DNA of 54,523 nucleotides, filler included, from Squatina squatina (Eukaryota), in NCBI GenBank assembly GCA_031763465.1. It is 3 parts of 3 records of this genome, joined end to end, with 100 filler letters (N's around TTAATTAATTAA, not from the genome) between each part and the next. Parts side by side here need not be neighbours in the genome. Positions count along the whole stretch, not along the records: positions 39,443 to 54,523 come from JARFOE010000176.1; 2 more parts are not named here. One strand, written 5' to 3'. The position numbers and the translations under genes were made by a program. Positions 1 to 54,523 of the stretch are shown here, piece by piece; the stretch's first letter is position 1; each line of letters opens with the position of its first letter. The notes below the pieces were generated by a model, which ran no database searches, was not told where the DNA came from, and saw only the letters and a program-made list of their open reading frames with translations.

Positions 1-134
1 CTGCTGGATACTGAAATCCTGTAGAAAACATCAGTCAAAATGCAGTATAAATTGTCAGTAGAGTCTATCATGCTTATGCTCTCTCAAATGTGAGAGCCAT
101 AAAATGTTAGCGTCTTGTGAAAACATCCATCGAG

Positions 135-350
135 TATCATACAACGATATAGCACAGAAAGGGGCAATTTGGCCCATCATGCCTTTGCTGGCTGTTTGAA
201 AGAGCAATCCAATTAGTCCCAGAACTGTGCTCTTTTCCCCATAGCCCTGCTATTTTCTCTCCTTCAAGGATTTATCCAATTCCCTTTTGAAAGTTACTAT
301 TGAATCTGCTTGCACCACCAGGCAACCCATTCCAGATCTTATAATGCGAA
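135..350 (-). mobile_element. CR1-type LINE 3' end fragment (degenerate)
   Basis: Resembles the inverted CR1 tail motifs (acagaaaggggcaatttggcccatc...tccaattcccttttgaaag) and the related fragment at 34400-34720. Boundaries approximate. Confidence 0.55.
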
Positions 351-1048
351 TAGGTCACTGGTCAGATATACAAAGTTGAGTTCATGTTGTGTTCTCCTGC
401 TGACAGAAATAACCTGGTTGGTATGCAAAGCACGGATTTAAAACATCCTGTCACAACCAGAAACTGTTACCTGTCCTTGAGAAATGCGTCTTGTGTTGTC
501 TGTGATTGAAGTAATCAACTGCATGCCCTTTCAGTCTGTTTGAGAATTATAAAACAAAGTTGAGTTAAATCAGAAAAAAATGTTTTCTTGTGCATTTGTT
601 TCAGTCCCTTTCCCCTGCCTTGGAGCATGCTCCCGAAAGCAGGTGTGATATTTTACTGTCAGTACATCAAAGTGCGACAACCAAATAACTGGTGAATCTG
701 GTTGACCTATTTCCACTGGGAAATTGTGGGGCTGTCCAATTCCATTCACTTGGAACTATCATGACCCTCTTGCCTAGCTCTGACCCTCTTGCCTAGCTCT
801 GACCCCAGAAGCAGTTACATAACCCTGAGCTATTTACTGCTGCATCGGGCAAAGACCAATAATGGAAACCTGCATCCATCTATATTATGTTGACTTGGTT
901 TAAACCCAGGTCCCAATGGCTATGCTAGAGGGTATGTCTGATACAACCTGTTGGGTCTTCACACTGGAAATGTTGCAACTATGTCAGTATCATTGGTTAA
1001 GTATCTACGTGTGTATAATTGCCAACACTTTTTTTTTCCCCCTTCAAG

Positions 1049-1174
1049 GCATCTTTAGGTACAACGAAGTATTGCAGTTATTTCCTAAAGAACATGCAAT
1101 GTCCTAAACCAGACTGTATGTATTTGCATGAGCTAGGGGATGAAGCAGCCAGCTTCACTAAAGAAGAGATGCAG
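1049..1174 (+). CDS. CNOT4: CCR4-NOT subunit 4, internal exon (end of RRM and C3H1 zinc finger)
   Basis: Pyrimidine tract + ag|GCA...CAG|gtaggt. 126 nt encoding ASLGTTKYCSYFLKNMQCPKPDCMYLHELGDEAASFTKEEMQ, matching recalled vertebrate CNOT4. Confidence 0.97.
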
Positions 1175-1960
1175 GTAGGTTCACCAGCCTATAGAAAATA
1201 ATGTGTGGAGTAAGCAGCTCAATCAAAAAATTAACTCATCGAAGCAAATGTTTGCCTGACTGGGGACTTCGACTACTTTGAAATAAGATTACTTAAACAA
1301 TCATTGTGCTTTTTTTTTAGTAAAACTAACTACGGTATCTTAAATGTTGAATGTATGCTACTTTCTAACTTCCAGATATGACTTAACAGCTATGCACCAC
1401 CTCAGATTCAGTGTTTCTTATTTGCCTCCGGACTGGTTTGAGACTTGCATATTGACTATATTGGCATTCACTGCCAGCTGTATAAACTCAGTTCTCCAGA
1501 CCCAAAATATCTGACTTGACTCATTTGGAACTGTCAAATTTGGGAGAGAATTCTGATGCTCGGGGTAAACCGATTCAAAACCCTACAAGTGTNNNNNNNN
1601 NNNNNNNNNNNNNNNNNNNNNNNNNNNNNNNNNNNNNNNNNNNNNNNNNNNNNNNNNNNNNNNNNNNNNNNNNNNNNNNNNNNNNNNNNNNNATGTGACG
1701 CTGACCTTGTAATTGATTTCTTTGCTGCTTTGACTTTTATATAAAGAGCATGAGAATCATAACAATCTGCTAATTTCCTAATTTACCTTGTCTTTTATTT
1801 TACTCTCTAATGTTGGTGGGATCCTGCTCTATGAACCTTGCCTCTCTCCTGGGCTTCTTGTGTTTTTTAAAAAAAAATCTGATAGAAAATGAGCAGATCG
1901 GCACACTGAGGATCACTGCAAGCACATCATCAACTTGTTACAATTTCTTTTTTTTTGCAG

Positions 1961-2018
1961 ACCTGTGGATAAACCACCAGAAACACTCAGTTTAGGAAAT
2001 GGAGACAATTTACAACAG
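1961..2018 (+). CDS. CNOT4: CNOT4 short internal exon
   Basis: tttttgcag|A CCT...CAG|gtgaga. 58 nt encoding PVDKPPETLSLGNGDNLQQ, against recalled human PIDKPSDSLSIGNGDNSQQ. Confidence 0.9.
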
Positions 2019-2899
2019 GTGAGATGCGTTTGGATCTTTATTTCAAATATATGCTGAGTTCAATGACTACCTTGTTTTACCCCAGTCCAACACTTTTTTA
2101 AACTCTTGCTTTCTTCTCTCAGCCCCCGCAAACCTTTCAGTGCCTATCCCTTCAATGATTGACTCCAAGCTAAATACTTTTCCAATACCTAGAATTCTGG
2201 GGATGTGAACATAAAACATTTAACTTGAACCTCATATGAGTACACCATCCTGGATCAGTTGGAAGCTTATGGTGCTCATACCAGCTATCTTTCTGACTTC
2301 TCTGCAAACGGCATATTTTAACCCAGGCTACAGCAGCAGACCCATTCTCGAAGACCAGCTTGATGGTCCATATACATTTGACTTTGGACTCTTGGAGGTA
2401 GCAGAGTGCGACTTTTTAAACTGAGATCTGAACTGCAGCTACTTTCAATGTTGAGACAATGTAGCAAAGCAGTTTAAGAAAAGTGATAGTGTTGGGATGT
2501 ATAACCATAAAACTGGGATGCAAGTCTGTCAGAGTAATCCTGGGCTTTAGAATGCCTGGTTAATACTTTGTTAAATTATGGTCATTGTTGGATAATAAAG
2601 GCATTGGAAAGGGTGCAGAGAANNNNNNNNNNNNNNNNNNNNNNNNNNNNNNNNNNNNNNNNNNNNNNNNNNNNNNNNNNNNNNNNNNNNNNNNNNNNNN
2701 NNNNNNNNNNNNNNNNNNNNNNATGTCCGGTGGTGATGAAAGGCGCTATAGAAATGCAAGTCTTTCTTTCTAAAGTTCATAGGTCACAGGTTTAGAGTCC
2801 CAGAGGTCATGGGAAGCCATTGTGCCAGTCTGGGCAGACAGCTGTGTCAACATTCCCCCGAGGGGCAGCATTGGGCGCAAAATAGCCGCTGCCAAACAC

Positions 2900-3090
2900 T
2901 GTTGATAGCTCAGTTGCTGAACGTCCAGTGTGGTAGTTCATACGAAAGGCCCCAGATTTAATCCCGGATATGTGCCAAGTTAGCTGAGGTCAGGTGGGTC
3001 ATCAGCTGTGGTGCAATATTTGGTCATGAATTAGGGAGGGAAAATGATCCAACACGATCCCCATCCAGTGCCTCTGCTGGCAGAAAGAAC
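2900..3090 (+). mobile_element. Ancient tRNA-derived SINE remnant (AmnSINE2-like)
   Basis: gatagctcagttg head, aaggccccagatttaatcccgg...gttagctga and tagggagggaaaa motifs; related to copies at 44315-44670 and 44935-45235. Confidence 0.45.
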
Positions 3091-3869
3091 GTGCAGTTAT
3101 ATAGCAACTCATAAATATCTTTCAATTTTCCCCAAAGTACTGAATATAAAGTTAATTAGATTGTGCCCTCACTGTTGTTTCAGTATACGCAGCAGCCAAT
3201 TTGCAGACATCAAGGTCCTACAGACTGCACTCTCCTCCTCTCTTGTCCAATCGTCCCACCCAGTGAGGTACTGAGGGCAAACCTCGCCAACCTCCTTCTC
3301 AAATGGGTCACTCCATCTACCGTTGCCCCTTTGGGCTGCCACAGCCCCTCTGCACATTTCCTGGTGTTTTAGTACCCTCGTGACCAGGCCTCACCGTATC
3401 CAGCATTACAACTCCTCCCCTGAACACTCTGATCCTTGGACTCTGGCCTCTTGGTGCATCCTCCCTCCTTTTGCTCCATCACTGCTGGCTGTGCCTTCAG
3501 TCACCTAGACCTCCTGCTGGGGAATTCCCTCCCAAAACCTCCTCTTTCTCTCCATCTGCCTCTATCTGTCTATGTCCATGTTTTATGTCTGGACCAGTGT
3601 CTGTCTGGGTAACTATCTCTACATAGACATGTAGGCATTAGCAAATAGCATGATAAGAATGATTATAAGGAATTAATTTCATGGAGGTTGGTTTAGATGA
3701 CATTGTATTCATGAGAGCAAAGTTTACATAGGTAGTTTGGGGATCTAACTTCCCAGGTAATACCTATTCCATCCTTACCTCCACTGTTAGAATATATACA
3801 GTAAGGTTAATCTGTTAGTCTGTAATGAAGAGTTAAATTATGATTGCAGGTTGCATAAACGTGTTCCCT

Positions 3870-4220
3870 TGAGTTTTGAAGGTTTCGGGGTGATCCTAAT
3901 TGAGTTGTTTAAAATAATGAAAGGTATTACATTGGGTAGATACAGAAAAACTATTTCCTCTGAAGAAGAGGGTGCAATCAAAATTAGAGCGAGGCTATTT
4001 AGGGGTGAAATCAGGAAGCACTTTTTAATACAAAACGTAGTAGAAATCTAGAACTCTCAAAAGGCTGTGGATGCGGTGTCAACTGAAATTTTCAAGAATG
4101 AATTGATAAATTTAATTTGGTAAGCGTATCAAAGGATATTAAGTTAAGATACAGATCAACCGCAATCAATTAGAATGGTGGAACAGGCTCAAGGAGCTGA
4201 ATGACCAACTCCTGTTACAA
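3870..4220 (+). mobile_element. CR1 LINE 3' fragment (RT C-terminus plus 3' tail)
   Basis: Encodes LIELFKIMKG...IKIRARLFRGEIRKHFLIQNVVEI, followed by the agatcaacc...gaatggtggaacaggctcaaggagctgaatg tail. Confidence 0.75.
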
Positions 4221-4466
4221 TGAGAAACTCGGCTTATGGGTCTTAATTTTTTTTTTAAATGCCAACACCATTCAGAATTCAACTTGGACACTTTCACATT
4301 TACTGAAGTAGTTTAAATAGTTTAACATTGGGTGCAACTGAAGAGGCTACTCAGCTGCATATCTCGTGACTGGCACAGAGACAACAATGAAGTTTTAATT
4401 TCTGATCTCTATTTGGATTGTACCTCATCAGTAATGTAATTACTAATATACGGCCGNNNNNNNNNN

Positions 4467-4694
4467 CACCGCCAGGCTTAACAAAACCCAACCCAGTCGT
4501 CCCCATTAGTTCATCCAATCATAATGCACGGTCTCCTTTTGAGGGGGCTGCAGCAGAATCCCAGTCCCTCTTTTCAGATAACAGTAACTTCAGACACCCC
4601 AACCCTCTCCCCAACAGCCTGCTTTATCCTGCTTCATCGCCATCAACACACGACTGGCCAACGGCACCAGAGCCGCAGAGTCTCTTCACATCAG
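4467..4694 (+). CDS. CNOT4: CNOT4 internal exon (5' end lost in gap)
   Basis: PPGLTKPNPVVPISSSNHNARSPFEGAAAESQSLFSD...DWPTAPEPQSLFTS, then donor G|gtatgt. Confidence 0.95.
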
Positions 4695-6004
4695 GTATGT
4701 TCCTTTGCGAGTGTTCCACTGGATCTGGGGGATCTATGCTTGGACCTTGATGACTAAAAGGACACTATTATATGCACTTTCTGTGAAGTGCACAAAGCTC
4801 ATCAGCTAAAAGTGAGATAAGGAGCATAAATAGTACATAACTTAAATCAACAAAGCAGTGGAAGGAAGATATAAATGTTGTGCATAACCTCTAATGNNNN
4901 NNNNNNNNNNNNNNNNNNNNNNNNNNNNNNNNNNNNNNNNNNNNNNNNNNNNNNNNNNNNNNNNNNNNNNNNNNNNNNNNNNNNNNNNNNNNNNNNGAAT
5001 AGCCAGTCTTTGATGGTAATGGTGTTTTAAGAATCAATATACAGACCTCCAGTGATGAAACAGTTACCACTTCAGACAATAATTGTGTGCGTGACCTTAA
5101 AGCCACACCTTGTGAAGTCACATCGGCTCTGAGCTGATGGGTTTTCTGCTGACATGAGGTGTTGTGTGACTTTGTTGACCCCTTGCATGCAGCTTCCAGT
5201 TGTACAAAATGTAAGTTATAACACTAGCAAAAAATGTCACTACTGTGGTGTCTTCAGTTCCTGTGACAAGTTTAGCACATTGTAAGGTTCGCATGACCGG
5301 TGGAGCAAGCAGTTTGTTCCCTGTGACAATAATTAATTTTCGATATAAAAGCTTTCTACACAACTATGACTCCACAGTAAATGTTCTCTGGTTTGGCTGT
5401 AGGGTGCGAGAAGTCTACATGTACCTCATTCTTTCCTGAATCCACTGCATGAAAAAAGGGAGGCAAAAGCTCCTAGTAAATTCTGTGCTAATAGCTCAGT
5501 GGAACTGTACCCCAGCATGGAGTTATCAGTTCAAACCAACTATCCTTTCCTTCCTCACTTCCTTCTCTTTGCCGCGCGCTCCTGCCCACCCTCACCCCAC
5601 GCGCATTAGTTTTACACTTGCCTGAGGATTGAGCTGATGTGCTTGTCGGGAGGAGGAAGGGGGAGAACAGGAGCTTACATCAGCCCAGTATTTCCAACAA
5701 GATGCATTGTCGGACTTTACCCGGCCCTCTTGTATTTACAGTACTGTTTTCCCCCTATGTACAACTGGAGCCTTCATATCTACATGGTGCCATATAATGA
5801 ACCTGCTGAATGAGCACTTTTAAGCTGTGCTTTTCCCAGTTCAGTTCCCACTAGGACCACCTTCATTCACTCATTTTGATGGAAAGGAATGGGCTGAGAG
5901 TTGACGGCCCTCGTCACACAATGGAGAGTATTGGACTTGGTTATATAAATATACTTGCAGAAAAATTTATTCATATTCTCTTGTTTCCTTTTGATAACTT
6001 TCAG

Positions 6005-6502
6005 AAACGATCCCAGTATCCTCCTCAACAGATTGGCAAGCAGCTTTTGGGTTTGGCTCCTCCAAACAGCAAGAGGATGACCTGGGTTTTGACCCGTTCG
6101 ACATCACCAGGAAAGCCTTAGCAGACCTGATAGAGAAAGAACTCTCAGTCCAGGACCAGCCTTCCAACACGGGCCTNNNNNNNNNNNNNNNNNNNNNNNN
6201 NNNNNNNNNNNNNNNNNNNNNNNNNNNNNNNNNNNNNNNNNNNNCTGCTCCTGCCACAACAGCCAACTCCATAGGCAACTCTTTCCCCAACTCCATATTA
6301 CAGCGGAGGTTCCCAGCTTTTCAACACAGAGCCGTCTACAACTCGTTCAGTTTTCCGGGTCAGGCACGGTACCCATGGATGACCTACCCTCACAATAGCA
6401 TGATGCACTTGAACCACACAGCAACACCCACCTCGAACAGTAATTTCTTGGACTTAAATATACCACCGCACAGCACAGGACTTGGTGGAATTCCTATATC
6501 AG
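6005..6502 (+). CDS. CNOT4: CNOT4 large internal exon with CAF40-binding motif (internal N gap)
   Basis: tttcag|AA. Encodes (E)TIPVSSSTDWQAAFGFGSSKQQEDDLGFDPFDITRKALADLIEKELSVQDQP...HRAVYNSFSFPGQARYPWM...NSNFLDLNIPPHSTGLGGIPIS, then G|gtaggt. Confidence 0.96.
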
Positions 6503-8664
6503 GTAGGTGGCAACTGGTGGATAATTCTAGCAGTTTACCAACTTGCTGAACCCTTGTTTTACAAGTGAATGTATAAAACCACCTTGCCTATGGGACTGGG
6601 GTGTACACGGGTGTTAGTAGTAATGTGGACGCTAAAGATGTATTTTGCATATCATAAGGGTGTGATGTTTGGGTACGTGACTTTCCTTTGACCACCTTCA
6701 TTGGTAAAGTTCCAAATTCTCACCACATTCCGGGCTTCCCTGATGGCTCAGCTGGAAATCGCAGTAAACAGCTGAGTCGTACAAAGGAGATTCCAGACTT
6801 GGATTTCTGGTCTATGCTAAGCTCATTCGTGGCGGTANNNNNNNNNNNNNNNNNNNNNNNNNNNNNNNNNNNNNNNNNNNNNNNNNNNNNNNNNNNNNNN
6901 NNNNNNNNNNNNNNNNNNNNNNNNNNNNNNNNNNNNNATACCTATAATGTGGATGTAGCTCAAAAGAAACTCCTTTGACCAGGTTAACAAGACCATGGCA
7001 GACTGCCATGTCGTGAGGAGGGCCTTGAGCCAGGTACATATTTCACTGCCCAGCAAAGGGGCCTTTGCATTCTCTGATCGGGTGGTGCCCATTGTCAGCA
7101 GCCTTGCTTCAGTTTGCATCTGCATTAACTTCAGTGCCTGTGTCTTAATGTGAACGCGCACAGGCAGCAATTATTTGAAGAGGCTGTTGGCTGACCTACA
7201 GCACATCAATTTTTCTGAGAGCTGCTCAAGCGAGGTTGTAAATGTCAGCAGAGCATTTTGCAAACTTGTAATTATTGAAAATCCATTCCGTTCAACTTTC
7301 ATTCTTTTTTGTGCTTTCAATGTTCAGTTTGTTGATGCGTGACGCACTTTAAACCGAACACTTGTAACCATCACATCTTGTGTGCGCTGTTGGTTGTTAT
7401 GGCCAGCAAACTGATCACTCAATCGCTTACGTAGTTAACTCCCAACTAGATCGTGAATCAGGACCACCGGTTTATCGTAACTGAATAACTTGGATTCCAC
7501 TTTTATTATGTGGAATTCGGGGATGTTGCGGGAATTGCCTTTTTACATTTTTGAAGTCAGTGTACCAGTGGCTTGGATTGAAAGCTCATCTGTTACCTGC
7601 TTAACCAAACTTTTTTTAATGAAAGAAAGAAAGTTTAAAGAACGAGGTGCAGAATGCCACTAAGGCTGAAAATGGCTGCATAAAAGATGAGGTAAATAAG
7701 AAAGTAGTAATTAGGTGAGGCAAGAGATGGATTATAAGAGGAGGAGGAAGAGTATAAACAGAAGGGTCAGGCTGCCACCCGAGGATATTGGCACATCTTT
7801 GTGTCCAAGATTGGGGGTGATGGTACAATCCAGGGGGATCTGCCACCTATTTCAATTCGGTTGTTTTTTAATCTGACTTAAGTGGCCCACCAGTATAGTT
7901 TGGCTGATCTGTTCCCCTCCCAATCAACAATTTGGTCTTGACCTGGGAGAGGAAGTATGTAGCGTGGTGAGCTGTGCGAAGAGAATTAACTTCTCAAGGT
8001 CCATTAACTTGAGGTTGCTAAACTATGATGGGGTTGAAACAGTAATGGTGTAGTGTTGAGACTCTCCTCCTGATTTGTAAATAACTTGAACAAATTAAAA
8101 TTTAGGTTGGATTTTGTAGGATTTCCAAAGCCCTGTTAATGCAGACTCCTTTCTTTTGTGGGACATGGAGAAGTGAGGTGATGTGAATTCAATGGGAAGA
8201 ACTTCCCATTCATTATCGGGCCTTGTAAATTTGAACTGCTGTCTTGCTTGGATTAGGTGCAAAACAGGTGGAAATTTTTGTTCAATCCTTTACTCGAGTA
8301 ATTTATATTCTACATTTTCTACCCCCTCTTCAAACAAAAGGTAGTTGGGATTCAGCTGTGCTCTGCTTTTCCTGAGCAGTGACTAATTATACTCTCAGTA
8401 GATGGGGGCTGGTGTCTAATGGGGCAAGTTAGGAAATTAATTGTTTCAAACTAATCTTGTAAAAGATGCACGTTAAAATCTGCGGAGTTAGCAGTTTATA
8501 CAGGCCCTTGACTTTTTTAAATTGTCTTGTAAATATGGTAACTTCACATTCCCTGTGGCTTTCTCACATGAATGAGCTGCAGAGGAATGTTGGTTGAGTA
8601 AACAGAAATCTTACTGAGTTTAGGAAGGACCCTTGTAGTTGGGCATCAGGTCGGACTAATGAAC

Positions 8665-8848
8665 GCGTGTGGACTTTGGAAGTTGGAAATCGCACTGGTC
8701 CAGAACAATGTGCGTGGACCTGGGTGACTGGAATAGAGACTGGATCCAGGGAATGTGCATGAACCTCGGTGACTGCAATAGAGACGGGATCTTGGGCATG
8801 CGTGTGGACCTGGGTGACTGGAATAGAGATGGAATCCAGAGGATGCTT
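8665..8848. repeat. 45-bp tandem repeat, about 4 copies
   Basis: Unit anchors gtggac/atgaac recur at 8669, 8714, 8759 and 8804. Unit approx. tgcgtggacctgggtgactggaatagagactggatccagggaatg. Confidence 0.85.
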
Positions 8849-9182
8849 AAAACCATTGAAATGGAGACTGGGCGAGCAAGTGGCCACTGGTTCAAAAATG
8901 ACAGTTGCTTCAGTAGGCAGAGGAACGGCAAGTATGAGGACCCCCAGTACAGTAGTAGGAATGGAAATGCCACCTCGTGTGTGCAAACCCAACTTAGATG
9001 GGGCCNNNNNNNNNNNNNNNNNNNNNNNNNNNNNNNNNNNNNNNNNNNNCATGCTAGCAGACTAGTGAATATGTGAGACCCCTTTTAAGTGGCATGGAGT
9101 CAAGACCAGTAAAATCCAAAACTTATCTGGCAACGCCCAGTTAATTTTTGTTTTTCCTTTTATTTTATTTTATTTTTTTCAG

Positions 9183-9389
9183 ACAGCGGCAGTAATATGG
9201 CAAGTTTAAATGTGAAAGAGTGGCAGGATGGTCTTCGGGCACTGTTACCAAATATTAACATCAATTTTGGGGGACTACCAAATGCTGCTTCCTGCTCTTC
9301 AGTGAACCATGCAGCACCAACCTCAGCCAACAGCACCAGCCTGAACTGGGAGAGTGGGAGTAGCTGGATGGACCCAGCAATTATAACAG
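9183..9389 (+). CDS. CNOT4: CNOT4 penultimate exon of the long isoforms
   Basis: Long T-rich tract + cag|AC. 207 nt, phase 1/1, encoding (D)SGSNMASLNVKEWQDGLRALLPNININFGGLPN...SWMDPAIIT, then G|gtgagg. Confidence 0.95.
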
Positions 9390-9609
9390 GTGAGGCCAAC
9401 AGATCATCTCCATTCAGCTCACTCCTTTACCCCTGAACAAATCCAGTCTGGATCCAGTGGTTCAAATGTGACCATCCAAATAAAGAAGCAACACTGACTG
9501 GCAAAATCACTGTTGATTTTGATCTTCAGTTTTGAAATCGCTAGCCATAGGATTTGTATCCATGATTTCAGGTGTTGCTGGGACCAGTTGACTAATGCTG
9601 TAGAAAGAC

Positions 9610-9745
9610 AGACTTACATTTCTATAGCACCTTTCACGCCCCAAAGTGCTTTACAGCCAATGAAGTACTTTTGAAGTGTCGTCACTGTTGTAGTGTAGGA
9701 GACGTGGCAGCCAATTTGTGCACAGCAAGCTCCCACAAACAGCAG
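9610..9745 (-). mobile_element. DeuSINE (SacSINE1-like) 3' fragment
   Basis: Reverse complement of the Deu core gctgtttgtgggagcttgctgtgcacaaattggctgcc plus the gtgctatagaaatg tail. Confidence 0.8.
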
Positions 9746-9749
9746 TATA

Positions 9750-9885
9750 TGATCAAAAAGAGAATTGTTGAAAGTGAGGTGGGACCCCTGAGCGAAGAGG
9801 ATTGTCAATTTATAAATAATCAGAAAATGGCGGAGGTGTGTAATAAGTACTTTGCATCGGTCGTTACTAATGAGAAGGATGACTG
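9750..9885 (+). mobile_element. CR1 ORF2 fragment
   Basis: VGPL...NNQKMAEVCNKYFASVVTNEKD resembles the CR1 linker motif MAE.LN.YFASVFT.E. Confidence 0.7.
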
Positions 9886-10117
9886 AGAGGAGATGAATCC
9901 TGANNNNNNNNNNNNNNNNNNNNNNNNNNNNNNNNNNNNNNNNNNNNNNNNNNNNNNNNNNNNNNNNNNNNNNNNNNNNNNNNNNNNNNNNNNNNNNNNN
10001 NNNTTTAAAAAGCATTCACAAATTTAATACCTAGACAATAAAAGAACTGCTGAACACAGAGTGGTATATACTCATTTCTTCATCTGTCTTTCTCTGTGTC
10101 TGTCTCCCTCTCGGCAT

Positions 10118-10281
10118 TTAAAATTCACTGGAATGGGAGTTCTGGGATAGCACTGCATTGGGGGTCACTTCATTCATCAGGAGCACAACTTCTTGAAACT
10201 CTGCCTGCTGCTTCAAGTAATCTGGAGGTTCCGGACATCGTGCAGTATTTGGAGAGAGTGTGGTTAACCTTGATGCTAAAA
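10118..10281 (-). CDS. Candidate terminal coding exon of an unidentified gene
   Basis: tttttttag acceptor, then LASRLTTLSPNTARCPEPPDYLKQQAEFQEVVLLMNEVTPNAVLSQNSHSSEF*. Non-repetitive and not recognised. Confidence 0.3.
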
Positions 10282-10519
10282 CTAAAAAAATGTACCTCTT
10301 CAGATTCAAAACTAAATCTTAAATAAAAAAAATACTTGACCCTGATGCATTTGGTCTACATCTGTGTCTATTCTTTCATTTACCCACATGCATCACTGAT
10401 AAACCAATATTGCTGTGTTTGATGCAGACCGCAGACCCACGACCAAGTCAGCTTCTGGGAAGTCAGATGTTTTGTATGCACTCGGTGCATAGGTCCAGGG
10501 TAACAGACTCCCACTGACC

Positions 10520-10759
10520 TGCAAATATTAACCAACTGCTGAGGGGCCCCGGCAAAACTGAGCAACTCTCCGGGAGCCACTGCCAGTATAGACCAACTTT
10601 CAACAATCCCCAGTAAATAGTGACGAACGGCCGAGGACCCCCATCAATATTAACAAGTGCCTGAGGACCGCCTTTCAATAAAAACCAACTCCTGAGGACC
10701 CCCTTTCAATATTAAACAAACCAAAGCGTGAGGAACCCCTGTAAATATTAACCAAATCC
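10520..10759. repeat. Degenerate tandem repeat, period about 30-32 bp
   Basis: Recurrent ctgaggaccccctttcaatattaac-like units running into a gap. Confidence 0.6.
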
Positions 10760-11325
10760 NNNNNNNNNNNNNNNNNNNNNNNNNNNNNNNNNNNNNNNNN
10801 NNNNNNNNNNNNNNNNNNNNNNNNNNNNNNNNNNNNNNNNNNNNNNNNNNNNNNNNNNNGTACAGTTTATTTCCACAGGGAAGAAAAAAAATTACAGTTT
10901 CACAAGGTACACTGATCATAAAACGCACACACGCACACACAAGTCAGTATGAAAATGATCCGTGAAAATACTCCCGACGCACAGAGCTCTGGATTTTAAT
11001 GGAGGAGATGTCCGTAGACTACAGCAGGTAAGTTGGGACACATCCACCATGATGAATTTAACTAATCAAACCTATTCATTGGCACAACCAAGATGTCAGA
11101 GTGTTGATCATCTCCATTGAATGCAACATTATAGATACAGCATATACATAGAGTTCTTCTTCATTCAAAGAAATAAGACTAACATATAAGTCAAGAATTA
11201 TACACTGCTGAGGGTTTGCTGTTGGGTAATTTCCAGCTTGTGTCATCAAAGGTCCATCAAGCCAGGCACTGAGTGAGCAAGACCCTTGGCCTGGTCCCCC
11301 TCGGAATTGGCCGCGTCCTTCAGCT

Positions 11326-11682
<357 letters not shown>

Positions 11683-12779
11683 TTAGTGTTGAGCATTGAC
11701 CTGGTAAAGTGATCTTTCATTCAAAGGTTCTGATGAATGGTCCCACCCAAAAAATAATCTCTTTCCCTTTCAGCTCTTGTGCATCTCCTGGTTTCCAATT
11801 TACTACCCACTCCACACCCCTCCTCCCTTGCCTCTTGCCTCTTGGTAGAGCTTGGTACCGGGGGAAGTGGGTGGGGAGGAGGCTGGGGGCCTTGGTACAC
11901 CTCACCCAGGAGGCCATTGTCCATGTGAGATAATAGCTAACTCAATCACGACAGGACATCACAGGAGAAAATTGACAAGGATAAAAATAGTCTAAAAGTG
12001 GGCGTGTAAATGGTCTCCCTGCTCTTCTAATCTGTATATGTATTAAAACCTACTTTACTTTGAGCCAATGACTTTCACTCACTGCTGTAAGTACTTGCAT
12101 CATCTCTCTGTCCATTACCCTCTGCGACAACAAACGGAACAGAGTGAGATCTGGTTGGCTTCATTCCCTGGCTCTCAGTCCTAATTGTGTATTGGCACAA
12201 GTACATTATCAGAAGAATCATACTTAAGACAGAAAGTAAGTGTTACACNNNNNNNNNNNNNNNNNNNNNNNNNNNNNNNNNNNNNNNNNNNNNNNNNNNN
12301 NNNNNNNNNNNNNNNNNNNNNNNNNNNNNNNNNNNNNNNNNNNNNNNNCTCCACTTAATCTTCTCTGCTCTAAGGAGAACAATCCCAGCTCCTCTGTTTC
12401 TCCTCATAACTGAAGTCCCTCATCTTTGGTAACATTCAAGTAAATTTGTTGTTGTATAAGGTGAAAAATACCCCAAATTGCCCAGCATGTCCACTTCAAA
12501 GAGAGTTGTCTGACCTCTGTTTATGTGTATTCCTTAAGAGGTGCTGGGAGAGAAAGCCCACCCATATTGATCACCAGGTCATCAATTGCTTATGCTTATG
12601 TACACCAGCCTTTATAATTGTTTCATTAGGAGGCTTTTTTAATTCGTTCATGGGATGTGGGCGTCGCTGGCAAGACCCATTCATCCCAGGTGTTGTGCGA
12701 CCCAACCAATGGATGGCTAAGGTCATCAACTCTACTATTGGACATATTCCTGGAAGTTTCATCACCTGACCAACAAGAA

Positions 12780-13240
12780 CAACAACTTGTAGTTATATAG
12801 CGCCTTTAACATAGGTGCTTCACAGGGGCAATTATGAAACAAAATTTGACACCAAGCCACATAAGGAGATAAGAGATAGGTTTTAAGGCTTGCCTTAAAG
12901 GAGGAAAGAGAGGTAGAGAGGCAGAGAGGCAGAGAGGTTCAGGGAGGGAATTCCAGAGCTTGGGGCCAATGCAGCCGAAGGCACGGCCGCCAATGATGGA
13001 GCGATTAAAATCAGTGATGCTCAAGAGGCCAAAATTGGAGGAGCGCAGAGATCTTGGAGGGTTGTAGGGCTGGAGGAGGTTGGCGATAGGGAGGGGCGAG
13101 GCCATGGAGGGATTTGAAAGCAAGGATGAGAATTTTCAAATTAAGGCTTAACCAGGAGCTGATGTCAGTCAGCGAGCACAGGGGGATGAGAGGTGAATGT
13201 GACTTGTGTGAGTTAGGACACAGGCAGCAAAGTTTTGGGT
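12780..13240 (-). mobile_element. L2-clade LINE 3' fragment
   Basis: KILILAFKSLHGLAPPY / LLQPYNPPRSLRSS / GGRAFGCIGPKLWNSLP motifs (frameshifted), ending in an aaggcgctatataactacaag tail. Confidence 0.85.
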
Positions 13241-14239
13241 GAATAGACAAGATCATTCCAGTCACAGGCTGAGCTGCAGAGCGTGATTGGAACTCAACAC
13301 TTTTAGATAACTTAGCAACACCACTATTGTAGAAATGTACAAATTAGGCACAAACAGAAATTGTTTGTCTTACATTTTCTTCCCCTCAGGCAGGAAGTAA
13401 ATTCAGACCCGAGACTCAATCTGAATCTAATAGGCAGTCAGTGCTGGGGCTAAAGACTTTACTGATAGGAATTCAAACAAACGACTGGCTTCTGAAACCC
13501 AGAGGCATTAAGGCAAATGGTGCAATAACATCTCCAACACACGCTCATTATAAAGTGGTGGGGAGACATGCACATTCTTCAACCTCCACAGCCCTGGCAC
13601 TGATTCTCCAGCAGTACTGTTGGGCCTTTATGGCTTTGTGTCTTATTTTCACTAGANNNNNNNNNNNNNNNNNNNNNNNNNNNNNNNNNNNNNNNNNNNN
13701 NNNNNNNNNNNNNNNNNNNNNNNNNNNNNNNNNNNNNNNNNNNNNNNNNNNNNNNNTAAAAAAAGATACATTTAGGCAGCATCTTATCCATTGGACTAAA
13801 GGATTGAATACCATTTTTATTACATGGGATTTTGCGATTTTTGGGATCATATTCCACACTGCTGTCCATTTTTCCATGAAATCTTGCTTATGGTCTACTC
13901 CTGCTCCTAATTTTATTTTCTTATGTTCTTATCTCGCAAACCTCTTCACACACAATGAATGAAGTTGAACAGAAGTGGCCATCGTCATACGGGTAAACAC
14001 GGCAGAATTTTGTTCCTGGTATTTGTTCTTGGGATGTGGGCATCACTGGCAAGGCCAGCATTTACTGCCCGCCCCTGAGCTACTGTTTAGAAGGTGGCGG
14101 TGGGCCTTTGTCTTGAAAGGTTGGGGTCCTTGTGATGGTGGTGCTCTCATGTTGGTGTTGGGTAGGAATTTTCAGCCTATTGAGACAGAGCTGATGAAGG
14201 AAAGGCACGGCAAGATCCCGCAAACAACACTGAGGTGAA

Positions 14240-14510
14240 AGACCAGCTAATCTGCTTATGGTGATGTCAACTGAGGGGGAAATGTTGGCTAGGACTCTAA
14301 CCCTTTATATAGTGCCCTCAGATCTTTAACCTCCACCTAAACCAGAGGGAGCCGCAGTCTAAGACTAAAGGATAGCTCCACTAACAATACAGCACTCCCT
14401 CAGTACTTCTCAAAACTGCCAACCTAGCTTAAATCCGAAGTCCTGGAGCAGAACTTGAACCCGCCATCTACTGATATATAAAAGTGCTACCAAATGAGCC
14501 AAGTTGACGT
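14240..14510 (-). mobile_element. Degenerate DeuSINE
   Basis: gcactccctcagtact and gaacttgaaccc (B-box rc) motifs shared with the fuller copies in the window. Confidence 0.6.
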
Positions 14511-15599
14511 GTGCGATACATCTTTAAAGGGAGGGTTCTAGCAGAAGGAAGGGCTTTAGCTTCTGTTTATCTCAGAGCAAGCAGCTCCTGATGAAGACTT
14601 TGTATCTCGCAGAGGGAAACCCAAATTGCTCATGAAATTTTAACAGCAGAAATTAATCATTTCATACTAATGTGAGTAGATTCTAAGAGTCCATTAACAG
14701 GGCAACCCCCTGATGTAGAACCACCATCCTTTCATAATGGTTGACTCGAACCAGTATAGCCTGACCTAAAAGCTTAAATCTAGCAATTCTGAATAGGTGC
14801 TTTACAAACAGGCCAACACGGTCCAGTCAATAGTNNNNNNNNNNTCTCTCAGGCTGGCTGTGTACTGCCAGCTGTGATCTGGCACAGCGCTTGGAGAGGT
14901 GAGAATACAATGAGCCCCCATCGCCTTATGCAAAATTCACTATTACATAGATCACTGAGTGCTTTCAATTGGAACAGAGAAAGTATAAGATAGCAGCTGC
15001 ACAGTGAATTCATTTGCTAAACCAATCTGCTGCAACTCAAAAGAGATAAGCAATGAATAGAGGACTTGGGATCTGACAACATCCTCCACTTGATAGAGCA
15101 CTTGCTGCACAATAAGAGTTTACTCCTCTCAAAGTCACATGGAAGAGCTTCTGCCTGACTCAGTTGGTACATCCACTACCCCATGCAACACTTGCTCTTA
15201 CTGAGTAAAGCCCGTGAAGGGTCAAGGCTTATGGTGCAGGGCAATAGCAAGTTTGAAATGGGTTGGAGATTACTTNNNNNNNNNNNNNNNNNNNNNNNNN
15301 NNNNNNNNNNNNNNNNNNNNNNNNNNNNNNNNNNNNNNNNNNNNNNNNNNNNNNNNNNNNNNNNNNNNNNNNNNNCCCTTTGATGACGTCATCGAGTGTT
15401 TCCAGCGCTCCCGCATTTGTGCCCATTTAGCGCCGGCGTTAATGGGAGACCAATTTCGCGTCTTAGCAATTAGCGCTGAAAACAGGCGATAGACCCCAAC
15501 ACCTGTTCTGCGTCCATTTAGCGCTAGCGCTGACCGACGAATTGGGTACCCTTCGTAAATATAACTGGTTTTCGTCTTCTTAAGTTACCAGTGCGACGC

Positions 15600-15995
15600 A
15601 ACCCAATTGGGGGCCCAAGCTTAATGTATTCCTCTTTCCTTATGGCTTCATTCATCCATGGAGTCTCATTGGCTTTTAGTTTGTTCTTTCCTTTTAACGA
15701 AATATAATGTTCCTGCACTCTGTTGAACACCGTTTTAAATGTTTCCCATTACTGTTCTACATCATTATTTGCCAATATTGTCGCCCATTTTATTTTCCCA
15801 TTTTTTATTCTCAGCCCCTCAAAATCAGCTTTTCTCCAATCTATTACTCTGGTCTTCATCATCCTTCTCAATTATGATCTTAAAGTGTGTTATATTATTG
15901 TCACTATTGCCTANNNNNNNNNNCCTTACTTTTACTTCTCTTATCTGCTCTAGTTCATTCCCCATTAATAGATCCAACAGATTACTAGATTTTCT
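15600..15995 (-). mobile_element. CR1 ORF2 endonuclease/linker fragment
   Basis: LLDLLMGNE...GNSDNNITHFKI (SDH-like endonuclease end) and FNRVQEHYISLK...PWMNEAIRK. Confidence 0.7.
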
Positions 15996-17253
15996 TCGAA
16001 ATAGTGCCGTGGGATCTGTTGCGTCCACCTGAAAGAGCAGACAGGGCCTTGGTTTAGCATCTCATTCGAAAGACGGCACCTCTGACAATGCAGCACTCCC
16101 TTAGTGATTAGCAGAATGTGTTGTGTGGGAGTGACAGTTCAGTGATACTTTTACACAAGTTGTATTTGTATGTTCACTCGATGGAAATATTGGGGATTGA
16201 AAGTACATTTAGGGGATGTGATTCAATTGGTATATTCTTCAAACAAATTGTAAAGTATGCTGAGTTGCAGGCAGCTAAACATTTAGACTCATGAGTCATC
16301 TAAACATGTATTTAAAAACAGAGCAAACAACTGCAGCAATTGCTATAATTACCTATTGCACAAAGAAGGAAAATGCTCTGCCATGAACCCATGCCAAAGT
16401 GTACAATCTATTTGTTGTTTGGCCAATTCAATCATAAAGTAAGGCAGTGCAAAATTATCAGACAAATAGATCTTTCAAGTTTTTTAAATCTAAGTCTCCT
16501 AATCTATAGCTTCACATAGAATCCATCCTGCTGCACCTCAATAAAAATCCTGTTTACTTGTGTTCCATTGTACATGCGGTTTATTTCCTTAATAAATAAT
16601 TTCTTGATGAATGACATTGGTTTAACCCAGCGTGTGATCTGTAATCCTGAAAATAATTGGGAGTCAGTTCTCGGGGTTAACTGCGGCATACTCCGTTATG
16701 CAGAGGACATCACACAGGGCCCATCATGGTAACACATTTATACGAACAAGTGACTCCAACACACAAGGTGACAAATGACACAAGTGTGTAATGTCCACGA
16801 GTTGTGTAGATATGTTAGCACAGCGACATCCATTTGTACAAGGGCAACCTATTTGACTTTTTAAGTAAAGAAACAAGGGGCCTGGGATTTCCTTGGAAAT
16901 TCTGCTGATCAGCTTCTGTAACTTTGTCAGAAGATTCGTGGAATACCTGTTTAAGCATGTAAACGGGGTTCTTGAAGTTACAGCAGCCAATCAGAAGAAG
17001 CCCCAAGGAAATTCATCCCCGATGTTTTAACATGGTCCTCCCTTTTTGCCACTGAGCCTGTTCTATGACACGTCTATCTAACAGACAAGGCAGGTACTCT
17101 GAGGCCTCCCGCTGACCCTGATCCTGAGTGGTAATGGGTGGCTCTGCCCATTGCGTTTTCCTTTTTCTTGTCAGGAAGCACCTGGCTCTCCACTGTCCAA
17201 CCTCCTGGGCCACATGGTGAAGAATTGGAACTCCCTGCATGGAGCGAAGATAC

Positions 17254-17401
17254 AGATCAGCCATGATCTGATTGAATGGTGGAGCAGGCGGAGCACTGAG
17301 ATTGCTGCTTAGAACATAAGAACACAATAACTAGGAGCAGGAATAGGCCATTCGGCCCATCGAGCCTGCTCCGCCATTCAACAAGATCATGGCTGATCTT
17401 C
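17254..17401. mobile_element. Two CR1 3' tails in opposite orientation
   Basis: agatcagccatgatctgattgaatggtggagcaggc (17254-17289) is near-complementary to gcctgctccgccattcaacaagatcatggctgatct (17364-17399). Confidence 0.75.
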
Positions 17402-18311
17402 NNNNNNNNNNNNNNNNNNNNNNNNNNNNNNNNNNNNNNNNNNNNNNNNNNNNNNNNNNNNNNNNNNNNNNNNNNNNNNNNNNNNNNNNNNNNNNNNNNN
17501 NCAGTTGGGGTGCCTTTTGGTTAGGGTTGGGGTGGGGGCGAGGGAGAGGGTTGGGGTTAGGGCGAGGGTGGAAATGGGGTGGGGGTGAGGGGGAGAGAAC
17601 CCCGTGAGGAAGCAGCCCACATGATTATTGTGGAAGCCCAGAGGTGTATTCCTGCTCCCTCCCGACCCCACAAAAACAATGAAAATATTGGCTACCCTGT
17701 AACCGGATTGTCAGTTGAATCTGTGAGGAGTGAGCGCACGACCCACGATTCGCCCAGTTGTGTCCCAAACATTGGCATAGTACAGGTACAGGGATTGAAC
17801 TGGCCGGGGGCTACAGCTGCCCTGAGGTAGGCTCTTCCAAAGGTGGCGTTGGCCCATCCGGAAGGGGGAACGGGGGCCGGGAAGCTTTATCCCCATAATT
17901 CTNNNNNNNNNNGGGGCGATGCCGCCTGGGAATCAAATCTGGGCTGCTCTGGTTTATGTTGCTTGGTTACACAAGGCCTTGGCTTGACCATCAGGGGAAC
18001 CTTTCCAAGAAGCAACTATTGTTTAGGCCTCGGCCTGGAGTCAATTCTACTGCAGGGAGCGATCCCGACCAGAACCTCTCTCACATCAGGTGATGCGAGC
18101 GGAGCTGATTCTGTGCGCCTTCTATCAGGTTCTCTGAAGTTGCGCACTGAGTTTCAGCAGGGTTAATTAAATCTAAGCCAAGTATTTACCCTGAGCTGCT
18201 CTCATCCGAAGGGGAAAGAGGAAGGCAGGGGCTTATTCTCCAGCGGAGAGCACAGCTGTGCTCAGCTTCACTACGTCATTGATATTCAGGCCAGGGTGGC
18301 AGGGTGCTACC

Positions 18312-18325
18312 GTTGCCATGGAAAC
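18312..18325. promoter_or_regulatory. RFX X-box-like site
   Basis: GTTGCCATGGAAAC, one base from the palindromic X-box GTTGCCATGGCAAC, in non-repetitive sequence. Confidence 0.45.
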
Positions 18326-19034
18326 AGAGGGGAGGCAGCTGTTACCTGCAGACAGCTGGAGAAATGAAGACGGAAGAGGAAAGAATAATGAGTGTGGTTC
18401 TGGTTGTAGAGGCAAAAATAAAATCATGGTTGGTAGGGCGGAAAATTAATCTTTGTTTTCTCCTCGAGCTGCCCTTTCCTCTGCCACTAATTGTGTCTTT
18501 CAGTGTGTAATGGCCAAAATAGCAGGAGCTTCAACAGATAATTAAAACACACAGCGATCCTTTATCAGAGCATAGTAGATGCTCCAAACCAGGACTATGT
18601 TTCAATTGCCAAAGCCTCGTACGTCAAAGTATCTGACGTGTATCTGGGTACAAACTGATCACGCACTAACTGCTCTAGGCCTCACTGTGACAGCTAATTT
18701 CGCTGAGTAGTTTTAATTTTTTATTTGTGATATAGCCATCACTGGCAAGGCCGGCATTTGTTGCCCGTCTCTAGTTGCCCTTGAGAAGGTGATGGTGTGC
18801 CTTCCTCTTGAACCGCTGCAGTCCGTGTGGTGAAGGTGCTCCCACACTGCTGTTCAGTAGGCAGTTCCAGGATTTTGACCCNNNNNNNNNNNNNNNNNNN
18901 NNNNNNNNNNNNNNNNNNNNNNNNNNNNNNNNNNNNNNNNNNNNNNNNNNNNNNNNNNNNNNNNNNNNNNNNNNNNNNNNNCCGTGGATCAGTGGGTAGC
19001 ACTCTCGTCTTTGAGTCAGAACACACTAATGAAA

Positions 19035-19502
19035 GAAAAAGAAAGACTTGCATTTATATAGTGCCTTTAACGACCATCGGGCGTCTCAAAGCACTTTACG
19101 GCCAATTTTGCTTTTGAAGTGTAGTCACTGTTGTAATGTAGGAAACGCAACAGCCAATTTGCGACCGGCAATCTCCCACAAACAGCAAAGTGATAATGAC
19201 AAGATGATCTGTTTTAGCGACATTGATTGAGGGATAAATTTTGGCCAGCGCACCGGGTACAACTCCACTGCTCTTCTTTAAAATAGTGCTATGGGATCTT
19301 TTACATCCACCCAAAAGGGCAGGCAGGGCCTCGGTTTAACGTCTCATCCAAAAGACAACACCCTCTGACAGTGCAGCTCTCCCTCAGTACTGCATTGGTG
19401 TATCAGCTGAGATTTATGTGCTCAGGTCTCTGGAGTGGGACTTGAACCCACAACCTTCTGACGCAGAGGTGAGGGTGTTACCCACTGAGCCACAGCTGAC
19501 AC
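19035..19502 (-). mobile_element. Full-length tRNA-headed DeuSINE (SacSINE1-like)
   Basis: On the - strand: A box TGGCTCAGTGG, B box GGTTCAAGTCC, Deu core ttgctgtttgtgggag...aaattggctg, and tail gcactatataaatgcaagtc followed by a T/C-rich end. Confidence 0.88.
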
Positions 19503-20029
19503 TAATGGGTGTGACACAGAGTCCACTCTTGACTGAGTCCGATATGCAGACCTCCTGTGACATGCCCGCGTCGCTCAAAGTCCGGTGCCCTCGACGCCCA
19601 ATTTGTAACGTTAACCCTTTTACTTCTCACCTTTTCTGTTTTCCTTTCAACTTTTACTTTAACTTCCGTGGCATTCGTTTTACCTCGCTCAACCTCCTCC
19701 TTCATCTGTGCAGATGGCATCTGCCCAGCACGGCTGTGTTACGAGCTTGCAGGCATACTGTTAGAAGGGAATGCATTCTGCCACTCCACTTTATCAACCT
19801 AACCCCCAGGGAGAGGATTAGTGGTCATTTCCATTCAAAGAGCCATGACTCACTCCCAATTTATTTGAATAATTTAAATCAATTGGAGTATAGCTTTCCT
19901 CAGCTATTTATTAATGGCTATTGCATCCTGGGACCCCCCCTGATGATGCTGCAGTAACAGATGGAGTCGCGCATCCCAGATTCCCTATTTCTGATACTCA
20001 AGCCAAACTGGGAGGGAATGACAGTGAAA

Positions 20030-20391
20030 AGAAAATGAAAGACTTGTAGTTATACAACACCTTTCACAACCTGAGGATGGGCCAAAGTGCTTTCCAACCA
20101 GTGAAGTACTTCTTTTGCAGTGTGGTCGTTACTGTAACGCAGGAAACATGACAGGCAATTTGCGCACAGCAAGGCCCCACAAACAGCAATGTGATCAATG
20201 ACCAGTTAATCTGTTTTAAGTGTTGGTTGAGGGACAAGTATAAGGAGCCTGGGTTTAATGTCACATTCAAAAGATGGTACCACCAACAGTGCAGCACTCC
20301 CTCAGTATCGCACTGAAGTGTCAGCCTGGATTACATGCTCACATGCCTGGAGTGGGACTTGAACCCATAAACTTCAGATCAGAGACAAAAG
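20030..20391 (-). mobile_element. DeuSINE (internally deleted)
   Basis: Same Deu core and B-box region as 19035-19502. Confidence 0.8.
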
Positions 20392-20531
20392 NNNNNNNNN
20401 NNNNNNNNNNNNNNNNNNNNNNNNNNNNNNNNNNNNNNNNNNNNNNNNNNNNNNNNNNNNNNNNNNNNNNNNNNNNNNNNNNNNNNNNNNNTTCAATTGC
20501 TAAGTAGCTTGCTTTCTGAATTCTGTTCCAG

Positions 20532-20783
20532 GCATATGAAGAGTACACAAGCAAGCTGGATGCACTGCAGCAACGTGAACAGCAGTTGCTGGAATCCATG
20601 GGGAACGGCACGGAGTTCCCAAACACGAGCTCCACCCTGACGGACTTGATGGAGCCCTGCACCAACCTTTCTGTCACTCACAACTCTCCGGGCCTGTTAC
20701 TGAACCCGAGTGACAGTTCAAGGGCCAACCCCAAATCTCCTCAGAAACCCATTGTTCNNNNNNNNNNCAAACAGAGAACTGTG
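20532..20783 (+). CDS. BRAF: B-Raf kinase N-terminal exon (BRAF-specific coiled coil to start of RBD)
   Basis: ttccag|GCA. Encodes [27 protein letters not shown]...[12 protein letters not shown][gap]KQRTV, then donor |gtgagt. Confidence 0.96.
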
Positions 20784-21012
20784 GTGAGTAAAAACAGTGA
20801 AGGAAGTGACATGACATTCTGAGGAACAACTGCAGGCCAACAAGTGGTCCTAAGTTCATGAAGACTGGAAAACAATAAGGTAATTTGTATTGTGGACCTT
20901 TGTGGACATAATACAAATATATTTCCTTAACATTGCCTGTGTGCACCTACTGCAACTCCTAACCACAGGGAGCTCTTTCTTTAAAGGCTGTTTCTTGTAT
21001 TAATTTTGTTAA

Positions 21013-21145
21013 GTGTCCCCCCCTGTTCGTGTGCCTCGTACAGTGTGTCCCCCCTGTTCGTGTGCCTCGTACGGTGTGTCCCCCCGTTCGTGTGCCTCGT
21101 ACAGTGTGTCCCCCCTGTTCGTGTGCCTCGTACAGTGTGTCCCCC
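21013..21145. repeat. 30-31 bp minisatellite, about 4.3 copies
   Basis: Near-identical units gtgtgtcccccctgttcgtgtgcctcgtaca. Confidence 0.92.
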
Positions 21146-21662
21146 ATAAAGTAAGATTCATTATTGCCACTGCAGTTTTCCATTCCCCTCTAGAGGAAAA
21201 ATGGGTGAGAAGAAACCCTGTATCAAGGTGGTTTGGACCTTGAGTATCATTTTTGCTGATTATTGCTCTCCTTTAATTTATGCATACTTCAAACTGTATA
21301 CGTTTGGGTTTAAGCTTAGAGATATTTGCCCAGTGGGCTGGGGCTGTCTTATACACACGTCACCTTCTCTCTGGGGTTTTCCACCTAGGAAAGCAATTCT
21401 GCTAAAGATGGTGGAACCAGCAACAGCAGCCCCTCCCCTTCATGTCAGCTGGTGTCCCAACTCCCCCAGTGCCATGAAATTTACATAAGAACTACACTCC
21501 TGGCTCCTGCTGCTGGTACACAGCCCAGCAGGATAGCTGCAGGGGTAGAGGATTCACTGCCGNNNNNNNNNNNNNNNNNNNNNNNNNNNNNNNNNNNNNN
21601 NNNNNNNNNNNNNNNNNNNNNNNNNNNNNNNNNNNNNNNNNNNNNNNNNNNNNNNNNNNNNN

Positions 21663-21767
<105 letters not shown>

Positions 21768-21984
21768 TAAGTAAATTTGAACTGCAAGGGAGGCAGTAGG
21801 CATCATTGGCCGGGGAAAGAATGTCTTCTAAAGCCATTGAGTGAGGCTGGTCTGAAGCTAATTGAGAACTGTGTTTGGATGATCCCTTATAATTGAACAG
21901 GTTCAAGCATAGGTCATTGGGAGCAATCAGTACCTTTCTACAGCTTTCATCTGAGCAGGGTAAACATTTGGGGAGGCTAGCCTG

Positions 21985-22290
21985 GTGCTTGTGGTCCTCG
22001 ACTAGTAACCTAGAGGCTGAGAGTTCAAACCCCACCAGGGCAAGTTGTGAACTTGAGTTCAATAAATCTGGTCATTTGTGGCTGGCATCAGAAAATGACC
22101 ATGACAAGGATTTATGTAGAAACCCAACTGGTTCACTAATGCCTTTCAGAGAAGGAAATGTGCACCCTTACCTGGTCTGGATCTACACCTGTCGCTCCTA
22201 ATACGGTTGACTCTTAATGTCCAGCGAACCTCATTGTCACCACTGGGGAACTAAGGATCAGCAATGCAGCCTTGCCAGCGTCTCATAGAA
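21985..22290 (+). mobile_element. Second tRNA-derived SINE family, degenerate copy
   Basis: B-box-like gagttcaaacccc, aacccaactggttcactaatg core and ccttgccagcg tail. Related inverted fragments lie at about 18720-18880, 33030-33080 and 36367-36425. Confidence 0.55.
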
Positions 22291-22861
22291 CAAATATATT
22301 TGAGATAACAGCAGGTCACTGGCTCCAATCTTTATCTCAGATGAATGTGAATGCAGATTGCTCAAGGATTTGGCCTGGGAATTGCATTTTTGAAACTCCA
22401 ATTCCAAGGACCAAATCAAAGTATGTTTATTTTTCCAGTATCCTTTTTTTTCTTTAAAGATAATGCTGTCCCTGTCTGCTCGCTGTGGCACTGTTTGTCA
22501 ACAAACTTATTTAGGACGTTTTGCTACGTTAAAAGATACTATATAAATGCAAGTTGTTGTTGGTAGAAATATACAATAGGAATAGACACTGAAGGAAGTA
22601 TGAATTTGTGTATAATGCGTTTCTTATGCGATCCTTCCATATTGTCACATCGCATTATTCCCAGCTGCCGTGACTGAGCAAGCTGTAAACAATGAGTGCT
22701 TGCCCCTAATCCTACACGGCTCTCTCCAGAGACAATCCAGATTGGCAAGCACGCAACCTGTACTTGTATTTCTCTGCAGCTCAAATTAACATGGAATGAA
22801 AAATTCAGGCACCCACCATTACATATTGCTGAATTCTGGAAGAGATTTCCCTGTTGTGCCA

Positions 22862-23320
22862 GACATGGGCACTCAGTTTGTAGCACTCTCGCTTCTGAGT
22901 CAGAAGGTTGTGGCTTCAAGTCCCACTCCAGAGACTTGAGCACAAAATCTCGGCTGACGCTCCAATGCAGTGCTGAGGGGGCACTGCACTGTTGGAGGAG
23001 CTGACTTTCGGATGAGACGTTAAACCAGGATCCCGTCTGCTCTCTCAGGCGGATGTAAAGAAAATTCCGTGGTATTATTTCGAAGAAGAGCAGGGGAGTT
23101 CTCCCCAGAGTCCTGGCTAATATGTATCCCTCAATCAATATCACTAAGAAGCAGATGGTTATTATCACATTGCTGTTTGTGGGAGCTTGCTGTGCACAAA
23201 TTGGCTGCTGTGTTTCCTAAATTACAACAGTGACTACACTTCACAAAGTACTTCATTGGCTGTAAAGCAGTTTGAGACNNNNNNNNNNGCGCTATAGAAA
23301 TGCAAGTCTTTCTTTTTTTT
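22862..23320 (+). mobile_element. Full-length DeuSINE (SacSINE1-like)
   Basis: tRNA-like head, Deu core cacattgctgtttgtgggagcttgctgtgcacaaattggctgctgtgtttcc...cattggctgtaaagc, and tail gcgctatagaaatgcaagtctttc. Confidence 0.9.
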
Positions 23321-23461
23321 CTAAGGTCTGTACTGAGTCAGCTGGTCCAAGCCAGAAGGGTGGGGTCGCCACGGGTTAAGGAATTTAAAAATAAACAGCT
23401 CTTCATCGCTACAAGTGATCTGCATCAACAGAAATCTGATGAGTTCAGGCTTGGGTTCAAT

Positions 23462-23914
23462 ACCCTACCCTCCTATCCCACCCTCCCTCACTCACCCTCC
23501 CTCGCTCCAACACCCTCCCTCCAACACCCTCCCTGCTTCACCCTCCCATCTCACCCTCCCGACCTCACCCTCCCTCCATCACCCTCCCTATCTCACCCTC
23601 CCTCACCCTCCCTCCATCACTCTCCCTCCCTCACCTACCCTTGCTCACCCTCCCTCGCTCACCCTCCCTCCCTCACCCTCCCTAGCTCCGCCTTCCCACC
23701 TCACTCACTCCACCTCACTCACTCACTCTCCCTCCCTCACTCACTCACTCACTCTCTCTCCCTCCCTCACTCTCACTCACACCCTCTCACTCTCTCCCTC
23801 CCTCACTCTCCCTCCCTCACTCACTCTCTCACGCTCCCTCACTCTCACGCACACCCCCTCGCTCACTCTCTCCCCCACACACTCTCTCTCGCGCCAACAC
23901 TCTCGCACACACTC
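23462..23914. repeat. C/T-rich low-complexity simple repeat (CCCT, CACT, CT units)
   Basis: Directly visible; ends at the scaffold end. Confidence 0.9.
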
Positions 23915-24014
23915 NNNNNNNNNNNNNNNNNNNNNNNNNNNNNNNNNNNNNNNNNNNNTTAATTAATTAANNNNNNNNNNNNNNNNNNNNNNNNNNNNNN
24001 NNNNNNNNNNNNNN
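23915..24014. other. Artificial scaffold-joining spacer (44N-TTAATTAATTAA-44N)
   Basis: 12-mer at 23959-23970 has stops in all six frames and is centred in exactly 100 bp; the same structure occurs at 39343-39442. Confidence 0.95.
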
Positions 24015-24375
24015 CCAGAGACTCGAACACAAAAACCTGGGCTGACACTCCTGTGCAGTACTGAGTCTGCACTGTTGTAGGTAAACCGAGGCCCCGTCTG
24101 CCCCCTCAGCAGGATGTAAAAGATCCCATGGCACTATGTCGAAGAAGACCGGGGGGTTCTCCCCGGTGCCCTGGCCAATATTTGTCCCTCAATCAACATC
24201 ACTAAAAACAGATTATCTGGTCATTATCCCATTGCTGTTTGTGGGAGCTTGCTGTGTGTAATATTAACTGCCACTTTTCCTACATCACAACAGTGACTAC
24301 AGTTGAAAAATTAATTCATTCGCTGAAAAGCGCTTTGGCAACATGAAAGATGCTGTATAACTGCAAGTCTTTTTT
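24015..24375 (+). mobile_element. DeuSINE (5' truncated by gap)
   Basis: Deu core and tail as at 22862-23320. Confidence 0.85.
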
Positions 24376-24602
24376 TACCATAAGAAAGGTAGGCAAAGAC
24401 AAAATATTAGGACAGCTTCTGATTGGTCCTTAGTCAGGGGAGGGTCGAGTTACTCGCTGGCATCATTTCTGTTTCCACCAGTGTAAAATTTCTATAACAT
24501 TTTATTTAGAGGTGGGGTATGACACTTGGAATGTTTGACTTGACTACGGCAATGAGGGTATCAGGACATTAAATGGAACAATCTACTCTTTTACTTCTCC
24601 AG

Positions 24603-24733
24603 GTGAGAAACCCTTTGAGTGCCCAAACTGCCACGAGCGATTTGCCAGGAATAGCACACTGAAATGCCACTTGGTGGCGTGCCGTACGGGTATGGGCGCA
24701 AAGAAAGGAAGGAAGAAGATGTACGAGTGTCAG
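24603..24733 (+). CDS. ZNF131: Zinc finger protein 131 (BTB-ZF) internal exon
   Basis: ctccag|GT. Encodes GEKPFECPNCHERFARNSTLKCHLVACRTGMGAKKGRKKMYECQ, then |gtacag; matches the recalled ZNF131 C2HC finger and basic NLS-like segment. Confidence 0.93.
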
Positions 24734-24784
24734 GTACAGTGCACCGAGCAGCACAGGCCACCAGCTTCCCTGAAGGCCAGCAAC

Positions 24785-25211
24785 TTTTGTTCAGCGCCTT
24801 TAACGTGGTAAAACGTCCCAAAGCACTTTGCAGGAATTCTCAAACAAAATTTGACACCGGGCCACAGAAGGAGATATTACAGCAGCTGAGTAAAAGCTTG
24901 GTCAAAGAGGTAGGTTTCAAGATGTGNNNNNNNNNNACAAGTTTTGACACGGGGGTGATCTTAGGATAGAGGACCAAAAGCTTGGCCAAAGGCTTTAAGG
25001 AGCATTTTAAAGCGGTTAGAGAGGCGAAGAGGTTTAGGGAGGGAATCCCAGAGCTTGGGGTCTCGGCAGCTGAAGGTACAGCCGTCGATAGAGAAGTGAT
25101 AAAAAACGGAGATACGCAAGAAACCTGAATTGAGATCTCAGAGGGTTGTAGGGCTGGAGGAGGTTACACAGATAGAAAGGGGTGAGGCCATGGAGGGATT
25201 TGAAAACCAGG
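24785..25211 (-). mobile_element. L2-clade LINE 3' fragment
   Basis: LVFKSLHGLTPFYLCNLLQPYNPLRS; homologous to 12780-13240. Confidence 0.8.
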
Positions 25212-25311
25212 NNNNNNNNNNNNNNNNNNNNNNNNNNNNNNNNNNNNNNNNNNNNNNNNNNNNNNNNNNNNNNNNNNNNNNNNNNNNNNNNNNNNNNNNN
25301 NNNNNNNNNNN

Positions 25312-25445
25312 AATAGTTTCTATCCACCCTATCTGTTCTCCTAAGTATCTTGAAAACTTGGATCAGATCACCCCTTAACCTTCTAAATTCTAGGGAATAC
25401 AACCCTAATTTGCGTAATCTCTCCACGTAACTTAGCCCTGGAGTT
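25312..25445 (-). mobile_element. CR1 RT C-terminal fragment
   Basis: LSYVERLRKLGLYSLEFRRLRGDLIQVFKIL. Confidence 0.88.
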
Positions 25446-25564
25446 CTAACATCTGTCAGAACACACATGCTAGAATCTTGGGGTATAATTACTCATGAGG
25501 TAACTGAAACTTCTTGTTGTAAAATCTAAGGGAATGGTGAGCAGTTGTAAATTACGGGGAAATA

Positions 25565-25630
25565 GTGCACTGTTGTCCAATATGGTAGCCACCAGCCACA
25601 TGTGGCTAACAGAGAATCCAAGTGTGGCAA
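25565..25630. mobile_element. Possible hAT-Charlie (MER3/MER33-like) terminal remnant
   Basis: tgtccaatatggtagccaccagccacatgtggcta resembles recalled MER3/MER33 ends. Confidence 0.35.
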
Positions 25631-27258
25631 ATTGTATTTCTGATCAGTAACTTAAAAAATTGGGTAGTAGACACAGTCCTTGGGCCATACGAACTAAATA
25701 CATATATTCACTCGGTGTGCGCGTGTGAACTTTAAGCTCATTGTGCGTTGGTTGGTGAAACGGGGAGATGAGAAGCAGAGTGTGTGAGTGTTTTTTGATC
25801 ATTGTGTATGCTTTACGCCCTTGGTTACTGAATGGCGTCAGATGCTTGTAAATATGCACGTATGAAGTACACTTATCTGGATTGTGTGAGTGTGTGTAAG
25901 GCGTTTTCCACTAAAAATGAGTGCATGCAGCCAGAACGGTGTTGTTCTAATCACACCTGTGGATGGTAAGCAATTTCTATTGGACAACAGCTTGAACCTT
26001 TAACACAGGAAAACATCCTAAGGTACTTCTCAGAAGCCATCTGTTTTCAGATGTTGCACATCTGGGTTCGGATGATTGTGCCACGTTTTTGTGGTACATA
26101 AGAACTTGCATTTCTATAGCACCTTTCACCACCTCAGGACGTCCCAAAACGCTTCACAGCCTATGAAGTGTAGATACTGTTGTTATGTGAGGACAACAGT
26201 GGAATAGCAGACAGCACTAAAATCAGACGGAGGCAGTAAAATCAGAGGGAAAGTTCGATCAGCCAACGTCGTGTCTGGTAAATTGCCCCCGTCAGATTCC
26301 CCCATATTACACAAAACTGATTTTCTATCTGTTCTCTCAATTCTATTTCCTGGCAGTTTCAAGGAGTTAATCACTGAATGCGCAGTCCTTTTACAGCAAT
26401 CCCTCTTTCTCTCTCCCTCCGTCTCCCCTCGCCCCACCACGACAGCAAACACAGCTCCTTTTTTTCCCCTTGCACTATTTTCCAGTCATTCCTGCCAGCT
26501 TTTTTTTTTAAATGGAGGAGGCGTGGCGGAGGGAACAAAGATCGGCTGCTGACTGTAGACCAGCAGGGAACTGCCGTGCCAAACCTGGCTGGAAATGCAT
26601 CAAGCCACAAAATGGAAGCATTTCGGCCAGGGGATGGGCACGATTCTAATCCAAGGCTCCAGACTCGGAGCACTGCCAGAGGAACAAGCACATGGCTTTG
26701 CACATTTCCCCGGCTCTGCCATGCAATGAAACCATTTTCAGCTGACTGTGCAAATGAGTAATGCGTATTAATAATGCGTAACAAAGAAAAATGCAGTCCT
26801 TCCACTCGATGGGATGGCTGTTTTTAAAATATACAGAATATAATGGATAAAAATAGTAAAGGCTCCATTTGCGGCGGGGCCAATACCTACAGGAAGAGTC
26901 GGCGTTGAACATGTCTGGCGCAGGGACGCGTTTCAAGAAGCAAATATCAAGACGGAAGATCCAAGCAAAGGAAAAAAAGACCCCTTGTTTTTGAAGACGC
27001 CTTTTTCTGAGTCACAGAAGCCTCCAGATCTCTCGCACAGGCACAGAGCTGGGGCTGTCTCTCATCTGAATGGCGATGGAAAGGAAACTGAGCGAGATAG
27101 GGCAGAGACTCGGAGAGACAGCAAAACAACAGCAAGGGTTGTGTCTCAATGGTTGAGGCTGCCGTCTCTCCCAACCCAGCCTGCCTTCTGTGGGCTGCTG
27201 TGCGAATTGCACTTGCTGGGGACAGAGAGTGACTGTGAGTTTCTTCCTGTGATTTCAG

Positions 27259-27337
27259 CTATAACAGAAGCCATTGAAATCCCACAGTTTATTGGCCGCA
27301 GTTACCTCATCTACGACCATCCAAACTTCCTCAAGCG
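27259..27337 (+). CDS. EGFLAM: Pikachurin exon at the start of the last laminin-G domain
   Basis: atttcag|CT. Encodes [27 protein letters not shown], then |gtaagt; recalled human [27 protein letters not shown]. Confidence 0.92.
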
Positions 27338-27759
27338 GTAAGTGTCCTCACGCTCACATCCTACGTCACCAAAAGCCTCTGTGACCACTCGCGTTCTGTG
27401 GCAGCNNNNNNNNNNNNNNNNNNNNNNNNNNNNNNNNNNNNNNNNNNNNNNNNNNNNNNNNNNNNNNNNNNNNNNNNNNNNNNNNNNNNNNNNNNNNNNN
27501 NNNNNATCAGCTAGTGTCACTACACCAATTGCCGCCTGGCGCTCCATGCTGGCAGATGTGGACACAGGACAAAGAGCAGCACTGGGCTTGAGTGTGGTGC
27601 TTCCCCACAAGGTTGAATAACCTGCTGACACTCACATTAGAAAAATGGGTAAGCTATCAAAGGGCGAATGCTACATGCAGAATTACAGCATTACTCAAAG
27701 ACTTCAGGAGAAAACATGAAATAAATGCCACTCCTGTGAAAGACTTGATTGATTTGGAG

Positions 27760-28115
27760 CCTTTCGCTTCACCCTGACATCCCAAAGTACCTCACAGTCA
27801 ATTAAACCCTTTTGAAGTGAAATCCCTGTTATGTAGGCAAACACAGCAGCCCATTTGTGCACAGCGAGCTCCCACAAACAGCAATGAAATAAATGACCAG
27901 ATCACCTGTTTTTGTGGTGTTGATTGAGGGAGGAATATTGGCTAGGACACCAGCAGAATTCTCTGCTCCATTTCAAAAATGTGCCATAGGATCTTTTACG
28001 TCCACCTGAGAGGGCAGACGGGGGCCTCGATTTAACATCTCACCCGAAAGACAGCACCTCCCTCAGCACTGCACGGAAGTCTCAGCCGAGATTACGTGCT
28101 CAAGTCCTGGAGTGG
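27760..28115 (-). mobile_element. DeuSINE
   Basis: gctcccacaaacagcaatg Deu core (rc) and body motifs. Confidence 0.82.
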
Positions 28116-28550
28116 AGGGGAGAAAATTGGGGGGCAGAGAGTTGAGTTAGATTGGCTTGGGAGGTGAAAAGACCCATTTCTTATTCTATGTTCACACTCC
28201 TACCTCGTTNNNNNNNNNNAAATGGCCAAGAAATTTCCTAACAAATCACAGTCTCCTGTGTGTCGAATATTAAATTGCAGTTATCTCCCTGTGGAACATT
28301 ATGATTTACTGCTCTGACTGTACTTGCGTTGTTCTCATTCCCAGTTGCACAAAGGCCATGTACACTCTGGAGAGGAAAGTGTACGATATTATTGATTCAT
28401 ACCAAATTTAAAGCAGTTTAACTATGAAAATCCCCCCAAAAAATGTACACNNNNNNNNNNNNNNNNNNNNNNNNNNNNNNNNNNNNNNNNNNNNNNNNNN
28501 NNNNNNNNNNNNNNNNNNNNNNNNNNNNNNNNNNNNNNNNNNNNNNNNNN

Positions 28551-28748
28551 AGGGACGGATGGGCGAGGACAGCCTCTCTGAATCCTGACAGTGACACCTG
28601 CTCTCTGATCTCTGACCAGAACCAGATCGGGCAAGGCAGAGTGAACAAGAACCATGACAAGGCGGTAGAAGCTGAGAATGACAAACTGGGCAGCAGTAAA
28701 CAATCTGATTGGAATGTAAACTGCTGTCTGCTTTTCACAAAGCTTTGA
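28551..28748 (+). CDS. Candidate terminal coding exon of an unidentified gene (5' end in gap)
   Basis: Open from the contig start: RDGWARTASLNPDSDTCSLISDQNQ...SDWNVNCCLLFTKL*. Followed by AT-richer UTR-like sequence. Confidence 0.4.
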   Translation, partial: RDGWARTASLNPDSDTCSLISDQNQIGQGRVNKNHDKAVEAENDKLGSSKQSDWNVNCCLLFTKL

Positions 28749-29889
28749 AAACCCCTGTTTGAATGTCAGCTTTAAGGTTCACTGCAACCCCTCTTTTCCA
28801 CCTTGAGGGCTGATCTGCTACCAACCAGTATTATGAGGCCGATCAGTATAAAGTTCCGGTTAGTCCTTGTCGCTGTTGCTTTTTTTCCACAATCCTTGTG
28901 GTTGCATCTGTGAGGATAGCAGCACAAACTACGCCGTAGGAGCTACTATCTGATGTAAAGCAAACACAACGGGAAGATAAGTAAAGCAGAGAAGCTAATC
29001 TGCATAATGTACAACAATTATGTATTCTTGATCAATCAACTTTTTTCCTACAATAACTTTGAGAATAAGAGAATTCTTCTACTTTTTGTCTTCCCCTGAA
29101 ACATTTTTTCCATTTCAATTAAAACAAGCAAGGACATTTTTTAAGAACCATTAGTACATAGCACCGGCGTTTTGCTGGAATTGAATACGAGTGCGATCTG
29201 TGGTTGGGGCCATTAATACTCAAGCTGCAATTCCACCTCGGAATTCCTATTCTACTCTCTGACTTGAGATGCGAACAACCAAAGTAATCCTTCAAAAACG
29301 TGAATCNNNNNNNNNNNNNNNNNNNNAAGACCAGGTGTGGATGGTTTGGAAACAGGCACCATATTTCATGATGGTTACCAGGGAAACCATTGACCCTAGT
29401 TTACCTGAATCCCCGTATGGTAAATGTTGACAAATTAGATTTCCTCACATGCCTGTAATGTACTGGAAGTATTCTGTGTGAAGATTTCAATAAACATTCT
29501 ATTTCTGAAAAGCACTGTTGGCTCAGTTTCGTTCGTTTGTGCAGAGATCCATTCATGGTCAAATCATGTGTAATATTGGTCAATTGATATTGGACAGATT
29601 GCTTTAAACCATTGAGGCTCCACACTGCATTTCAGTGAAATGAGATTTAAGGGTGATTTTGCTTTTCGCCTACATGAAAGTTTTGTAGTGCAAATCTTGA
29701 GAGAAATTTGACGCTTAAATTAACTTTAAAGTAAAATACTACTGTACGGTATGTGTGAATTCAGCATACTGAGTACGCTGGNNNNNNNNNNNNNNNNNNN
29801 NNNNNNNNNNNNNNNNNNNNNNNNNNNNNNNNNNNNNNNNNNNNNNNNNNNNNNNNNNNNNNNNNNNNNNNNNNNNNNNNNAGTAGAGC

Positions 29890-31116
29890 TTTGTATGAGC
29901 AGTAGTTTATGGAGGGTACAGGGTAGGAGGCTGCCCAGGAGCGCATTGGAATAGTCGAGTCTTGAGGTAACAAAATCATGGATAAGGGTGGAAACAGCCA
30001 GTCTTCATGTTGGAGTGGATATGAGGTCAGAAGCTCATCTCAGGGTCAAATATAAACTCCAGTTCCAGTGAAAAAGATGACTGTGAGACACTGACAAGTT
30101 TCTTTATGTCCCAATTATTACATCAGACAAGATTTTTTTCTACNNNNNNNNNNTACATACATAACCTTCAACTTCTCATTTTGAGCAGCCAGGAACATGA
30201 AAGTAATGACAGCAATCTGCACATGGGTTGAAAAGTTAACTGTCGGCTTAAGTTATGGAGGTGGAAGTTGGTGTGGTTCAGCCTCAGAAACTGGCCAGGA
30301 GGGGGAAGGAATGAGTGGCTAGGGAATGGAGTTTGTGACGGGGGCCAAAGACAATGGCTTCAGTCTTCACAATATTTAATTAGAGGAAATTTCTGCTCAT
30401 GTTGGATAAGCAGCATAACAAATCTGATGCAGTGGAGAGGTTGAGGGAGGTGGTGGTGAAGAAGAGCTGAGTGTCATCAGAGTACATGTGGAATCTGACG
30501 TTGTGTTTTCGGATGATGTCATCAAAGGGCGGCATGTAGATGAAAAATAGAAGGGGGGTCAAGGGTAGATCCTTGGGGGGCTCCAGAGGTAGCGGTACAG
30601 GGGTGGGAGTGGAAGCAGGAAGAGAAGACGTTGCAGGAGATTCTCCAACCAGAACCGGATAGATAAGAATCTGTTCCAGGCGAGAGCAGTACAACTCAGC
30701 TAGACAATGGAGGACAGGTGTTGGAGGAGGATAGTGTGATCAAAGGCTGCAGATGGGTTGAGAAGGATGAGGAGTGGTAGTGCATCAAATGCACAGTCAC
30801 ATAGGATATCATTTGCGACTTTGATAAAGGTCGTTTCAGTGCTGTGGCAGGGGCGGAAACCTGATTCGAGAGATTCAAACATGGAGCTGTGGGAGAGATG
30901 AGAATGTATTTGGGAGGTAACAACAAGTTCAAGGTCTTTGGAGAGGAAAGGGTGGTTGGAGCTGGGGCCATAGTTTTCAAGGACAGATGGGTCAAGGGTG
31001 AGGTTTCTGAGGAGGGGGCTAATGACGGAAGATTTGAAAGGGAGGGGAACAGTTCCAGAGGAGGGAAGGGATAACAATATCAGCTAGCATGGGGGCGAGA
31101 AAGGGCAGTTGGGTGG
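29890..31116 (-). mobile_element. L2-clade LINE reverse transcriptase fragments (decayed, interrupted)
   Basis: LDPSVLENYGPSSNHPFLSK, SGFRPCHSTETTFIKV, SAAFDHTILLQHL and PLLFFIYM...FHMYSDDTQLF (YADD motif as YSDD), with frameshifts. Confidence 0.9.
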
Positions 31117-32397
31117 NNNNNNNNNNNNNNNNNNNNNNNNNNNNNNNNNNNNNNNNNNNNNNNNNNNNNNNNNNNNNNNNNNNNNNNNNNNNNNNNNNNN
31201 NNNNNNNNNNNNNNNNGCCGAGGGAGACCTGACTGCGCATGGCGAGTGCCGACGGGGCCCTTACTGCACATGCGCGGTGCTGATGGAGAGCTGAGATGAC
31301 CAAAAACAACTCTAGATATCAACTCCACATGGTGAAAGATCCCCACATCTCTCTCACTTCACATTGCCTTTTTCCAAAAGGAGTCTGTCATTTATTTTAG
31401 TGAAGTAGAGAAATTAGAGAAAACATACAAAATCAGACAAATATTTATAAGTGTTCTGGGATCGCAGGAAAACCTCAGAATCTCATTGCATTGTGGATTT
31501 GATGCAGTGTTATATCACCAGCCTTGAGAACGAGATCGATCCATCTCTATGCGGTGATGCTCTTGTTTTGACTGTCACTGTTGCACATACGGCTCAACTT
31601 TCTCTCACTTGGAATCTCTTTTTTCATATTGCAGAGCTTGGCTGAGTTTCAACTGTACTAAAAAGAAGGAAGCTGAACTGAGTGCAAACCAACAAATTAT
31701 TATAGTCTGCAAAAAATGCATAAGGGAACACAATACAGTTTTCCAGTGAGGTAGCTGAGGCAAGGAAGATTCCGTTGATGTCAATAGTGTTGTGCATATT
31801 ATTTATTAACTCATCTTCAGAGCCACACATATGTTATACTGAAGTCAGAATATGAAATTGGTGCATGAATCTTTATAGATCCAAATCAAAAAGTAGATTA
31901 AAGTGAATTGGATTCAATCAGTTTCCACTGATTTTTCCCAGAGTTCTGACACAGTGAGTTAAAAACCAATTACAAAGGCAGAGAAAGGTATATATCACCG
32001 TGACTCATTTATTAGAAATATTGGATGACTAGCTCTTTGTAACATAATGAGAACTGATGTCAATTGTTATTTTTTTTCATGAAATATAAACTGGTTTTGG
32101 CTCAGACATTTCAAAATAAGTTCTTTTTTAATGCTTCATAATNNNNNNNNNNNNNNNNNNNNNNNNNNNNNNNNNNNNNNNNNNNNNNNNNNNNNNNNNN
32201 NNNNNNNNNNNNNNNNNNNNNNNNNNNNNNNNNNNNNNNNNNTATCAATCATAATATTTCATAATGGTTGCACCATTTTGTGTTTTTGGGGAATATTACT
32301 CTTAAATCATTGTACACAAAGTCTCTGTCACAGCACGGTTTCTTGTTTAAGTAGAGAAGCTTACGTCGGTGCCGTCTGTACTTCATGGCTGCTGAAG

Positions 32398-32929
32398 TCA
32401 GGGGACGACATTACCAAGTTGTTCAGGCATCAGGTATCCAGCCAGAGGAGATGGGCTCTTGCTGGGCAGCATATTTGGGTTTAACAGGAGGCTCTGCTGT
32501 GAGTCCACCATGTGTACCGAGGTATAGTCTGGGGCGGGTATTGCCGGCTTACTTGTATTTTCTGTTTCTTTACAAGAACCAACCATGGCACTTGCAAGGC
32601 TTTCTGTGGTGAAATAGCTGCTCAGATTAAGGTTTTTCTCCACATCCGATATGCTCGCTTTGCTTGAGCTGATGGCACAGAACTGCTTTGCGTCGACCTC
32701 AGACGTGTAGGCGCTGTCTGACGGTTTGGTTTTCTGATTGGCCTTTGGGTCAACTGAGGTCTCTTTGGCCAGGGGTAGCTCCAACTTGTTGTGCTGCCCT
32801 GGGGAAAGGAGGACACCCCCTGTAGGGGTGATGTCGCTTACTTGCGCATAGAAGTCCATCTTCACGAAGGAGCTCTGGTTGCTGAGCTGACGGTGCAGAG
32901 GTGGGTGACTGAGCCCAGTGTTGGTGACT
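32398..32929 (-). CDS. GHR: Growth hormone receptor last exon, cytoplasmic tail (5' part in gap)
   Basis: MDFYAQVSDITP, SAYTSEVDAK, SYFTTESL, PAPDYTSVH and GYLMPEQLGNVVP* are GHR-typical motifs. Confidence 0.93.
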
Positions 32930-33124
32930 NNNNNNNNNNNNNNNNNNNNNNNNNNNNNNNNNNNNNNNNNNNNNNNNNNNNNNNNNNNNNNNNNNNNNNN
33001 NNNNNNNNNNNNNNNNNNNNNNNNNNNNNCCGTGGTGGGATTTGAGCTGGTGTCTCTGGGTCAATAGTCCAGGCCTATTGCCTCATTACTCTTTCAAAGA
33101 AGGAGAAGGAGAAGTTTCTGTTAC

Positions 33125-33294
33125 CGATGTTGTCGATGGAGAAGCAGCGTTTGTCGAATGTGATGTTCTGATCCTGAAAGTCAGATTTCAGCTGCACACA
33201 GTATGAAATCCAGATGGAGGTGTAGGTCTGGTTGAAATAGCAGGAGTTTTCGCTGTGCACGTATTTGGGACATTCTTTCCAGTTGCCATTATTT
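33125..33294 (-). CDS. GHR: Growth hormone receptor extracellular-domain exon
   Basis: cttcag|A. Encodes [37 protein letters not shown]...[11 protein letters not shown], then G|gtaac; 170 nt with the conserved Cys pattern. Confidence 0.92.
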
Positions 33295-33369
33295 CTGAAG
33301 AGACATTAATCTGTTAGTGTCTTTGATAAACAGGGGTCATTACACAGGATTACACAGGATATACGGTAC

Positions 33370-33530
33370 CATCCTTGTAAATCTTCTCTGCATCCTCTCC
33401 AGTGCCTCTATATCCTTTTTATAATATGGCGACTAGAACTGTACCCAGTACTCCAAGTGTGGTCTGACCAAGGTTTGATACAGGTTTAGCATAACTTCCC
33501 TACTTTTCAATCCAATCCCTTTAGAAATGT
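33370..33530 (-). mobile_element. CR1 RT fragment
   Basis: KSREVMLNLYQTLVRPHLEYWVQF. Confidence 0.85.
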
Positions 33531-33649
33531 GGTCATTCCAAAANNNNNNNNNNNNNNNNNNNNNNNNNNNNNNNNNNNNNNNNNNNNNNNNNNNNNNNNN
33601 NNNNNNNNNNNNNNNNNNNNNNNNNNNNNNNNNNNNNNNNNNNAGAATA

Positions 33650-34230
33650 TCATGCAAAGAGATCATGCTAGAACTTTATGAATCAGTGATTCAGCCTTAA
33701 CTGGAGTATTGTGGACAATTCTGGGCACCACATTTCAGGAATGATGTAAAGACCTTCGAAAGAGGAGTTCTCTCAGGGTTTTACCAGGGATGAGGGACTT
33801 TAGTTATGAGGAGCGGTTGGAAAGGTTAAGACTGTTCTGCTTAGAACAGAGAAAGTTAAGAGGTGACCACATAGAGGTTTTCAAGATGATGAAAGGTTTT
33901 GATAGAGTAGATCGAGAAAAACAATTCCTTCTGCAAGTGGGTCAATAACTAGATGTCATAGATTCAAAATCATTGGCAAATGATCTAGAGGGAAGATCAG
34001 GAGAATTCTTTCACTCCGAGAGTTGTTGGAATCTGGAACGCTTTGCTTGAAAAAGGTGGTGGAAGCTGATTCCATAAATAATTTTTAAAAAGGAATTGGA
34101 CAGGTATTTAAGGATGAAGAACTTACAGGGTTATGGACAAGATGCAGGACTGAGCATGACTGCTCTCTCAAAGCGCAAGCACAGGCATGACTGGCCGAAT
34201 GGCCTCTTTCTGTGCTGTAAGTTTCTATTC
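33650..34230 (+). mobile_element. CR1 LINE 3' portion (decayed RT C-terminus plus tail)
   Basis: LEYCGQFWAPHFRNDV, SYEERLERLRLF and LRGDHIEVFKMMKGFDRVD motifs, then a ggccgaatggcctctttctgtgctgta tail. Confidence 0.88.
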
Positions 34231-34399
34231 AGCCCAAGCGCGAATGGGTTGAGAGCCAGCATTTCTCATGCCAGCTCATGACCCCCTCCCAACCTGCCAC
34301 AGTATTCACCATTCTGCGTGACGTTTTCACTGGCATCAGGAGGGAAGGGCCTCCGGTCATCTTGACGACGCTCCATTGGGCCACCAGCGACCGGGCCTA

Positions 34400-34720
34400 T
34401 TGTGCCTGTGCCAGCTCTGGTAGAGCTATCCAATTAATCCCACACCCCTGTTCTTTCCCCAGAGCCCTCCAAACTTCTCTTTTGAATCTTAAATCTTCCT
34501 TTTGAATCTGCTTCCATCACTCTTTCAGACAGTGCAGTGCATATCACAACAACTCGCTGTGTAAAAATGATGTTTCCTCATGTTGCCTCTTTTTTTGACA
34601 ATCACCTTAAATCTGTGTCCTCTGGTTACCAACATTTCTGTCACTGGAAACAGTTTCAATTTATTTACTCAATCCATTCACGATTTTGAACACCTCTATC
34701 AAATCTCTTAACCTTCTCTG
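34400..34720 (-). mobile_element. CR1 3' fragment
   Basis: KVKRFDRGVQNRE motif and inverted tail motifs. Confidence 0.65.
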
Positions 34721-34820
34721 NNNNNNNNNNNNNNNNNNNNNNNNNNNNNNNNNNNNNNNNNNNNNNNNNNNNNNNNNNNNNNNNNNNNNNNNNNNNNNNN
34801 NNNNNNNNNNNNNNNNNNNN

Positions 34821-35342
34821 ACGAATCTCCACCAAGCCCCGGGACCCCGACAACGAGCTGTACTTCGCCCACGGGCTCTTCAGTGCCACGGTCAAAGAAG
34901 GTCTGGAGGAGATCAACACCTTCCTCGTGGAGCAGCCCAAGGAGGCCATCTTCCTGGACTTCAACCACTTTTACGGCATGCAGAAGTCCCACCACGAGAA
35001 GCTGATCCGAATGCTGAGGGAATGTTTCGGGAATAGGCTGTGTCCCGTGATCTTCGCCCAGGAAGTGAGTCTGCAGTATCTCTGGGAGAAGGGCTACCAA
35101 ATCTTGGTCTTCTATCACAACCCAGTGGCGCTGGAGGTCCCCTTCCTTTGGCCCGGGCAAATGATGCCATCTCCCTGCCCAAACACCACTGACCCCGAGA
35201 AACTGATCCAGTTCGTCCAGGCTTCGATCGCTGACCGGCGCAGCAAGGGGACGTTCTTCGTATCCCAGCTGGTCCTGACCCCCAAAGCCAGTACAGTGAT
35301 GAAAGGTGTCGCAAGTGGGCTGAGGGAGACGATTACTGAACG
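34821..35342 (+). CDS. PLCXD3: PI-PLC X domain-containing protein 3, large exon (5' part in gap)
   Basis: RISTKPRDPDNELYFAHGLFSA...FLDFNHFYGMQK...LTPKASTVMKGVASGLRETITER, then donor CG|gtaagg. Confidence 0.95.
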
Positions 35343-35675
35343 GTAAGGCCAGGAGGAGCGAATGGTCAATCGGGGGTTAACCCACCCGCTCCACCTACTG
35401 CTGGGAGGGAGGGATATGGTTTGGGCAGGGAGAGGGGTCAAAATATTCCAATCTCGTGCTCTTGGTGAGTAAGGGTCTCCGCTGTGAGTGCAAAGTCAAG
35501 ACAATATCACACCCCACCCCACCCTGGTGAAAATACACAGAAAACCTCCAAAGCTAATCTTCGCACGTCATGAGTNNNNNNNNNNNNNNNNNNNNNNNNN
35601 NNNNNNNNNNNNNNNNNNNNNNNNNNNNNNNNNNNNNNNNNNNNNNNNNNNNNNNNNNNNNNNNNNNNNNNNNNN

Positions 35676-36266
35676 ACGGCTGAGGTGGCGATGAGCAGGA
35701 TGACCATCTGGATCTCAGCCCCCGCCATGCGGCGGAAGCTCCTGCGTCGGCGCAGCTCGCGGAGTCGGGGGTCATTGCCCAGCGAGGTCCGGCGGATGAA
35801 CTGCCGGTGCATGCGGATCAGAGCCCCGCACACCAGCACGTTGCAGATGACGGTGACGAGGATGAGGAAGGAGCTGAAGCCCGCATACATGTAGGAGTAG
35901 ACGGCATGCCGAGGGTCCTGTGTCCGCCAGTCGATGAAGCACCAGGTCTCGGGGAACTGCTTGACCGTCTTGCCCAGCCCGAAGTTGGGCAGGGCGCAGA
36001 AGAGGGTGTTGGCCACGTAGATGGTAAAGAGGGTCAGGCCGGCCAGCTTCTTGTCCACGTAGTGGTTGTAAAAGTAGGCGTGGTTGATGGCCAGGTACCT
36101 CTCGATGGACATGGCACAGATGATGCTGAGGCCCGAGGTCCCGAAGAAGAGGAGGACGAAGGAATCGTACTCGCACAGCGCGCTGTCCCCTGGCCACTTG
36201 CCCTTCACGTAGGTGACAATGGTGATGGGGCTGACCAGGCAGGTGCCCAGCAGGTCTGTCACCGCC
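35676..36266 (-). CDS. PTGER4: Prostaglandin E2 receptor EP4, TM2-TM6 (both ends in gaps)
   Basis: TDLLGTCLVSP, AMSIERYLAINHAYFYNHYVDK, TWCFIDW and RRRRSFRRMAGAEIQMVILLIATS. Confidence 0.96.
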
Positions 36267-39019
36267 NNNNNNNNNNNNNNNNNNNNNNNNNNNNNNNNNN
36301 NNNNNNNNNNNNNNNNNNNNNNNNNNNNNNNNNNNNNNNNNNNNNNNNNNNNNNNNNNNNNNNNNNCTCCAGATCATTAGTCCAGGCCTCTGGGTTACTA
36401 GTCCAGTAATGCAACCACTACTGTGCCCTTGTCTTGATTTCTCTCTAATGCATCAAATATGTTTGTATATCACTTCATTCATATCCTGTTTGCTAAATTT
36501 AATGTAGCAAATTCTCTTGTGGAGTCTGACAGTAAGAACTAGGTCTCCCTTGGAGTGGAGAAGCCTGTTTTCATAATATGTATGAATGGGTCTTTCAGCT
36601 TAAGTCCAACTGACTGGGCCATTCCAATCCTCAGTGTAATGGTTACAAATTGTGACCAAAGGTGGAAGAAACCATTTGTGGAATGAATAATTTGTTTAAA
36701 TTGGAAGTTGCTGGAGACTGAGGGTGAAGTGTCCAGTATTGGGAGTTAGCGCACAGTGGGTGTGACTGCCTCTTGATGACAAACAATGTACAAGAGCTAG
36801 TCAGGTCTGGCTGTGAGTGCAACATCTTGTACTGGAATATTCCTGGGACTTGCTGGGTTAACATTGACCTTGTAACAATAGTTCTATTTCATTCCTGGGA
36901 GGTGGGAGAAATCTGCAAGTCATAGCAAGGAATTTGAGGGAGAGGGAGCTGTTTCTGGTGCCATTCTCCTTGTCACTGGTGGTATTAAATATTTATCTTG
37001 GACCAGACCCTGTTAAGCTCCACCTAATTTGCTAATGAGTTCCAGATGAAAGCTGGAGTTCTCGTTGTCGGATATCTACTGACTTTGCGTGTTTGTTCAG
37101 ATTGATGCAGTGTCGGAGTCACTGCACACACCATGGAGTGCTCCACAAGGCTTGCACTGTGTGTCTGTGGCTGGGCTCCAGTTTCCTGTACCTATTCTGC
37201 AGGAACAGGATACAAAACCTCTTTTGTGAGGACTCAGTTTCTGTAACTGAAGTCAGAGTTGTTAAGCTGCCTCTTTCTCTTGACTTGCTACACTGGCTTT
37301 TTTTCTCCCCTGTGGGGTGGGGGAAATCTCCACATCTACCAGCAGACAGACTTGAAGGTAGGTTTTTTGAATAACATTTTTCTTGCACCTTGTGTGTGCT
37401 GATTTCAGCATGAAGTTGGGACTGAAGTGGTGGGTGGTTACAAGCTGGGCCATCTAGCTACAGGTCACAGGTTGAGCACTCTGTCCCTTTTGGTTGAGCA
37501 TTCTGGGTCAATCTTGAAGGGGAAAGTCTTTTTCCCACCCATGGACTACTGGGTGTTTTAAAGACTTGTGTATGTGAGAGGAAGATTTTTGCCTCTGAAG
37601 AAGCCTAGCAGAGTAACATAGTGGGGTAGAATTTTCCAGGGTAGGATCAGTGGTGGGACTTGACTACAGATGGATGATCTGAAATTTGATGGTCCAGCAA
37701 AGAGCAAATCTTCTCTGAAGCATTCTACAGCTGTAGGATTATAACTTGCACCTACCCTGATGCTAATCCCCTGAATCAAGACTAATTAGGTAGGAGGTAA
37801 AGGGCCATTTCCCTCACCCCCTCACCAAGCATTTGGTGGACCACCTCAATTTTACTCTTGGGATCCTCTACAGTCTCCAACTCCAAGTTTGGCCTGGGGT
37901 CTCTGTTCCTGGCTCCACCCCTTTCCAGACAGTCAAACCTGTCCCTGCCTCTGCTCAGCCTTTTCTTCCCCCTCCACCCAACCTCCTGCTTCATGTTCTG
38001 CCCTGGCCTCTGCTCCAGAAGGCTTTGAACTCCCAAGCCTACTTGATCCTCACATGTAAATCCATGTTTGCTACCTACAGGGTTAACTTGCTTTTAGCCA
38101 GTTCCCAGCAGATGGCACCAAATTCTCCCACCCCCAAACTCAGCACTTGGCTGTTGGGGACAATGACTGACGGGTGGCAATGCTGGGGAAGAATTAAAAG
38201 AAAGGACACATCTGATGCTGCAGGGGCAGCACTGCTCTGCATTTGCCCTCTTGGTAGGGGGCAGTGCAAAGGAAGTGCTGCACTGATTTGACCTCAGTTA
38301 GGACAGTGTAGAGGCAGCACTGCTGTGACCTCTTGGCACCAGTTGTAGCTGCCCACACTATTTATTTTTCTAGCACTATTCCTTCAATCAAGTTCAGACT
38401 TGTCTGCTCAAGAGTATGGACAAGACATGAATGTATCCAATGGTGTCTGCCCTCTTGCAATTATGTGCTCCTCACTTTGCCAAACATGAACTGCCTACCA
38501 ATCACTCCAGATGTCTTTTTAAACTGTTCTGAAAAGATCTTTTTCTCATGCACTTTACTGGGCTGGAATTGAATTTGTCTCCTTGGATGAATTGGAACTG
38601 TTGCAAAAAGCTATTCCAATAGTCAGTGGCACCTTGGCGGGGGGGGATGNNNNNNNNNNNNNNNNNNNNNNNNNNNNNNNNNNNNNNNNNNNNNNNNNNN
38701 NNNNNNNNNNNNNNNNNNNNNNNNNNNNNNNNNNNNNNNNNNNNNNNNNTGTAAATGATGCTTGAATTTCCTCCATCTCTTGCACTGGAATGTGCCAGGG
38801 TTTCACCATTTCCAGGCACATATGCACAGGAAATTCCACCCCATAGTTATATTCACGCGAGCAGAAAATTTGTAAATTTTGTTTATGTAGGCACAGCTAT
38901 TTGGACAGGTAAAGATTGCCTTGCACTCGTCCTTGAAGCTTCTTCAAATGACCTTTGTTTGGTAGCTTATGTTGGTCCTGTGATTCTTAAACCTTGACTT
39001 TTTTTCTATCAATGATTAG

Positions 39020-39342
39020 GAAAGTAATGAAGGTTCTTCTGGTTACTTGCTGGACTTGTCCTCTCCTGAAATGGACCCCTTGAACACCTGTGTGAAAGGC
39101 AATCCTTTTCGTGATGAGACCGCAGCTTCCTCACTCAACTTCTTTCCTGCACCTGATCCCAATCCCTTTGGGAATGATCCTTTTTCTGAACTTAACCAAT
39201 CAGCACCTTCTCAATCAGTTGATTCTGTAAAACCTTCCAATCAGAAAGATGGAGCTCTTCATCCTTTCCTAGGCGATCAGTCGGTCAATGGCACGCAGAG
39301 TGGAGATCACCTTGGTCATGATGACTTTGACCAGATTTCTAG
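39020..39342 (+). CDS. DAB2: Disabled-2 central exon with clathrin-box, NPF and DPF motifs (3' end in gap)
   Basis: attag|GAA. Encodes ESNEGSSGYLLDLSS...KGNPF...LNFFPAPDPNPFGNDPF...FDQIS, aligning to recalled human ESKDILLVDLN...RENPF...LNFFPTPNPDPFRDDPF...FDQIS. Syntenic with PTGER4. Confidence 0.88.
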
Positions 39343-39442
39343 NNNNNNNNNNNNNNNNNNNNNNNNNNNNNNNNNNNNNNNNNNNNTTAATTAATTAANN
39401 NNNNNNNNNNNNNNNNNNNNNNNNNNNNNNNNNNNNNNNNNN
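39343..39442. other. Artificial scaffold-joining spacer (44N-TTAATTAATTAA-44N)
   Basis: 12-mer at 39387-39398; identical design to 23915-24014. Confidence 0.95.
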
Positions 39443-39952
39443 CACTCACAGGCTGGGGGGGGGGGGGGGGGCATACCGAGGCCCATGCACACCTGTGCAC
39501 ACTTTCTCACACACACGCACACTCACTCTGCACACACACACACACACAGACACACACTGTGTGTACAAACCACACCCCACTCATAAATCCCAGGCACCGT
39601 CTTCACCAACATCTGCATTAACTGTTACCCGGAGACAGGCTCAGTCAATAAACCTATCCCCGCCTCTGGAGGGAAAGCAGTTTCTGAAAATATTGACAAC
39701 TTTTGCTATCGTTACTTTCAAAACATCTAACCACAGTTCCTTTGGCTGGGAGACAAGCAGTTCCTAAATAAGAGAACAAATTTTACATTAAAAACACGCG
39801 CCTGAATCAGCGGAGGTCCTAGCTCGAGATTACTCTTATTAATAAGAGCACTGACAAAAACTGCCGACCTCCTGGTGATATTAATGCATTATTACATGCT
39901 TCCTATTGCAAGGGAGAAACATAAACAATCATAATATTCTTTTTTTTTGCAC

Positions 39953-40093
39953 CTTGGAGATCTGTTTCAACGCAAAAGCAGCGTGGCAGTAGCTGGGTCT
40001 CCGCAGCAGATCCGAGCAGGCGGCCGGAATTTGGTGATTGTACCTCGGGGGCAGAGCTCCATCGTTCCGGGGAAGATCAGAAACCGAAGCCAT
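39953..40093 (-). CDS. PTCH2: Patched (PTCH2-type) first coding exon
   Basis: Kozak context GAC-ATG-G. 141 nt encoding MASVSDLPRNDGALPPRYNHQIPAACSDLLRRPSYCHAAFALKQISK, then |gtgcaa. SDLLRRPSYCHAAFALKQISK matches recalled fish Ptch2 (PTCH1 has YLHRPSYCDAAFALEQISK). Confidence 0.9.
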
Positions 40094-40183
40094 GTCGCGG
40101 GAAACCAGTCGCAGATCGTTCGGTTCAACAATAACAACAGTAATAATCCCCCAAAAGTGACAAGAAAAACAGCTGGAGAATCC

Positions 40184-40219
40184 CTAGCCTCTTCCTGAGC
40201 GAAAGCCTGATATTTCCAT
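40184..40219 (-). other. Short uORF (MEISGFRSGRG*) in the putative PTCH2 5' leader
   Basis: ATG at 40219 in GGG-ATG-G context, in frame with the main ATG but closed by TAG at 40186-40184. Confidence 0.55.
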
Positions 40220-40403
40220 CCCAACATTTCGCGCAGAAATCCTTGAGGATCTTGACTCTACATCCACGTGTAGTTTCTCTCTCTCTCTCTCTCTCCCTTT
40301 ACCCGTCCTCCTAGCACCACGGAATAAAAAAGAAAAACCCTCTTTCAAGCTCAATCTTTACTTCTGTCCCCGATCTCAGACATCCAACATTTGGAGAGAA
40401 AAA

Positions 40404-40463
40404 CCCGCCTCCAGCCCATCAAAAAGAGTTGATGGAAAGTCCTCTCGACCGGATTCCCATTGG
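40404..40463 (-). promoter_or_regulatory. CCAAT box and GC box upstream of PTCH2
   Basis: CCAAT at 40463-40459 and GGAGGCGGG at 40412-40404 on the - strand. Confidence 0.45.
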
Positions 40464-40537
40464 CTAAGGAAGAAGCAAATTACTTAGCAAACATCTACTA
40501 TTATCAGCTGCTAAGCAACAGCTCGCCAAAGTGGACG

Positions 40538-40546
40538 GACCACCCA
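40538..40546 (+). promoter_or_regulatory. GLI binding site
   Basis: Exact consensus GACCACCCA, 445 bp upstream of the Patched ATG. Confidence 0.8.
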
Positions 40547-42267
40547 GGCTGCAGGTTCATCAATGGGAGGTAGCGAGAACTCCGAAATACAAGATCTCTG
40601 CCGATCTTTCCAAAACCCTTGCAGATTTTTTTTTAAATGCCAAGCTTCCCACTTGAAGCTGCCAGCTAAAGACGATCATATATACTTTAGGTATAGGCAC
40701 ACATAAAAGTCTTTATGGTTGCAAATAAAGTTTGTTAAAGAGCTTTTTTTTAAAAACAAAAAAAAAATGCAAGTAGTGGGAACGGCAGCTCTGGCTCTCT
40801 CTCACACACGCACACAGAGCCACACACAAGTCTGTGTATGTGTATTTATATTAGGTATGTATGTATGTATATATAAAACGTCGTGAATTGCCTCGTGAGG
40901 TACCCGGGCCCCCCTTAACCCAACAAACGCAGGGGAGGTCCCAGCTGAATTCTGGAGCCTGCATAAATAAACCAAGGGCAACTAGATCTTAACAAATGTT
41001 GGGCAGAAATCTGCCATTGCTAATGGTGTTAATAAAGTGCAGCGAAAATGAATGAGGGAAACGTGTAGTGAAACTGCATCCAGCCATTTACAAGGTTGAG
41101 GATCTGAATATTTTATTTGTATCAAACTCCATAATCAAGACATTTTTTAATTGTAGTGAGCTTGCTAGTTACATATTTTAATTCAGAAACATTCTTTANN
41201 NNNNNNNNNNNNNNNNNNNNNNNNNNNNNNNNNNNNNNNNNNNNNNNNNNNNNNCGACTTTAATATTACCCAAACGAGCAACGCTCAATATCCTTATCCA
41301 GACACGGAGTTTGGATCGTACATGTATAACTGGGATAGGGAGTTTAAAATAAGAATATATGTTAAAAATTCTCAAATCAGACGGGCAAGAGCTTGCGATT
41401 TTCTGACTTAAGGACATTTTATAGTGAGACTTTCACACGTGTGTACGCTGAAATGATTTTATATAAATGTGCGCGCTGTGTTTGATTTCAGAAAATGTTG
41501 TTTTCGTTCCAGCCAGCAGCTGCACTCTGTTTTTCCTTCCCTGAAGGTTGTTTACCAAGCGGCTCAAATCCTGTGGAAACCCTGACTGCCCGCTGCCACA
41601 AAAGCATGTGTATCTGTTAACATTACTAGTGTCCAACATTACCTTAAAGGACACACAGCATGCCACCCACCAGCACTGATAGGATTAATTATGATAATTT
41701 ATTTCTTTTCCCCTTTGTCGACCTAATGAATGGTCTTCTTTAAGATTTTTAAGGTCTTTTGTTTGTCTTTTAAGGATGTATTGTAGGATTGTAGATAGCA
41801 GGTGGTTATTCCAGACCCGCCTTTGTCTCCATTGGAGGCTTGACGGAGTTTCGGCCGGACATGGGTTTACTCCTAACTTGCTTCTGCACAATCCACAGTC
41901 GTGTTAAAATGTAACGGCAGAAAGAGCATTATTGTAAAATCTTGTCCTCTGTGGGGCAGTTTCATAGGCCCTGTTAAATTATGTCCCCACCACTCCCAGC
42001 CCTGCATCCTGCACCAACCATTCACTGCAATCTGTTATTGGATTTCTCTCTTTTTCTTAACATGGGATTAAGAAGCCCAGCAAAGGCACCAGTTGAAGGA
42101 TTGGTCACGTTCAAAACAGGCAGTGGGCAGGACAGGTGGGGAGTGGGAGTGAAGGGATTCTTGGTCCTGATGTTTCTTTCGCTGCGGGTGGAAATTAATT
42201 CAACATCTTGGCAGTAAATGTCATGACCTCATGGCACAGAAAGGGGGGGAAATGGGCTTCTGTATTA

Positions 42268-42457
42268 GAAAGAGAAAGACTTGTACTTACATAGCGCCTT
42301 TTACAATCACCAGATAGCCCAAAGCGCTTTGCAGCCAACGAAGCACTTTTTGAAGAGTAGTCCCTGTTGTAATGTAGGAAACGCAGCAGCCCATTTGCGC
42401 ACAGCAAGCTCCCACAAACAGCAATGTGATAATGACCAGATAATCTGTTTTAGTGAC
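42268..42457 (-). mobile_element. DeuSINE 3' half, ending at the inverted repeat
   Basis: Tail and Deu core (rc) up to atctgttttagtga. Confidence 0.85.
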
Positions 42458-42563
42458 ATACAAACACAAATTGCTGGAAAAACTCAGCAGGTCAGGCAGC
42501 ATCTGTGGAGAGAAAAACAGAGTCAACGACCTGCTGAGTTTTTCCAGCAATTTGTGTTTGTAT
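42458..42563. repeat. Perfect 36-bp inverted repeat with 34-nt spacer
   Basis: 42458-42493 atacaaacacaaattgctggaaaaactcagcaggtc is the exact reverse complement of 42528-42563. Confidence 0.92.
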
Positions 42564-42675
42564 TCTAGATTCCAGNNNNNNNNNNNNNNNNNNNNNNNNN
42601 NNNNNNNNNNNNNNNNNNNNNNNNNNNNNNNNNNNNNNNNNNNNNNNNNNNNNNNNNNNNNNNNNNNNNNNNNNN

Positions 42676-42927
42676 ACCAGGCGTCCCGGTTTGGCTGGGA
42701 TAGTCCCGGTTTTTCAGGACACATCCTGGTGTCTCCACACTTATCTTCAAATTGCTCAAATATCCCGGTTTCTTGGAGTGAGAGACAGAGCCCTGACTGC
42801 GCATACGCAGTCTCTACGGAGCCATGACTATGGAGCCGCAACTGCGCATACGCAGTCTCAACGAAACCTGACTGCACACACGCAGACTGATTGTCCCGGT
42901 TGGGACTCTTCAGATCTGGTCACCCTA
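42676..42927. mobile_element. Non-autonomous hAT (Blackjack-like) MITE, left end clipped by gap
   Basis: Right end tctggtcacccta (rc TAGGGTGACCAGA), left remnant accaggcgtcccg, and subterminal gtcccgg repeats. Confidence 0.65.
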
Positions 42928-42954
42928 TTTATAGCCCCACGGCAGAGACTGAGA

Positions 42955-43297
42955 TAAAATCTAGTGCTGCACTGTCAGAGGTGCCGTCTTTTGGATGTGG
43001 ATGTTAAACCAAGGTCTACTCTCTCAGATGGACATAAAATATCCCAAAGCACTATTTCAAAGTAGAACAGAAGAGTTATCACCAGTGTCCTGGCCAATAC
43101 TTATCCCTCAATTAAAAAAAACAGATTATCTGGTCATTATCATATTGCTGTTTATTGGAGTTTGTTGTGTGCAATTGGCAGCCACGTTTCCTACATTACA
43201 ACAGTAACTACACTCCAAAAGTACTTCATTGGCCGTAAAGCACTTTAGGACGGCCGGTGGTCGTGGAAGGTGCTATATAAATACAAGTCTTTCTTTT
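42955..43297 (+). mobile_element. DeuSINE (5' truncated)
   Basis: Body, Deu core and gtgctatataaatacaagtc tail. Confidence 0.85.
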
Positions 43298-44096
43298 GAG
43301 GAACTATCTGAGCCAAACTATCGGGTTGTTATAACCAAGGAGGGGTTATTAGGAGTACAATGGAAGGGGGTAATGAGGCGAATCCAAAAAATTATTGGGG
43401 CAGAGCACATTGGGGTTTACTGGAGCAGAACATGCGGGGAATGCCATCAGGACAAAGCATGTAGGGAAAGTCTTGGTGTTGCAAATGTGAGCAGGATTAT
43501 CATACGGTGTTGTTCAGAGTGTTTATCTGGGCATAGTTGGAGGGGCTGCCAAGATAAAAGTGGCAGAGTTAGTGGAGGGGTTACCAGGGAAAAGCAAATG
43601 GAAGATTGTCAGGGCAGCATGAGAAAAAGGGGGCGCAGGTGGGGAGTGTTGTTAGCCAGAGTGAGATGGTACAGCTGTTGAAAGGGTTAGTAGGGCAAAT
43701 TAGGTCCAGCCCAGAATGGGTAGAGTTCTCAAGGTAGAGCGCATGGTTGGATCGTTTGATGGGATGGTGTCCCACATTCTTTAAAAGGGATCCTGGTACT
43801 GCATGCTCCCTCTTCAATAGAAGTTCTGGAGAGTTGTCAAGCCTCATTTATTATAATTAACAATCACTCAAATTGGTTTAAAAATCTAATCTATTTTGAA
43901 TTATGCCTTTCTGAAAAATAAACAGTTCCATATGTTTTAATATGTTTGCAATCTGTTCACTCTTACCAATCAAACACCGTTCTTTCCTGACACTTANNNN
44001 NNNNNNNNNNNNNNNNNNNNNNNNNNNNNNNNNNNNNNNNNNNNNNNNNNNNNNNNNNNNNNNNNNNNNNNNNNNNNNNNNNNNNNNNNNNNNNNN

Positions 44097-44228
44097 GGAA
44101 TCAAGGGTTATGGGGAGAAGGCGGGAAGGTGGACTTGAGAAATGTCGGATCAGCCATGATCCAATTGAATGGCAGAGCGGGCTCGACGGGCCAAATGGCC
44201 TACTCCTGCTCCTACTACTTATGGTCTT
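44097..44228 (+). mobile_element. CR1 3' tail
   Basis: ggaatcaagggttatgggg...gatcagccatgat...gaatggcagagcgggctcgacgggccaaatggcctactcctgctccta. Confidence 0.85.
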
Positions 44229-44314
44229 AATACGTCCCCACATTGTCAATTACACACTAAGCCCTTGAGAGAGTCTAAGTTTCATCTTTTATTTAAATGA
44301 AATAATTCAGATAT

Positions 44315-44670
44315 CCCTAGTCTGTGTGGGATAGCTGATTTCAGTACAGACTAGGGCAGAAGTGGGTGTCACCATTGACCTGAGTGATCTTGGGTTAGGG
44401 AAGGGATACATCAGCCAAGATTCCTGCTCTTGATTGCTGTGCAGCCACCTTTTCTGGCAATGCACAAGTATGGACAAAAGAGCAAAGACAGGATTGTGCT
44501 TAACTATGATGATTGAGTGTTTGAATAGCCTACCCGTACTCACTGTCTCGGATCACAGAATGATGGCTACTTGGGTGAATTATTGTAAGATGACTGACAC
44601 CCATGGAATTGTATCCAGTAAGTGGTCAATGCCTTCAAGAAAGGAGGCAGGAGGAGAAAATTGGCAAGAA
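44315..44670 (+). mobile_element. Ancient SINE (AmnSINE2-like) body and 3' part
   Basis: tagctgatttcag, tagggaaggg...atcagccaagattcctgctcttgat, gaatagcct...ctcactgtct and ggagaaaattggc motifs. Confidence 0.55.
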
Positions 44671-44934
44671 GCAAAAGGAGGGAAAAATTCAGGGTTTCAT
44701 ATTTAGTACTATGCTAATTTTTTCAATATTAGTAACCTTCATTCATTTAATAATTATAATCCTTTTGAGACAATAAAATAGAAGAAAATAAATTTTTAAA
44801 AGCTTTAATTTTTTATGATGGTGGTTGGGAGATGATTTAATGCTTTTCTTTATACTTTTGCTTATTTATAGTGTTCTCTCCCTTACTAAGACATTCAATT
44901 TTCATCAATGATTATTATTTTGAGAAATATGAGA

Positions 44935-45235
44935 AGCCTCGTGGTTCATTTCGTGAAAGCACTGCCCAGCGTGGAACACAGCCGTTCAGACCAGGAAGGT
45001 TTTAGGTATAATCCTGGTCTGTGCTGTGTTAGCTGATTTCAGCCAGGGTAATATAAGAGACGCTGCAATTGGCTTCAGACCCAGTGGACCAATGAGGGCA
45101 AAAATCAGCCAGGATTTCTACTCTTGGCTCCAACTGGAAAGTGTGCAAAGGTATGTAGCAGGATGGGCTTGGTTGAACTTCCTTCATGGTTGAATATCCT
45201 TCTAACACATGCTGTCTATACTCAGACATGTAATA
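44935..45235 (+). mobile_element. Ancient SINE (AmnSINE2-like)
   Basis: cagaccaggaagg...ggtctgtgctgtgttagctgatttcagcc...caattggc...aaaaatcagccagg...ctggaaagtg; paralogous to 44315-44670. Confidence 0.6.
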
Positions 45236-45261
45236 GTAGGTTTGGCTGAAATACTAGCAGG

Positions 45262-45407
45262 CAATATAGCCTGTAATTTCTTGGGGGCTGTTTTAACAGG
45301 CTGCGCGAACATTCAAAATATCGTGTACGTGCGATTTTTCTATTTAAAAGCCGGCTGTGCAGAACCCCTGGAGCGTTGCGTGGCCGCACAGCTTAAAAGG
45401 AACATTT
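45262..45407. mobile_element. Possible short hAT-type MITE remnant
   Basis: Right end gcacagcttaaaaggaacatt resembles ...CTTAGAGGGAACATTG-type TIRs; left end degenerate. Confidence 0.35.
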
Positions 45408-47899
45408 CCAGCAGGTAGCTGGTGTGTTTCAAATTGTACCTCAGCAAGAGTCAGCAGCTTCAGCGGAGGCAGGTGAGCAAAAAAAAAAGAAAAGAAACCA
45501 TTATGTGCAGCACAATATCTTGAAAAAACATGAATTTTGAAATTGCAAAAAAAATTATTTTACATATTTGTATGACAATGGCACATTTCTAGAAATACAG
45601 GAACCTGAGTAGGTGCCATTATCAATGTTTATATAGTAGCAACATGGCTTCTATAAAAACTGTCCTATAGAAATGATTGAGTGTAGTTTAAGAAAAATCA
45701 GTATTTTGAGGCGGTGGGCTGAGCTGAAATAAATAGTTTCATAATACTTCCCAGTAATACAAGATTGGCTACTGAAATGTGAGCTAAAGTAGAAAGCCAG
45801 AACAGTAGGGATTGTTAAATTCTCATATTCATAATATCTGATTGTCACTTGTTATTACTAAGCACGTCCCCATTATACGGATCTGAACTGAAAAACAAAG
45901 GAGGAAAATCTAAAGGATGATTTCTTATATTTTTAAATTCTCAGCATGCTTGAGAGGTCAATGATGTGAATGGGGTGGGCTGCTATTCTGATTGTGTGTC
46001 TGGGGGAGAAAGAGACATTCTTATCTTAGCTCAACGATGTCGCTGTGTATTCACAGGCTAATTACCAGAGTTAGTGGAAACCAGTGGCCGTGCAATTTCT
46101 GTGGTATATATTTTTGAGTTTTCCATATAATTTCTTGAAATCTATAAGCCATAAGCTTTCAAATAATTTTTTAAAAACTGGATGAAGATTGGGCTCACCA
46201 TTGATTTGTTTTTGATTCCACCTCTGCTCATTTTCACATTGTGCTGCCAAAGTTAATTATCAACTGATAGCATAATCGGATGTCATATTCTGACATGAAC
46301 AAAATGATCTTTTCTAGTGTGCAGTTACCGACCATTACACAGTTGAAACAGCTATTATTATGGTTATGAATAGTCAGTGATCGCTACATTAGCAAGATCC
46401 ACAAAATGTCCACCGTGCACAAAATGGCAGTGCAAAGCATCTGGAGTGAAACAGTGCACATAATAGAGCTGTGTTGCAGTCATTCAACTGGGTGAATAAA
46501 ATGCCAGCTTTCAAGACATCTAATTACAGCACTGAATGAATGAATCTGTGTAAATGTAACGGTTCATGAATCTACCTGTTTAGTAGTGTTTATTTCAATG
46601 TTTTTAATTTAAAGCTTCAAGTTATTTTCTATTATTGATGCAGTGAGGTATAAAAATGTTACTGATGAGAAAAAACCCTTTTTTAACAAAAGGAATATTG
46701 TGCTGCAGATTTCACTCAATAAAAAGCATGCAGAATTTGCCTGAACTCTCAGCAGATTCCACTGATCCTAATTGCTTGCAATATAGCAACTTTCAGCATC
46801 AAGCAGGGATTGTTTTTCTTAATTGTAATTTTTCTTTGGTTATAACACACAAACATGCATTATAGTCATAATATACAGTGTACATGGTATAGTAGAAAAG
46901 GTAGGTTGTGGTAGTGAGTAAACTTTACTGAGTGGTTTGCGTTGTGCACAGTCCTGGATGCTCATTCCAGGTAGCGATGGCGGTACTAGTGTGACTATAA
47001 AATCTTTTGAATTGAGTTTCTGCTTCTCCTTTGCTTTACAATATTCACCTATTATTCTTATGCGCTCAATTGTTAGTCTTCCTTTTCTCTGTGTAAATGT
47101 ACTTCCATGAACGTCTATGTATTATATAATAAATTAGAGCTTTACTGATGTTTGCTGTTCACTGTGTTTTGGGTTCAGTGGTACCCTCTCAACAGCTAAC
47201 CCTTTTCAATAAATTATAACTTAAGGTACCATCTCTTTGCTCCTTAGCTCTGTTGTGTGCACAATTGTTTCTTAATGTTAGTTACAACTCCTCATACAAG
47301 CACACATGTGTACCTCTGATTGTTTACTTTCCTCCTGGTATATTACACAGGGACATCTTATGCTACAGCTATGTTACTTTTCAGGCCATCTTGCAATGTT
47401 TATGTGGCTCTTAACAGAAACCATTTTCCAGTCAGAAAGGTCACATTTCCTTAAAGTTCTATAGGCTTGAATTTACATGCCAATAACAGTGCTGAGCTAC
47501 TGCTATCTAAATAGTCTTGTAATTCCCTGCTAAGCTAGTACAAATGAGCCCTGTGGCTACTGTAAAAGATGATAGTAGCACCTGTCAGGTATCTGGGCAC
47601 AGCAATATTTGGGGTATGACTCAGTGAATGTAACTCCAAAGAAATGTCAAATTATGATTAATATAATTCTTCTTCCTACTGGTGTCGACTACACTTTGTA
47701 AGTGTATGGTTTCTTCCTGTTTGTAGTTAATGCTGGATACTTCAGAACTGTCTGAGCTGCCCACACTAAGCATGTGTGGCAAGTCTTTTAGCCTCCTGTC
47801 TCCATCAGGACTAGCATGAAACATGAATGGAGACATAAAAGAGGTAAATAAATATAGAATAATGCATACGTGGGAGTGATTACAAGGCTGAAAGCTTAA

Positions 47900-48257
47900 G
47901 GAAACAGAATCACCAAATGCTTGTGCTCATCAAGATGAAGGAGGTTAGTGCTGGGAGGTCAATTCCCTCAATAATGTACAACCAAAGCCTCAAAGAAGAA
48001 TCTCCTACTGTGCCAGTGTGACAGTTCCATTTCCCACATCAGTCATTCTTGTGGCTTCTCTGAGTAACACTGGCAATTAATGCCAAATAGAGCTGAATTA
48101 TGGGCAGTTAGTGCTATGGACCTGTGCCCACTAGGATTGAGGCTGCCACAGACTCATTTAGCTAAGAATCACTTACAGGCTGGAAAGAGAGGAGATTATC
48201 ATCCAATCAGTCTGAGGTAGATTAAAATACAACCCAAACCTTAGAGGTGAAAGGACA
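47900..48257 (-). mobile_element. LF-SINE-like ancient SINE remnant
   Basis: On the - strand, cctttcacctcta, aaatgagt and tcctagtgggcacaggtcc occur in the recalled LF-SINE order. Confidence 0.45.
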
Positions 48258-48423
48258 ATTTAAAAAGTACATTTTAAAAAACCAAGAAGAAAATTAATAG
48301 CAACCCCTGCAAAGTGAAACATGACTTTTGATAGGTAAAAGCACCAAAACCTTATGGTAAACTAAGCTTTAAACAAACCATTAAATTAAGAAATAACAAT
48401 GACAAATAAAAAACTTTGTTCAC

Positions 48424-48591
48424 CAAGATATTTTGAGCTACATCATTCTCGATAGACAGGATGGCCAGCGAAGGTAGCCTGTTGTCTTCAATGGTCGATT
48501 GTAAAAATGATTTTATGAACTTCAACTTCAAAAAGCTCCATTTTCTGTTTGCCACTGACATGGGTATGACTAACAGGATCTTGAGTGTTAT
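48424..48591 (-). mobile_element. hAT transposase fossil, C-terminal dimerization domain
   Basis: ITLKILLVIPMSVANRKWSFLKLKFIKSFLQSTIEDNRLPSLAILSIENDVAQNIL against the hAT pattern ALRILLT.PVTVAS.ERSFSKLK.IK..LRST....RL..LAILSIE. Confidence 0.85.
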
Positions 48592-49909
48592 CCCTCACCA
48601 CCAACAAGGGCATGATTAACAGGATCCTGAGTGCTATCCCTCACCACCGATACGGGCATGATTAACAGGATCCTGAGTGCTATCCATCACCACCGATACG
48701 GGCCTGATTAACAGGATCGTGAGTGTTATCCATCACCACCAACACGGGCATGATTAACAGGATCGGGAATGCTGTCCATCATCACCAACACGGGCATGAT
48801 CAACAGGATTCTGAGTGCTATCCATCGTCATCGAAATGGGCATGGTTAACAGGATCGTGAGTGCTATCCATCACCACCGACACAGGCATGATTAACAGGA
48901 TCCTGAGGGCTATCCATCATCACCGACTCGGGCATGATTAACATGGTCATGAGTGCTTTCCATCACCACTGACACAGCCAGGATTAACAGGGTCCTGAGT
49001 GCTATCCATCACCACCAACACGGGCATGATTAACAGGATCCTGAGTGCTATCCATAATCACCCACACGGGCATGATTAACAGGATCCTGTGTGCTATCCC
49101 TCACCACCGATACGGGCATGATTAACAGGATCCTGAGTGCTATCCATCACCACCGACACGGGCATGATTAATAGGATCCTGAGTGCCATCCAACGTCACC
49201 GAAACGGCCATGGTTAATGGGATCGTGAGTGCCATCCATCGCCACCGATATGGGCATGATTAACACGATCGTGAGCGCTATCCATCACCACTGACATGGG
49301 CATGATTAACACGATTGTGAGTGCTATCCATCACCAAAAACAGAGGTATGATTAACAGGGACCTGAGCACTATCCATCACCACTGACACGAGCAGGATTA
49401 CCAGGATCATGAGTGCTATCCATCACCACTGACAAGAGAATGATTAACATGATCCTGAGTGCTACCCATCGTCACCAACATGGGCATGATTAACAGGGTC
49501 CTGAGTGCTATCTATCGCCACCGACACGGGTATGATTAACAGGATCCTGAGTGCCATCCATCACCACCGATACGGACATAATTAACAGGATCCTGAGTGC
49601 TACCCATCGCCACCAACATGGGCATGATTAACAGGATCCTGAGTGCTATCCATTGCCACAAATATGGGTATGATTAACAGGATCATGAGTGCTTCCCATC
49701 GCCACCAACTCAGGCATGATTAAAAGGATCGTGAGCGGTAACCATCACCACTGACACGGGCATGATTAACACGATCGTGAGTATTGTCCATCACCACTGA
49801 CATGGGTATGATTAACAGGATCCTGAGTGCTTCCCATCGCCACTAACTCAGGCATGATTAACACGGTCGTGACTGCTATCCATCACCACTGACACGGCCA
49901 GGATTAGCA
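48551..49909. repeat. 46-bp tandem array, about 29.5 copies, truncated by gap
   Basis: Consensus gggcatgattaacaggatcctgagtgctatccatcaccaccgacac; catgattaac recurs at 48611 and 48657 (period 46). Confidence 0.97.
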
Positions 49910-52900
49910 NNNNNNNNNNNNNNNNNNNNNNNNNNNNNNNNNNNNNNNNNNNNNNNNNNNNNNNNNNNNNNNNNNNNNNNNNNNNNNNNNNNNNNNNNNN
50001 NNNNNNNNNCTCCACTTCCTTTCGGTGTTGGTAATCTGAATTTAGCGAGCGGGGCGGGACTTCTGCGCCTGGTGAAGAATATCCCGCTTCCCGGATGTTA
50101 CTGCCGTACTAAATGGGGTGCAATGGAATTTTTCCCCCATAATGTCAAAACACATTACAATGGTCATGCAGAATTAAACTTCAGCATCAACTATTTAATA
50201 TTTCAGTCAGACTATAATATTATTTCTGGTTCATGATACTATGGTGGTGATATGCTACTTTAAACATTAACTTTAGCATTCAATCTTTTGCACTGCACTG
50301 TCTATTCACAAATAGTATAAATTGGCCAATCCGATACCACCTGTTTTCCCCCTCTGCCCAAGACGAATTTCTAGCTCTGTATGTTCTTTGATGAGATCAT
50401 CATACAGTTGCATGTAATATATTCCAGTAAGCCAGGCACCGACAGCACACACATAGAAGGTTAATAAGGGCAGAGGGCCAATTTCAGGCCAGCCTCAGCC
50501 TCTTTGCTCGGGCACGCACTGCCTGTGCAGCACCGAGTCTGGGCCCAAATAAAAATCTACCCCACGCTCTGGCTCATAGGGGACATGAGGTCCACTTATG
50601 GGTATAGCTCTTGATGCTGAATCTAAGGAAAATACCTACTGTAAAAACCCAATAATGTAAACTTAACACATTCATACAGTAGTTTCAGTGCAAAATATGC
50701 ATAGGTAAAAATTAATCATTAACACCACTATATTCCAAATTGTCCTTATTCCAGTGCTTGCATCAAAAGGTAATTATGAAATAAGATGTTATTCTTGTTG
50801 CAAGTTATAATCTTATTTTCTTCCTCTAAACATTCCCAAACCAGTTAAGAGAATGGCTGGAAATCTGATCCCAGCTCTCCGCCAGTGTTTTATAATGAGC
50901 CACTGGAAGGTAGGACAGAATGGCCTAGGCAAGTGGGGTTTACTTTTTTCCTACAATTTTTCCTCCCTTCTTTGAAAGAAGTAGCTAGCTTCCCATGATA
51001 GCATAGTTCTGTAAAGCTCACAGGCATGGAGGATATTAGATGCAAACCTGGGACCTGTGACTCTAAGATGCAGCACACTTCTTCAGTCATTATGATTTTT
51101 GTCCAATGTTCTGTTTTTAGTCTGATGTTGTACTTTAAATGACTTCAGCAGCAAAATGGTTAACAGGGTACATTTCTGGAATACCCATAATGTGTAAACT
51201 TTTTTTTTCTAACCTGACACATTCCAGTGAATCTAAACTGAGCGTTGCAGCACCAGATGGATTCTGGTATAAATAGATCGTTTCTTCCACTCCTTGTTGT
51301 TTAGGTTAGTTGCACTGAGTGCAGTCCCTGAAACATGCTTTATTTATACAGTAGATGTACCAGGAAAGCCCGTTATCCTGCAGTGCCCCTGATGCACAAA
51401 GTCTGCTCACTCTGGTACAGCCATAATAATCTCTTCTACTCTTGTTTACACTCAGTTGTAAAGCTGGATTCTTTCTCGTGTCCCAGTTATACTCTCACTT
51501 GAGAACTTGGGCATTTCCAATTTCCAGCACAATCTGATTTCTAACCAGCAGTAAAACTGTCACAGACTTCGTAAAACAGATTCTAGCAGACGTGTGATCA
51601 TTGGTGGTCTGCTGAATCTACTTTGGCTAGAACTGGAATGAAATCAGAATCATCCCAGGCTCATTCTGCATGAAGAAGTGCTGTGAGGTTATTCTGCATT
51701 AAAACACATGTAAAATAGTGTGAATGAAATAAGTTGGGATAAAAAAAAAATTCTCATATAAATAGTCTTGGATACAGGGCAGAATTGTTTTGTGTGCAGC
51801 TGTTAAGCCTATTTCAGTGATAAATGTGGCATAATTACCCACAATTACAGCAAAGCAGTAATATACAATTTAGCTCTTTCACATCTTAATTTGCCAAAGG
51901 TAGCCAGTTAAGGTATCCAATGGAATGCTAGGTGCAACTGTGCAAATTAAAAAGCTAACAGGAAATTAAATAATTGGTCTTTGTTAACAGCTTCTGCTGG
52001 CAGTAACTGAAGCAAAATGGTGNNNNNNNNNNNNNNNNNNNNNNNNNNNNNNNNNNNNNNNNNNNNNNNNNNNNNNNNNNNNNNNNNNNNNNNNNNNNNN
52101 NNNNNNNNNNNNNNNNNNNNNNTAGGCCTGCTCAGCTGCAGTACGGGGGTTGCAAAGGAGAGTCATGAGCCAAGTTAGCAAGGGGTACCCTTTGTCTCCC
52201 AGCAGCCATTCACGCAGGGGATTGAGACTCTCAAAGTTGTGGGATCTTGCTTTGACAAATTATGAATGCGTTCAAGCAGTAGTTTCCCACATTTCCTAAT
52301 CTGAATACAGTCACTATTGTACGACAACCACAGGACTCAAACTTCAGTGAAGTTGTACACGACTCGGTAGTGATCCTGCATTACGTTACAGAATGTTACA
52401 TCACTCAGTGACTACAATGATATATAAAATGGATACCATAATCGAAGTTGTTGAATGCAGTGTTTATTTTCATGAGTAATGAATGACAAGGTCATAACAT
52501 ACTTACGCAGGTCAGCTCCACTCATGGAATAAACATGGCATGCAATAAAGTCATCTGTACCGTTCTATTTATATACCTGTGTGGTATAGTTAAATATTTA
52601 AAAGAAACTGTTATGAATGGAGTTTGGTAGTGTGTACTTGTTGAACAGCGCACAACCCAGAATGCTCAGGGGCAGACATCGACTGCCATCGGCTACTCCC
52701 TGAAGATGTCGCAGTACGTGTTAGGGTTTCACTTTAATGGGGAAGTTTGCTTGCTTCTTTTAATTTCAGTAGTGTCTGTACAAGTTTCTTGCAGGTTGTA
52801 TGTGTTTTTGTGCATCAGCTGTACTCGTGCCAGCATCTTGTTTTTTTTCAGCTGTTGGTACTCTCGAATATTTAGGGGCAATCACAGTGAAGGAATTGTT

Positions 52901-53499
52901 ATGGTTACAGCTAGTTCGCGCTGATGATGAAAGCAAGCAGACTTGCAGAAAAGTAGTTTTGGTTAGTGTGTTCCTCACATATGTGGAACAAATTTCTTAT
53001 TCCATATGTGTGAGGTAACAAATATTTACTGCATGCTTTTCTGGGTTACAAACTAAGGCCTAGAAAATCGTCCGTGCAACATCCATTTTTCGGGCACTGG
53101 CTGGCCTACTGATCCCAATATGGTGGGCAGGAAACATGCGTTGGAAGTGCGCCACCCGCCAATCGGCAGTGGTAGCAAGAGTGCATGTCGGAAGCATTTA
53201 AAGTCCAGAATAATTTATTCAATTAGGGCCCTGTGCGAATGCAGGACCCACTGTTGATTTTCTAATGCCCCAGCATTTTATTTGCCAAGTGCTGAACTTG
53301 CACAACACAACGTGGCGATAACTGGAAGGAAGGCCCCCTCACCAGCAAAAGGGATCATGCAGTACTTACAGGTTGGTTGCTGTCTCCTTATTTCAGGATG
53401 CTGCTTGACTTCTGGTGTTCTGTCACTCTGGAAAGTTCACTTTGTCTGCACAGAGAAAGATTTTGCTGGTCTTGCACTGTTGTTGGGGAGATGGCTCAT

Positions 53500-53670
53500 C
53501 AGGGGAAGGTAGTAGCAGCCAGGTTCATGGCACCGTGGGTGGCTCTGTTGCACAGGAGGGGAGGAAAAAGAGTGGGAGAGCTATAGTGATAGAGGATTCG
53601 ATTGTAAGGGGAATAGATAGGCGTTTCTGCGGCCGCAAACGAGACTCCAGGATGGTATGTTGCCTCCCTG
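53500..53670 (+). mobile_element. CR1 ORF1 SGNH/GDSL esterase fragment
   Basis: RAIVIEDSIVRGIDRRFCGRKRDSRMVCCLP (canonical VIGDSIVRG...VCCLPGA). Confidence 0.85.
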
Positions 53671-54523
53671 NNNNNNNNNNNNNNNNNNNNNNNNNNNNNN
53701 NNNNNNNNNNNNNNNNNNNNNNNNNNNNNNNNNNNNNNNNNNNNNNNNNNNNNNNNNNNNNNNNNNNNNNAAAATGGTGCTACTGTGAATTAGTCATTAA
53801 GAGCGAGGAGGAAGGGAATTGTCAGAGAAATCTATGAATAATTCAAACCTAGTTGAGCTGGTGAATAACTTTAGATAAGACTGGTTATTGAGTTAAATAG
53901 TGGGGGAGGTGTTAGTGTTCTAATTGATTACAATGTGTGCTGGTTCAAGTCTTACCTTTAGAGGAATATATTTTTTCATGTAATTGCATATTGAATTCTT
54001 CAGTTATAAGTTAAGGTATTTTATAAAATTTATTTTATAGGACTGAAAATTTTTGTTGGCCTGCAGAGATATGTATTTCCTGAACATACGGACATTTGAA
54101 CAATAAACTTGGTCTTTGCAAGCCGAAGATAAACAGCACATGTATATTAAAAAAAAATCAATAAACCTACTACTTCCTTAAAGAAAATCTATTTATGGAG
54201 ACCAGCTTCTCCACTATCCTATCTATGATGTATTGTAATAATAAAAAATGCACTGTTTTACAAGAAAATCCCCTTGTAAAAGTCACTAAGTCAGCCTGAA
54301 ATCCTGTTGTATGAATCTGTGGAGCATAAAGGCCTTGCAGCTTTTGCCAGAGCGGACACTGTTCCTGACAGATGTTAAGCTCATCTCATGATGGATCGCG
54401 CTGGCTCAGGACAATGACCCTTTTGTGCGAGATTCAAATGTCAGGACAACAGAGAGCTTAGTGTAAAGCCAACTTCCCTTTACTTGGGGTGGGGAGGAAG
54501 AGAAATCTGCTTGTAAGCTCAAC

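What the first reader, a model, noticed from the sequence alone, without database searches (positions are those of the whole stretch)
48424..49909. Satellite array derived from the coding sequence of a hAT transposase dimerization domain
Seen: the reverse complement of the 46-bp consensus unit reads ATA GCA CTC AGG ATC CTG TTA ATC ATG CCC GTG TCG GTG GTG ATG (IALRILLIMPVSVVM). The array's edge unit runs in frame, without a break, into ...SFLKLKFIKSFLQST...RLPSLAILSIE. Known: this is the hAT C-terminal dimerization motif. Inference: a 46-nt piece of a dead transposase was tandemly amplified in place at least 29 times, with the parent still attached. The consensus (ALRILL) is closer to the hAT pattern than the edge unit (TLKILL). 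Because 46 is not a multiple of 3 and a TAA falls in another frame, the array is non-coding. Many unit variants are CpG to TpG/CpA changes, consistent with methylation. The array is on the same scaffold as PTCH2, upstream of it, but across several gaps.
Basis: partly seen in the sequence, partly recalled or inferred. Interest (0 to 1): 0.7.

Follow-up and report, generated by a model that had tools for sequence, protein, structure and literature searches.

The report
Transposase-derived minisatellite riding a hAT MITE
This 46-base repeat is a duplicated piece of a dead jumping gene's coding sequence that sits inside a small, dispersed jumping element at many sites in this genome and likely grew to about 100 copies at this site, a route to satellite DNA already described in goosefoot plants and, in part, in frogs.

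Summary
Observation confirmed: 29.5 copies of a 46-bp unit (48552-49906) run in frame into a hAT dimerization-domain remnant (Pfam E=5e-4, just under the cut-off). The event is not unique to this locus. The same flank and array recur on other contigs. Single-unit parent copies exist: a ~600-bp non-autonomous hAT element with terminal inverted repeats and 8-bp target duplications, in which the unit is one stretch of a continuous transposase frame. This fixes the direction: transposase to satellite, not capture. The window copy is 3'-truncated. Two private substitutions, present in its edge unit too, mark most of its units and two array-only contigs that probably fill the gap, so growth to about 100 units was likely local. 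One shared origin of the 46-bp junction is favoured over repeated births but not shown (star tree). Close precedents: Chenopodium CficCl-61-40 from CACTA tnp2 (PMC7320549) and Xenopus miDNA4. The scan noted an analogous swollen MITE in another genome, not this family. New member of a known kind; interest 0.3.

The parts
48379..48423 (-). Start of the MITE's AT-rich 3' non-coding part; family homology ends at 48379, so the last ~190 bp and the 3' inverted repeat are missing in this copy
   Evidence: BLAST of a single-unit copy's 3' half matches only its positions 1-173, at 48551-48379; no inverted-repeat match with up to 2 mismatches in 44097-48600 or 50010-54523
48424..48549 (-). C-terminal hAT dimerization-domain remnant following the last unit, in frame with it
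48550..48595 (-). Edge unit (parent position of the 46-bp unit); carries both locus-private markers (positions 27 and 37) plus its own decay
48596..49909 (-). 28 further full 46-bp units and a 26-bp partial unit, cut off by the assembly gap; 8.8% non-CpG divergence from their own majority; no higher-order period
49910..50009 (.). 100-N gap, inferred to hold more of the array (array-only contigs G000:C425712, 57 units, and G000:C918318, 15 units, share the private markers) and possibly the MITE's 5' half
   Evidence: placement in the gap is inference

Best explanation
The array is the internal minisatellite of a dispersed, ~600-bp non-autonomous hAT element (MITE), made of a 46-bp piece of that element's transposase remnant, which was likely duplicated once in a source copy during the family's burst and then likely grew in place here to about 100 units. 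Steps: (1) shown: an internally deleted hAT element kept both inverted repeats and about 310 bp of transposase 3' coding DNA and spread with 8-bp target duplications. (2) Inferred: one tandem duplication with only 1 nt of microhomology created the 46-bp junction, and source copies with and without it kept transposing. (3) Supported: after insertion each array expanded or turned over locally, most likely by unequal exchange or slippage, fixing private variants. (4) Supported: this array then stopped homogenizing and decayed, fastest at CpG sites; its 3' end was lost. It has no coding role and no function is indicated.
For: Parent anatomy: 27 of 28 loci holding both halves have one unit or none, in a continuous transposase frame where the unit is intact; that frame passes Pfam's cut-off (35 bits), and six natural transposases carry the motif once. 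Inverted repeats CAGGGCCGGCC at both ends; of 8 copies with both, target duplications match 8/8 twice and 7/8 once. Array inside the element: of 62 loci with 2 or more units, 14 have the 5' half, 19 the 3' half, L004 has both, 30 are array only. Shared junction: 1178 of 1276 unit spacings are exactly 46 bp; the majority unit of arrays equals that of single-unit copies at all 46 positions; microhomology at offset 46 is one base, which makes precise recurrence unlikely. Non-CpG variants shared between arrays but rare in parents: A at 41 in 24 of 57 arrays vs 2 of 22 singles, C at 29 in 14 of 57 vs 0 of 22. Local growth: T27 and G37 are the majority in only 3 of 57 arrays (window, C425712, C918318); a pattern holding them has 13 matches genome-wide, all on those three; the longest exact overlap with the window is 37-41 nt, so these are extra units, not the same DNA twice. 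Age: units 8.8% and flank 9.0% non-CpG divergence.
Against: Array-bearing copies do not form a clade: star tree of 37 rows, 13 label changes vs shuffled mean 12.3, AU p=0.058; no diagnostic site survives correction (best p=0.0027 of 1368 tests). No complete copy with 2-6 units was seen among 28, although a two-unit source should leave some. One array (L085) has a different, 51-bp unit from the same segment, so the segment may have been duplicated at least twice. A at 41 completes a 6-bp repeat across the junction and could recur without shared descent (inference). The two extra contigs have no unique flank, so their place in this gap is unproven.
Confidence: 0.7

Rival explanations
1. Recurrent birth: single-unit MITE copies inserted first, and the same 46-bp segment was then duplicated independently at many sites because the sequence or a shared repair route dictates the junction.
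For: No array clade or diagnostic sites; complete copies have at most 1 unit or at least 7; the window's edge unit carries both private markers, one only 9 bp from the flank; a separate 51-bp array arose from the same segment.
Against: Only 1 nt of microhomology at offset 46, with better matches at offsets 40, 43 and 58; no unusual hairpin in five parents (z -1.67 to +1.23); in other arrays edge units carry only 11 of 21 (3') and 4 of 12 (5') majority markers; variants at 29 and 41 are shared between loci. A star tree is also expected from a fast burst.
Confidence: 0.17
2. A source MITE already carrying a long array transposed as a whole; the window's markers came with it, and little growth happened here.
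For: Units and flank are equally diverged (8.8% vs 9.0%); shared variants between arrays; no short complete arrays.
Against: T27/G37 arrays occur at no other flanked locus; other loci have their own private majorities and within-array distance is lower than between (0.131 vs 0.175); arrays reach 87-98 units on single contigs, long cargo for a 600-bp element.
Confidence: 0.1
3. One reading: a unique in-place amplification from one dead full-length transposase at this locus.
For: Edge unit in frame with the remnant and sharing private markers.
Against: The same flank-plus-array structure on 13 of 13 other contigs fetched; parents are short MITEs; no close long transposase found (best long hit 32% identity, 54 of 191 candidates scored).
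Confidence: 0.02
4. Capture: a pre-existing satellite inserted into the MITE and resembles the transposase by chance.
For: This is the model proposed for miDNA4 as relayed in PMC12628747.
Against: The unit is needed, once and in frame, to complete the hAT domain on both sides.
Confidence: 0.01

Closest known systems
CficCl-61-40 satellite of Chenopodium, from CACTA tnp2B deletion derivatives (Belyayev et al. 2020, PMC7320549; abstract and sections 5 and 8 read)
   Same: A ~40-bp piece of transposase coding DNA is the start monomer of an attached array (8-94 monomers); the parent is a deletion derivative, not the intact element; several loci show the same association.
   Different: Here hAT rather than CACTA, a vertebrate rather than a plant; both flanks, inverted repeats, target duplications and single-unit parents are in hand; a minor, old family (about 2,500 assembled units, extrapolated) rather than a major satellite (3.8% of the genome in C. 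acuminatum).
miDNA4 MITE of Xenopus tropicalis (Scalvenzi and Pollet 2014; seen only as described in PMC12054243, PMC9659126, PMC12628747)
   Same: MITE with an internal motif present as one monomer in most copies (61% there; 24 of 37 copies with a visible 5' half here) or as an array of variable length.
   Different: miDNA4 is Tc1/mariner and its repeat is proposed to be captured; here the unit is native transposase coding sequence.
hAT superfamily, Tip group, non-autonomous derivatives (PMC3942097, passages read)
   Same: Short inverted repeats, 8-bp target duplications, hAT dimerization domain; nearest full-length relatives have DUF4371 plus Dimer_Tnp_hAT like BuT2 and are named ZMYM1-like or TTF-domain proteins of amphibians.
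   Different: No tree against Ac, Buster and Tip references was built; the internal coding-derived array was not in the passages read.
Satellites from retrotransposon ORFs (HinfI/CR1, PROsat/L1, E3900/gag; review PMC9659126 section 6 and Table 1)
   Same: Tandem repeat born from mobile-element coding DNA.
   Different: Class I elements; Table 1 lists no hAT case.

Membership tests
hAT superfamily element | C-terminal dimerization domain (PF05699) | tested here: met
   Sister copy P0001 35 bits, over the 21.4 cut-off; window piece 20.3 bits, E=5e-4, just under
hAT superfamily element | Short terminal inverted repeats | tested here: met
   Met for the family (8 copies with both ends); not found in the window copy
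hAT superfamily element | 8-bp target-site duplication | tested here: met
   8/8 in L067 and L078, 7/8 in L066; 5, 4, 2, 1, 0 of 8 in the other five
hAT Tip group | Phylogenetic placement with Tip100/BuT2 | not tested
   Only the domain layout of relatives at 49-59% identity agrees; the likeness of the inverted repeat to mammalian Tip100 elements is recalled, from no call
MITE / non-autonomous DNA transposon | Short, non-coding, inverted repeats kept, dispersed in many copies | tested here: met
   424-622 bp; 65, 108 and 143 first-look candidates (lower bounds); stops and frameshifts in most copies
MITE-borne tandem repeat (miDNA4 type) | Monomer or variable-length array between the element's two halves | tested here: met
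   24 single vs 13 multi among 37 copies with the 5' half; L004 has 7 units between both halves
Transposase-derived satellite (CficCl-61-40 type) | Start monomer is an in-frame piece of transposase attached to the array | tested here: met
Classical (heterochromatic) satellite DNA | Very long, concertedly homogenized arrays in heterochromatin | not testable with these tools
   Longest assembled pieces 87-98 units, cut by contig ends; units are 15-19% apart within the window array, so little recent homogenization; no cytology

The most novel reading that the evidence does not exclude
The 46-bp segment is a sequence-programmed minisatellite seed: dozens of single-unit MITE copies independently fired the same base-exact duplication after insertion and ran away to long arrays. 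That would give a natural replicate experiment on how a non-repetitive sequence becomes satellite DNA, with unfired siblings as controls.
Probability: 0.17. Interest if true: 0.6.

Novelty: new member of a known kind. Interest (0 to 1): 0.3.

Why it matters
How the first tandem duplication of a satellite arises is usually invisible. Here the ancestral single-copy state, both flanks, the exact junction and dozens of arrays with private histories are all readable, and the reading frame fixes the direction (element to satellite), which the MITE cases in the reviews I read leave open. Eight literature searches found no hAT-transposase-derived satellite and no shark report of this family. They cover only open-access full text, and Repbase and Dfam were not available, so the family may already be catalogued. 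The kind of event is published (PMC7320549), the family is old and small, and no function or link to Patched is indicated, so the interest is modest.

Tried and rejected
Pfam on the unit alone: 15 residues, below the tool's minimum; not run. Search for an autonomous parent: PF05699 scan gave 29 matches and a full-length relative as query 55 matches (54 of 191 candidates scored); long hits were 27-42% identical and belong to other families; none close and intact was found, which is not proof of absence. PDB sequence search with P0001 gave no hAT hit. Higher-order repeat: no period stands out in lag profiles of the window, C425712 or C441666. Hairpin as the trigger: not supported. Subfamily split between array and single copies: distance permutation p=0.62 (5' half) and 0.039 (3' half, effect 0.0035, probably because array copies are slightly more diverged), no corrected diagnostic site, star tree. 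A first unit count was wrong through a regex setting and was redone. MITE 5' half in the window beyond the gap: none; 50010-50140 is a different common repeat, and none of its 9 fetched copies outside this locus adjoins the array. Public runs: no RNA holder listed. One of four laid runs (organism B) had no cover over 48346-48700, and no laid contig of organisms A, C or D looked like an orthologous copy of the window's MITE piece; parts without cover prove nothing. Whether the site is empty in relatives remains open. Earlier findings by place and by sequence gave nothing on this family. Loci came from top-scoring hits, so all counts are of a selected sample; 24 loci that repeated a place already held were dropped before the census, and L085 was left out of unit-marker counts.

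Full report
Observation. The array is real: period 46, 29.5 copies, 48552-49906, no indels, ending at a 100-N gap. On the minus strand the last unit runs in frame into a hAT dimerization-domain remnant. Pfam PF05699 matches 48424-48591 at E=5e-4, 20.3 bits, just under its cut-off of 21.4. All six frames of the array hold 26-33 stops. The stretch lies at G000:C176, window 48100 = C176:10553396. A Patched-like first exon lies about 8.5 kb away in the same stretch, across three gaps (E=0.011; paralog not tested).

It is a family. Searching the genome with 48100-48700 returned 223 matches from 40 of 201 candidates scored. All 13 other contigs fetched as loci carry the same flank and a 46-bp array in the same register. 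Their alignment continues about 190 bp past the point where the window copy stops and ends in an inverted repeat. A Pfam scan of the genome then gave copies with exactly one unit. These are short elements: 5' inverted repeat CAGGGCCGGCC, a short leader, about 310 bp of transposase 3' coding DNA, an AT-rich tail and the 3' inverted repeat. Eight copies with both ends are 424-622 bp; two have perfect 8-bp target duplications, one has 7 of 8, and the other five match at 5, 4, 2, 1 and 0. A single-unit copy translates without a stop over 105 codons and scores 35 bits on PF05699. Its nearest full-length relatives (837-856 aa, 49-59% identical) carry DUF4371 and the dimerization domain; two of the three are named ZMYM1-like or TTF-domain proteins of amphibians, one has no name. 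That layout matches the Tip-group element BuT2 (PMC3942097, passages), but I built no tree. Natural transposases hold the unit's motif once, so the single-unit state is ancestral and capture of a foreign satellite is excluded.

Census. Of 123 distinct loci, 103 held some part of the element; 62 had two or more units (1338 units): 14 with the 5' half, 19 with the 3' half, one (L004) with both, 30 array only. Of 28 loci with both halves, 27 have one unit or none and one has seven. Among 37 copies with a visible 5' half, 24 are single and 13 multi. An exact 20-mer of the unit occurs 608 times in the assembly and in 325 of 1364 fetched units, which extrapolates to about 2,500 assembled units. Flank and array are also covered by contigs of three of four laid runs from coded organisms. 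All loci came from top-scoring hits, so these are counts of a selected sample.

History at this locus. The majority unit across 22 arrays equals the majority of 16 single-unit copies at all 46 positions. The window array differs by two non-CpG markers: T at 27 in 27 of 29 units and G at 37 in 21 of 29, both also in the edge unit. They are the majority in only 3 of 57 arrays: the window and the array-only contigs C425712 (57 units) and C918318 (15 units). A pattern holding them has 13 genome-wide matches, all on these three. The longest exact match between them and the window is 37-41 nt, so they add units. I infer that they fill the gap, for about 100 units or 4.6 kb, and that growth was local. 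Units are 8.8% diverged from their own majority outside CpG and the flank 9.0% from the family majority, so growth came early and homogenization then stopped. No higher-order period was seen. CpG sites changed at 0.30 per site against 0.092 elsewhere, 52 of 201 differences, consistent with methylation (established knowledge). The copy lacks its 3' ~190 bp and inverted repeat. This fits either an empty site or a deletion in the window's lineage; it is unresolved, and it sits oddly with a copy more diverged from its family than the flank is between species.

One origin or many. For one origin: 1178 of 1276 spacings are exactly 46 bp; the parent has only one base of microhomology at that offset and no unusual hairpin; non-CpG variants are shared between arrays and rare in parents (A41 in 24 of 57 arrays vs 2 of 22 singles; C29 in 14 of 57 vs 0 of 22). 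Against: the 3' halves of 16 array and 21 single copies give a star tree with unclustered labels (13 changes vs 12.3 shuffled; AU p=0.058); no diagnostic site survives correction; no complete copy has 2-6 units; and L085 carries a lone 51-bp array from the same segment. I favour one duplication in a source copy followed by local growth (0.7) over recurrent birth (0.17) or transposition of ready-made long arrays (0.1).

Comparison with what is known. Belyayev et al. 2020 (PMC7320549; abstract, sections 5 and 8) describe a ~40-bp piece of CACTA tnp2 as start monomer of attached arrays of 8-94 units, the parent being a deletion derivative; this is nearly the same event. Xenopus miDNA4 is a MITE with one motif in 61% of copies and arrays in others (seen only through PMC12054243 passages, PMC9659126 passages and PMC12628747 section 6 part 1). 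Table 1 of PMC9659126 lists no hAT case. Eight searches found no report of this family; Repbase and Dfam could not be checked and no supplements were read. The scan's own notes hold an analogous swollen MITE in another genome (e1-9309164) and nothing on this sequence.

Verdict. Real, correctly spotted and well explained: a new member of a known kind, with unusually complete anatomy and no sign of function. Interest 0.3. The boldest reading not excluded, repeated base-exact birth at many sites, has probability 0.17 and would merit 0.6.

Noticed in passing
L085 (G000:C1050032:1170-1922): A lone 51-bp array of about 15 units from the same MITE segment with shifted boundaries and heavy private changes; no close match on any other contig. 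Either a second, independent duplication or a derivative of the 46-bp array.
   Followed up: partly
Empty site or later deletion is unresolved.
   Followed up: partly
L003:871-982: A different 15-16-bp satellite abuts the 46-bp array directly.
   Followed up: no
L026 (G000:C16:10055544-10055786, minus): Best PF05699 hit in the genome (70 bits) lies in an open frame of 3552 codons without stops, possibly a domesticated hAT-domain gene.
   Followed up: no
window 50010-50140: A common dispersed repeat (860 first-look candidates, about 82% identity) begins right after the gap; unrelated to the MITE.
   Followed up: partly
window 39950-40093 (minus): Patched-family first exon; best PDB hits are all Patched-1 (E=0.011).
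   Followed up: partly
L001, L004, L008, L014, L032, L041, L092, L109: Several copies of the family, with and without arrays, break off at positions 138-177 of the 3' half, in or just before the AT-rich tail, suggesting a preferred site for later insertion or deletion.
   Followed up: no
window 21013-21145, 8693-8840, 23463-23912: Other short tandem repeats (31-bp x4.3, 45-bp x3.3, a CCCT-rich tract) in the first stretch of the pack.
   Followed up: no
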